From the NCBI GenBank assembly GCA_002104905.1, contig MCFE01000037.1:62001-126000 (forward strand): 64,000 nt of DNA, written 5' to 3'. Position numbers and translations under genes: made by a program. The DNA comes from Basidiobolus meristosporus CBS 931.73. Its lineage: Eukaryota; Fungi; Basidiobolomycota. The notes under the pieces are model-generated. The model saw only the letters and a program-made list of their open reading frames with translations. It had not been told where the DNA came from and searched no databases. Positions 1-64,000 of the stretch are shown here, in pieces; the stretch's first letter is position 1, and the number at the start of each line of letters is the position of its first letter.

Positions 1-676
1 GAAGAGCACTGGTGGCTGCTGATTAGAACCGCTACCACTGCAGAGCCATCTTACCACGAACCTTTGATTTTGTCCTCAGCCACAGCGGTGTTGTTGATTA
101 TCGTATCATAACCAACATCCTGGCACATGCTTGATGGATTATTCAAGGGCCCGCAATAACTACCGCTGCCTTGGATTTCAACATCAGTTAACCAATTGAC
201 CTCGTCAACCAGAGTTACCAGAGCCTACCAAGGGTTACCAGGGCTCCGCCCAATAATAGAGTGCACCATCTTGAAGCCATTGGTTCGTATTGCTCAAACT
301 GCTCTTCAATGCGGACAGGTGGATGGCAAACAATCTGATATATACTGGATCCATTGACATCCCCTAAATTCCCCGAGATGAGGAGTGGCATGTACCCAAT
401 CTAGTGGATCTCTATGGATCAAACGGCCACCAAACATATGTATGATAACGGCTGCTCACTGTTACACTCGTTGATGTCCGACACAAACCTGTAACATTTC
501 CTGTACCAGCTATCACGCCCAACTGTAACGGTCGAAATTTGCAATCGTATTTGGTATTTTATATGGTGTGAGGATCATCCAGAATGGGTGGGGATGGTGA
601 TCTATGCATTAAACCCCAAATGCCAACCAACTTGCTGGCGAGCATTGTTAAAGTTACAACAGTGTTTAGCAATTAT

Positions 677-3225
677 TTACAACTTGAGGGATTTCAAAAG
701 CTGGGTACAAACATCCTTGTACTCCCACGGATGTCCACTCAACCGGCTGAACCTTATCCCGTGAAGCCCAAGAAGCAACGCAACCTTTACAATTGTTATT
801 TGGAAGCACAAAACCCCCTCTTCACCTCGGACGACCTCAGCGATCGGTTCGTCGCCCTCATCCTCAGAGGTACTTTCATCCGAGAACGACCCCGACTCCC
901 TCCTCTCGTCGGAGCAGCGGTCTGGGCTTGGTGTGGCATCAGAATTGTCGGGAAACAGCGCAGACTTGTGGCCCCGCAGTCCAAGCCGGGAACTCCAGTT
1001 CCGCTGTGGCTCTGGTGAGAGTAGAGTTTTGTTGGGTTCGTGTTTGCGATTTAAACGCCTGTTAGGCTTGTAGATGCATTCAAAGTATCCTTTTCCTTCG
1101 CGCCATTCAATCCCCAGCGCGTCTAAGGATTTTACGATATTCAACCGTATGGCGGCTGGCTTTTTGGTAGTAGTGGTCGTCACAGAAAACAGTCCTTTGA
1201 GGAATACCGGCCTGATGTACGCATCAGCGGTGCAGCTCGGACTCTGCGGCGGTGTTTGTCTCTGGGACTCGGTGGGTGCACCGGTTAGCAGTATGGTTGG
1301 TAAAGGCTCTTGGTGTTGAGCTGGCTCGGGACATACTTCGGCATCGTCCTGGCGCTTGGACTGCGAGGTATGCATGGATTTACTGCGTGACACGGCATCG
1401 TTGGATGATTTTTCGCTTTTGGATTTCTGGCTACCATACCTTCCCATTGCGGGTCGGAGGGCTTGGCTGATGCGACGAAAGACTTTCCCGGAACTGGACT
1501 CTGGTTGGATGACGCCGGTTAGTGATTAGTGCTGAGGTGCTTGAGAATTCCATGGTGTTACCTGAGAAGGATTTTTTGATTTTTCGGATTGAATCCTTGC
1601 GCTTTTCGGCTGGGGGCGGCGTTAGGTGTTGGCTCTGGGGCACAACGACCGGAGCTTGCACTTTTTCGCGATCCATCTTCTCCTGCACCAGGTAATAAAT
1701 GGATAGAAGGGGGTGGCGGAAGTGATCGTGCTGTTCCTTATATGCTTCACTCTCCAAGACACCCTCCAGCTGAGCCCGAATACTCTCTTCACCACCAAAC
1801 TCGAATCCGGCCATCCGTTTGATCACATCACCATCCAATGGTGATGCAAGTGGCTTACGTTGAGGAACATGACTCTCGACAGGGCTTTCATAGTCAATAT
1901 TCATCCACGGGTGCTGAATGATCTCATCCATTGTTGCTCGCTCTGAGGGATCGGCCACCAGTATTCTAGATAAGAGACTCTTGCACTCTGTTATGTGGTC
2001 AGACAACGGGTAACACAAAACAGTCGATCGAAAGGGTGGACTTACCACAACTGAGCCAATCAGGGTACTCGACATGGGCCTTTTTGATTTTTGCATGAAG
2101 AGTCGGCATATTGGCGCCTTCAAAAGGAACTCTTCCACACACCAGAACATACAGAACAATCCCCATGCTCCATATGTCTATCTCCGGGCCCGTGTAAGCC
2201 CGCGAATGGAGTAGCTCCGGAGCAGCAAAGTACAAGGACCCGCAGAACGTCGACAGTTGAGAGCACGGCGAATACAGATTGGAGAGGCCGAAGTCGATGA
2301 TTTTTATGGAGCCGTCGGTATCGATCAAGATGTTTTCGATCTTGAGATCTGGTCGAAGAAAATCCTTGTTAGTCCATGATCAGTTGCTCAAGCCAACTAA
2401 AACGCACCTCTGTGCACGACCGAATTCTTATGGCAATAATCTGCATGAAAATTGTGATTAGCTCGGATGCTGGTGCTGATACCGATACCAATGCCGATGC
2501 CGATGCCGATGCCGGTTCTCTCTGATTGTACTTACCTAGCGCAGAGCAGATTTGTCTGGCGAACTCACGCGCCTTCTCCTCTTTCAGTTTCCCGTGGCTG
2601 ATGATGTAATCCAAGAGCTGGCCACCATTGATGTACTCGAGAAAAAGGTAGTAATGCGTTGGTTGGATCATGATGTCGGTCAGCTTCGCGATGTTAGGGT
2701 GATGCAACAGCGACATTATTGCGGCTTCACGAACGATTCGAACTTCCCTATTGTCATCCTTCTTTCGATTCCTGGAGTCGTCGTTCGCAGGCGGTGCACG
2801 TGATACAATCTTCACGGCAAACTGCCAAGGAAATCCCATTAGCCTATGAAAACGCGCAAAATCACAAACCACCACTTTACCTTGCTTCCAGAAGCATAGT
2901 GAACGCCCAGTTTCACTTTCCCCATTCCGCCAACCCCCAACGTCTTGGTCAGTCGGTAATTCCCTATGCACCTTTGACTGTACGAGCAATAACTTCTTTT
3001 CATAGCAGGGGTAGGGGTGTCACTGGGCTGTTTTCCAGCGGCTGGGTTATTAAGCGGCTGTTGGTGTGTAGATATATTGACAGGAGCGCCCACCATTTCA
3101 TAGGCGCTCTGCTCCTTACTAAAGGTTAGGTCACGGCATAATGAGTTGGGGGAAGTATAAAGCGGCTCAGTCGACTGCAGCAAAACGTCTACTTCAGGTA
3201 ATTGCAAAAACTTGAACTCGCCCAT
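677..3225 (-). CDS. KIN1: Kin1/Kin2 (MARK/Par-1 family) Ser/Thr kinase with C-terminal KA1 domain; 5 exons
   Basis: Motifs [39 protein letters not shown], and KA1-type C-terminus (FLKGLFSV...FQITIVKV...[19 protein letters not shown]). GT-AG introns at 2822-2880, 2441-2535, 1988-2045 and 1501-1561 join the ORF-track pieces in frame. First ATG at 3225 (the ORF-track start at 3255 is TTG). Confidence 0.92.
2475..2516. repeat. Imperfect hexamer microsatellite (GCCGAT)n, 7 units, inside Kin1 intron 2
   Basis: gctgat accgat accaat gccgat gccgat gccgat gccggt; it makes this intron 95 nt versus about 60 nt for the others. Confidence 0.85.
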
Positions 3226-3981
3226 TCTACCGTTAGTGTGTGTAAAAAGGGGCAAAAGGTACGATTATGTTAGATATTTACAAGCAGTGGGTTAGGTTAG
3301 GTAGACGATTAGGTCTGCAGCGGTATTTCAATGAAATCAAGCAGAAGTTGGAAGTATGAAAAAGTTGTGAAGCTGAACCATATAAATACTTGGTCATCGA
3401 CTCGCCTCAATCCTGGTTTTATCAGGTTGCTGATTGAGTAGCAGAGTAACATGAAATCGCCTAGGAATTAGCGAGTGGTTTCCTATTCAAGAAAGACATT
3501 TGTGTAAGGAATATGGATTGGCTCCTGAGATAAAGTTTGACTTCGGATGAAATTGTTTTCCTCCCTGATTGACCAAGTCACTGTTGCCTGATTATCTGTT
3601 GAAGTATTCAGTGCAGTCCTGATTGAGCATACAATAAATGCAGTGTAACTAGTGTTAGATACGAATGGGTTAGGTTGTCTCAAGTCTTCTCTGAAAAGAA
3701 GAACCGAAGGTAACCTATGACGCGATTGCGAAATGTGAGCGGTTGAGTGGAGCCTTGGACAACCAAGTTTATGCAGTGAAACTCTCCTTTGGATCTTAGT
3801 TAACACCGGTTTGATGATTTCTCTATTCGTAGTTTGTGCGCTCTCGTGGTTAAAGGATTTTCTCACTGAACCCAACCACCAACGGCAACCCTGATTAAAT
3901 TAAGCAATCTTTGGTTGATTGTGGATTGCAGCCAATGATTAATAGGTTTGCTGCTTGGTCGGAAACCAAACTACTTTCGCC

Positions 3982-4730
3982 ATGTCAACTACTCCGGAGT
4001 TGGAGACGCAGAAGAAGGAGCTGGAATACGTCCCCTATGAAAGCGAATTACAACTACCTTCGATGATCTCCCTCATCGAGAAAGATCTTTCCGAGCCTTA
4101 CTCCGTTTACACCTACAGATATTTTATTCACCAATGGCCAAATCTTTGTTTTCTGGTATGCGTGTTTCCCCAACTTAGTACATCTTCCCGGGTTCTTTGA
4201 AGAGAACCCCTTCTTACTATACGCCAACTTAAGCGCGCTATCCATTGACGCTGACTTATTTATTCTATGCTCGAACTAGACCATGGACGGAGATAAATGT
4301 GTGGGCGTTATCATATGTAAACTAGACGTGCACAAGAATATCTTACGCGGATACATCGCCATGTTAGCAGTGGCGAAGGAGTATCGAAAGCGCAAGATCG
4401 GTACTTCTGCCACTTGGAATCTTCTTCCGGTCAGCTTCTTATGTGTTCCCCCTTTAGGTACCACCTTGGTTCAGATGGCCATCAACGCGATGAAACAGCA
4501 GAACGCCGACGAGGTACACTAGCAACCCATGACTTAGCCCTCATTCCTTCGGTGCCCCGACTAACGAAACCGGTTGCCTTTAGATTGTCCTGGAAACGGA
4601 GTACACAAATAAAGGCGCACTGAGCCTATACCAGAATCTTGGTTTCGTACGGGACAAGCGCCTGTACCGATATTACTTGAACGGGGTGGATGCGTTTCGC
4701 CTGAAGCTGTGGTGCAAAAGTGTAGCATAG
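3982..4730 (+). CDS. NAA30: N-alpha-acetyltransferase 30 (NatC catalytic subunit, Mak3); 4 exons
   Basis: [71 protein letters not shown]. Introns 4156-4279, 4401-4457, 4514-4583; stop TAG 4728-4730. Confidence 0.95.
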
Positions 4731-4931
4731 CTATGCAATCTCGTATCGTCCCCCGGCCCCATATAAATACTGCCTGTCTTTCCATTGAATAAACAACGTA
4801 CGTGTTCCTAATCATATACCAGTAGGCTCAAGTCATTTATTAATTATTTTACTTGCTAGTCGTATCATACACTTTAGGATCACAGCGGGCATTGACAAAA
4901 AGAAGTTCGGAGGGGAGGGAGATTAGCCTGG

Positions 4932-6959
4932 CTACCAGATATTTACTCTTTCTGATTCGCTTCGGTACATCTTGTCACCTTGCTTGACACCGAAAGCGTC
5001 ATAAAATTCCTTGAAGTTGGACAAGGGTCCGTTCACTCTCCAGATCCCTGGCGCATGGGGATCGGTACGTAGACGATACAAGGCCTCTTCCTTGCGAACG
5101 ATGTTCTTCCAGACCTGGGCATACGCGGTGAAGAATTGCTGCTCGGGGGTGAGTCCATCGACGGTGCCAACCGCGCCAGGATTGTTCTTTTGCCATTCCT
5201 GGAAAGCAAGATAGGAGAGTTTCACTCCACCGATGTCGGCGATATTTTCCCCCTGGGTGAGATTCCCATTGACCTTGGAGCCGTACATGTCGTAGCTGCT
5301 GTACAGGTCGATCACCGTCTTCGCCCGCTTGTCGAACTCTTCCGCATCTTTCTTTGTCCACCAGTCTACGAGATTCCCTTGCACATTGTAGTTGCGGCCC
5401 TGGTCATCGTAGCCGTGGGTGATTTCGTGGCCAATGACTGCGCCGATGCCTCCGAAATTGTAAGCAGGCTTCCCCTTGGGGTTCTTCTCGTCGGGTGCGT
5501 AGAAGAATGGTGGCTGCAAGATGCCGGCAGGGAAGGCAATGTCGTTGAAGTCCGGAGCGTAATAGGCGTTCACCTCGTATGCGGTCATGAACCATTTGGA
5601 TTTGTCAGTCGGCGCGTTCGCAGCCTTGAGAACGTCCCTAAAGTTCGCCAGGGATGCACGGAGAACGTTCGAGATGAACGGACGGTAGCGGGATACCTTG
5701 ATATGGGAGTAATCCTCCCACTTGTCGGGGTAGCCAATCTTGACATTCAGTCCCTTCAACTTCTCCACCGCTTTCTTGCGGGTCTCGGGACTCATCCAGT
5801 CGATGGTTTCAAGTCGGGTCTCCAGTGCCTTCTGGATGAACTGAACCATTTCCAGGGCCTGTGCCTTCGCCTCAGGCTTGAACTTGTCCTTGACAAACAG
5901 TTGACTGACGGTATCGGGGATTTGAGATCCTATCTCTCGAAGGAGGAACTTCCAACGAGGGGTAGGCTGATCTTGTCCTCGAAGGGTACGGCCAAAGAAG
6001 TCAAAGTCTTGCGACTTGAATCTTTCGTCGAGGTAGGCTGCGCTTGAACCCAACACCTGCCACTCCAGGTACACTCGCCAATCTTCAGGGCGGAACTTCT
6101 GGAACAGCTTGTTGAAGAACTTGAAGAAGTTGGGATTGTCGATGATGACGTCTCCATCTCCGAAGCAGTGTCCCTTGTGCCAGCCCAACGATTGGCAGTA
6201 GGAATACCAAGGGAAGGATGGGGTGATGGAGCGAAGCTGCTTGAAGGAGAGCTTGTTGTAGACACGGTGGACATCGCGAAGCTCAACGGAGGAGAGGGAA
6301 TTCTCCGCCAGCGCAGTTTCGAAATCCAACACCGTCTTCGCCCTCGCTTTGCCGTTCTTCGCTCTAGCCAAAGTGAAGATCTTCTCGATATGGGTGAGGT
6401 ACTTCTGGCGGGTTTCGGCCTGCCCCGCCTCGATGTAGTAATCCTTGTTGGGGAGAGAAAGTCCGCTTTGTCCCATGTAGGATAAGCTCCAAGTGGAATT
6501 CTTGCTATCGGGTTGAGAGCCGAAAGCGAACAGTGGACTGCCTCCATGAACCGAGATAGATAGACTGTGGAGCTTACCGAGTACCTTGGCGACATCATCA
6601 GGGTTGCGAACTGTTCCAGCCTGGCGCAGTAAACCTCTGATAGGGGCTAGTCCAGCCTTTGCGATGAGGCGGGTATTCATACCTGAAGCGTAGAAGTCGC
6701 CCAATAGAGTGGAGGTGGAAGCGTTTCCAGCCTTCTCCAGAGTTGTCAGTAAGAACTCGGAGTTCTCCTGGTTAAGGACGGAGAAGGTGTTCCAAATGGA
6801 TTGGTCCTCAGGGATTTTGGTGGATTTTATCCAGTCGTAATTGGCATGGAAGTAGAAGTCCTCGGTTGCCGAAGGAGCCTGTGATGGGAGGTCCTGGGCG
6901 CAGATGGAGTTGCCAGTGATGGCCAGGGAAAGCGCAAGAAGACTAGCCACTTTTCTCAT
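4932..6959 (-). CDS. Secreted M13-family (neprilysin/PepO-like) zinc metalloendopeptidase, 675 aa, intronless
   Basis: VNAYY, FPAGILQPPFF, GHEITHGYDD (HExxH), GENIADIGG, DPHAPGIWRVNGPLSN. ATG at 6959 is followed by a signal-peptide-like MRKVASLLALSLAITGNSICAQ. Confidence 0.95.
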   Translation of the reverse strand: MRKVASLLALSLAITGNSICAQDLPSQAPSATEDFYFHANYDWIKSTKIPEDQSIWNTFSVLNQENSEFLLTTLEKAGNASTSTLLGDFYASGMNTRLIAKAGLAPIRGLLRQAGTVRNPDDVAKVLGKLHSLSISVHGGSPLFAFGSQPDSKNSTWSLSYMGQSGLSLPNKDYYIEAGQAETRQKYLTHIEKIFTLARAKNGKARAKTVLDFETALAENSLSSVELRDVHRVYNKLSFKQLRSITPSFPWYSYCQSLGWHKGHCFGDGDVIIDNPNFFKFFNKLFQKFRPEDWRVYLEWQVLGSSAAYLDERFKSQDFDFFGRTLRGQDQPTPRWKFLLREIGSQIPDTVSQLFVKDKFKPEAKAQALEMVQFIQKALETRLETIDWMSPETRKKAVEKLKGLNVKIGYPDKWEDYSHIKVSRYRPFISNVLRASLANFRDVLKAANAPTDKSKWFMTAYEVNAYYAPDFNDIAFPAGILQPPFFYAPDEKNPKGKPAYNFGGIGAVIGHEITHGYDDQGRNYNVQGNLVDWWTKKDAEEFDKRAKTVIDLYSSYDMYGSKVNGNLTQGENIADIGGVKLSYLAFQEWQKNNPGAVGTVDGLTPEQQFFTAYAQVWKNIVRKEEALYRLRTDPHAPGIWRVNGPLSNFKEFYDAFGVKQGDKMYRSESERVNIW

Positions 6960-7700
6960 GGTATAATGGATATTTTCTAGAGAGGATAAAGTTTTAAAAA
7001 GGGGCGGGCATAATTGATTATATAGGAATGGCAAGGATCATGTCTACCGCGCATATCATTACAGCGCCTGCCATAACTAGCCACAGGACGGAGTTGATTG
7101 GAAGGCTGGCGGCTGCAGGAGAAGTTACCCTACCAAGCGGTAACATACATCAATTAGCAAATGAAGGATATCGCGTGACCGTGATCATCACGTTGGGTTG
7201 AAATGGTGCAACACAGAGGAGCAGTCCAATTAAATCAGCAGTGTGGTCGACATGGATTGATATTCGTCATAAGATCATATGGGCCGTTACCCGGTCTCTT
7301 GATTCTGGCTACCCAAAGTTTCATGTTTGTTGACTGTTGTTCCTCACAAGTCTACCAAATGCGGTGACTGTTGTTACCCCACGGCTACCAGCATGGATTG
7401 ATTTGATGTCCGAATCGTACGTCCGGCGCACATTGAGTCGAGCATCATTACGTTTGCCATGACGAATCTTGTTTAAGATTGCGAAGTGTGCTAACTGCTA
7501 GCTTATCTTGATCCAACGGCTCCTATCGGCCAATGGACATCCCGGGTCAAAATGTATAGCCGCCAGAGGAGAGATTAGACAAAAAGGTAAGCAGATACTC
7601 TCGATTCAACCGAATGGCCCCACCGTAACCAAACCAATAGCGACCAGGATGGCTTCAATATAAATGTCCCACGGCAAGCTCGGGAAACGGTCTTCGGGCG

Positions 7701-9021
7701 ATGGATGTTGCGAGTCTTATTAAAGCCAGTGGTGAGGTAGGCGTTCGCATCCACGTTACCTAGGCATATGGGACTAATCCCCCTGTAGGCAATCCTTCAG
7801 ATCGCCGTCACCTGCGGGACTGGGATATATCTAGCGAAGAATGGAATCCTCTCTAGGGATCTACAAAAGGTTGGTTCAGACATTGTCTCGATAAGCGGGC
7901 CACTAAACCTCGACACACCCTAGTCCCTGTCGAACCTGAATCTCAATTTCCTGACTCCGTGCCTGCTTTTCACCACCGTGGCGTTCGCGGTTTCTCCCAG
8001 CGTGTTTCTGACTTTCTGGCCCATTCCGAGCTACAGTTTAATCTTCACCCTGATTTCGATGCTCGCGTCCACGATATGCGCGCGCCTCTTCCACTTCAGC
8101 AAAGCCCAGGCCAATTTCTCCAAGGCAGCAAGCATGTTCCCTAACACCAACAGCCTGCCCATCCCTCTGATCCAGAGCTTGGCAAACAGCACTGCCGCCA
8201 AGATGCTGCTGTGGGACGACAACGATACGCCGGAAAATGTACAGGCTAGAGGGATTTCATATATCGTGATCTTCGCCATATTAGGCAATTTCCTTCGTTT
8301 CAGCTATGGCTTCCAACTGTTGGACACCCCGATTACGCAGACCAACGACGATCATCTCCCTGAACATGACAAATCCATCGATTCCGATTACGCTAGCTCT
8401 ACCGGCGATGAAGGTGCTTCTGAGTATGCCGGTCTGCTTGGCCAGCCATCGACACACAGCACCCCCAACCTCTTTCAGGTGTTGGTGAGTAAAATCAAGC
8501 AGAGCTACAAGATTGTCCGCAAGGTGTTCAACCCGCCTCTTTACGCCACCTTCGCCGGGTTGTTTGTGGGGCTCATACCCAGGCTCAAGGGGCTGCTGTT
8601 TGGATCCAACCCGATATTCCGCCCGATCATGCGGGCCATTGATATCTGCGGTCAGGCGTCGATCCCGTTGATTCTTCTTTGCCTCGGCGCCCAGCTTTAC
8701 GCATTGTCGGGACGGAGCGGGTTCAAGAAAGTCATCTGGACAATCGTCGTTCAACGGCTGCTCGTCATGCCGATGGTGGCCATAGGGGTCGTACTGCTTA
8801 CGCATAAACTGATTTCCCTCGGAAGCGATCCGGTGTTTGTGTTGACCATGATGATCCTCGGCAGTGGCCCCACCGCTGTCAATCTCATGAACATCTGTCA
8901 GGCGCTGGGGAACTACGAGGACGAGATGGCTGAGCTTCTGCTGTATTCCTATTTAATCGCCGCACCCGCCCTTACCCTCTGGGTAGTTGTTTACTTATGG
9001 GTGATTGGGCAGACCTTTTGA
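7701..9021 (+). CDS. Auxin-efflux-carrier / PILS-like (Mem_trans) multi-pass transporter; 3 exons
   Basis: Exons 7701-7736, 7789-7869, 7924-9021 give MDVASLIKASGEAILQIAVTCGTGIYLA...SLSNLNLNFLTPCLLFTTV. Central acidic loop, then NPPLYA, ASIPLILLCLGAQL and GPTAVNL, typical of the family. Confidence 0.85.
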
Positions 9022-9791
9022 TGTATATTTGCTTGATAATCATAATGCATAGACCACAGCAAAATCGGCTCCTGTCCGAGCCGTCGTGCTGGTTGGAATA
9101 AAGATCGGATGTTTGGCTTGCCCTCAGGACTGCATCGACATGGGGATACCGCCCGTCGGACACACGACAACTTGTGCATAAAGAATTTATTCTTCACCAG
9201 CCATGCTTTCTCTCATCTCAGCGTGGTTGTTGTTACGAAGGTGAGATAAAAACAAACTTAATGGATACCTAACATTGGAGACCGGGGATTCGGTGAAATT
9301 GGGGCCGCCACGTCCGAGAGATATTGGATACCCCTTGGACAGGTCAACATCTGGGGCCACCATTAGATATGTATGGGACGAGAGAAAGGGGGAGGTGAAA
9401 AGAGATGGATATGGCAAAGAAAGGTCAACGGCGTCAACCAATTCCAAAAACACCGATGGTGTGAGACAGTGTAAAAGACGTGGATGAGAAGCAGAGTCAC
9501 TTAAAATTATTAAAAATGGGTGGAGGGGAGAGGGGGTGGCGAAGGGAAGGCAAGGGAAGAGAGGAAATGATGAAAAGAGAGAGGTATGAAATTAGGCACT
9601 GTAACTATCTCATGGCAACTCGGACATCTGGGTTCTCAGGAACCTCTATCTGTACACAAGATGAAGAAAAACAAAGACAAAGCATCAAAAATAATAGCGG
9701 AGTGCGTGAAATGGGGAAATCACTGGGTCGAGATCTAACGCTCGCCGAGTAAACTGAATGGAAGCAACAGTGGAGTCATCCCCCACCTCCT

Positions 9792-11551
9792 CTAGCTGCA
9801 ACTACGGCAAGCTAGGATATCCATCATATGTCCGAAAATTCCCTTCTTCTCTTCGGGGCTGTTGGGCGTTAGTTGAGCTGCATTTGGAGTCGATGCGGCA
9901 ACATTGCCGTTCGGAGGGTACGCCACCTTTTGCAGATTCGAATTGAGAGCAAGACTATTATCGGGTTGTGAAACGTTGGTTGATGCGTTGTTCAGTCGGT
10001 TTACTGAGGGACGGCCAGCTTCGCTGCTATAGCGTGGCGATTGACGAGGATGGCCACTATAGCGCTGGGAAGTGGTGGCACGCGTAGTCATACGGGTGGG
10101 GTCCAAGGGCTTGAGGTTCGATTCCTTCACATTCTACATGGGCGACAAGTCAATACCTCGCTGAGCTTCCAATGTCCATGGTTCCAGGTTTACATACCTC
10201 CATATGCTTGCTGCCATCAAGGTGCATCCAATCGTAGATCCCGTCATCCTTCTGTCCTAATTTCGACAAGACCTTGTCGAAAAGTCCTCGGAGGTAATTG
10301 TAGTTGGGGGTCTCTTCAAATCCGAGTTTGCGGACGTGTGTTAGGTAGGTGGCGAACTCCTCTAAAAAGAAGTATCGGTAAGTCTGTGCTCTTGGTGGGT
10401 GAATAAACGCGAAAACATGTATACACACCTGGAAACCCTTCACACAGCTCCTTAACTGGTGTGGTCTGCTTTTTCTCACCAATCCGCTCGTATTTCTGCT
10501 TGTTTGTAGCAGCTTTCAAACCCTGCCAAGGCAACGAACCACGCAAGAAATAGAAGAACACGTGGCCCAGGGACTCCAGGTCATCACGGCGCGATTGTTC
10601 TATAGGAGAGAAATGAAGTAAGTATAGGCATCGACGGGAACAGAATACAACGCCACATTCATACCTCGACCCAGATGAGTGTTAATACTCATATAACGAG
10701 CAGTACCGCTCAAACTTTTACGCTCTCTGTATGGTATGTGTTGCTTCGTTTTTGGGTCCCGGTATTGCTTCGCCATTCCAAAATCGACCAGGTAAACAGT
10801 GTTGCAATATTTGGTATTAAGACGCCCGGACAAGAAGTTGTCAGGCTTGATGTCCCGATATATTAGATGGTGGTCATGAACCGCCTCTACTCTAGTAAGC
10901 TAACGAGGATGGTGAATAGATGCCTCAGTGGCAAAAAGTGGGCAGTCTATCCAAAAGTCTGTACTAACCATTTGTTTAGCCAGCATGCATACTGTTTTGA
11001 CGCTAAACTTTCTACGGCACATCTCAAAGAGATCTTCTAAACTAGGGCCAAGTAAATCGATCACCAAAAAGTTATGCATCCCCTCCTGGCCAAAGTAGTA
11101 AGCACTGGGTACACCAGCTAGATAAGGAAAATACCGCGTTAGGAGACTAGCTTTACACCTGTTGCAAGCGACTAGATTTACTTACGAGTTCCAGCAAGAA
11201 TCTTGTATGTTCTATATTCATCACGAAGCTGAGGTGCATCACTCTTGCGTGGTTCCTGAAAAGTTTCGAGTCAAGGAAGGTTGGGGAGACAGAGAAAGTG
11301 GCAGTGTGGTACGAAGAGCACAAAAAAGATACAAATTTGATGGCTACAGCTTGGTTTTTGGTGAGGTGGACGCCTATTTTGAACCAAGTTAGAGGATCGA
11401 CCAGAGCAGTACCATACGCTTTTGAGGAGTACCAACCTTCGTAAATTACGCCGAAACTTCCCTCTCCGATCTTTTTCCCAATCTTATAGTGCTCACCAAC
11501 GATTGTCGGGCCAGAATGCGAAGAGTGGGAACTGCTCGAATTGTGGGCCAT
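9792..11551 (-). CDS. Casein kinase I (Yck1/2 / Cki-like); multi-exon
   Basis: [86 protein letters not shown]. The C-terminus ...DILACRSCS carries cysteines resembling the palmitoylated tails of the Yck type. Confidence 0.93.
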
Positions 11552-12864
11552 GGGTTAAATGCGGGTCAAAGGGAGTTCAAACAAACGGGGGAGGTATTTA
11601 AAAAAGTGGAGGAGAATAAACCCGTAAGTAAGCAAGCTCTATTTTGTAAGAAGCACGGATCGTTTAGATATACGCTGTACTTCCAAACTAGAACTGGTCA
11701 GATAAAAAAAGTCGGGAACTCTTCAGATAGAAAGGGGCGAACTGTCGAGTAAACCAGGTATTTAAGAAAACACTAGAGGCACCTCCGGGGGACAGCTTGA
11801 GGTGCGGGTAAGCGAAGAACGAAACAGTAATCCAAGCGATTAGTTCGAAAGGTTGGTGAGACCAAGGCACCAGAGAGTATCGAGAACAAAGATTAGAAAG
11901 GAATGAGAAGCGTAAAATAAGATATCCAATAATCTCTTAATAATCTAGATGGATGATAAAATTCAAGAGCATGGTGGATAAACATTACGAAAATGCATAC
12001 AATGATCACAATGAATGTATCAGAATCGATAGCTCCATCGGTGAATTTACCTCAATATTACCTAACCTTGAGGTTTGGCCCAAAGATCTACCGATGATAA
12101 CTAATCACCAACACTCAATCAACAGGAGCATTGTGGAGCTGAGGCAACAGGGAACAACAGAATGCGAAGAATTTGCCGTGCTTTCTGTAACAATGATAAT
12201 AATCTATGGTGGGTGAGGCCAAGCATGATGCAGTTCTCACCAAACCCATGCTGCCATTGTTGTGAAGCCCACAAGAGTAAATTATCCAAATCCGGGAACA
12301 TCCATGGTTTCGGCCAAGGGTGACCATTCTAAAAATAACGCACTTTCGTTTCGGCCGGAAATGGAAATGGTCGAGTATTGGAATGTATTACTCATGTTAC
12401 CCAAACCATTCGCGATGCAGAAATGAAACGTTCAGAAAATGCAGTCCACGCATTGTCAACATTTGCCCCATAGTGCTCGGATATTTGTTGCATATCACAT
12501 TTGGACAATTCTATTTGGCTGTTTCGCTATTTCACTGAAGATGGCTAGATTTTAGAAACATGCACGTACGTGGCTCGGGTGTGGAGTGAATAGACAAGAT
12601 TCCTTGAGAGTTCAGACAGAAATCAATTTGCTTAATCAATCAGTTCAAATGTGATCAATCATTTCGCTTAAATATAACCAGTCTTCTCTAATGGCGGTTA
12701 AACCCAGTCCAAAATGTGACCAATTGGATTGAAGTTGGTTCCTATAGGCCAATTTTAATTTACTCTTGCAATTCTCTAGTCCAAAGTGTAAACAAAGGGT
12801 TCCCTCCCGCGCTGGCTCCTGTTTTATGCCCAATTTGTAAACGAGAGAGTGGAGCCAACATTCG

Positions 12865-15596
12865 ATGAATCACCAAGTTAGGGAGTCTATACTGGCCCCG
12901 TTAGGAAGATGTTTCGATACTCTCAATATCAAGGTACCACCGAAGTGAGGTCGTCTTTTGTCTCGGAGAACTCACAGTTTTCGCGTTTCGTTAAGGATTT
13001 TGAGATCGGAAGACTGCTAGGAACAGGCGCTTTTGGGCATGTCTACAAAGCAGTCGGAAAGGCTGGCCCATATGAAGGCAGGGTAGTTGCCATAAAAATG
13101 GTGGGTTGTGATCGCCGTAGTATGAACGTAGCTTGTCGCGTGACTAACCGCCAGTCTCTAGATCAACAAATCCAAGCTGACCGAAGACCTTCGAAGACGC
13201 GTTGTTAACGAAGTTGAGATACAATGGCAACTGCAGCATCCCTCTATACTGGAATTATATGACTATTCCGAGGACGAGGACACGGTCTATCTCGTCATGG
13301 AAATCTGTACTGGTGGCGAGCTTTATCGCTATTTGAAAGAGAGAAAACGGCCATTGACCGAATCGGAGGCAAGATGTGTCATGCGACAACTGGTAGACGG
13401 CTTACTCTACATGCACTCGAATGGAATCATGCACCGTGACCTCAAGCTTTCGAACATACTGCTTACAGACGAATATCATATAGTAAGGGCGAAGCCAAAT
13501 ATCTTTCTATTTATATCGCTTTTCTAAGGCTTCATGTTATGCACTGGTTTACTTGATCCAGAAAATTGGTGATTTTGGTTTAGCGACAAAAGTCAATGGT
13601 AGAGAGGGTGAGCAGAAAACCATGTGTGGGACACCCAACTATATATCCCCGTAAGTATGGATCGGCCCTAGAATCACGATAAGGTGCTTACCTTTGTATA
13701 CTCCAGGGAGATCATTTCGCGGCAACCCTATGGATTTGCGTCGGATATATGGTCTTTAGGGTGTATCTTGTTCACATTTTTGGCTGGAAAGCCTCCATTT
13801 GAGGTATGTAGTGTTCCAGTACCCAGTTCGCATCAGCCATATATGTGGAGCTAAGCGCCTCCCCAACAGAGCCAGAAAGTACGAAGTACCCTGGACAAAG
13901 TGACCAGAGGGGATTACACATTGCCAACTGGTCTCTCCACCGAAGCTCAAGATTTAATCCGACGACTGCTTCAGATAGTAAGAGAGCCAAACATCCCAAG
14001 GTTCACCAACCTTTAACCTAACCCGCCTTTTCAGCAACCTCGCCACAGAATACCTCTGGGCCAAATCCTGCTTCATCCATTTCTCAATCCCTCCCTCCCT
14101 ACACAATCACTGCAGAGATTGACCGCACCGGGCATCAAGCCCACTGGCAGCAGCCCTCTAGCAAGTCCTGCCAACTACCTAGAGGCCAGAGTCCCACAAG
14201 CCTCCGCGAAGACCGAAGAAGCATACACACGATACACAAAAGGTAAATACCAATTCCAAATGGAGCATGCATGGAAAGCCTATGCTCAACAGTGCACAGA
14301 AGAAAAAAGCCCACCCAAGACCTCTACGCTACAACCAATCAACACAGAACGGCTGAAGCCGATCAAACAAAAGACGAAGCATGGCACTATCGAGTTGCTC
14401 TCTTCAGGAACCATCATACTAGACCTGGACGGGGAGAAAACCATCATGGCCATCAGCAAATCTGGTGAACAGGTAGGTTAGCCACGCTCACCTCCTACCC
14501 AGGCGCTTCTCAATGACCTTCTCTCCCCGTAGGTTCACTTCTTTGAGAAAAAGCCCAGCTATCTGCCCCAGGACCACTTGACAGTCCCCGTCAAATCCTT
14601 TTCCCTGCGTTCGCTGCCCGACAAGTACAAGAGTCGGTATCGCTACGTGTTCCGATTTGTCGATCTGATCCGATCCAAAACACCCAAGGTCGGTTGGCCC
14701 TCAGACCTCGATCGTTGATGCGATGGATACTAACCTCGCCTCTGCTGCCAGATCATCTTCTATTCCCCACAAGCCAAGTGCATCCTGATGGAGAACGGGC
14801 CGTTGGCTGACTTCGAGATGGATTTCTATGATGGGATCAAGGTGCACAACGCGGCGTCCCGTGGGCTCCTGCAGATCAAGAATGCCCAAGACGAATACAC
14901 TTTTGATACCAACTCCAATGCCAAATTCGTGATACCCACCAACCTGAAGCCCATCTTTTGCCACATCCAGGAGTGTCTGAAGGCGTGTCTGGATATCGAG
15001 CGAAACAACAAGCACGCCTCCGACTATCCCATCGTGATCAGCCATTCGGAAACCAGCTCCACGCTGAAGAAGACGGAGGAGGCTGATGAGAAGGCCCGAT
15101 TCCAGCTGTTCTCTGCGAAGCCCAGACTCGACGCAGACTTCAGCGAGGAGCTGAATCGGAAGTACGACCCTGGCAAGGGAAAGCACGTCTCGCCTGCCAT
15201 CCCACCAGGCAAGTTGGTGGCTACTGACAGAAGTACCAACAGTCAAGGCTCCTCGGGTGCGACAGGGGCGCCATCCCCCGAGCACATGCAGTTCATCCCC
15301 AATGTTGGCTGGTGCCAACGCTCCGGCAGCGGGGTCTTCCTGCTACTGTTCTTCGATGGCATTCAGATGGTGGTCGAGGCCAAGAACCAAGTGATTATCT
15401 GGTCCGACCACAACACGCCCTACGTGGAGCCTCAAAGGTTAGTACTGGTGAGCAAATGCAGAATGGCTCGGATCGAGTCTAACCAAGCCCCTTCTCCTCT
15501 AGATTGGCCATAGACAAGGATCTGCCCAAGGCCGTCAAGACCAAGCTGGCCTACCTGCCCAAGTTCATCGAGCGTTTCGAGTCCCGGCCATGTTAA
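12865..15596 (+). CDS. PLK4: Polo-like kinase 4 (Plk4/SAK): kinase domain, cryptic polo box (PB1-PB2) and PB3; 10 exons, about 720 aa
   Basis: Kinase: [35 protein letters not shown]1: [15 protein letters not shown]2: [51 protein letters not shown]3: FIPNVGWCQ...[11 protein letters not shown]...[12 protein letters not shown]. Nine GT-AG introns keep the frame (12934-12995, 13101-13161, 13483-13561, 13651-13706, 13804-13869, 13978-14034, 14473-14532, 14689-14751, 15438-15502). An alternative start at ATG 12909 is possible. Confidence 0.9.
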
Positions 15597-15715
15597 TATC
15601 TGTTAGCTGTAGATAGAGATGACCTGTACATTCTTATTTTGAGCGTTGTATATATCCTTGTAGAACCGTTTTGGATTAAAGCCTTTATTTCGAGGGCCAG
15701 GTGTACATGTGCTGA

Positions 15716-16434
15716 CTATGCTCCTTTGAGTTTGTATTTCGCATTCTCGAGCTCCCCCAGCTGCTGCTCCGATTCCCGGATCCATTTCAGGGCGATCGTT
15801 TGCACCCCGACCAGCAGTAGCGGCAGCCCCCATATCAACCAATCTTGCACCGAGTCTGGTCTCATCACTAGCACGGGGAGCAGCGAAACCCCCGAGTACG
15901 CCCAGTAGAAGCTGGCTGCAGGCTGGTCCAAATGTAGAATGTACAGGGAGAGTGAAAGGGAGGCGATGCACAAGAATATTGAGAACGGTACTGAGCTGGC
16001 CACGTATGGCTCATCTATGAGGTATATGTAATCTCGGACCGAGGTGTATCCTGAGTACAGATAGCTGTGAAAGGCCGAGCCGCTTTAGTGTCACTTTCGT
16101 TGAAGGTTCCCGATCCAGCGCGTACTTACAACGGTATCAGCGTAGAGGGCAGTATGTGCAATGCAATCTAAAGCGTGGTCAAATGGGCGGGTTTAGAGTT
16201 TGCTCAGTGCTTGTGGATGTTTATGGCCGGGGGATACTCACAAAGAAAAGCCCATTCGCCTGGTTGTTTTCTTTTCTTAGCTCCTCGATTAAGCGTTCTT
16301 GCTCTGTGCTAGAGAGGTTAGTAAACAAGCACACTCAAAATGCCTCTTCAGTTCCAATGCTCGCCTTCCTCATCCAGAAACTCCACAAAATCGTTGGTCT
16401 GTTTCCCTATGGTGTGGGCGTTTGATCGATGCAT
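15716..16434 (-). CDS. Small (172 aa) multi-pass membrane protein of unknown function with a KxKxx-type C-terminus; 4 exons
   Basis: Exons 16434-16365, 16303-16242, 16167-16130, 16064-15716 give MHRSN...FVEFLDEEEQERLIEELRKENNQANGLFF...ELENAKYKLKGA. Intron 1 (16304-16364) is GC-AG with a TACTAAC branch point. Confidence 0.75.
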
Positions 16435-17254
16435 TACAGTATTTGATGGCAACATATGATTTCCACTAGGTGTTTAATATTCCATATCATCTGATCTCCG
16501 GTATTCAAGTTTGGGCGCTTGCAGTCAACCTGCACTCTTGATTGGATTCTTGATGACCCAAATTAATTGGGCTGTCACTTGGAGGATGTCCGTTGTATTC
16601 CATATCCCTATAAAAAATATCTTACTTCGATATCGTGTGGTATTCTTCTGGAATTCTGCCGGTGTTCTGCTGGAGTTTTTCTGTCAACCTTCAGGTATGA
16701 AGATTTCTGGAATTAGTGAGCTGACTGATCCAATATTTGGCCTGAGGATTACCCAGTCACAATACTTTCTTGGACCCAAGTCTACTTATTCCCAAGAAGG
16801 CTGGTTTATGCCTGTATATATACATACATGCCTATGTATGTCGACAATATTTGGTCTGGCCACTTGTTCTTTGTATGTAATCCTTTACTTCTGCATCCTA
16901 GCAATTCAGGGGCTGAATTAATGGAAAGCTGCAATGAAACATGCAAATACATAATCAACTGCATAGCAATGGAAAATATCTTTCCTCATAACATCTGATG
17001 ACTAATCTCTGTGAGAAATCTCTTACTCAAGTCCATTTGATAATCTGCTGGCATTCTGATGGTATTTTGCTGACATATATCCTTAATCTTCCTTCAGACA
17101 TTAGTTGTAAATCTTTGTGAAAGTAGTGAGTAGCTTATTAACAAACTTGGCCTCCTCCAAGAGAGTATGTCTTCTTATCAGTCAAATAGCTGGAACCTAC
17201 AATAGAAATAGATACTGTTGTGAGCTTTGCAACTGCACCTAATTGTTAAGTATG

Positions 17255-18270
17255 TAGAATTAAGAGAATTAAGTGCCAATAAGAAGGAAGAAGATGATGC
17301 TGAATTAAGCAATGCCACCAACCCAAGAAGGTACTCAAGGCCCTTCAAGGAAAGAAACAACCTTTCTTGTGACTACTGAAAAAAAAGGACACTCATCAGG
17401 CTGTTGCCACAAGAGAGAGATTTGACCAACAAACATGGATATGAAAATACTTTTGTAAAAATTTGGACCTCCACCTAAATATTCATGTAACTTGGTTGCT
17501 TAGATCATTAACTACAAATCTTGGAGAATACTGACCAAATGCTTTGTTGGGATCTACTGGGAATATTTTCACCAAAACAGGTACACAGGACATGAAAATT
17601 AGAGAAGTTGTCTAAGCAGCTCTAAACTTTGTACACAAGTTCTTGGGACCTTCCCAAAACTATTCTATGTGTCTCTTATACCAAGATCATGTAAAAGTAT
17701 AAACACTACTTTTATATACAATAAATTATTGAGTTAAAACTATTGTAATTATTAAGTTGTCACCTAAATATTCAGGCTAACTTAGTCACATAAATCTCAC
17801 TCTTTGATTAGCATTCTGTCCTGACTAATTTTCTGCTGGGATTTACTTAGAATATTTTCACCAAATTATCAGGTATCCAGATTATGATCTTTCTCAAAGT
17901 TGTCCAAAAGCCCCCAAACTTTGCACACATATTCTTAGGACCTTTCTTACCAAGCTCTACATACCTGTTGGCTCTACTTTATCAAAAGTATATACACCAT
18001 ACTTTTGATCAATAAATCTACAAGTGAATAACATGTAAATCCTCTAGTTCTCCACATCACTTCCAATACCACTCAGAATATTGCAACAAAAACCACATAA
18101 TCTACTTTTTCTCCAAATCACTTCCAATATTTACAAGACTCTTATAACTAATACTGCACCAACTGAAGATATATTCTTGATATCTGCACTCTGTATCACA
18201 ACAAACAAGAATTCTTAAACAAGGTGTACTAAATCTGGAGCATCTCACCTCTTGACACACCCAAAAAGAA
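17255..18270 (+). mobile_element. Old Ty1/copia gag-end / protease-start fragment, split by an LTR insertion
   Basis: 17255-17450 aligns by eye with 18650-18855 (zinc-knuckle region), and 18150-18270 aligns with 18850-18965 (..SGASQH..QKE region). Confidence 0.75.
17451..18149 (+). repeat. Tandem (partial plus full) copia LTR block flanked by 5-bp TSD AATAC
   Basis: Two LTR-like units start at 17451 and about 17741, both homologous to the LTR at 21858-22206. AATAC occurs at 17446-17450 and 18150-18154. Confidence 0.75.
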
Positions 18271-21200
18271 AGAACAAAGTGCCTTTAACTGCATTTGCCT
18301 TAATGTTGAAGACAAATTGCTAAATCAATGCTCAAGGGCAAAATTGGCAAAGAATGCCTGGAAGGCATTAGAAGACACCTACCAGTCATGTTCAGTGGCT
18401 AAGAAAATGTATCTGAGACAAAAATTCTTTGCTACAAAGATGCAGCCAGGAGAAGAAATGAAAATCTAATTAACAGAATTACCCTGCAGGTAGATGAAAT
18501 GGAATCTGTGGGCATACCAACTACTGATGAGAATGTGATAGTTACTATCCTGAATAGCCTGACAGACAAGTTTCCGGGCCTTGTATCAGCCCTAGAGTCC
18601 AGAACTGAAGATTTGACCTTAAATTACATATATGGAAGGCTCCTGGATGAAGAATTAAGAAAATCAAGCACCAATAAGAAGGAAGCAGAAAATGCCTCAA
18701 TAAGCAATGATAACCAAGAAAGAAGGTACCCAAGACCTTACAAAGGCAACAGCAACCTGTTTTGCTACTACTGCAAGAGGAAAAGACACTCATCAGACTG
18801 ATGTCTCAAGAAGAGAGATAATCAGCATAAGAAGCCTGAATATGGAAATGCTGCAACAACTGAAGATAGACTATTCATATCTGCACTAAATATGACCACA
18901 AACAAGGATTCTCAGATGTGGTGTATTGACTCTGGAGCATCTCAACACTTTACACACCAAAAAGAACTCTTTACCCAATCTCAAGATATTCCAATCAAGA
19001 GGGTTTTCATTAGTGACAATAGAACACTTGATACAGTGGGAGAAGGAACTATCCAAGTAAACCTTACAAGTAGTGAAGGAAGCATACACTGAATTTTAAA
19101 GAAGTACTCTATGTATCAAAAATAGCCAAGAATCCACTATCTGTAAGCAATGCCACAGCAGAAGGACTCAGTTTCAGCTTTGACAATTCTGGATGCAGGA
19201 TCACTGATCAAAATGGTGCCCATATTGCTTTGGGTATCAGAGATCAGAATCTTTACAAGTTGACTTATATTCCATCATATCTGGAAGCCAATATAAGTAA
19301 CTTAAATGAAGAAACACCAATGCTTTGGCACAGGAGATTGGGACACATCAATTTTGATTATTTGCACAAAATGATCAAAGATCAGCTAATTTCTGGAGTA
19401 AAAATTGATCCCCCAGCTGATTTGGAGCACTGTGAAGCCTGCATATATAGGAAACAAGCCAGACAACTGTTCAAGAGCTCTGGATTAATCAAAATTAAGA
19501 AAAAATTTGATCTAATTCACTCAGATCTGTGTGGACCTATGCAAAAAAAATATATCCTTAGGCAGGATGAAGTATTTAATCACCTTGATTGATCATTAAA
19601 CAAGATACACATGGGTCTACTTTATGGGGAGAAAGGAAGAAGCTCTGTCCAAGTTCAGGGAGTTTAAGACCATGGTGGAGAGAGAAACTAATGTAAAGTT
19701 CAAGAAAATACGCTCTGACAATGGTGGAGAATATACCTCAAAACTCTTCATCCACTGCTGCAAAATTTGTGGGATAAAGCAAGATACTACTGTACCATAC
19801 TCCCCACAGCAAAATGAAGTAGCAGAACATGCAAGCAAATCAATAATTGATATGGCAAGATCTATGATCCATGATCAAAATATTATCCTATGATTTTGGG
19901 TGGAATCGGTTGCCACTGCTGTTAACCTTAAAAATAGGAGTTATAACACAATACTTAGTGATTCTGCTCCATTTGAGGCATGGTATAGATACAGACCAAG
20001 TGCAGAACAGTTAAGAATATTTGGGTGTACAGTATATGCCAAGAAACTGCGTGGAAATCAGCCAAAATTTGAGCTAAAAAGTGGAAAATGCATATTTTTG
20101 GGCTACTGCAGTGAGAGTAAAGCATATAGACTCTACAATACCAAAGCAAAGAAGCTTATTAAGTCCAGGGATGTGTTGTTTGATGAAAATGCAAGATTTT
20201 CACAAGAAATGACATCAGATGATGACAAAAATCTGGTCTCAAGTCCACCAATTGTTAGGATTGAATCAGAGCAAAACAATGAAAATTTTTTCACTCCAGA
20301 GGACTCTACAACCATAGTTCAGCCTGAAGCAGTGCCTAGGAATATCCCAGAAGTGATCATTCCAGTATCAAATTCCCAGAGATCCAATCAGACAAGAAAT
20401 AGCCCAAATTACTATATCAATGAGGGAACAAACTTAGCCCATGCCTATTCAGTCCATATTGATGAACCCCAGACTATAAAAGAGGCCTTAAATAGCCCCC
20501 AGACAAAGTTTTGGAGATCTGCAATGACTGAGGAATATCATGCCATGATGGAAAATCAAACTTGGAACTTAGTTAAATTACCAATCAACCAAAAATCAAT
20601 TGGATGCAGATGGGTCTTCAAGACAAAATACAAGCCTGGTGGTACAATTGAAGGATACAAAGCAAGACTTGTGGCCAAAGGATACTCTCAAACAAAAGGA
20701 CTTGACCATACTAAGATCTTTGCACAGGTAGCCAAGTTTAATCATATTAATATTGGCTATTGCAGCCAAATATAGTTTTTTACTCATCAAATGGATGTAA
20801 AAACTGCATTTTCAAATGGAAAACTTGATGAGGACATGTATATGGACCAGCCTGATGGGTTTGTTGATCACAATAACCCCCCATTTGGTCTGCAAGCTTA
20901 AAAAGTATCTATACGGTCTCAAACAATCACCAGGAGCCTGGAATTGCAAGATAGATTCTTATTTGGAATCTTTGAGTTTCAAAAGGAGTAATGCTGACTA
21001 TAGTATATACTATAAGCCAGATAGAGCAAATCCAGCACTATTAGCTCTATATGTGGATGATCTTATTATAGCCACCAATAATCTAGCAACATTGGAAGGG
21101 ACTAAATCCAGCCTTTCTAAGGAGTTCAAGATGTCTGATCTAGGAGAGCTCAGTTACTACTTAGGGATTAAGTTCTCCATAGACAGAAGTAACTAGACCA

Positions 21201-22206
21201 TTACCCTAAGCCAATTCAAGTATATTCAAGATATACTAAAGAAGTACAAATGGAAGACTGTAAACTGGCAGCTACCCCAATGGAGACAAACCTTAACTTG
21301 GTCAAAACTCAACCAAATCAAGAGAGCTTGGTGCCATCTGAAAGCCCTGACATTCCTTATCAATCTATGGTCAGCAGTCTGATGTATATTATGCCTGGAA
21401 CACAAAATTTGGAAGACAAAAGATCCACCACAGGATACACCTTTCTTTACTGTAAAGGAGCAATTTCATGGAATTCAAGAAAGCAAGCAACCATAGCACT
21501 TTCTACCACAGAGGCAGAGTATATGGCAGCCTGTGAAGCTACAAAAGAAGCAATGTGGCCAAGAAAGCTTTATACAAATTTAGGCCTAAGTTAAAAAACG
21601 CCTATTACTTTATTTCAAGATAATCAAGGAAGTATACAATCAGGTAGAAATCCAACTTTTCATGCTAGAACTAAGCACATAGATATTAGACATTATTTCA
21701 TACATGAAGCTATAGGGAATAACTTAGTTAGTTTAGTTTACTGTCCTTCAGATGAAATGATTGCAGATACATTCACCAAACCATTAGCTGGAGACAAGTT
21801 TGAATATCTTAGGTCAAAATTAGAACTAGTCAGTATGAACATTTAGCTGAGTTGGAGTGTTGTAAAAATTTGCGATTCCACCTAAATGCTCACCTAGCTT
21901 AGTCACTTAGATCATTAACTCCAAATCCTAGAGAATACTGACCAAACTCCTTGTTGGGATTTACTTGGAATATTTTCACCAAAATACCAGGTACCCAGAA
22001 CATGAAAATTCTCAAAGTTGTCCAAACAGCCCCAACCTTTGCACACATATTCTTGAGACCTTTCTTGATCTATTCTACATGTTTTTTATGCCAAGACCAT
22101 GTCAAAGTATAAATACTACTTTTACATTCAATAAATCATTGAGTGAAAACCACATAATTGACTTGTCCTCCCAATCACTTCCAATATCTCCAAGACTCTT
22201 ACAGCA
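18270..22206 (+). mobile_element. 5'-truncated, degenerate Ty1/copia retrotransposon (gag-PR-IN-RT-RH-3'LTR)
   Basis: WCIDSGASQHFT (protease), LWHRRLGH, HSDLCGPM, IRSDNGGEY (integrase), [34 protein letters not shown] (RT), STTEAEY, TKHIDIRH (RNase H). Multiple stops and frameshifts, plus an internal deletion near 21390-21410. Confidence 0.95.
21858..22206 (+). repeat. Copia 3' LTR, about 349 bp
   Basis: Runs TGTTGT...ACAGCA after the last RNase H codons; homologous to the 351-bp LTR at 44722-45072. Confidence 0.88.
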
Positions 22207-22209
22207 CAA

Positions 22210-23059
22210 AGACATACTCAGTGTCAGCATGGCTTCTTTTGGATGTAGCCCTGCTTGCTGCATGGAACATTGTAGCAAGCTGTTGTTCAGCCATTCTTCT
22301 GCTGCTGTCTGCAGTGGGCTTGCTTGAGACTAGATGATTTTACTATATTTTCTGGTGGTATTTATATAGAGGTAGGCCAAATCAAAGGGAATATAGTGTT
22401 AAAAATATGTGTATATGTTGTGCCACCACTGTATTTATGATGCTAACTATGGTGGCCATCATTCAATCTTACATTCATGTAGGTGCAAAGCTATCTATAG
22501 AGGACTGTCTTAAGCTCACATGAATATTGTCAAAAAATTGTTATAATAACATTATGATGTAAACATCAAGACATTTGCCCCATTGACAAGACTACAGTTA
22601 TTAACACTGCAAGAGAAGAGAAAAAAGACCATGTTGTCATTGTAGCAAGCCTCTCAGCCATGCAGCATGTAGAAAGCATAGCAAGTACCCCAAAGATCAC
22701 AGCCAGTGTTTTGTCACAGAATTCATATTTGAGTACTTATCAGTTACCACAGCAACTAATATTTTACCAACCAACCAACACTTCTACAATGACACCTAGC
22801 TACACTTGCCACCTTGTACAAGTTGAGTTGGGTAAGTCCTTGATGCATTATGGCTTACCTCAGCCTTCTGAATATAGACCATACAGTGATAGCTCTGAAG
22901 AAGAAGGCCCACTGAAGGATTCTGTGTCTATCTCCCCTCACAACAGTACCCTGCCTGAGACCAGCAAAATCTCAGTATGTGATGAGACAATGGCCATGGA
23001 AGATAATGCTGAGGATTCTTTATGGGGTCAAGTGAGATTAGTAATCCATTTACTGGTCA
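22210..23059 (+). pseudogene. CACTA transposase gene, N-terminal region fragment
   Basis: Reverse-complement homolog of 26500-27160 and 30300-31130; cut at 23060 by a CACTA terminus (CCCTGTGAAATATAATTTAGTCC). Confidence 0.7.
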
Positions 23060-23182
23060 CCCTGTGAAATATAATTTAGTCCTGCAATGAGGCCAGCATA
23101 ATGCAGCAGCTAGGAATTATTGACCCTCTACAGGATCTCATTACAGGATTGCAACAGTATTTTACTGATTTTACTGCGAAAT

Positions 23183-25775
23183 AAGTCATTCATACCCTCT
23201 GCAAGGTGGTTCTCCATTGATGTCAGCTGGGAATGAAAGCTTCTAGGACTTTTGTTGCCATGGATGGTGGGATGAAACCTTGTAGGGCAATAGTTCTTGT
23301 AATAGCAGAGAAGCTTAACAAGGGATCTCCTTGAGTAGATTGGGGTTGATGGTCCACAGTACTTGGAATAGATCTCCTCTAGTGTGTCAAAAGGAAATCC
23401 AGTGGTAGTGATGGGATTGATGAGAAAAGACCATTCAGATGAGTAAGTCATATTAAAATTGGTGGATGATTGTATGGAGGCGGTTTGAATTGATTCGGCG
23501 CAATCTGCGTTATTTATCTGATTTTTAATACATTAAGGTTAAATCTTCATCAATTACCATGTATCCCATCATTATATTGCAAAAATCATCCGCAAACAAT
23601 GCCTTGGTACTTTCATTGATGCTTTAATCATATGTCTATATTGAAATAGCAAATCTGCAATTGATGTGATCTGATCCGTGTCAACGCAATCCAAGATGCA
23701 TCATGCATAATATATGGAAAATTCAACAATCACATTAGTTTTCATATATATCTCATATAAGACCAGGTTGATGCCAATATACTGCTGTACAAGTATCCAA
23801 ATCCGTTGCTATGGTCCCCATACCAAGCCTCAACTCATATTTAGTACAACCCAGACAAAACCCATCCCCCAGCTCACAAGCACGGTCTGGACCGGAAAAG
23901 TTGTTGTTGGATCAGTTTGAGTTCTTGCCAAATGCTTTTAGTATGGCCCAAGTGTCTATGATGAGCCTTCATACAGATATTTGGGCGCTACTGATTAATC
24001 TAGCAGAACTAGACACCTCAGAGAGTCAACAAAGATGGAAGAATTTGAGTAGAAAGCTGTGGCATGAGTTCTACATCAAGATGCCAGCCAATGTATGTAA
24101 GAAGATATATAACAAGACAAGTATTGAAATCAAGAATGAGCTGAGAGTGAGGGGATTTGACAAAGAAGCCGCGCAGGAACAATTTTGTGCGCAATTTGCA
24201 GAGTACGGGCCGGACACGTCTGTTTGTGCCTCAACTTTGGGAACCAAAGAGATTTTGAATGAGTTTTTGCCTCAAATGACTAATGCACTACGTGATATAT
24301 TAGTAGAGCTAAGTGGCTTCCGAGAGCAATATACACAGAACTCATCCAGGCAACAGCTCCAAAGCATCAGACAGAGGGTAAGTGAATACCTTGAGTAATC
24401 AGATGGTGAGCTTCAGGAGGAAGAATACAGACCGCAAGCAACATTGTCCAGATTGCACCAGCACACCTTGCTGGATTCCCTACCATCTCTTGTAACCACA
24501 GCGTGCCGGCGCACATCAGTCCAGACCACACCAACACCCTTTACCAGAACACCCCACATCAAGTCAACGCGCATGCTTCAGAGCAAAACTACAAGAACTT
24601 GCCAAACTGCTCATTTAGACACAAGTCCATTGGAGCGGACCAAGTCGTGTCAACATGCAGCATCACATTGAACTCAGCCAAGGGCCATCACAATGTGTCA
24701 AGGCGCGCCTGCTTGTGCTGTTTTGCCTGACCATCAGCAAGTTACTTCTGGTGAACTGACTGATGATGACCAACATGAAGTGCCTCAACCACCGGAGCCC
24801 TTGGCAAGTAAAAGAATGCATCAGCGCGTGGCACTACAGGCCGGTTCAGTTGGTTCAGTTGGAGCAATTCAGCATGGCCAAGCTGCAGCATTGCACTCAT
24901 CAACTAGGAGGCAAATACTGACTACAAATACACAAGTAGCCAAGATGATAGTCAGCCAGGAAGTAGTATAGGTGTGCAAAGTGAGTCACTACCAAATGCT
25001 TCAGTAGTAGTCCCTGTGAGAAAAAAACCCAGAAGATGATGCAATTGCTTTGAATTGCTCATATTTGTAATGATCCTGACAACCCATTTTTTTTGCAATC
25101 CAAATCAAGCCATTGCAAATCAGTGATCATCAAATTTTTGATATAAGTAATATCAAGGTCGTCTCACATTTGAGACAGAACCCCTATAAGTAAACACCCT
25201 GCATATATATACGTCATCTGTAATACCAGTGCAGCTATTGGATCTGTTTTGCACCTACACAATTGCTTGCATGCTAGCTATGACACCTTGTCCAATCACT
25301 AGGATCAGGGATTTACTTGCTCAATGGGCAAAATTGGATATTTGATGGCAAATCAGGTAGCTTTTATAGTAGTCAATGAGCCAATTGGGGGCTGCCAGCT
25401 TCAGGATACTTTTGGACCAATTAACCACTGAGATACTTGGAGTGAGGGTAATCAGAATGGTAAGTATCAGTGTAGTTTATAGTGTGATACACATTTATTT
25501 TCATTTACATTAAAGAAACATATCCAAATACCGGATTTTACCGGCCATAATAGCGGTATCCAATTGCGCACGTGATGCAAACATTACAAGTTGGCACAAT
25601 CATCCGTGCCAACCTCATTGTGTCAGATTGTGCCATAGTGTGCAAGATTGTCCCACATAGTGCAAAATTGTCCAAGAACAATCATGCCTTCTGGTAGCTA
25701 TAATATTGCACCCAATTGTTCTTTACAACTGCGGATTGCGCCGCGCACCCTGGCATGGTATGGTGGAACAAGTCT
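23183..25775 (-). mobile_element. Truncated second copy of the Harbinger-superfamily (Pangu-like) element, inverted relative to 58924-62338
   Basis: Reverse complement of about 58924-61550. Intact terminus GAACAAGTCT at 25766-25775 followed by ATT. The transposase stops after ...MNDL (no DDE core), and the ORF2 copy at 23811-24398 has a premature TAA. Confidence 0.9.
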
Positions 25776-25778
25776 ATT

Positions 25779-27250
25779 GAGCAGAAATACCCCATGTACA
25801 ACCTGGTCTTTAATATAGAGATAATGTCAAAAGGCAAATGCGTTGCTTGAAACACAGGGCTTTTGCTTTAGCAGAAACCCTCTATCTTTAGTATCTCCAG
25901 CTTTTGATTAATTCCATAATCTGGCCAATAGATAATAGGTTGCCAACTGTACTGCAATTGCATGCTGACTTCTGTATGTTCTCTTTGCAGGAAGATGATG
26001 TTCTTTGTGTTGGTGTTTGGATAATAATAATGCATGTGAGTTATGGAGTAGATCCCCAAGATCTCACACGCTTGACAGCAATACCATCCACATGCCCAGA
26101 ACAGCAGGCTATCTTGCTGATGACTGGGATATCTCTAATGCAGATAATAATATGTGCTCTAACACAATGGCCACTCACTAGTATCCTGCTGGAAAGCATA
26201 TAAAGTCATCCAGCAGTGGATACAGGTAGCTATCCAGGTTGGATGGTGATTTAGGCCCAGATACTAGTGAGACTACAGTCAGATAACTGCTCTGATACTA
26301 CAAGATTGGCAGCAGACTTGGGTTGAAAAGAATCCATGGCTAGCAGGATTTGTTCATTTGTACCATTTCATGTTAAATTGCATCCTGGAATAATTTTAGC
26401 AAGAAGTAGCAGTAAATCCTCAGAGACCCCATTACCAATAAAGGCAGAAACATGCCACTTCTCAAGCTATAACAACACATCATTTGCCAGTAAATGGATT
26501 ACTGGGCTCACTTGGCTCCATAAAGTATCCTTGGCATTTTTTTCTGTGGGAGCTGTCTCATTGCATATTGCAATATTGCCAGGCCCATACCAGGTACTAT
26601 TGAAATGGGAGATAGGCTTGCAATCCATCAGTGAGCCTTCCTCTCTGAATTTATCACTCTACATGCCATATTCAGTCAACAAAGGGGAGCCTAAAGGTGC
26701 CACAAATTCACCTCACTCAGTGCTGTCTGCAGGCTTCATGGCTGAGAGGCTTGTTACAATAGCCACATGGTCTTTTTCTCTTCTCTTATGGTATTGAGTC
26801 AAGTAGTCTTGCCCATGGGGCAAACAGTTTGACCTTCAACAACATAATGCCATTATATCACTTTTTGGTCAATACTTATGTGAACTTAACATGGTCCTAT
26901 ATCTGAGACATTGCACCTACATGTATGTAAGATTCAATGATGACCTGCCATAGTAAGCATTATAAATAAAGCTGTGGCACCACATACACACATATATATA
27001 ACACTATTTCCCCTTTGGTTTGACTCACTTCCATATATATGCTGCCAAAAAATAAAGCAAAGTTGTCTGGTTCTCAACCAAACCTCACCATTGACAGCAA
27101 CAGAAGAATAGTTAGGCAACAGCTTGCTTTGACATTCAGTGCAACAAGCAGGGCTACATCCAAAAAAGTCCCTGTGGACAGTGTGCCCATTGAAGGTAAT
27201 AATGTGGGCTCCTCAGGCTCTCAGTCAAGTAGGCAGTTGAGAACCTCTGC
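25779..27250 (-). pseudogene. Fragmentary CACTA transposase gene (N-terminal region plus part of the Tnp2 core)
   Basis: Homologous to 29240-31190 and 63230-63680, with internal deletions. Confidence 0.75.
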
Positions 27251-28864
27251 GGTGTAATTTTATAACCAAATAAAGTGACAAAACTGACAAGATTTGATTG
27301 GTGCTGTGTCAATATTGCATTGTATTGTTGCAGTTTTATTGCGCTCTACAACTATTTTAAATGGATCCAACTGGCCAGGATATCTCATTGCCTTATATGC
27401 CAAGAAACTTGACAGTATTTCAACAGCCTCACAACTAGACTCTGATGGCATCATATTTGCAGTATGGTGGCCTACAGCTGCTTCTGTATAATGCCATCAT
27501 ACCAATTTACCAAATGGGTTTTCCTTTCTCTACCTCCCCTTGTGCAATTCATATATTCAACTGTAGAATCACTCCTCTTTATTTGCTAATCCACTACTAC
27601 CTTGGGTATTCCACATATAGTTTGAATCAAAAAAAACAATGGCCACCTGCTTACTAACCTCTACAAATATGCACACCTGCTGCAATTGAATACTTCTATC
27701 ACCTCAACTTTGTGGCTTTTTAGTGTGATACTTGCAAAGTTGCCATATACCTTGTACTGCTGGTAGCATATACATCTTACAAACATATGCTTAGTTGTTG
27801 CCACATCTGGCATGAATACCTCCTGAATATCTGCAAAGAACTTCTTGGTACTTAGCTAATGTATTCCTTCTCCCTGCTAGATTCTAGTCTCCCTTATAGG
27901 TTCATTCTGGCTCTTGTTTGCATAAATTTCATATTAAATGGTGTAGAAGATTGCTTGTGACCAAGTGAAATCCGGCATACTTTGGTAGAGTTTTTCTAAT
28001 AAAAATTAGCTGCTTGTTGCACCCAACCCAGCATTGCATTACTTAACTGATTACCCACACATTGGGGCTGCTTAGCTTCTTAATGCCATATACATAGGTG
28101 TCTCCATGTGCACATTTGCCCTCAGTATTTTCCAACTCTTCCTGACTGTCCTCCATATGCCAAATTGTCATATCCATGATGAACTTAAAGGTAATATTCT
28201 TGATGAGACTGGGATATGGTAGTACCTGCAACTTGACTTGTCTTCCCATCATCCCACACATATGCTCCATAGGAACCTCCTAAAAGGTGAAGCAAGGCCC
28301 AATATTCTCCACACACCATGCAAGATGGAGTAGAAAATGGATGCAGTAGGGGCAGAGATCTACGCATTCAGCTTTATGTTGTGGTACAGCTGCTCAAATC
28401 CTGTCACAAACTCCTTGCACAACAGCTGTAGATGCATCAAGTTACCTTTGGTGATCCGCTTATGGATAAGTATTCCTACAATGTCCATATACAACTCCCA
28501 ATGCTTCCAATGTACTCTTGGTAGGAATGGCTTCAGAATGCCACTTGAATAAGTACATATCCAGTTCATCCAGTCTTTGCATTTGTACTGTTGCATATGG
28601 GTATGAATATTGATTGGAGCCTGTGAGAAGTACTTAGGGTAGCAGATACTCTGTAATATCTTGCAAATGCTTTCAAATTTCTGTTGTATCTCAAAGGGTG
28701 CATATAGCTTGAAATGCCCCATGTACAACTTGGTCATCAGTATAGAGATATTGTTGAAAAGCAAACGCATTACTCTGTAATATCTTGCCAATGCTTTCAA
28801 ATTTCTATGGTATTGCAAAGGGCTCATTTAGCTTGAAATGCCCCATGTGCAACTTGGTCATCAG

Positions 28865-29234
28865 TGTGAGTACTAAATGCAGTACCCACTCTTTGCCCAA
28901 GAGTTCTCCCCAGAGTCCTATCCAAAGTCCCCCAGTATCCTCCCTATGATTCCCCCACACGCCCTCCCTCCTATCCCTGCCCTTATCTAGTTAGAACACT
29001 TACTATAACAGGAAGGTGTTCACACCCCTATTTTATAACACATTGTCTATTATCTAAGCCCCCAAGTGATATATATATCTACCCAATTGAACCAAGCAAG
29101 AGGAGGATTTGGACAAAATAAACACAAGTCTTTATTACCTTACTACCTTCTATTGGAAGCTACTCTGAACCAAGTGGTACTGACTTGACCTACAAGCTCT
29201 CCCACTCACCAAGTAGAGTCAGTAATAACCCACA
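28865..29234 (+). repeat. Solo LTR (370 bp, TGTG...CACA) with 5-bp TSD ATCAG, gypsy-associated family
   Basis: ATCAG at 28860-28864 and 29235-29239, and the CACTA sequence is continuous across it. A homologous LTR at 55301-55637 lies next to a gypsy gag fragment. Confidence 0.9.
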
Positions 29235-31957
29235 ATCAGTATAGTGATATTGTTGAAAAGCAAATGCAGTACTCTCAGTGGAAAGCTTTTGCTCCAACAG
29301 ATACCCTAAATCTTAAGTATCTCCGGTTTCTTATTGATTCCATATTCCAGCCAATGGTGTATAGCTTGCCAACTTTGCTGCAATTGAGTGCTGACTTCTG
29401 TATATTCTCTCTGTGGGAAGATGCTATTCTTAGTGCTGGTGTTTAGGCAATAATAATGTGTGTGAGTTATGGAGTAAATCCCCTGGATCTCACACATTTG
29501 ACAGCAATACCATCCGTTGTGCCCAGAAAAACCTGATATCTTGCTAATGGCTGAGGCATCTCCAATGCAGATAATAATATGCACTGTTACATGATGGCCA
29601 TTTACTGTTATCCTGCTGGAAAGCATACAAAACTCACACAGCATTGGATACAGGTAGCTATCCAGGTTGGACAGTGATTTAGTCCCAGATACCAGTGAGA
29701 CTACCATCCAATTATTACTCTGATACCATACAATGGGCAGCAGATTCAGATTGATGAGAATCAGTGGCCAGCAGGATTTGCTGGCAGAGTACTTTTTTAA
29801 TGAGAATCCACCAAGTGCTAAGGCAAAGGCATGGTCATATATACCTTCAAAGTAGCCCTTTCTTCTTAGCTGTTTGTAATGTTTGCCATCAAATATATCA
29901 GATATGTTTGTGCTTGATTAATACTAAGTGGGGTACTGTCTAGCTTTGCAATATTTGTTGGACTGTATTAGCTTTCTCATAAAGGGTATTACTGGAGTAT
30001 ATCCAGAGTGTTAACAATGATATCCCTCAGTGGTGGTGGATTCCTGACAATTTGGACACGTTGCAATGGTAGCATTTTTGGATGTGAATGCCATGCAACT
30101 GTTAACACATGCTGGAATCAGGACAGTCTCTGGATCATATGTGGCCAGATGCATGATAGTTGTCCACCTGTCCCATATACATGTAAGTTGCATCCTGGAA
30201 TGATTTTGGCAAGAAGTAGCAATAATTCCTCAAAGCCCCATTACTGATATTAGTGGAAATGTGCCACTTCTCTAGCCACAAGATTACATCACTGACCAGT
30301 AGATACATTACTGGGCTTACTTGGCTCCATAAAGTATCCTTGGCATTTGTTTCAATGGGTGTTGTCTCATTGCATATTGGGATTTGACTGGGCTCATATG
30401 TGGTACTGTTGTTAGGGGAGATAGGCTCACAATCCACCAGTGAACCTTCTTTGTTAGAGCTGTCACTCTGCATGCCATATTCAGAAGACTGAGGTGAGCC
30501 TAAAGGCATCACAAACTCACCTAACTCAGTTTGCGCAAGGTGACAAATATGGCCAGGTGCCAATATAGAAGTATCAACTGGCTGGCAAGATAATGTTGCT
30601 ACAGTGGTGACTAATGAATGGTCAAGTATGACTTGTATGGCAAAACACTGGCTATGATCCTTGTAATACTACCTATGCTGTCTGCATGCTTCATGGCTGA
30701 GAGGCTTGCTACAATGGCCACAAGGTCTTTTTTCTCTTCTCTTATGGTGTTGAGTCAAAGTAGTCTTGTCCATGGGGCAAACAGTTTGACCTTAAACAAT
30801 GCAACACTATTATATCACTTTTTGGTCAATACTCATGCAAATTTGAGACAGTTGTGTATTTGAGACATTGTACCTACACAAATGTAAGATTCAATGATTG
30901 CCTGTCATAGCAAGCATTATAAATAAAGATGTGGCACCACATGCAAACTTATATGTAGCACTATTTGCCCTTTGGTTTGACTCACTTCCATATATATGCT
31001 GCCAAAAATAAAGCAAAGTTGCCTGGTTCCCAACCAAACCACACTGCTGATGGCAACCAAAGAACTGTTGGACAACAGCTTGCTTTGACATTCAGTGCAA
31101 CAAGCAGGGCTACATCCAAAAAAGGCAACAGTTTGCCCACTGAAGGTAACAATGCAGACTCTTCAGGCTCCTAGCCAAGTAAGCTACTGAGAACCTCAGT
31201 GGTATGGTGGTGTAGAGGTACTCCTGGGAGAAGCTACACAACTCAAGGTATGTGAGGTGTCTGATGGGTGCAAAATCCTCTGGGTCTAAACTGCTAGTGT
31301 CTTTGTCAATATGTCACCATGGTAAAAGCTCCTGCTTCTCTAGCTTCCTGGGTGCTCCAAGTGTCTCCAAAGGCCTCTGTGTGTCTTGTGCACTACCTTG
31401 AAAAGCTCCTTGATGGCAGGTCTGAGATGTACAGTTGAAGGCAGGTGCAGTGATCAACTGCTAAGCAATAAAGGAGAAGTGTTACTGATAGAAGGGATGA
31501 TTTGTTGATGAGGGATAGACTTCCCTTAAATACTTTTTCTGATTGCCAAGTGGTTACTAATGACAAGGTTCTGGAAAATTCCAGGTATCAATGGAATGCT
31601 TGATGACATCACTGTGAGCTAAAAATATGGCATGAATGTCCAGGAAGGTTCTAAAAGGCACTGCACATCCAACCAATCAGGGATCAGTAGTATGAAATCT
31701 GTGCACATAGAGATACCATAAATGGTATTTAAATGGTAGGGAAGGTAACATAGACTTAGGTCATGTGTCACAGGTACAGATGCAGGTACTTGCTTAATTT
31801 AGATACGTACACCAATCACAAAGCTGAGTAACATCTGGGATAACCAATGCTAAAAACTAATCAGGGCAAACATAATAAGGGCATAATACTAATAATATGG
31901 GCAAAAGAAGAATCGGATAATACTTATAAGATAAAATATGGATAAGTACAACATAAT

Positions 31958-32690
31958 AGACTTGTTCCATTGAATAGTGCCACATTGAGCCATGAGTGCC
32001 AAATGATGCCATAGTGTGCCAGGGAGGCCAAGTGTGACTACACTTGGCCACAGAGTGTGCAGCAAAGCTCTGCATCTTCATGCAAAGCAGCCCCTGTGTT
32101 TCACTCATTGTGATGGAGAAAATTCATTTTTTGACCTTTATTTTAGGTGAATGTTGTTGAGGATGTGTAAGAGCACAAAAGGATTGAAGATATGCATCTG
32201 GTACTCAATACACAGGGCACTCTGAATCTAGCTCCTGTGGCTTGTAACATGTCACAAAAATGCATGGCACTATCTTGGTCCACTGGTACTATCTGGCACT
32301 ATAAGTGCTTTGTATAGATCTTGCTTTAGGGCTAATATTCAAATATAGTGCCAGATAGTACCAGTGGACCAAGATAGTGCCATGCATTTTTGTGACATGT
32401 TACAAGCCACAAGAGCTAGATTCAGAGTGCTATGGGTATTGAGTACCAGATGTATATCTTCAATCCTTTAGTGCTCTTACACATCCTGCACAATATTGAT
32501 CCACAAAAAAACGTCAAAAAATGGATTTTCACCATCACAATGAGTGAAACACAGGGGCTGCTTTGCATGAAGATGCTGACCTATGTTTCACACTCTGTGG
32601 CCAAGTATACGCTCACTTGGCCTCTCTGGCACACTATGGCATCATTTGGCACTCATGGCTCAATGTGGAACTATCTGACAGAACAAGTCT
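31958..32690. mobile_element. Fold-back MITE copy 1 (733 bp; about 345-bp inverted arms, about 40-bp spacer), TSD AAT
   Basis: AAT|AGACTTGTTC ... GAACAAGTCT|AAT; the arms are reverse complements around the spacer at about 32323-32348. Confidence 0.92.
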
Positions 32691-32699
32691 AATAGCTAT

Positions 32700-33720
32700 G
32701 TGAGTAAGCTTGTCTGTGGGAGGTATGCTTACCCTACCACAGCAGAGCCACAAGCTGACTGTTCTGTTCAGGCAGATAACAATGTAGCAAATGCAGTACC
32801 CTCAGTTGAAGAACAGCAAGTGGCCATGATAACATCACCACCACCCATATTAGCAAGTATTTTGTCAGCTCATACCAAAGCATTAATGAAGCAGTTAGGT
32901 GCAGTGGCTGATAGGATAGATGCAATGGCACAGAGAAATCAGGAAATAGACTAGAAACAGAACAAGCGGATAATACATGTAGAGCAATCAATATCCCAGG
33001 TAGAGAAAGCAGTAACTTTGCTGCAAAGAAGGAACTCAAGTAGGTCAATGTCACAGCCAATAATTGAGCCATCTCCCAATGTAACAGCAGAGGAATACTG
33101 TAGTCTTTAAAGCACAACATCAGTGCCCAAAGATAAAGCCCACAGAAAAACCTATCACAGTGTGGGAGGGAGACAATGTGGTGTTTATACCAAAGCCTAA
33201 AAATCAAAAGACATAGAAGATCTGTGAAGCTGCTCAGTGCAATAATGAAGAGTGGGCTAATATTTAAGAGGCTGTTGGAAGTTTAGCATGCCATCATCAT
33301 AAGGCTAGCATACAATGGGAACATCAGGTACTCAAGGCCAAGCAGAATGCACTTGACTTGCTCCATGAGCATTGTTAACTATCACAATGCCTTCAGTGGA
33401 ATTTTGGAACGTCAATAGGAGCACCAAGAGCTTGCAGTACTTCTTCAAGAGCATTGCTCAAGAAAATACAATTGAATTTGCAAGGATTTATTGCAAAGAC
33501 TGGCAGATGAGCTGCCAAACCTTGCAGTGCTGGCTGAAGACCAGGACATGTGGGAACCAGTGAATGAACAGTAGCATAAAGTCATTGGGTTCCCACCAAA
33601 GTTGTGGAACCAGAGCATTACAGCATAAATACTTATTGAGTGCTGGATTCTGATGGAATTACTTGTTGAGTGTGGGGTTAGGCTTAATGTGAGTGTAGGG
33701 TATAGAGACTTGTATAGGCC
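32700..33720 (+). pseudogene. CACTA accessory (second) gene, decayed
   Basis: Homologous to minus-strand 40430-42200 and 48640-48830 (..EEWANI.EAV.SL..; LAVLAEDQ..WEPVNE..KA.GFP.K.W..SITA.ILIE.WIL.EL). Confidence 0.65.
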
Positions 33721-34243
33721 AATACAATTGGCAATTGAGGTAAAGCTGAAGTTTCAACGGAAATAAATCAATTTGTACACATGAAAAGTAAGAGAAATGG
33801 CTTAGTCAGGAAGTAGTGTGAAAAAGAGGCAATAGCCAATCAATGCACACAAACATAGGAGGTGATAGAGTTTTGGGATCAGAAAGTAAGCAAATTGTCA
33901 GGGAACCAATCAAAATCCACTTATCAATTGTTGTGATGAAAAGTTTTGACTAAGTTTTTTGTGAAATCTGGGGTGCAATTGTTTTTCAACAGTCTCTGGA
34001 TGGTGTCCTGATGGGACCAGCACCTATTTGTCACAGGACTTGAGCTTTCTGATGGCCTTTTGACAGGATCATTGCAATAACTTTTTATAGGGTAACACAA
34101 TGGTGTTCTGACAGGCTCATTGCTCACCTCTGCTGGCATTATTACAGCATTATGGTGGCATTCATATTGTTTGGTATACTGCTACTGTACTAATGTTCCA
34201 AATAGTTTTTTCTATTTCCACCTCTGCTTGTGCATTCAAATCT

Positions 34244-34956
34244 AGACTTATTCCACTGGATAGTGCACATTGATCCATGAGTGCCAAATAGTGCCATTGT
34301 GTGCCAGAGAGGAATAGCAGCCCTATACTTGGCCACAGAGTGTGAAGCATGGCTCTTCATCTTCAGGCAGAGCAGTCCCTGTTTTCACCCATTGCACTGG
34401 AGAAAATCCATCTTTTGGCCACTTATTTGGGATCAAAATTGTGCAGGATGTGTAAGAGCACAGAAGGGCTGCTGGCATGCATCTGATACTCAATACCCAT
34501 AGCACTCTGAATCTAGATTCTGTAGCTTGTAACATGTCACAAAAATGCATGGCACTATCTTGGTCCACTGGCATAATCTGGCACAATAAGTGCTTTGTAT
34601 TGGCTTTACTTTAGGGTTAATATATAAATATAGCCCCAGATTGTGCCATACATTTTTGTGACATGTTACAAGCCATAAAATCTAGATTCACAGTGCCATT
34701 AGCATTGAGTACCAGATAGATATCTTCAGTCCTTCTGTGCTCTTACATATTGGGCACTATATTGATCCCAAAAAAAAGGCCAAAAAATGGATTTTCTCCA
34801 GCACAATGGGTGAAAGAAATGGGCCACTTTGCATGAAGGTGAAGAGCTATGCTTCACACTCTGTGGCCAAGGATGGGTCCACTTGGCCTCCCTGACACAC
34901 TATGGCATCATTTAGCACTCATGACCCAACTTGCCACTATCCTACAGAACAATTGT
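34244..34956. mobile_element. Fold-back MITE copy 2 (more diverged, about 713 bp)
   Basis: AGACTTATTCC ... GAACAATTGT; same arm-and-spacer layout as copies 1 and 3; TSD not intact. Confidence 0.85.
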
Positions 34957-35262
34957 ATTCCATTAGAGAATTAACCCTTGGTATTTGCTTATGTGCTACT
35001 ACCTTGGGTATTCCACATAAAGTTCAAATAAAAAATAATTATGGCCTCTTGCTTACTAACCTCTACATATCTGCACATCCACTGCAATTAACACACTTCT
35101 ATAGCCTTAACCTTACATCATTTTTGTATGATACTTGCAAAGTTGCCATATACACTGAATTGCTTGCAACATACACATCTTGCAAAAATATACTTTGTTG
35201 CTGCCACTATGCCATAAATACCTCCTGAATATCTACAAAGAACCTTTGGGTATTTAGCCAAT

Positions 35263-35996
35263 AGACTTGTTCCATTGGATAGTGCCACATTGAGCCATGA
35301 GTGCAAAATGATGCCATAGTTTGCCAGAGAGGCCAAGTGAGCGTATACTTGGCCACAAAGTGTGAAACATAGGTCAGCATCTTCATGCAAAGCAGCCCTT
35401 GTGTTTCACCTATGATACTGGAGAAATCCACTTTTTGGTGTTTTTTTGTGGATCAATGTTGTGCAGGATGTGTATGAGCCCAGAAGAACTGAAGACATGG
35501 ATCAGGTACTCAATACCCATGGCACTCTGAATCTAGCTCCTGTGGCTTGTAACATGTCACAAAAATGCATGGCACTATCTTGGTCCACTGGTACTATCTG
35601 GCACTATAAGTGCTTTGTATAGATCTTGCTTTAGGGCTAATATTTAAATATAGTGCCAGATAGTACCAGTGGACCAAGATAGTGCCATGCATTTTTGTGA
35701 CATGTTACAAGCCACAGGAGCTAGACTCAGAGTGCCATGGGTATTTAGTACCAGATGCATATCTTCAATCCTTTTATGCTCTTACACATCCGGCACAACA
35801 TTTACCTCAAAAAGAAAGGTCAAAAAATGAATTTTCTCCAACATAAAGGGTGAAACACAGGGGTGGCTTTGCATGAAGATGCAGACCTATGTTTCACACT
35901 CTGTGGCCAAGTATAGATTCACTTGGCCTCCATGGCACACTATGGCATCATTTGGCACTCATGGCTCAATGTGGCAATATCCAATGGAACAAGTCT
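35263..35996. mobile_element. Fold-back MITE copy 3 (734 bp), TSD AAT/AAC, inserted in a CACTA transposase gene
   Basis: TTAGCCAAT|AGACTTGTTCC ... GGAACAAGTCT|AACATATTTCTTCTCCC. Confidence 0.92.
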
Positions 35997-36667
35997 AACA
36001 TATTTCTTCTCCCTGCAAACTCCCATCCCCCCAATAGGTGCACTCTGGCTCTTATTTGTGTATATTCCATACTGAATGGTGTAAAAATTGACTTATGACC
36101 AGGTGAAATCCAGCATACTCTGATGAAGTTGCCCTAAGAAGCAATAGCTGCTTGATGCACCCAACCTAACTTAGTATTACTTAACTGAGTACCCATGCAT
36201 TGCGGCTGCCTAGCTTCTTAATGCCAGAGGCATAAGTGTCTCCTTGTGCACATCTGTCCTCAGCATTTTCTAATTCTTCTGGGCTGTCATGAATGTACTT
36301 ACACATCATATTGATGAGGCACTTTAAGGTAGTATTCTTGATGAGATTGAGATACGGTAGTGCCTGCAACTTGACTTGTCTTCCTTTCTCCCCACACATC
36401 AGCTGCATAGGAAACTCCTAAAAGGTGAAGCAAGGCCCAATATTTTCCACACACCAAGCAAGATGGTGTGGACAATAGAGACTGTAGTGGCCAATATCAG
36501 TGTGTTCCACTTTGTGATTGTAGTATAGCCAATTAAATCCCATAACAAACTCTGTGCATAAGAGCTGTAGATGCGTCAAGTTTACATCAGCAATCTGTTT
36601 CTGGATAAATATTTCAACAATGTCAACATATGAGTCCCAATGCTTCCAATGTACTCTTGGTAGTTAT

Positions 36668-37036
36668 TGTTGCAATTTAAGAAGTGATTTGGATACAAGG
36701 AACTTATCAAGAAATAGTGATAATAGTTGAACTGTTGTTTATTCATAAAGAAGCTCAGTATTTATACCTTTGTAGAAGTAATACAGCTGCAACACTAAGT
36801 AGGGAGGGTTTCTCAATATTCAGGAGAATTCTGTAACAGTTTCAGGGTTGGTACATAATGTTTGGTAATAGTGCTAATTTGATCCTGACTATAGGGGAAT
36901 AATCATGAGATCATATATCTGGAGAAAGTGGCAAAGTTAAGGCAGTAAGTGAGTCCTACAATGACTAAGACTAGTCTAGAATTGTTAAGTAAATTTTTAG
37001 CTGCTGAATGATACCAAATAGTCCAATATTTCAGTA
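36668..37036 (+). repeat. Solo LTR of a second TGTTG-type family (369 bp) with perfect TSD GTTAT
   Basis: GTTAT at 36663-36667 and 37037-37041; reverse-complement homolog of 46244-46612. Confidence 0.88.
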
Positions 37037-39147
37037 GTTATGACATCAGAAGGCCACTTGAATAATATACCCAGCTCATCCAGTTCATGCATTTGGATTG
37101 TTGCATATACATATGAGTATCAATTGGAGCTTGTGAGCAGTACTTTGAGTAATGGATACTCTGCAATATCTTGCCAACTCTTAGATAATTCTGTGGTATC
37201 TTAAGGGCTCATTCAGTTTGGAATGCCCCATATACAACTTAGTTGCTTCTGGATAAATATTACTAAAATGTCCATATTTGACTCCCAATGCTTCCAATGC
37301 ACTCTTGGTAGGAATGGCTTCAAAACACCACTGGAATAAATACATATCCAGTTCATCTGGTCTTTGCATTTGTACTGTTGCATATGGGTATGAATATTGA
37401 TTGGAGCCTGTGAGAAGTACTTAGGGCAGCAGATACTCTGTAATATCTTGCAAATGCTTTCAAATTTCTGTTGTATCTCAAATGGTGCATTTAGCTTGAA
37501 ATGCCCCATGTACAATTTGGTCATCAGTATAGGGATATTGTTGAAAAGCAAATGCATTACTCTGTAATATCTTTCCAATGCTTTCAAATTTCTATGGTAT
37601 CACAAAGGGCTCATTTAGCTTGAAATGACCCATGTGCAACTTGGTCATCAGTATAGGGATATTGTTGAGCAGCAAATGTATTGCTGCCATTGCAAAGCTT
37701 TTGCCCAAGCAGATACCCCTAACCTAGGTTTCTCCAGCTTCTAATTGATTCCATATTCTGGCCAATGGCTTATACCTTACCAACTTTGTTGCAATTGCAT
37801 GCTGACTTATGCATGTTCTCTCTGTGGGATGATGATGTTCTTAGTATTGGTTTTTTGGTAACAATATTATGTGCAAATTATGACATAAATCCCATGGTTT
37901 CACACAGCTGACAGCAATACCATCCATTTTGCCCAGAAAAGCCAGCTTTCTTGCAGATGGCAGGGGTATTTCCAATTAAGATAGTAATTTGCACTGTGAT
38001 ATGGAGGCTATTTAGTAGTAGCCTGCTGGAAAGGATACAAAATTCATCCTCTATAGATATATGTGGCTGTTCAGGCTAGACAGTGCTTTAGGTCCAGATA
38101 CCATTGAGACTACCAGCAGATATATACTCTGATACTGTAAGATAGGTGGCATATCACGGTTGATGAGAAATAGTGGCATGCAGGATTTGCCGCTCAAGTA
38201 CTTGTTCAATGAGAATCCATCTGGTGCCAACATAAAGGCAAGGCCATACCTATCTTCAAAGTAGCCCTTGCTTCTTAGTTTTTGTAAAACTTACCATTGA
38301 ATATATCAGAAATGTCTGGGCTTGCTTGATACTGGGAGTGGTCTTTTATGGCTTTACAATAATTATTGGACTGCATAAACTTCTTTGGACAGGTTATTAC
38401 TAGAATATGTCTGGATTGTGAAGGATGTTTTACTCAGATGGTGGTGGATTACTGACAAATTAGAGACCTTGCAATGGCAGCATTTTCAAGTGTGAATGCC
38501 TTGCAATTGTCCACATCTGCTGGTATCAGTACAGGCTCTGGGTCATATTTTGCCAGCTGCATGACAGTGTGGTGGTGTATACATTAAAGGAGAGATATGT
38601 TCAACACTGCTCACATGTTTTGTGTGTGTGGTACTCCCTGAGTGTAATAACCTCTGACAAAAGCTTGCTAGCAGTACTTGGGTTTTGTCTTTACTCCAAG
38701 GTGGAGAGGAATAAGGCCACAAGCTTGTCAAGGGAAAACTAATGAGCTACAATCCCCAACCTAGTTAGCATCTTAACAAAAGTATGTGCTGGGTTCAGCC
38801 TCCTTTGAGATGACAATGTACTAAAGCTTCCAAAGTCAAAACAACTGTAAACTCTTCCAGCAGGGGCTTGATAAGAATGCAGCTGTGGGCAATATTTACA
38901 AAGACAGAGTAGTTCTTTTCCTGTACAAGAACAAGCTTGGGAAAGAATCAAATATAATAAAGGATACCAACTCTGAGTATTCCTCACAGGTAGTGCCTCC
39001 AAGGTTAGTTGGCTGTCAGTGTGGTTACCTGGGAGTGTCTCATGGTCTGGGGTTGGAAGTTCAGGTGGCAGCAGGTAGCAGTGATCACATTAATCAACAA
39101 GTTGGTATATTGATAAAAAGGATGATGATTTATTGTTGAGGGATAGC

Positions 39148-39160
39148 CTCCCTTATATAC
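39148..39160 (-). promoter_or_regulatory. Putative TATA-like box upstream of the CACTA transposase gene
   Basis: The minus strand reads GTATATAAGGGAG. The homologous position in another copy (about 31521-31533) reads GTATTTAAGGGAA. Function is inferred only. Confidence 0.3.
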
Positions 39161-39559
39161 TTTTCTCACTGGCAAAGTGATTACTAACCATGGTGTTCCA
39201 GAAGGTTCCAGTGGTCAAATAGAAATTTTAGTGACAACAGAATGAGCTAGGAATGTTTTAAGTAGGTGCCAGAAGGTTCTAAGAAGCACAGCACACCCAA
39301 CCAATCAAGAATCAGTATTCTGAAACCTGTGTACCATAGAGATAACATATATTGTATGAAAATGGTGGGGATGGTGATGCGGTTTGGCCATAAGTTACAA
39401 GTACTGGTGCGGATACCTGCCTAATATAGAAGCACTTACATCAAGTAATCTTACATAAAGTGAGGGATAACTTATGCAATAAGGTAGGCAGGTGTAATAG
39501 TCAGCCAGCTCATGCAATAGCACTGTTCAGATAAGACAAATGGGATAAAACCAATATAA

Positions 39560-40043
39560 GGGTAGTAGAAAATATGGGAATGAGCACATCTGTCAGTGGG
39601 TGTCACTGTGACCCCACTATAACAGTTGTTCATTTGTACCATATGCATGGTAGGTTGCATCCTGCATTGATTTTGGCAAGAAGTAGTGCTAGATCCTCAA
39701 AGCCCCCATTACTGATATTTGTGGAAATACACCACTTGTCTAGCCACAACATCATACTGTTCACAAGTAGATGGATTACTGGGCTCATTTGGCCCTATAA
39801 GGTTTCCTTGGCATTTTTTCACAGGCACTATTTCATTGCATATAGGGATTTGGCCAGGCCCATGCAGGGTACAGTTGTTAGGGTAGATAGGCTTAAAATC
39901 CATCTGTAAGCCTTCTTCTTCAGAGCTATCACTCTGGGTGCCATATTCAGAAGGCTGAGGTGAGCATAAAGGTCTCACAAACTCACCAAACTCAGATTGC
40001 TCAAGGTGCCAAGTATGGCTAGGTGCCAATATAAAAGTATCAA
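39560..40043 (-). pseudogene. CACTA transposase N-terminal fragment, cut by a CACTA terminus at 40044
   Basis: Homologous to 30160-30580. Confidence 0.7.
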
Positions 40044-42200
40044 CCCTATGAAAGATAATTGTGATGGTCCCATCACAAGGCCATTACAAAATTAAAGTGT
40101 TGTGACTAAGAGGTATTAAAATAAATGCACCCCTGATTACACAAAAACATAGTCAAAATTCTCATAACAACTATACATAAGTGGCTTTTAATTTGTCCTG
40201 TGCCAGTTTCTCACTTACTGATCACAGACACTCCATCACCTCCTATGCTTGTGTATCTTGATTGACTGTTGCCTTTTCTTCACACTCCTTGCTCTTTGAC
40301 TCAACTGATTCACTTACTTTATCTGCAACAAATTGATTCATTTCTGTAAAAACTTCAGTGGTACCTCAATTGCTAATTGTTTTGGCCTATACAAGCCCCA
40401 ATACAAAACGCTAACAATAAGTCCACCCCTTCACTCAATACATAATTCCATTAAAATCCACCATTCAATAAGTATTTCTGCTGTAATGCTCTTTCTCCAT
40501 GACTTTAGTGGGAACCCTGTGGCTTTGTGCCACTCTTCATTCACTGGTTCCCATATGCCCTGGTCTTCAGCCAGCACTGCAAGGTCTAGCACCTCATTTG
40601 CTAGTCTTTGCAAAAAATCCATGTGCTATTTCTTGAGCACTGCTCTTTAAGAAGTGTGGCAACTTCTTGGTGTGCCTATAAATGTTCCAAGATTTGGCTC
40701 TAGGCATGGTGATAGTCTTTTGAGTTCTTGACATTGCTGCTTTGTCTGTCAGTGGGATCTCCACTTTGTCTAATACGGTGGATGTGGAGACAGTGGTAGA
40801 CAAATTGCTTTTCTCAGCAAGCTCATCTGCCACACTTGAGTGTACCTCAACTGGCTGCACTTGCAACACTTGACAAAGCAGCTGATGCCTTGTAGGTAAT
40901 CCAACTCAGTTATGAGAGGATTCAGCCTGTTCTGGGCAGTCAGTGGTATATGGTGAGAGCTGCAGTATATTTCTCACTCTTCCTAGCCTCTGGCTTGGGT
41001 AGACCTTTTTCACATTACCTCTATTCTTAATACTCCCTGGTCTTTCATTACTACTTTGGCCAAGAGTTTCTTGTATTGTACTCTGTTTCTACTTGATGAA
41101 TGCTGCACTGGTGAATCTGCTTATGTCTGCTTATCCCTTGCCAGCACTGCTCCAGCATCCTGAGAATTCTTACCTGCTTGCTTGGAAATGATGGCCCAGC
41201 ATCTAAGAGGCTCCTGAAAGATCTGCAGGCTTTTATCACTGTCAAGTCCTTCACTGCTACTGTGACCAAGTGCTCAATATATGAGGCTTTGCTTTATTCT
41301 TAATGAATGCAGAAATGGCGCATCTATTATTGCCTGCTTGTCCATTGCTGCCACTCTATTGGCAACCTAGCATTTCTTTACTGCTTGTCTGAACCTTCCA
41401 CACCTGCTTGTGACAGGTTCCTGAGAAAGCTGTGGGCTTCTACATCTGTTAAGTCCTTCACTGCTACTACAACTGAGTGCTTCTTGTATTAAACAACATT
41501 ATCTCCTTGATCAATGCTGCACTGATGCTTTTGTTCCTACCTGCTGTACCTAACAGGCACTCTGCTGGCTACCTGATGTCTCTTTGCTGCTTGTTTGTAG
41601 CTTTCAGCCCTGCTTGTGACAAGCTCTTGAGGAAGCTGCTAATTTTAGACATAGACTTTTGTTCTTTTGCCTTTGAAAGGTTCTGCAATTCTTGAGATAC
41701 TTTCTAGCATACTAATACAGGACCAAGCTCTGTTTGCTTGCATGAGTCCAGGAGGATGCTCATGCAATAGGTTAAGTGCATTCTGATGGGCCTTGAGTTC
41801 CTAATGGTCCCATGGTATGGTGGCCTTAAGATGACACTGTGTCAGACTCCTAACAGCCACTTAAATATTAGCCCACTCTTCATCATGGCACTCAACAGCC
41901 TCATGAATCTTCAATGTCTTTTGATCTTTAGGTTTGAGTATACAGCAAGAGTCTCTCCCTCTCATGATGTGATAAGTTTTCTACAGGTTCTATCTTTGTG
42001 TACTGTTGTTGTTCTTCAAAGACTGTACAGTGCCTCTCTGCTGGTACATTGGGAAGTAGCTCAATTCATGGCTGTGAAATTGAGCAACTTGAGTTCTTTT
42101 TTGCAGCAAAAATACTGCATTCTCTGCATGGGATATTGATTGCTCTACACATATTGTTTGCTCATCATAATTCTGGACTATTTCCATTATGAGTAAACAA
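40044..42200 (-). mobile_element. CACTA end (terminus CCCTATGAAAGATAATTG at 40044) carrying the decayed accessory gene with an internal ~200-bp repeat block
   Basis: The subterminal region matches 48232-48640 and the reverse complement of 33750-34092; the accessory-gene C-terminal motif is at 40431-40622. Confidence 0.75.
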
Positions 42201-42229
42201 GCAGATTTTGGGTCTGCATTGGTATTCTA

Positions 42230-43600
42230 AGAAAGTATTTCAAGAATAGCAGAAACTATCAAAGGTAGAAGAATAAGGGTGACATGGCTAAAAACCAGCA
42301 GCTTCCTCAAGAGCTTGTCACAAGCAGGGCTGAAAGCTACAAACAAGTGGCATAGAAGTGTCAGATAGCTAGAAAAGTGCCTGTTAGAGGCAGGCAGGTG
42401 GAAACAGATGCATCAGTGCAGCATTTATCAAGGAGAAAATGTAGTGCAATACAAGAAGCACTAAGTTATTGTTGCAGTAAAGTACCTGATGGTTATAAAG
42501 ACTCATGGCTTTCTCAGGAGCCTATCACAAGTAGGGCTGGAAGGTCCACACTAGCAGCAAAAAGATGTTAGGTAGCCAATAGAGTGCCAGTAAGGGGCAT
42601 GCAGGCCAAAATAGATTAACCAGCTCTGCATTCAACAAGGAGACAACTAGGTACAATACAAGTAGCACTTGGTCACAGTAGCAGTGAAGGAGCTGATAGT
42701 GATAAAAATCTGCGGCTTTCTCAGAAGCCTTTCACAAGCAGGACTGATAGTTGCAAGCAAGTGGCTAAGAATTGTCAGGTTGCCAACAGAGGGCTGGCAA
42801 GTCACAAGCAGGCAAAACAGATCCACCAGTGCAGTACTTATCACGGAGAAAACAGAAAACAGAACAAGACACACTCTGTTAATGTAGCAGTGACAGATTT
42901 GGCAGTGACCAAGGTAAAGGCAAAATGAAAAAGGTCTACCCAAGCCAGAGACAGGAAAGCAAGAGAAAAAAGCTGCAGTTCTCTCCAATTAGTGCAGTCA
43001 GCCCAGCACAGGCTGAATCCTATATTAGCCAAGAAGAACTACCAATAAGACCTCAGCTACTTGCTCAAGTGTTGCAAGCACAGCCAATTGAGCTACAATC
43101 CAGCAAGGTAGATGCGTTTGCAGAGAAAAGCAAGTTGTCTGCCACTGCCTCTGCATCCTCAACTATAGGGTAACATGTGAATAATGGCATAAGTCAGGAG
43201 CTGATCACAAACAAGGTCCTTGTAACTGTAGAAAGTTCCAATCCAAAGCCAAGGAAACTATTGGCCAGTTGCCTTATGAAGCAATCTCTACAAATGAAGA
43301 AGTGCACCAAATACAGCCAGATATGGATGAGAATTCTGCCAATTCCAGCTCAGGACAGATTGTACCATCCAGGAGATGTAGTGGGACAAGAAATGCACTA
43401 GGATTGTTGTGGTGGACATCCATTGATTATGATGAATCTGAACTTGCCTTATGTGCTGAGCCACAAAATCTAAAACTGGCAGTTTAAGATCCCAGATGCC
43501 ACTATGTGATAAGCAGCCATACAGGCACAGTGTCAATTAATAATAAATGCAAAATGAGGGAACTAGTGAGCTTACCAAATGGTAGAATGCTATTACAGTG
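42230..43600 (+). pseudogene. Second decayed copy of the CACTA accessory gene (repeat block plus downstream part), inverted relative to 40300-41650
   Basis: 42300-42910 is homologous to the reverse complement of 41050-41640, and 43050-43150 to that of 40800-40900. Confidence 0.7.
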
Positions 43601-43638
43601 TAGATGGGTCTACAAGATCAGAATAATATCAAACTATG

Positions 43639-44230
43639 CTCCATAAAAGAAATAATCTTGTCCTGCTGATGGATCTGATCTGGATCAGCCATAAGGATCC
43701 TGCTATAAGGCCTTCATAAGGCCAGGGGCTTGGAACTCTTGACCCACTTTGTAATGTATGGCAGGGTTATGATGATTTTGTGCTGATTTTACTGCTAATT
43801 AAACTTGATGGTGTATAGGCAGTCCTTGGTTGGTATTTGCATGGCATTCAAACAGTCTTAATGCAGTGTATGTATGTTTGAGCCAACCAAGCCATCCAGT
43901 ACATGCAGCTGCCATATATAAAATTGATTGTTGGTATTTGTATGGTCTTAATGTGGAAATTTATAGGCATTAAAACAGCATTTTAGCAGCCCACAGCCAG
44001 TTGTATATAATGCTACCATAGCAGCTTACAAAATGGTATTTGCTTTGTCTATCTCCCCTTGTGCCATTCATAAGTCACATTGTATGGTCACCCCAGTTTT
44101 TTGGTTACCTACTGCTACCATAGGTAGTCCACATATAGTTCAGATCAAAAAAACTACGGCATCATGCCAACTAACTTCTACATACATGCATACCTACAGC
44201 AATTAACACCCTCCTATCACCTCAACAATA
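43639..44230 (-). mobile_element. Degenerate CACTA transposase-side end
   Basis: Degenerate terminus CTCCATAAAAGAAATAATC; homologous to 58167-58770. Confidence 0.6.
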
Positions 44231-44234
44231 TATA

Positions 44235-45072
44235 TATACTATCTCATTTTCATCAGTGATGGTATACCCACAGATTTTGTCTCACCCACCAGCAGGGTAA
44301 TTCTGTTATTTAAATTTTTTATTTCTTCTTCTGAGAGCATCTTTGTCATATAGAATTTTTGTCTAAAATACATTTTCTTAGCAGCTGAACATGACTGGTA
44401 AGTGTATTCTAATGCCTTCCAAGCATTCTTTGCTGTTTTTGCTTTGAGCATTGATATAGCAATTTGTCCTTGACATTAATGCAAATGCAGTAAAATGCAC
44501 TTTGATTTTTCTTCTAGTACTTTGAGGATTCCTCTTGAGTGTTCTTAGGAGGGCATTCTTGTCCCATGACAATATCGCAAAGGCCTCTTTCTTGTAGCAG
44601 CATCTTCATCTTTACCTTCCACACTTGGTAGCTAAATCCAACAAACTTTTCAGCAGAGGGAAAAGCTCCAGTAAAAGCAGTAGTCAGCATGGCGGAGAGT
44701 GACAGCTTGAGGCTCATGACCTGTTGTAAGAGTCTTGTGGGATATTAGATGTGATTTGGGAGTACAAGTAGATTATGTAGTTAACACCTAATAACTTATT
44801 GAATGTAAAGGTGGTTTTTATATATTTACATGGTCTTGGCAAAACAAGCACATAGAATAGGCTTAAGAAGGTCCCAAGAAAATGTGTGCAAAGTTTTGGG
44901 CTGTTTGAACAACTTTGAGAATTTTTTATGTTATGGGTACATGATATTTTGATGAAAATACTCCAAGTAAATTCAAACAAGAATTTTTGTCAGAATTCTC
45001 TGCAATTTGAAGGTACAATCTAAGTGACCAAGTTAGGTGAATATTTAGGTGGAATTACAATTTTTTACAACA
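44235..45072 (-). mobile_element. Ty1/copia 5' fragment: complete 351-bp LTR (45072-44722), PBS and gag N-terminus
   Basis: TGTTGT...ACAACA, then GGTCATGAGCC, then gag (EKFVGFSYQVWKVKMKMLLQERGL; AKNAWKALEYTY; MYFRQKFY). Same family as 18270-22206. Confidence 0.9.
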
Positions 45073-45079
45073 TGTACAA

Positions 45080-48000
45080 CAATGGTCATTAGTATGGAAA
45101 TACTGTTAATGAGTATATACAGTGTTCCAAATGGAAAGCTTTTGCTCTAACAGACTCCCTCTATCTTGGGTATCTCTAGTTTTTGATTAATTCCATATTC
45201 TGTCCAATAACCTGTAGCTTGTCAGCTTTACTACAATTATTAGCTGACTACTGTATGATCTCTCTGTGGGAAGTTGATGTTGTTAGTGTCAGCGTTAGAA
45301 TAATGATAATATGTGTGATTTGTGGGGTTGTATGGCATTATGCATATTTTACTGAAAATAAAATACAAACTTGACAGTGTTTTAACAGACTTTTGACAAG
45401 ATTGTATTGCATTATAGTGATCTCCAAACACTCAATATTCATTTGAGCAGACCTAGCTGGCCAATATAGCTAATTGCCTTGTATGGCAAAAAAACTGATG
45501 GTGTTCTGACTGCATAATTGCAAATCTTGGCTGGCATTATAATGGCAGCATAGCAGCCTACAGCTAGTTCTGTATAATGCCACTATACCAGTTTACCAAG
45601 GGTATTTGCTTTTTCTACCTATCCTTGTGCCATTCATTTGTTCCACTGTAGAATCATCCCTCCTTATTTGCCTAACCACTGTACCTTGCATATTCCACAT
45701 ATAGTTTGAATCAAAAAAACCTATGGCTGCTTGCTGATCAATCTCTACAAACATGCATACCTGCTACAATTGGCATACTTCTATTGCGTCAACTTGGCAG
45801 CTTGACATTGCAATACTTGCCAAGTTGTCATATACTTTGTATTGCTTGTAATCTTGGATACAAATGCTTGGTTGCCGCCATTGTTGCCATGAGTACATCC
45901 TGAATATCTGCAAAGAACTTCTTGGTATTTGACCACTATAGTCCTTATCCCTGCTGAGTTCTAATTACCATTTGAAGTACACTCTGGCTCTTGTATATAT
46001 AAATTCTCTATGAAATGGTGTAGCAATTGGCTTCTAATCACAAAGAGCCCTGCACACTTTAGTAGAGTTGTTGTAATAACAACCAATGCTTGTTACACCC
46101 AACCCAACTACCATTACTTAACTGCTGACCCCTGCTTGGGGACTACTTAGCTTCTCAGTGCCAAAGGCAGAGGTGACTCCATGTGCACATTGGTCTGCAG
46201 TATTTCCCAACTCCTCCAGGCTGTCCTGCATGCACCAACCTATTGTTGAAATATTGTACTATTGGGTATCATTCAACAGCTAAAAATTACTTAACAATTC
46301 TAGACTAGTATTAGTCACTGTAGGACTTATTTGCTGCCCCAACTTGGCCAGTTTCTTCACATCTATGATCCTACAACTATTCACCTATAGTGAAGAACAA
46401 ATTCACACTTTTTACCAAACATTTTGTACTTACCCTGAAACAGTTGCAGAATGCTCCTGAATGTTAAGAAACCCTCCTTACTTAGTGTTGCAGCAGTATT
46501 ACTTCTACAAAGGTATAAATACTGATCCTCTGTATGAATAAACAACAGTTTAATTATTATCACTATATCTTGTTAAGTACCTTATATCCAAATCACTTCC
46601 TAAATTGCAACACCCATCACATTCATGATGGACTTGTGGGTACTATTCTTAATGGGAATGGCAACAGAAATACCTGCAACTTGACTTGCCTACCTATCTC
46701 TCCACATATCCACTCTGTAGGCAACAGGTGAAGCAAGGGCCATTATTTCCACTCATAACGCCAGATGGAGTGGAGAATGAAACAATAGCAGCAGGTATCT
46801 AAGCATTCAGCTTTGTGCTTGTAGTATTGCTACTGATATCTGTCACAAACTCCTGGCGTAAAAGCTGTGGATGTGTCAAGTTGGCATTGGTGCTCCCCTT
46901 CTGGATATATATTTCTACAATATTAACATAAAACTCCCAGTGTGTCCAATGTATTCTTGGTTAAAATGGCCTCAGAAGGCCACTGTAGTGAATATATTTC
47001 CAGTTCAGCAAGTCCTTGCACTTGAATTGTCTCATATGTGTGTGAATATTGGTTGGAGCAGGTGAGAAGTAATTTAGGTAGCAGATGATCTGTAACATCT
47101 TGCCAATTCTCTCAAATTTCTCCGGTATCTTGAAGGGCTCATTCAGCATTAAATGCCCCATGTACAACTTGGTAATCAGTATAACAATATTGTTGAAAAG
47201 CAAATGCACTGCTCTCAGAGGAAGGCTTTTGCTCCAACAAATACCCTGTATCTTAAGTATCTCAGGTTTCCAATTTACCCCATATTATGGTTGATGGCTT
47301 ATAGCTTGCTAACTTAGTTGTAATGCATGCCAACTTCTGTATGTTCACTGTGTGTGAAGACATTGCTATTAGTGTTCATGCTTGAATAATAATAATGTTT
47401 GTGAGTTATGACATAAATCCCCTGGATCTCATACATTCAACAGCAATACTGACCATTCTGCCCAGAAAAGCTAGCTATCTTGCTGATGGCTGGTGTATTT
47501 CTCTTCTAGATGAAAACATACACTTTGATGTAATGGCCATTTAGTGGTATACAGCTGGGAAGCATACAAAACTTATCCAGCAGTGAATACAGGTAGCCAA
47601 CCAGGCTGGATGGTAGATTAGGCCACATATCTGGGAGGCTACCATCAGAGTTTTGTTCCAATACCGTAAGATAGGCGGCAGATACAGGTCATCAAGAAGT
47701 AGTGGCCAGCAGAACTTACTAGCAGATTAATTGTTTATTGAGAGACCATCAGGTCCAGAGGTAAAGGCAGGGTTGTACATGTCTTCTGAGTAGTCCTTGC
47801 TTCTTAATTGTTGGTTGTGCTTGCTACTTAATAGTTTGTAAATTTTTTGCATCATTGCTACTGAGTATAGTACTTTATAGCATTACAATATTTGTGAGAT
47901 TGCCTTATATTCCTTAGGCAAGGTGGTACCTGAAATAATCCCCAATGTCAGCTAGGCTTCAATGATTCATTGATTTCTAGCATACTTGACACTTTGTAAC

Positions 48001-48231
48001 TGTGGCAATTTCTGATATAAATGCCATACATTAATTAAATCATTCCAGTACTGGATTGGTGTTTGGGCCATATGCTGCCAGTTGTATTATAGAAGCTCAT
48101 TTGACCCATGTAGATGGTCAGTTGCATCTTAGAACAATTTTGCCAGGAATTAGTAGTTATTCCGTAAAGTCCCCATAGCTGATATTGGTAGGTACATGCA
48201 ATTCTTTCAGTCAGTTCACCATACCACTGAC
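45080..48231 (-). mobile_element. Rearranged decayed CACTA transposase copies
   Basis: MHLLFNNI...PTNIHTHMRQFKCKDLLNW and other Tnp2-like segments; interrupted by a solo LTR. Confidence 0.75.
46244..46612 (-). repeat. Solo LTR (369 bp, TGTTG...CAACA), TSD CCTAT/CCCAT
   Basis: Same family as 36668-37036, opposite orientation; host CACTA sequence is continuous across it. Confidence 0.87.
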
Positions 48232-49483
48232 CCCTATGAAAATAATTGTGATGATCCCATTGCAAGGCTGTCACAAGACCTTAATACCATGACTAAGAGG
48301 TACTGATGCAATGAAGAGACTATACAAAGATCATCAAATATTCTGTACTCCAGATTTCACAAAAAATCTGGTCCAAATATATCATTACAGTAATACATAA
48401 GTTGCTTTTAATTGGGTCTCTACCAGTCTTCTCACTTTCTGATCCCAGACACTCAACCATCTCCTATGTTTGTGTACACTGATTGCTTATTGCATCTGTT
48501 TAACTCCTTACTTCCTAACTCAACTAATGCACTTACTTCTCTTGCAGGCAAATAGGTTAGGTTCCATTCAATCCTTATTTGTGACCCAATTTTAAGTTGT
48601 ACTGAGCTATATTGGTCCCTATGCCCAATACCAGCATCAGTCCTAACCTCTCACTTAAGTAGTACCTCCATTAAAATCCAACTTTCAATAATTATTTCTG
48701 CTGTGACACCCTTTTTCCTGGGTTTTGGGGAGAACCTTGCAGCTTTATGCCATTGTTCACTCACTGGTAGTCATACATGTTGGTCTTCAGCCGGCATGAC
48801 AAGTTGTAGCCTCTCATCTGCCAGTCTTTGTAATAAGTCTGTGCAAGATATATGGCAACTTTGCAAGTATCACACAAAAACCTGTAAAGTTGAGGTGATA
48901 GAAGTATGTCAATTGTGGCAGGTGTGCATGTTTGTAGAGAGTAGTAAGCCAGAGGCAATAGTTTTTTTGATTCAAACTATATGTAGAATACCCAAGGTAG
49001 TAGTGGGTAGCAAATAAAGTGGGGTGATTCTACATTGGAACATATGAATTGCACAAGGGGCGGTAGAAAAAAGAAATACCATATATTGAATTGGTAGGGT
49101 AGCATAATATAGAACTAACTTCAGGCTGCCACACTGCCATTGTAATACCATCAACGGCTTACAATGAGTCCATCCAAACACCATCAAGTTTTTTGCCACA
49201 CAAGGCAATTGGATGTTCTGGCTGGTTAGATCCACTCAATTGGTTACAGAATGCACTAAGACTGCAAAAATGCCATGCAACTCTTAGCTAAGTACTACTC
49301 AAACACTGTTGTGCTTTGAACTTTATTTGATAGCTAAATTAGCCAAATACTTTTGTGATCCCAACATATGATTGTGTACAGGGTCATCAATTCCAAGCTG
49401 CTAGTATTATAATGGTGTCCTGATTGGATCCTGATGGCTGGTTGGGACTGGTTCCAACTGCAGGACCAAATAATTTCTAAGGG
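48232..49483. mobile_element. 1.25-kb non-autonomous internal-deletion derivative of the CACTA family with both termini
   Basis: Left CCCTATGAAAATAATTG; right end reads CCCTTAGAAATTATTTGGTCC on the minus strand. The accessory-gene 3' end is fused to the transposase 3' end at about 48840. Confidence 0.75.
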
Positions 49484-49489
49484 ATCATG

Positions 49490-52400
49490 TTTTTACCAAG
49501 GGAACATACAGAAGTCAGCATGCAATTGCAGCAAATTTGCAAGCTTTAAGCCATTGGCCAGAGCATGGAAGTAATCAGAAGCCAGAGATACACAAGATAA
49601 TAGGTATTTGTTGGAGCAGAAGCTTTTGACTGAGAGCAATCCATTTCCTGCTCAATAATGTCCCTGTACTAGTGACCTAGTTGTACATGGGACATTTCAA
49701 GCTGAATGAGCCCTTTGCAATACTAGAGATGCTTAAAAGAATTTGCAAGATATTATGGAGTATCTGCTGCTTCATGTACTTCTCACAAGCTTCTATCAAT
49801 ATTCATACACGTATGCAACAATTCAAATTCAAGGGACGGATGTGTTATGATCTACCCCTTGCATGTTAAAGTTAGACCAGTGTTTAGTCAAATCAATTGG
49901 TTATATGTTTAGCCTATCAGTATATCAGTGTTATCTATCAAATCAGTAGCATTAGCCAGCAAATAGATCAGCAGATCCTTATCAGACAGAAATAGTTATA
50001 TTAAGTAGGATCTTATTGGGTGATGATAATGCAATCAAAGGAGTCATCAGCCACAACCTACACTACAAAATACAATCAGTCAGCAATTAATCTGGCAAAA
50101 TGCATTTAAGGAGCTGCTGGAACCTCAATAAGAATCAGCTCAAGTTTTAGTGAAAACAATACTAGCTAAACTCCCTATTCCTCTATCACTCTTATACCAA
50201 GACTTGTAACTTAGGTAGCAGCATTACTAGAGTATTTCTCAGCCGGTAAGGATGAAGATCAATGACTATGAAGAAGACCTACAGGCCTAGATATTTGGGA
50301 ACTGCAAGTTTGACCTTTTACTTGGAAAAGCCTAGCTATTTTGTTGTAATCCATCAATTAACTGGAGTACACAAGCTACTCAGATCCAGGAGTACAACAA
50401 GACCCATAATCTATTAACTACCAGACTGGATTTCAATTTGGTCAATTCCAGTGTTTGTGAAACAAGTGAACTTGGCAAGACACAGTTCTGTAGAGCACTT
50501 AGAAAAGGCACCCAGATTTTCCTTATGGCTGTATTACAGCAGGATCCCCCCATTCCAGCACCCCAGAGGGTCCAGACTTTCTTGAAGGAATATTCAGACA
50601 TATTTCCAGATGAACTTGTATCCTACCATCAGTCAGAGATATGGATCATGACATTGAAACAGGAGATAGCCCTCCAGTGAGTCAGAAACCTTATAGAATG
50701 AGTCCATTGGTGTTGGAGGAGATGAAGAGACAAATAGATCAGTTATTGGAGCAAGGATACATTAGACCCAGCAAGTCACCTTGGGGAGCACCAGTACCAC
50801 TTGTGAAAAAAAGTATGGAACACCTAGGATATGGATTGACTACAGAGCCCTCAACTTGGTTACCATGAAGAGTAGATACCCTATACCTTGGGTTGATGAG
50901 CTTCTGGACCAACCCAATGGAGCTATCATATCCAGCAAGACTGACCTTATATCAGGATACTACCAGAGCAGGGTGAAACTAGAAGACATCCCTAAGACAG
51001 CATTCAGGACCAGTTATGGACATTACAAGTACTTGGTCATGAGTTTTGGCCCCACCAATGCCCCAGCAACATTTATGACCCTGATGCAGATTGTCTTCCA
51101 GGAGTACTTAGATAAGTTTGTAATAATCTACCTAAATGACATATCAATATACAGCAAGACACAATGAGATCACGTGGTGCACATTGAAAAGGTATTGAAG
51201 AAGCTAAGAGTGAACATGCAATATGGCAAGTAAGCCAAGTGTGAAATTGTCAAGGAACACATTGAATATCTGGAATACATATTGACTAGCAAATGAGTGG
51301 CCTTAGACCCTAAGAAGGTAGAAGTTATCAAGAATCCAAAGTAGCCCATTGCATAGCAGAACTCAGATCATTCCTTGGAATGGTCTCCTATTAATGGAGA
51401 TTTGACAAGTCCTTTGCAAATATTGCAGCTCCTGTAACTGCTATCCTCATGAAATACAACACCTACAAGTGGGACATTGCCTATTAGACTGCCTTTCAGA
51501 TGCTCAAGAGTGAGCTGGCTAAGCTGCCAAGTTTAACAATACCTGACTTCAGAAAACAGTTTACTCTGTGCACAGATGCTTCAGAATATGCAATTGGTGG
51601 AGTGTTGAGCCAAGAACACAAGTGAAAGGACTACCCAGTTGCCTTTGAATCAAAGAAACTGAACTCAGCAGAGCAGAACCATTAAGTGCATGAGAAGGAG
51701 ATGCTTGCTATACCAAACTGCTCAATGATATGGAGATGCTATATTGAAGGAGTCAAGTGTACTGTGAAGACTGGTCACACCTGCCTCAGGTATACATTTA
51801 CTCTGAGGTACTCTTCAGAAGAATGACAACATGGTGTGAATACATTCAGCAATTTTATTTGGAGATTGTCTACTGCTCTGGGAAAAACTACACAGTTGCT
51901 GATGCCTTATCAAGATCAGAACAAGTTGCACAACTCAACTTGGTGCATGAATCAGATTGGCCTAGCTTTTTACCAAAGTACTTGGAGGACCAAGACAATC
52001 CTAATGAGATGGATGAAGAGATTAAGAAGATAATCTGGGATGAAGTCAGCAAATTTATGGTACAGGATGAAACACTTTACCAAATTGTTGATGGAAGACC
52101 TAATGCCTATAGCCCTTATATTACTTGCCTGGATTTAATACATGTGCTACGCAATGGATATGGACATCTTGGAATTGCAGGAACTTACAGCCTTGTGAAA
52201 GCCAGAGCATGGTGGCCTAGGATAAAACAAGATATTGAGTAGTTAGTTAAAACATCCCCAAATTGCCAAATCAACCAAGGCCAACCACAGAGAAATGCCA
52301 GACTCTTTCCCTTGGAGCCTATAATACCTTTTGAAAGATGGGGAATTGACTTTATTGGAAGACTGCCAACTACCAGGAAATGCAACTGTGGTATCCTAGT

Positions 52401-54830
52401 AGCAATTAACCATGCCTCTAAATGGCTAGTGGATAAAGCAGGACCTGTAGACAGTGAACAAGAAGTTGCGAGCTTCATCTACCATGAGATCCTTATGAAG
52501 TTTGGATACCTTGTAGTGATTTTATCTGATAGAGGAGCAAACTTTATGGCAAAGTCATGGGAAGCTTACCTGGGAATGCAGTAGATCAAACACTTGAAAG
52601 CTTTGGCATATCACCCTAGAACTAATGGAGTCACTGAGCGGATCAATGGATCATTTGGAAAATGCTGACCAAGTATGTAAATGGAGCCATCAGTGGATGG
52701 GATTTAGTATATGGACCAAGCACTTTTTGCATGCAGAGTTGGAGTACACAACACCACCTAACAATTGCCATTTTACTTAGTGTATGGATGTGCACCAAGA
52801 ACTCCAGGAGATCTCACACAACCAAAACTTACATATGCCTTGGAAGATGAGCTCAGTCAGCCTTGTAGACACCAGCAGCTGGAACAAAGACATCAAGAGG
52901 CACAGGCCAAAGTATCTCAAAGTGCATAAAAGATTAAGCAGAGATATGATAAAACTATATTACCAGAAGCATTGACAGTTGGGAACTTTGTATTGCTGAG
53001 AAATAACACTTGGAAGAAGTTTGAGCCACATTGGACAGGACCTTTTAAGATAATCAGAGAATATCTATTTGCAACTTACCAATTAGTGAGCAAAAAAGGG
53101 AATATTGGGGAAGATTTAGTTCACAGAGACAGACTCAAGCTTGCCAGACTTGCCAACAATGCTGAACCATCAAGACATTGGTATCACAAGAAAAGAGATT
53201 CAGGAGAACCCTCTCAACATTAGTAAGGGAAAATGTAATGATCTACTGCTTGAATGTTAAAGTTAGATCAGTTTTTAGTCACATCAACTGGTTATATTTA
53301 GCCAATCAGAATATCAGTGTTATCTTTCAAATCAGTTGCATTAGTCAGTCAATGAATCAGCAGATCCTTATCAGACAGAAAAAGATATATTAAGTAGGAT
53401 CATATTGGGTGATGATAATGTAATTAAATAAGTCATCAGCCACAACCTACACTAGGAAAGACAATCAGTCAGCAATTGATCTGGCAAAATGTATATAAGG
53501 AGCTGCTGGAACCTCAATAAAAATCAGCTTAAGTTTTAGTGAAGACAATACTAGCAAGGATTTTGTAACAGGACTTAAGCGGCTATGCTACAAGCATAAA
53601 GCTGAACATATAGATCTCTGCCTCTACTGTATCCATTCTCTACTCTATCTTGCTTGGTATGTGTGAAGTATTGGGCCTTGCTTTGCATTTTGTGAGTTTC
53701 CTATGGTGCAGATGTGTGGGGAGATAGGAATACAAGTCAAGTTGCAGGTATTACCATATCTCAATCTCATCAAGAATTGTACATTTAAGTCCATCATGGA
53801 TGTGATGAGTAACCATATGGAGGACAGCCTGCTAGAGTTGTAAAATACTGAGGAAAGATGTGCACATAGAGACACTTATGCCTTTGGCATTAAGAAGCTA
53901 CGTAGCCCCAATTCATGGATAATCAACTAAGTAATGCAAAGTTGGGTTGGGCACAACAAGCATCTGACTTTAATTAGGACAACTCCATCAAAGTATGCTG
54001 GGTTTCTCTAGGTCACAGCTAATTATTACACTATCCAACATAGAATTCACACAAACAAGATCCAGAGTGCACCTATAAGGGGGAATAGAATTCAGCTGGG
54101 AGAAGGAATATATTGACCAAATACTAAGAAGTTCTTTGTGGATATTCAAGAGGTATATATAGCCAAAGTGGTGTCAATCAAGCATATGTTTGCAAGTTGT
54201 ATATGTTACAACAATACAAGGTATGTGGCAACTTTAAAACTACCACACTAAAAAGCCATAAAGTTAAGGTTTTAGAGTATGTAGAGGTTAGTATGCAGGA
54301 GGCAATAGTATCTTTTGATTTAATCTGTATGTGGAATTCCAAAGGTAGTAGCTGATAAGCAAATAAAGAGGGGTGATTCTAGAGTGGAATATATGAATGG
54401 CACAAGGGGAGTTAGAAAAAGAAAATACCATTTGGCAAGTTGGGTACAGTAGCATTTTATAGAACTATCTCTATGTTGCCACACTACTATTACTATGTCA
54501 GCAGAGGTTAGCAATGAGCCTGTCAGAACACCATCATGTGACTTGCTGAATAAGGCAATCAAATGTATTGCTTGCTTTGTCTACTCAAATGAATGAAGAG
54601 CACATTTAAACCACCAGAATGCCATGCAATTTCTGTTGAAAGACCACTGAAACACCATCAAGTTTTAACTTTAGTTGGCTTTTAAACTGGAAAAGCAGCA
54701 ATTCAATCCTGTCATAAGATTTCATGGAGAGTCAATAATCCAAGCTGCCAACATTGTGATGGAATCATTGTGGGATCCTGACAGCTTTTGGATTAAATTC
54801 ACCTGTAGGACTAAATTATTTTTTGTAGTG
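49490..54830 (+). mobile_element. Plus-strand CACTA transposase 3' half and terminus (49490-49842 and 53571-54830), split by a gypsy element
   Basis: INIHTRMQQFKFKGRM before the LTR; DUF4218-like C-terminal homology after it. Position 54830 reads CACTACAAAAAATAATTTAGTCC on the minus strand. Confidence 0.8.
49843..53570 (+). mobile_element. Degenerate Ty3/gypsy retrotransposon with two LTRs (about 49843-50211 and 53234-53570) and almost no gag
   Basis: Protease end (FDLLLGKA*L..NPSINW); RT (PYRMSP, SPWGAP, IDYRALN, FGPTNAPATF, YLND); RNase H (TDASEYAIGGVLSQ); integrase (WGIDFIG, SDRGANF, HPRTNG, WTGPFKI). Purine tract AGTAAGGGAAAA precedes the 3' LTR. Confidence 0.92.
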
Positions 54831-54849
54831 AGCTGGTGTAACCTCAGGA

Positions 54850-55637
54850 AAAGTCTTATTGTTGTTTAAGCCCAGAATGTAATACCTTATGAGCTGGCAT
54901 CTGGCAATATCATCCTTTGGGAGACATCAAACCAGCTGGAGAAATAGCTCAGTGTAGGCTCTGTAGCTCTCACTGCTTTTCTTCCATGTGGATAGCAGGA
55001 GGGGTTTTTAATGGTATTGTTTTGCATATAGAAAGTGTGTCATTTAATCCACTTCTAGCCCATCCTAGTTGCCTTTGATTGCATCCTCCAGCCCTTGATA
55101 CCATTGCCATGCAGACCCTTCCCTATTTCTTGCAAACTTGCTTACTCTCTTATTGTTGTTCCATCCTGCATCAACCGCTAACCTGTCAAGCTTATCAAAC
55201 AACTCAAGGGCTTTCACTATTTTCCCTATGCATGCATTTAATTTGATTGTAGTAGGTATTACATCATTTGTGCTTATTTGTACAGAGACAGCACATAATA
55301 TGTGGTTTACAACCAACTCTGCTTAGTAATTGGGGAATCTTTTAGGTCAAGTTGGTACCACCTGGTTCAAAATAGCTTCCAATAGAAGGTAGCAAGGTGA
55401 TAGTGTCCTATGTTCATTATATCAATAATCAGTCACTCTTTACCTGACTAAATTAGTTATATATACATCCCACTGAGAGGGCTCAGGTGCTAGATGATAT
55501 GTTATAAATAGCTGTGTGACCACCTTCCTATTTGGGTGAGTGTTCTAACTAGGTAAAGACAGGAACAGGCAGGAAGACACATGAGGGAGCTATAGGAAGG
55601 CTTTTGGTAAGGTGCTGGGGGAACTATTGGCCAAGGA
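54850..55637 (-). mobile_element. Gypsy-type LTR (about 55637-55301) followed by a gag fragment
   Basis: The LTR is homologous to the solo LTR at 28865-29234; the gag-like frame reads LDRLAVDAGWNNNKRVSKFARNREGSAWQWYQGL. Confidence 0.65.
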
Positions 55638-58166
55638 CCCTACAAAAAATAATTTGGTCCCACAGATCCAATCCAGATCAGCCATCAAGATACCTTCAGG
55701 AGACTGCTATAATACCAGCATCTTGGAATTAATGATCATCTACACAATTGTATGGCAGGATCACAACAGCATTTGGCTAATTTTACAGCAAAATAAATTT
55801 AAAATATAACAGTGTTTGTATAGTGCTTTGCTAAGAGTGGCATGGCAATGTTGAAGTCTCAGTGCGCTCAACAACTCTTTGAGTGGATCTAACCTGACAG
55901 TACATCCAATTGCCTTATATAACAATAAAGTTGACAGTGTTTTGATGGCCTCATTGTGAGCCTATGATGGCACTATCTTGGCAGTATGGCAACCTACAAC
56001 CAGCTCAGTATAATGCTACCATACCAATTTACCAAATGGAGTTTCCTTTTTCTACCTCCCCTTGTGCAATTCATATATTACACTGTAGAGTCACCCCACT
56101 TTATTTGCTTACCCACTACTACCTTGGGTATTTCACATATATTTTGGATCAAAAAATACTATGGCCTCCTGCTTACTAGTCTCTACAAACATGCAGAGCT
56201 GCCACAGATGACAAACTTGTATTACCTCAACTTTAGAGCTTTTTAGTGTGATCCTTGCAAAGTTGCCATATACCTTGTATTGCCGGTAACATATATATAT
56301 CCTGCAAACATATGCTTGGTTGCCTGCGCTTCTGCCATGGATACCTCCTGAATATCCACAAAGAACTTCTTGGTATTCAGCCAATACATTCCTTCTCCCT
56401 GCTGGATTCTAGTCCCCTTATAGGTGTGCTCTGGCTTCTGTTTGTGTTGATTCCATATTGAATAGTGAAGAAGTGTGCTTGTGACCAAGAGAAACCCAGC
56501 ATACTTTGGTAAAGCTCTCCTTATAATAATTAGTTGCTTATTGCATCCAACCCAACTTTGCACTACTCAACTGATAACCTATGCATTGGGGCTGCTTAGC
56601 TTCTTAAAACCATAGGCATAGGTGTCACCATGTGCACATCTGTCCTCAGTATTTTCCAACTGTTCCTAGATGTCCTTGTGTGCCAACTCATCACATCCAT
56701 GACAGACTTGAAGGTAATATTCTGGATGAGATTAGGATATGGTGGTACCTGCAACTTGACTTGTTGTCCTATTTCCCCACACATCCACTCCTAGGAAACT
56801 CCCAAAAGGGGAAGCAAGGCCCAATATTCTCCACACACCAAGTAATACAGAGATGCAAATGGATACACTAGCAGCAGAGATCTATGCGTTCAGCTTTATG
56901 TTTGTAGTATAGCTGCTTAAATCCTGTCACAAAAACTTTGCACAAAAGCTGCAGATGCATCAAGTTGGCATTGGTGATCTGCCACTGAATAAACATTCCT
57001 ACAGAGTCCACATATGACTTCTAATGCTTCCAATGTACTCTTGGTAGAAGTGGCTTCAGAAGGCCACTTGAATTAATATGTAGCTAGTTCATTCAAACTT
57101 TGCTTTTGTATTGTTGCTTATGCATACAAGTGTTGATTGGAGCCCATGAGAGGTACTTAGGGTAGAGGATACTCTGTAATATCTTGCCAATAATTTCAAA
57201 TTTCTATGGTATCTCAAAGGGTGCATTTAGCTTGAAATGCCCCATGTACTACTTGGTCATCAGTGTAGGGGTATAGATGGAAAGCAAGTGTATTGCTCCT
57301 ATTGTAAAGCTTTTGCTCCAACTGATACCATCTATCTTAAGTATCTCTGGTTTTGAATTGAATTCATGTTCTGGCCAACTGCTTACAGCTTGCCAACTTT
57401 GCTGCATTTACATGCTGACTTCTGTATCTTCTCTATGCAGAAAGATGCTGCTCTCAGTGTTGGTGTTTGCGTAATAATAATGTGTGTGAGTTATGGAGTA
57501 AGTCCCCTGGATCTCACACATTTGTCAGCATTACCATCCATTGTGCCCAGAACAGCCAGCTATCTTGCTGATGGCTGGGGTATCTTTAATGCAGATGATA
57601 ATATGTACTTTGACATGACAGCGTTTTAGTGTTATCCTGCTGGAAAGCATACCAAACTCATCCAGCAATGGATACAGGTAGGTATCCAGGTTGGATGGCA
57701 ATTTATGTTCAGATATCAATGAGACTACCATCAGATTTCTGCTCTGATACTGTAAAAACAGGCTGCAGATTCAGGTTGATGAAAATCTGTGACTGGCAGG
57801 ATTTGCTGGTAAAGTACTTGTTTAATAAGAATCTATCAAGTGCCAAGGCAATGGCAGGGTCATACATACCTTCAAAGTAGTCCTTGTGTCTTAGCTGTTT
57901 GTAATGCTTGCTCTCAAATATATTAGATATGTTTGTGCTTGATCGGCACTGAGTGTGGTACATTATTTATATCTTCACAAGTACTGTCAGACTGCATGAT
58001 CTTCTTTGGATGAGCTATTACTGGAACATATAAAGAGTGTAAGCAATGTTTTCCCCCAGTGGTGGTTGATTCCTGACAAGTTGGACTCCTGAAATGGTGG
58101 CATTTTCTGATGCAAATGCCATGCAACTGTTTACACATGCTGGTATCAGGACAGTCTCTGGGTCAT
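55638..58166 (-). mobile_element. Decayed CACTA copy: terminus at 55638 and most of the transposase gene
   Basis: CCCTACAAAAAATAATTTGGTCC, followed by Tnp2 motifs (ALALDRF, SNLDTYLYPLLDEF, SGHNG, MCGEIGQQVK, DPETVLIPACVNSC); cut at 58167 by the next copy. Confidence 0.85.
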
Positions 58167-60036
58167 CTCTATGAAAAATAATTTGGTCCCACGGGTGGAT
58201 CCAATCCGGATCATTCGTCAAGATCTGGTTTAGAGACCATCATAATAACAGCAGCTTGGAATTAGTGACCCTCCTGAAGATCTTATAACAAGATCATGAC
58301 GGTGTTTTGCAAATTTTACAGCCAAATAAAGGGATAAAACTTGACAATATTTGATTGGTGCTGTGACAATATTTGCATGGTATTGTTGTGGTCTTTCAGC
58401 ACTCTATTACTATTTTAAGTGGATCCAGTTGGCCAGGACTTCCAATTGCCTTATATGGCAAGAAACAAAAGTTGACAGTGTTTTGATGGCCTCACAGCAA
58501 GACTCTGGTGGCTTTTTTTTGGCAGTATGACAGCCTGCCGCTGGATCTGTATAATGCTACCATACCAATTTATCAAATGGTATTTCCTTTTTCTACCTCC
58601 CCTTGTGCAATTCATATATTCCACTGTAGAATCACCTTTCTTTATTTGCCTACCCAGTACTACCTTGGGTATTCCACAGATAGCTCAAATCAAAAAAAAC
58701 TATGGCCTCCTGCTTACTAACCTCTACAAACATGCACACCTGCTGCAATTGACATATGTCTATCACCTCAACTTTATGGCTTTTTAGTGTGATACTTGCA
58801 AAGTTGCCATAAACCTTGTACTGCTGGTAGCATATACATCTTGCAAACATATGCTTGGTTGTAGCCACTTCTGCCATGAATACCTTCTGAATATTGGCAA
58901 AGAACTTCTTGTATTTAGCCAATAGACTTGTTCCATTGTACCGTGCCAGGGTGCGTGGCGCAATCCGCAGTTGTAAGCAACAATTGGGCGCAATATTATA
59001 GCTACCAGAAGGCTGGATTGTTCTTGGACAATTTTGCACTATGTGGGACAATCTTGCACACTATGGCGCAATCTGACACAATGAGGTTGGCATGGATGAT
59101 TGCACCAACTTGTAATGTTTGCATCACGTGCGCAATTGGATACCGCTATTATGGCAGGTAAACTCCGGTATTTGGATATGTTTCTTTAATGTAAATGGAA
59201 ATAAATGTGTATCCCACTATAAACTACACTGATACTTACCATTTTGGTTACCATCACTCCAGTTGGACAAAATCTCAGTGGTTAATTGGTTCAAAAGTAT
59301 CCTGAAACTGGAAGCCCCCAATTGGCACATTCACTACTAAATAAGCTACCTGATTTGCCATTAAATATCCCATTTTGCCCATTGAGCAAGTAAATCCCTG
59401 ATCCTAGTAATTGGACAAAGTGTCATTGCTAGCACGCAAGCAATTGGGTTGGTGAAAAACAGATCTAATAGCTGCACTGGTTTTACAGATGATGTACATA
59501 TATGCAGGGTGTTTATTTACAGGGGTTCTGTCTCAAATGTGAGACAACATTGATATTACTTATATCAAAAATTTGATGATCACTGATTTGCAATGGCTCA
59601 ATTTGGATTGCAAAAAAATGGGTTGTTGGGATCATTACAAATAATAGCAATTCAAAGCAATTGCATCATCTTCTCCTGGGTTTTTTTCTAACAGGAATTA
59701 CTACTGAAGCATTTGGTAGTGACTCACTTTGCACACTATACTACTTCCTGGCTGACTATCATCTTGGCTACTTGTGTTTTTGTAGTCAGTATTTTGCCTC
59801 CTAGTGGATGAGTGCAATGCTGCAGCTTGGCCACGCTGAATTGCTCCAACCGAACCAACTAAACTGGCCTGGAGTGCCACGCGCTGACACGTTCTTTTAC
59901 TTGCCAAGGGCTCTGGTGGTTGAGGCACTTCATGTTGGTCATCATCAGTCAGTTCACCAGAAGTAACTTGCTGATGGTTAGGCAAAACGGCACGTGCAGG
60001 CACACCTTGACATGTTGAGATTGCCCTTGGCTGAGT

Positions 60037-60912
60037 TCAATGTGATGCTGCATGTTGATGCAACTTGGTCCGCTCCAATGGACTTGTGTCTAAATGAGCA
60101 GTTTGGCAAGTTCTGGTAGTTTTGCTCTGAAGCATGCGCATTGGCCCGACGTGCGTTGACTTGATGTGGGGTGCTCTGGTAAAGGGTGTTGGCATAGTCT
60201 GGACTGACATGCGCCGGCACGCTGTAGTTGCAAGAGATGGTAAGGAATCCAGCAAGGCATGCTGGTGCAATCTGGACAATGTTGCTTGCGGTCTGTATTC
60301 TTCCTCCTGAAGCGCACCATCTGATTCCTTAAGGTATTCACTTACCCTGTGTCTGATACTTTGGAGCTGTTGCCTGGATGAGTCCTGTGTAAATTGCTCT
60401 TGGAAGCCACTTAGCTCTACTAATATATCACGTAATACATTAGTCATTTGAGGCAAAAACTCATTCAAAATCTCTTTGGTTCCCAAAGTTGAGGCACAAA
60501 CAGACATGTCCGGCCCATACTGTGCAAATTGCACCCAAAATTGTTCCTGCACAGCTTCTTCATCAAATCCCCTCACTCTCAGCTCATTCTTGATTTTAAT
60601 ACTTGTCTTGTTATATATCTTCTTACATACATTTGCTGGCATCTTGATGTAGAACTCATGCAACAGCTTTCTACTCAAGTTCTTCCATCTTTGTTGACTC
60701 TCTGAGGTATCTAGTTCTGCTAGATTAATCAGTAGTGCCCAAATATCTGTATGAAGGCTCATCATAGACACTTGGGCCATACTAAAATCATTTGGCAAGA
60801 ACTCAAACGGATCCAACATTGACTTTTCTGGTCCGGACCATGCTTGTGAGCTGGGGGATGGGTTTTGTCTGGGTTGTACTAAAAATGAGTTGAGACTTGG
60901 TATGGGGACCAT
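60037..60912 (-). CDS. Harbinger-type element ORF2, unknown function; weak Myb/SANT(MADF)-like W...RWKNL motif and Q/T/P-rich tail
   Basis: 291-aa open frame with a homologous copy at 23811-24398. The 3' end probably continues through a frameshift or intron into 59701-60003. Confidence 0.6.
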   Translation of the reverse strand: MVPIPSLNSFLVQPRQNPSPSSQAWSGPEKSMLDPFEFLPNDFSMAQVSMMSLHTDIWALLINLAELDTSESQQRWKNLSRKLLHEFYIKMPANVCKKIYNKTSIKIKNELRVRGFDEEAVQEQFWVQFAQYGPDMSVCASTLGTKEILNEFLPQMTNVLRDILVELSGFQEQFTQDSSRQQLQSIRHRVSEYLKESDGALQEEEYRPQATLSRLHQHALLDSLPSLATTACRRMSVQTMPTPFTRAPHIKSTHVGPMRMLQSKTTRTCQTAHLDTSPLERTKLHQHAASH

Positions 60913-61270
60913 AGCAACAGATTTGGATACTTATATAGCAGCATATTGGCATCAACCTGGTCTTATATGAAATATATATGAAAACTAATATGATTGTTGA
61001 ATTTTCCATATATTATGCATGATGCATCTTAGATTGTGTTGACATGGATCAGAGCACATCAATTGCAGATTTCCTATTTGATTGTAGACCTATGAGTAAA
61101 GCATCAATAAAAGTACCAAGGCATTGTTTGTGGATGATTTTGCAACATAATGATGGGATACATGGCAATTGATGGAGATTTAATCATAATGCATTAAAAA
61201 TCAAATAAATAATGCAGATTGCGCCAAATCAATTCAAACCACCTCCATACAATCATCCACCAATTTTAAT

Positions 61271-62155
61271 ATGAATTACTCATCTGAATGGTCTTTTCTC
61301 ATCAATTCCATCACTACCACTGGATTTCCTTTTGACACACTAGAGGAGATCTATTTCACGTACTGTGGACCATCAACCCCAATCTACTCAAGGAGATCCC
61401 TTGTTAAGCTTCTCTGCTATTACAAGAACTATTGCCCCACAAGGTTTCATCCCACCATCCATGGCAACAAAAGTCCTAGAAGCTTTCATTCCCAGCTGAC
61501 AGCAATGGAGAACCACCTTGCAGAGTGTATGAATGACTTGGAGCAAGCTTGGAATACTAGGTTCAGAAGCTCCAATAGACTTCCATATCCCAGAGTGTTC
61601 AGCAACAGGCTTCATATCAGGAGTATTTTGGATACCTTCCCAGTGAGGATTAACAGACCTTCTAGAGGGCAGAGGCACTTTTATTCTGACAAGTACAAGG
61701 CACACTGTGTGAAGTTTCAAGCACTGTCTGACATTGAGGGTAACATCATCTGGTTAAGTGGGCCATTTGCTGGAAGTAGGCATGACAAAGCACTCTGGGT
61801 AGAGAATTATCCTGAATTCAGTAGAGGGGAGAAATGTATGGCAGACTTAGTCTATGTAGGAGAGGATTGTCACAGATTAGGATGTATTACAGCTTATACA
61901 AAGCCAAGGAATGGTGTGCTTAGCAGGAAGCAGAAGCTCTACAATGAGATATTTAATCATTTCAGAGTGAGGGTAGAGCACACACTTGGATATCTGAAGA
62001 GATTCAGCATATTGGCAGGTAAATACAGAGGAAAGACATATATAGGAGAAAACAGCAGAATAGGTAAAATAGTTAAGATACTTATTAATGCACAGTATTC
62101 TCATACAAGAAGACATCCACTGAGAGAAATGTTTCTGGAGCATTATGAAGAGTAA
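61271..62155 (+). CDS. DDE_Tnp_4 (IS5/PIF/Harbinger-type) transposase, 294 aa, uninterrupted
   Basis: ILDTFPV (D), YSDKYKAHCVKFQ, GSRHD, MADLVYVG (D), NHFRVRVEHTLGYLKRF (E). Confidence 0.88.
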   Translation: MNYSSEWSFLINSITTTGFPFDTLEEIYFTYCGPSTPIYSRRSLVKLLCYYKNYCPTRFHPTIHGNKSPRSFHSQLTAMENHLAECMNDLEQAWNTRFRSSNRLPYPRVFSNRLHIRSILDTFPVRINRPSRGQRHFYSDKYKAHCVKFQALSDIEGNIIWLSGPFAGSRHDKALWVENYPEFSRGEKCMADLVYVGEDCHRLGCITAYTKPRNGVLSRKQKLYNEIFNHFRVRVEHTLGYLKRFSILAGKYRGKTYIGENSRIGKIVKILINAQYSHTRRHPLREMFLEHYEE

Positions 62156-62341
62156 ATAAAGCAAGGAAAGCACTGTTCTGAGCAAAAAAAGTAAGATTGA
62201 GTAAAATTACCAGTAACTGTATCATACCACTGGTATCATGGTAGAAACTATAGTGCCAGATAGTGCCATAGAGTGCCAGATCAATCCAGCACTATATACA
62301 GGCTGGCACTATGTGGCACTATCCAACAGAACAAGTCTAAT

Positions 62342-63954
62342 ATATTCCTTCTCCCTGCTGGACTCTAGTCCCACTTATAGGTGCGCTCTTGCTTTTGTTT
62401 GTGTGAATTCTGTATTGAACGGTGTGGAAGTTGGCTTGTGACCACAAGAAATCCGGCATATCTTGGTGGAGTTTTCCTGATAAAAATTAGTTGCTTGTTG
62501 CACCCAACCCAACTTTGCATTACTTAACTGATTACCCATGCATTGGGGCTGCTTAGCTTCTTAATGCCATAGGCATAGATGTCTCCATGTGCACATCTGT
62601 CCTCAGTATTTTCCAATGCTTTCTGGCTGTCCTCCATGTGCCAACTCATCACATCAATGACAGACTTGAAGGTAATATTTTTGATGAGATTGGGATATAG
62701 TAATACCTGCAACTTGACTTGTCTTCCTATCTCCCCACACATCTGCTTCATAGGAGACTCCCAAAAGGTGACACAAGGCCTGATATTCTCCACAGACTGT
62801 GCAAGATGGAGTAGAGAATGGATAGAGTAGCAGCAGTGATCTACGCATTCAGCTTTATGTTTGTAGTATAGCCGCTCAAATCCTGTCACAAACTCCTCAC
62901 ACAACAGCTGTAGATGCGTTAAGTTGGCATTGGTGATCTGCTTCTGGATAAATATTTGTACAATGTCCACATATAACTCCCAATGCTTCCAATGTACTCT
63001 TGGTAGGAATGGCTTCAGAACACCACTTGAATAAATACAAATCCAGTTCATCCTGTCTTTGCATTTGTATTGTTGCATATGTGTATGAATATTAATTGGA
63101 GCCTGTGAGAAGTACTTAGGGTAGAGGATACTCTGTAATATCTTGTCAATTTTTTCAAATTTCTCCAGTATCTCAAAGGGCTCATTTAGCTTGAAGTGCC
63201 CAGTGTACAACTTGGTCATCAGTATAGGGATATTGTTGAAAAGCAAATGCAATGCTCCCAGTGGAAAGCTTTTGCTCCAACAGATACCCTCTATCTTAAG
63301 TATCTCCAGTTTCCAATTGATTCCATATTTTGGCCAATGGCTTATAGCTTGCCAACTTTGCTGCAATTGCATGCTTACTTCTGTACATTCTCTCTGTAGA
63401 AAGATGATGCTCTTAGTGCTGGTGTTTGGGTAATAATAATGTGTGTGAGTTATGGAGTAAATCCCCTAGATCCCACACATTCAACAGCAATACCATCCAT
63501 TGTGCCCAGAAAAACCTGATATCTTGCTGATGGCTGGGGTATCTCCAATGCAGATATTAATATGCACTTTTTCATGATGGCTATTTACCATTATCCTGCT
63601 GGAAAGCATACAAAATTCATCCAGCAATGGATACAGGTAGCTATCTAGGTTGGACTGTGATTTAGGCCCAGATACCAGTGAGACTACCATCAGATTATTG
63701 CTCTGATACTGTAAGATGGGCAGCAGATTCAGATTGATGAGAATCAGTGGCCAGCAGGATTTTCTGGTAGAGTACTTGTTTAATGAGAATCCATCAAGTG
63801 CTAAAGCAAAGGCATGGTCATACATACCTTCAAAGTAGCCCTTGCTTCTTAGCTGTTTGTAATGTTTACCAGCAAATATATTGAATATGTTTTCACTTGA
63901 TTGATACTGAGTGTGGTACTGTATAGCTTTGCAATATTTGTCAGGCTGCATCAA
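62342..63954 (-). pseudogene. CACTA (Transposase_21 / DUF4218-like) transposase, broken into ORFs 63481-63954 and 62524-63372
   Basis: ALALDGF, CWPLILINLNL, GPKSQSNLDSYLYPLLDEF, GDTPAISKISGFSGHNG, HLLFNNI, YKCKDRMNW, IHSLLHL, WESPMKQMCG. Confidence 0.9.
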
Positions 63955-64000
63955 CTTCCTCAGACAGGGTATGGCCGGAATATATCCGGAGCTTGAACAA

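What the first reader, a model, noticed from the sequence alone, without database searches (positions are those of the whole stretch)
12865..15596. Complete Plk4, the centriole-duplication kinase, in a fungal genome
Seen: a spliced ~720-aa ORF with a kinase domain plus all three Plk4-type polo boxes, recognised by motif. Established: Plk4 drives centriole biogenesis, and yeasts and filamentous Dikarya, which use spindle pole bodies, lack it; among fungi it is expected mainly in flagellated lineages. Inference: if this genome is a non-flagellated zygomycete-grade fungus, it retains part of the centriole pathway. Basidiobolus is my unverified guess, and it is reported to have a microtubule-ring nucleus-associated organelle. 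Plk4 could be building that centriole remnant or have been repurposed.
Basis: partly seen in the sequence, partly recalled or inferred. Interest (0 to 1): 0.75.

Follow-up and report, generated by a model that had tools for sequence, protein, structure and literature searches.

The report
Intact Plk4 kinase gene in Basidiobolus
Basidiobolus meristosporus, a fungus with no swimming cells, carries a complete and well-conserved gene for Plk4, the kinase that starts new centrioles in animals; the public annotation cuts it in half, and the gene offers a way to test whether the microtubule-bearing body beside this fungus's nucleus is a leftover centriole.

Summary
Window 12909-15596 (+) holds a 9-exon gene, or 10 exons if a 57-nt in-frame segment is spliced. 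It encodes a 726-aa (or 707-aa) kinase with a Plk4-type kinase domain, the cryptic polo box (PB1+PB2) and a C-terminal PB3.

The deposited gene model stops in intron 6, giving 417 aa. It misses most of PB1 and all of PB2 and PB3.

The B. ranarum orthologue is 74% identical and shares the intron positions. All four domains are 81-87% identical while synonymous sites are saturated, which indicates purifying selection. In a tree the protein sits with fungal Plk4, not animal Plk4.

The case is not unique. Plk4 homologues with PB1 and PB2 also occur in five other non-flagellated fungi: Calcarisporiella, Massospora, Smittium, Syncephalis and Ambispora.

This scan noted STIL-like, SAS-4, CEP120 and CCDC77-like genes on other DNA of this genome, but had no Plk4 note.

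No paper in the library links Basidiobolus with PLK4. This is a new member of a known kind, of moderate to high interest.

The parts
12909..13100 (+). Exon 1: start codon, N-terminal tail, and the start of the kinase domain (GTGAFG glycine loop; VAIK lysine K63 at 13095-13097)
   Evidence: The public model P0381 uses the same ATG.
13162..13482 (+). Exon 2: kinase core, including HRD (D157 at 13438-13440)
   Evidence: Pfam Pkinase E 9e-30. Best solved-structure match is human PLK4 at 118 bits; the next family scores 79. Exon length of 321 nt is the same in B. ranarum.
13562..13650 (+). Exon 3: DFG (D175) and the activation loop with the conserved threonine (T191, [13 protein letters not shown])
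   Evidence: The 89-nt exon is shared with B. ranarum.
13707..13803 (+). Exon 4: kinase C-lobe
   Evidence: Pfam Pkinase E 3e-9. The 97-nt exon is shared with B. ranarum.
13870..13977 (+). Exon 5: kinase C-lobe
   Evidence: The 108-nt exon is shared with B. ranarum.
14035..14472 (+). Exon 6: end of the kinase domain (to 14082), short linker L1 with no DSG degron, and the start of PB1 ([14 protein letters not shown], from 14332)
   Evidence: Pfam Plk4_PB1 profile positions 1-37. No D[ST]Gxx[ST] motif is present. The public model reads on from here into intron 6 and stops at TAG 14479-14481.
14243..14299 (+). Possible additional in-frame intron inside exon 6 (57 nt, GTAAAT..CACAG). Spliced gives 707 aa; retained gives 726 aa.
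   Evidence: B. ranarum has an intron at the same place and phase, G|AA of the EEK motif. The public B. meristosporus model retains the segment. There are no RNA data, so this is unresolved.
14533..14688 (+). Exon 7: the rest of PB1. No gene is called here in the public record.
   Evidence: Pfam Plk4_PB1 profile positions 79-107. No gene is called over window 14482-16959. The 156-nt exon is shared with B. ranarum.
14752..15437 (+). Exon 8: PB2 (to about 15048), disordered linker L2, and the first two thirds of PB3 (from 15271). Not annotated publicly.
   Evidence: Pfam Plk4_PB2 E 2e-22. Human PLK4 cryptic-polo-box structures match at E 1e-9, and PB3 structures at E 0.03-0.14. An exhaustive HMMER search gave 140 hits; every hit that I identified by source name or Pfam is a Plk4-type protein, that is, it carries Plk4 polo boxes.
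15503..15596 (+). Exon 9: the end of PB3 and the stop codon TAA (15594-15596). Not annotated publicly.
   Evidence: The PB3 profile matches PLK4 PB3 structures at E 5e-12. The 94-nt exon is shared with B. ranarum.

Best explanation
Shown: this is the Plk4 (SAK) orthologue of Basidiobolus meristosporus. It was inherited vertically from the flagellated ancestor of fungi and has been kept intact under purifying selection.

Its parts are:
- An active-looking kinase domain, with the glycine loop, VAIK lysine, HRD, DFG and activation-loop threonine all present.
- A short linker L1 without the animal DSG degron.
- The PB1-PB2 cryptic polo box.
- A disordered linker L2.
- PB3.

Inferred, at roughly 45-50%: it works as in animals and chytrids. 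The cryptic polo box would dimerise and dock the kinase on the microtubule-bearing nucleus-associated organelle. PB3 would bind a STIL/Ana2-like partner. The kinase would phosphorylate that partner to license one new copy of the organelle per cell cycle. On this reading the organelle is a reduced centriole derivative.

The docking receptor cannot be CEP152 or CEP192, because neither was detected in fungi in two published surveys.

My confidence in the identity of the gene is about 0.97. The figure given below is for the whole statement, including the inferred role.
For: Identity:
- Pfam finds Pkinase, Plk4_PB1 and Plk4_PB2, exon by exon.
- The window's own public product P0381 (exons 1-6) scores 295 bits against the human PLK4 kinase domain, 220 against PLK3 and 214 against PLK1.
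- The PB3 profile matches PLK4 PB3 structures at E 5e-12, and the PLK2 polo-box domain only at E 0.9.
- An AlphaFold model of the B. ranarum orthologue's C-terminal half (pLDDT 81.8) matches the human PLK4 cryptic polo box (TM 0.75-0.82, E 2e-16). It also matches PLK4 PB3 bound to the STIL coiled coil (TM 0.83, rmsd 1.8 A). The Plk1 polo-box domain reaches only TM 0.33.
- Catalytic motifs are intact.

Vertical descent:
- The animal/fungal split has SH-aLRT 100, with Basidiobolus on the fungal side.
- Intron positions are shared with B. ranarum, and so is the downstream neighbour gene.

Selection:
- dN is 0.06-0.09 in the four domains and 0.39-0.65 in the linkers, with dS saturated.
- The branch to Basidiobolus is about 0.86, similar to chytrids. 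Massospora is 4.66 and Smittium 3.87.

Organelle:
- Its mitotic organelles incorporate microtubules (PMC6492006).

Unchecked leads: this scan noted STIL-like, SAS-4/CPAP, CEP120 and CCDC77-like genes elsewhere in this genome.
Against:
- I did not verify any partner gene (SAS-6, STIL, SAS-4).
- A 2026 survey of 184 fungal proteomes that included this assembly lists STIL, CPAP and CEP135 as specific to flagellated fungi, allowing one residual protein.
- The known docking partners CEP152 and CEP192 were not found in chytrids or yeasts (PMC6559791) and are listed without fungal homologues.
- Plk4 also survives in non-flagellated fungi for which I know of no microtubule ring (Calcarisporiella, Ambispora, Massospora).
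- A kinase-less derivative with Plk4-type polo boxes exists in two basidiomycetes, so retention does not require a centriole-like body.
Confidence: 0.5

Rival explanations
1. It is a real, functional Plk4, but repurposed. It would regulate an acentriolar microtubule-organising centre, spindle assembly or another cell-cycle step, with no structural link to a centriole remnant.
For: - Plk4 homologues with PB1 and PB2 occur in several other non-flagellated lineages: Calcarisporiella, Massospora, Smittium, Syncephalis and Ambispora.
- Two basidiomycetes keep a kinase-less protein with Plk4-type PB1, the start of PB2 and a PB3-like end (hhalign probability 99.65%).
- The animal degron and the CEP152/CEP192 receptors are missing in fungi.
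Against: - The full three-polo-box architecture and the PB3 fold that binds STIL in animals are conserved at 81-87% identity between Basidiobolus species.
- Basidiobolus is one of the few non-flagellated fungi with a microtubule-containing organelle beside the nucleus.
- Other centriole genes are reported by this scan in the same genome (unchecked).
Confidence: 0.35
2. It is a decaying or silent relic: an open reading frame that persists but is no longer expressed or needed.
For: - The deposited gene model is truncated at intron 6 and nothing is called over exons 7-9.
- No expression data could be obtained.
Against: - There is no frameshift or internal stop in 726 codons.
- All splice sites are canonical.
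- Domains are conserved at dN 0.06-0.09 against saturated dS, while linkers diverge freely.
- Catalytic residues are intact.
Confidence: 0.05
3. Basidiobolus has an undiscovered flagellated or centriole-bearing stage, and Plk4 serves ordinary basal bodies.
For: Several centriole-related genes are reported by this scan in the genome (unchecked), together with one possible dynein-assembly relic (unchecked).
Against: - The literature describes the genus as non-flagellated and without centrioles.
- A survey that included this assembly found 210 flagellar orthogroups confined to flagellated phyla.
Confidence: 0.03
4. It is not a native fungal Plk4. It would be a Plk1/Cdc5-type kinase, contamination, or a recent transfer from an animal host.
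For: Basidiobolus lives in animal guts and is known for horizontally acquired genes. The neighbouring M13 peptidase has its closest non-Basidiobolus relatives in Plasmodiophora (42%) and in Bacteroidota.
Against: - The PLK4 kinase match beats PLK1-3 by 74 bits or more.
- No Plk1-type polo-box domain is found by Pfam or by fold.
- The animal/fungal split is supported at 100, with this protein on the fungal side.
- The animal DSG degron is absent, as in all 27 fungal homologues checked.
- The short introns and the flanking gene are shared with B. ranarum.
Confidence: 0.02

Closest known systems
Animal PLK4 / SAK (human PLK4, Drosophila SAK)
   Same: - Same order of parts: kinase, linker, PB1-PB2 cryptic polo box, linker, PB3.
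- The kinase domain is the best solved-structure match, at 295 bits.
- The folds match: cryptic polo box at TM 0.75-0.82 (human) and 0.70-0.73 (fly), and PB3 at TM 0.83.
   Different: - Linker L1 is about 80 aa, much shorter than in the animal proteins (my reading of the alignments).
- It lacks the DSGxxT degron that follows the kinase domain in all 7 animal sequences checked.
- The receptors CEP152 and CEP192 were not detected in fungi.
- The host has no canonical centriole.
Chytrid and other zoosporic-fungal Plk4 (for example Spizellomyces punctatus 'PLK/SAK protein kinase' XP_016604502.1; Synchytrium, Batrachochytrium)
   Same: - These are the closest relatives outside the genus, at 44-49% identity over the kinase domain through PB2 in the closest chytrids.
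- Same domain set.
- They also lack the DSG degron.
- They lie on the same side of the tree.
   Different: Those fungi make flagellated zoospores with true centrioles. Basidiobolus does not.
Basidiobolus ranarum K7432_013372 (696 aa; 'hypothetical protein'; UniRef name 'Polo kinase')
   Same: - Orthologue at 74% identity.
- Intron positions and the downstream neighbour gene are shared.
   Different: - It is annotated at full length, whereas the B. meristosporus entry ('Pkinase-domain-containing protein', 417 aa) is truncated.
- It has one extra N-terminal intron.
C. elegans ZYG-1
   Same: A kinase with a cryptic polo box that starts centriole assembly. The fold match is TM 0.61.
   Different: It is far more divergent, at 15% identity in the aligned cryptic polo box. 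The Basidiobolus protein is much closer to canonical Plk4.
Plk1 / Cdc5
   Same: Related kinase domain (214 bits). Polo-box folds are distantly related.
   Different: Neither exon 8 nor exon 9 gives a Pfam POLO_box match. The fold match is only TM 0.33 with rmsd above 12 A. The PB3 profile matches the PLK2 polo-box domain only at E 0.9.

Membership tests
Plk4/SAK | N-terminal Ser/Thr kinase domain of the polo-like group, closest to PLK4, with intact catalytic motifs | tested here: met
   Pkinase is found on exons 1-4. P0381 scores 295 bits against human PLK4, 220 against PLK3 and 214 against PLK1. GTGAFG, VAIK K63, HRD D157, DFG D175 and activation-loop T191 are all present.
Plk4/SAK | Cryptic polo box: tandem PB1 + PB2 | tested here: met
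   Plk4_PB1 scores 28.2 and 27.6 bits on exons 6 and 7 (cut-off 26.4). Plk4_PB2 scores 80.3 bits on exon 8. The orthologue's model matches human PLK4 cryptic-polo-box structures at TM 0.75-0.82.
Plk4/SAK | A single C-terminal polo box (PB3) | tested here: met
   A profile of 17 fungal C-termini matches PLK4 PB3 structures 5lhy, 2n19, 4yyp and 1mby at E 5e-12 over the whole domain. The fold match to 5lhz is TM 0.83, rmsd 1.8 A. The window's PB3 is 87% identical to the B. ranarum one that was used.
Plk4/SAK | Orthology shown by a tree that includes the paralogues Plk1-3/Cdc5 | tested here: inconclusive
   The tree was built of Plk4 homologues only (46 rows; quick search, the careful search did not finish). 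I had no Plk1-3 sequences with a reference. The score margin and the Plk4-only domains stand in for this test.
Plk4/SAK | Function: initiates centriole or basal-body assembly by binding and phosphorylating STIL/Ana2 | not testable with these tools
   This needs localisation, genetics or binding assays.
Animal-type PLK4 regulation (not a defining feature of the family) | DSGxxT beta-TrCP/Slimb phosphodegron just after the kinase domain | tested here: not met
   The motif is absent from the window's protein and from the 27 fungal homologues at that position. It is present at residues 241-295 in all 7 animal sequences checked.
Plk1/Cdc5 | C-terminal polo-box domain made of two canonical POLO_box repeats | tested here: not met
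   No exon gives a PF00659 match at E <= 0.1. Foldseek gives TM 0.33 and rmsd above 12 A to Plk1 and Cdc5 polo-box domains.

The most novel reading that the evidence does not exclude
The centriole-duplication module outlived the flagellum in terrestrial fungi. In Basidiobolus, Plk4 (with STIL-like and SAS-4-like partners) would build and copy the microtubule-ring organelle beside the nucleus, making that organelle a living intermediate between centriole and spindle pole body. Patchy survival of Plk4 in Zoopagomycota and Mucoromycota, and of a kinase-less polo-box derivative in some Basidiomycota, would then trace how the spindle pole body replaced the centriole.
Probability: 0.35. Interest if true: 0.8.

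Novelty: new member of a known kind. Interest (0 to 1): 0.6.

Why it matters

Here a culturable, non-flagellated fungus keeps a full Plk4 under purifying selection. At least five other non-flagellated lineages keep homologues.

Electron microscopists have long asked whether the microtubule-bearing organelles of Basidiobolus and Coemansia are degenerate centrioles. PMC6070874 says of the Coemansia ring structure that its 'molecular composition ... is not known yet'. Plk4 is a specific molecular marker with which to answer this.

The finding also shows that a truncated public gene model can hide such genes from proteome-based surveys.

Tried and rejected
Readings rejected:
- Plk1/Cdc5 identity, on scores, domains and fold.
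- Animal contamination or recent transfer, on the tree, introns and synteny.
- An alternative 50-nt acceptor for the optional intron in exon 6. It shifts the frame and destroys PB1 (my reading).
- An N-terminal intron like that of B. ranarum. The only GT..AG candidate in exon 1 is 44 nt long and breaks the frame.

Steps that led nowhere:
- Pfam POLO_box did not match PB3 on the split exons. A profile search settled it instead.
- The 'careful' tree search did not finish in two 300-s runs, so the quick tree is reported.
- Paper searches for Basidiobolus with PLK4 and with 'nucleus-associated organelle' found nothing.
- PMC12258516 is not held.
- The scan's notes hold nothing under 'flagellum' or 'cartwheel', and nothing on delta- or epsilon-tubulin.
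- Pfam found nothing on the conserved neighbour gene.

Joined model: in search tools the spliced model was searched exon by exon, by reference. For longer stretches I used public protein ids (P0381 for exons 1-6, and the orthologue P0284). I joined the exons only inside local scripts, built from window.fa, to compare them with proteins already fetched. No database search was run with the joined 726-aa sequence; that step was left out.
Full report
What is there

The stretch 12700-15800 contains a plus-strand gene that starts at ATG 12909 and ends at TAA 15594-15596. I read nine exons: 12909-13100, 13162-13482, 13562-13650, 13707-13803, 13870-13977, 14035-14472, 14533-14688, 14752-15437 and 15503-15596. 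A script confirmed that the eight introns are all GT..AG and 56-79 nt long. It also confirmed that the joined frame is open for 726 codons with a single terminal stop.

Pfam was run exon by exon, by reference:
- Pkinase on exons 1-4.
- Plk4_PB1 split between exon 6 (profile positions 1-37, 28.2 bits) and exon 7 (positions 79-107, 27.6 bits).
- Plk4_PB2 on exon 8 (80.3 bits, E 2e-22).

The catalytic motifs are intact: GTGAFG, VAIK with K63, HRD with D157, DFG with D175, and the activation-loop threonine in [13 protein letters not shown].

Which organism, and how the public record treats the gene

The neighbouring single-exon M13 peptidase ORF finds its own product at 100% identity. Next come B. 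ranarum proteins at 87% and 80%, and named B. meristosporus CBS 931.73 paralogues at 72% and 68%. Looking that product up places the window on MCFE01000037.1 (204,377 bp) of GCA_002104905.1. A published assembly table lists that accession as Basidiobolus meristosporus CBS 931.73, Zoopagomycota (PMC13358043 supplement).

In that record the gene call at this locus spans window 12909-14481 and gives 417 aa. It is named 'Pkinase-domain-containing protein [Basidiobolus meristosporus CBS 931.73]' (P0381). Its sequence equals my exons 1-6 plus two residues read into intron 6, up to TAG 14479-14481. No gene is called over window 14482-16959. The deposited annotation therefore lacks most of PB1 and all of PB2 and PB3.

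Support for the full-length model

B. ranarum has an annotated 696-aa protein with Pkinase, PB1 and PB2: K7432_013372, 'hypothetical protein', UniRef name 'Polo kinase' (P0284). It aligns to my model at 74% identity (521 of 704) from residue 28 to the last residue, and it bridges every exon junction.

Its gene (L002 625-3358) has 11 exons. The exon lengths 321, 89, 97, 108, 156, 683 and 94 nt match the window's 321, 89, 97, 108, 156, 686 and 94 nt.

B. ranarum has one more intron inside the equivalent of exon 6, in the same phase, before the EEK motif. The window has a matching GTAAAT..CACAG segment at 14243-14299. It is 57 nt long, in frame and free of stops. It is probably an intron, which would give 707 aa, but the public model retains it, which gives 726 aa. 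Only RNA data can decide this.

The gene downstream on the minus strand (window about 15716-16413) is also conserved with B. ranarum's neighbour: tblastx gives 80% identity over 119 residues. It too is uncalled in the public record.

Is it Plk4 rather than another polo kinase?

- Exon 2 alone scores 118 bits against human PLK4. The next family scores 79 and PLK1 scores 73.
- The whole kinase domain (P0381) scores 295 bits against PLK4, 220 against PLK3, 214 against PLK1, 208 against PLK2 and 197 against Aurora.
- Exon 8 matches human PLK4 cryptic-polo-box structures at E 1e-9. It matches PB3 structures weakly, at E 0.03-0.14.
- A profile of 17 fungal C-termini (A1) matches the PLK4 PB3 structures 5lhy, 2n19, 4yyp and 1mby at E 5e-12 over the full domain. 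It matches the PLK2 polo-box domain only at E 0.9.
- I folded the C-terminal half of the B. ranarum orthologue, P0284:332-696, whose domains are 81-87% identical to the window's. The AlphaFold model has mean pLDDT 81.8. It shows three polo-box modules and a disordered linker.
- Foldseek ranks the human PLK4 cryptic polo box first (TM 0.75-0.82, E 2e-16). Next come the fly cryptic polo box (0.70-0.73) and ZYG-1 (0.61). PLK4 PB3 bound to the STIL coiled coil matches at TM 0.83 and rmsd 1.8 A. Plk1 and Cdc5 polo-box domains reach only TM about 0.3, with rmsd above 12 A.

Formal paralogue phylogeny therefore remains to be done.

Origin and selection

An exhaustive HMMER search with exon 8 gave 140 hits and none above 50% identity. 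The named ones are:
- chytrids, Blastocladiomycota and aphelids;
- animals;
- the non-flagellated fungi Calcarisporiella thermophila, Massospora cicadina, Smittium simulii, Syncephalis plumigaleata and Ambispora leptoticha.

Pfam confirms Plk4-type polo boxes in all five non-flagellated fungi. PB1 of Smittium falls below the curated cut-off.

I built a tree of 46 Plk4 homologues on 762 columns, using quick IQ-TREE with LG+C20+F+G4. Short fragments and most animal sequences were left out, there is no Plk1-3 outgroup, and the careful search did not finish. The tree splits animals from fungi with SH-aLRT 100. It pairs the two Basidiobolus proteins (99) on the fungal side, outside the chytrid clade (88), and leaves them unresolved among the other early lineages.

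The path to Basidiobolus is short, about 0.86. Massospora is at 4.66 and Smittium at 3.87.

Between the two Basidiobolus species:

| Region | dN |
|---|---|
| Kinase domain | 0.08 |
| PB1 | 0.08 |
| PB2 | 0.09 |
| PB3 | 0.06 |
| Linker L1 | 0.39 |
| Linker L2 | 0.65 |

Synonymous sites are saturated: dS is 2.3-3.6 or not computable. This is the pattern of a gene whose four domains are all in use.

One difference from animals stands out. The DSGxxT degron that follows the kinase domain in all seven animal sequences checked is absent at that position from this protein and from all 27 fungal homologues checked.

How it most likely works

In animals, active PLK4 recruits and phosphorylates STIL, which recruits SAS-6 and starts a centriole (PMC6070874).

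[quoted passage not shown] Its mitotic organelles incorporate microtubules but are not centrioles (PMC6492006). From my own memory of the older electron-microscopy literature, which I did not check here, the body is a ring of about 11-12 singlet microtubules.

The best-supported reading is that Plk4 licenses duplication of this organelle through a PB3-STIL-like interaction. I put this at roughly 45-50%.

The main rival, at about 35%, is a role at an acentriolar organising centre or elsewhere in the cell cycle. It is supported by three things:
- Plk4 is retained in lineages with no known microtubule ring.
- CEP152 and CEP192 were not found in chytrids or yeasts and are listed without fungal homologues.
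- Two basidiomycetes carry a kinase-less protein with Plk4-type polo boxes.

Earlier notes of this scan report STIL-like, SAS-4/CPAP, CEP120 and CCDC77-like genes on other pieces of this genome. I could not check them, and none concerned Plk4.

What is known already

No paper in the library contains both Basidiobolus and PLK4.

[quoted passage not shown] They also state that centriole-biogenesis proteins were not found in fungi other than chytrids.

A 2026 survey of 184 fungal proteomes, which included this assembly, marks its PLK4 orthogroup in a supplementary table as not specific to flagellated fungi. STIL, CPAP and CEP135 are marked as specific. PLK4 is never mentioned in the main text.

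So the gene family is known, and the B. ranarum protein sits unnamed in the databases. The complete B. meristosporus gene, its selection pattern and its relevance to the nucleus-associated organelle appear to be undescribed.

Limits

- In search tools the spliced model was searched exon by exon. The exons were joined only inside local scripts. No database search was made with the joined sequence.
- I do not claim that Plk4 is absent from Mucorales, Mortierellales or most Dikarya, because only a minority of the representative hits were identified by name.

Noticed in passing
L003:5001-7079 (Amylostereum chailletii, GCA_022385825.1) and L004:5001-6981 (GCA_022160275.1): Two basidiomycete proteins, P0112 (636 aa) and P0114 (602 aa), are 39% identical to each other. 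Neither has a kinase domain. Both have a Plk4-type PB1, the start of PB2 and a PB3-like C-terminus. hhalign against the Plk4 C-terminal alignment gives probability 99.65% and E 5e-25. No kinase gene is called just upstream. This may be a Plk4 polo-box relic surviving in Dikarya.
   Followed up: partly
window 15716-16413 (-): An unannotated gene lies tail-to-tail with Plk4. It is conserved with B. ranarum's Plk4 neighbour (L002 3537-4268, Pfam PF27705 UCP010056 in the precomputed table); tblastx gives 80% identity over 119 residues. My Pfam copy found nothing on it. A faint PF27705 gene also lies 4 kb upstream of the basidiomycete protein P0114, which may be chance.
   Followed up: partly
window 4932-7034 (-): An intron-free M13 metallopeptidase has several Basidiobolus paralogues. 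Its next-closest relatives are Plasmodiophora (42%) and Bacteroidota such as Pontibacter (about 41%). This fits the bacterial gene acquisitions reported for Basidiobolus.
   Followed up: partly
window 677-2716 (-): An ORF with a C-terminal KA1 domain (677-1447) lies directly downstream of a 357-aa kinase gene call (1431-2716). The public record calls only a 55-aa product inside the KA1 region. This may be another split or truncated model, of a MARK/Kin1-type kinase.
   Followed up: no
window 16000-64000: GC content falls from about 0.50 to 0.37-0.43 downstream of the Plk4 locus, and long ORFs are few. A Ty1/copia-type fragment (SH3_retrovirus + RVT_2) lies at 19900-20775. A DDE_Tnp_4 (Harbinger-type) transposase lies at 61271-62155; this scan has already noted it.
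   Followed up: no
proteins P0131 (Massospora cicadina) and P0134 (Smittium simulii): The Plk4 homologues of these two non-flagellated fungi sit on very long branches (4.66 and 3.87, against about 0.86 for Basidiobolus). This suggests relaxed or changed constraint there, unlike in Basidiobolus.
   Followed up: partly
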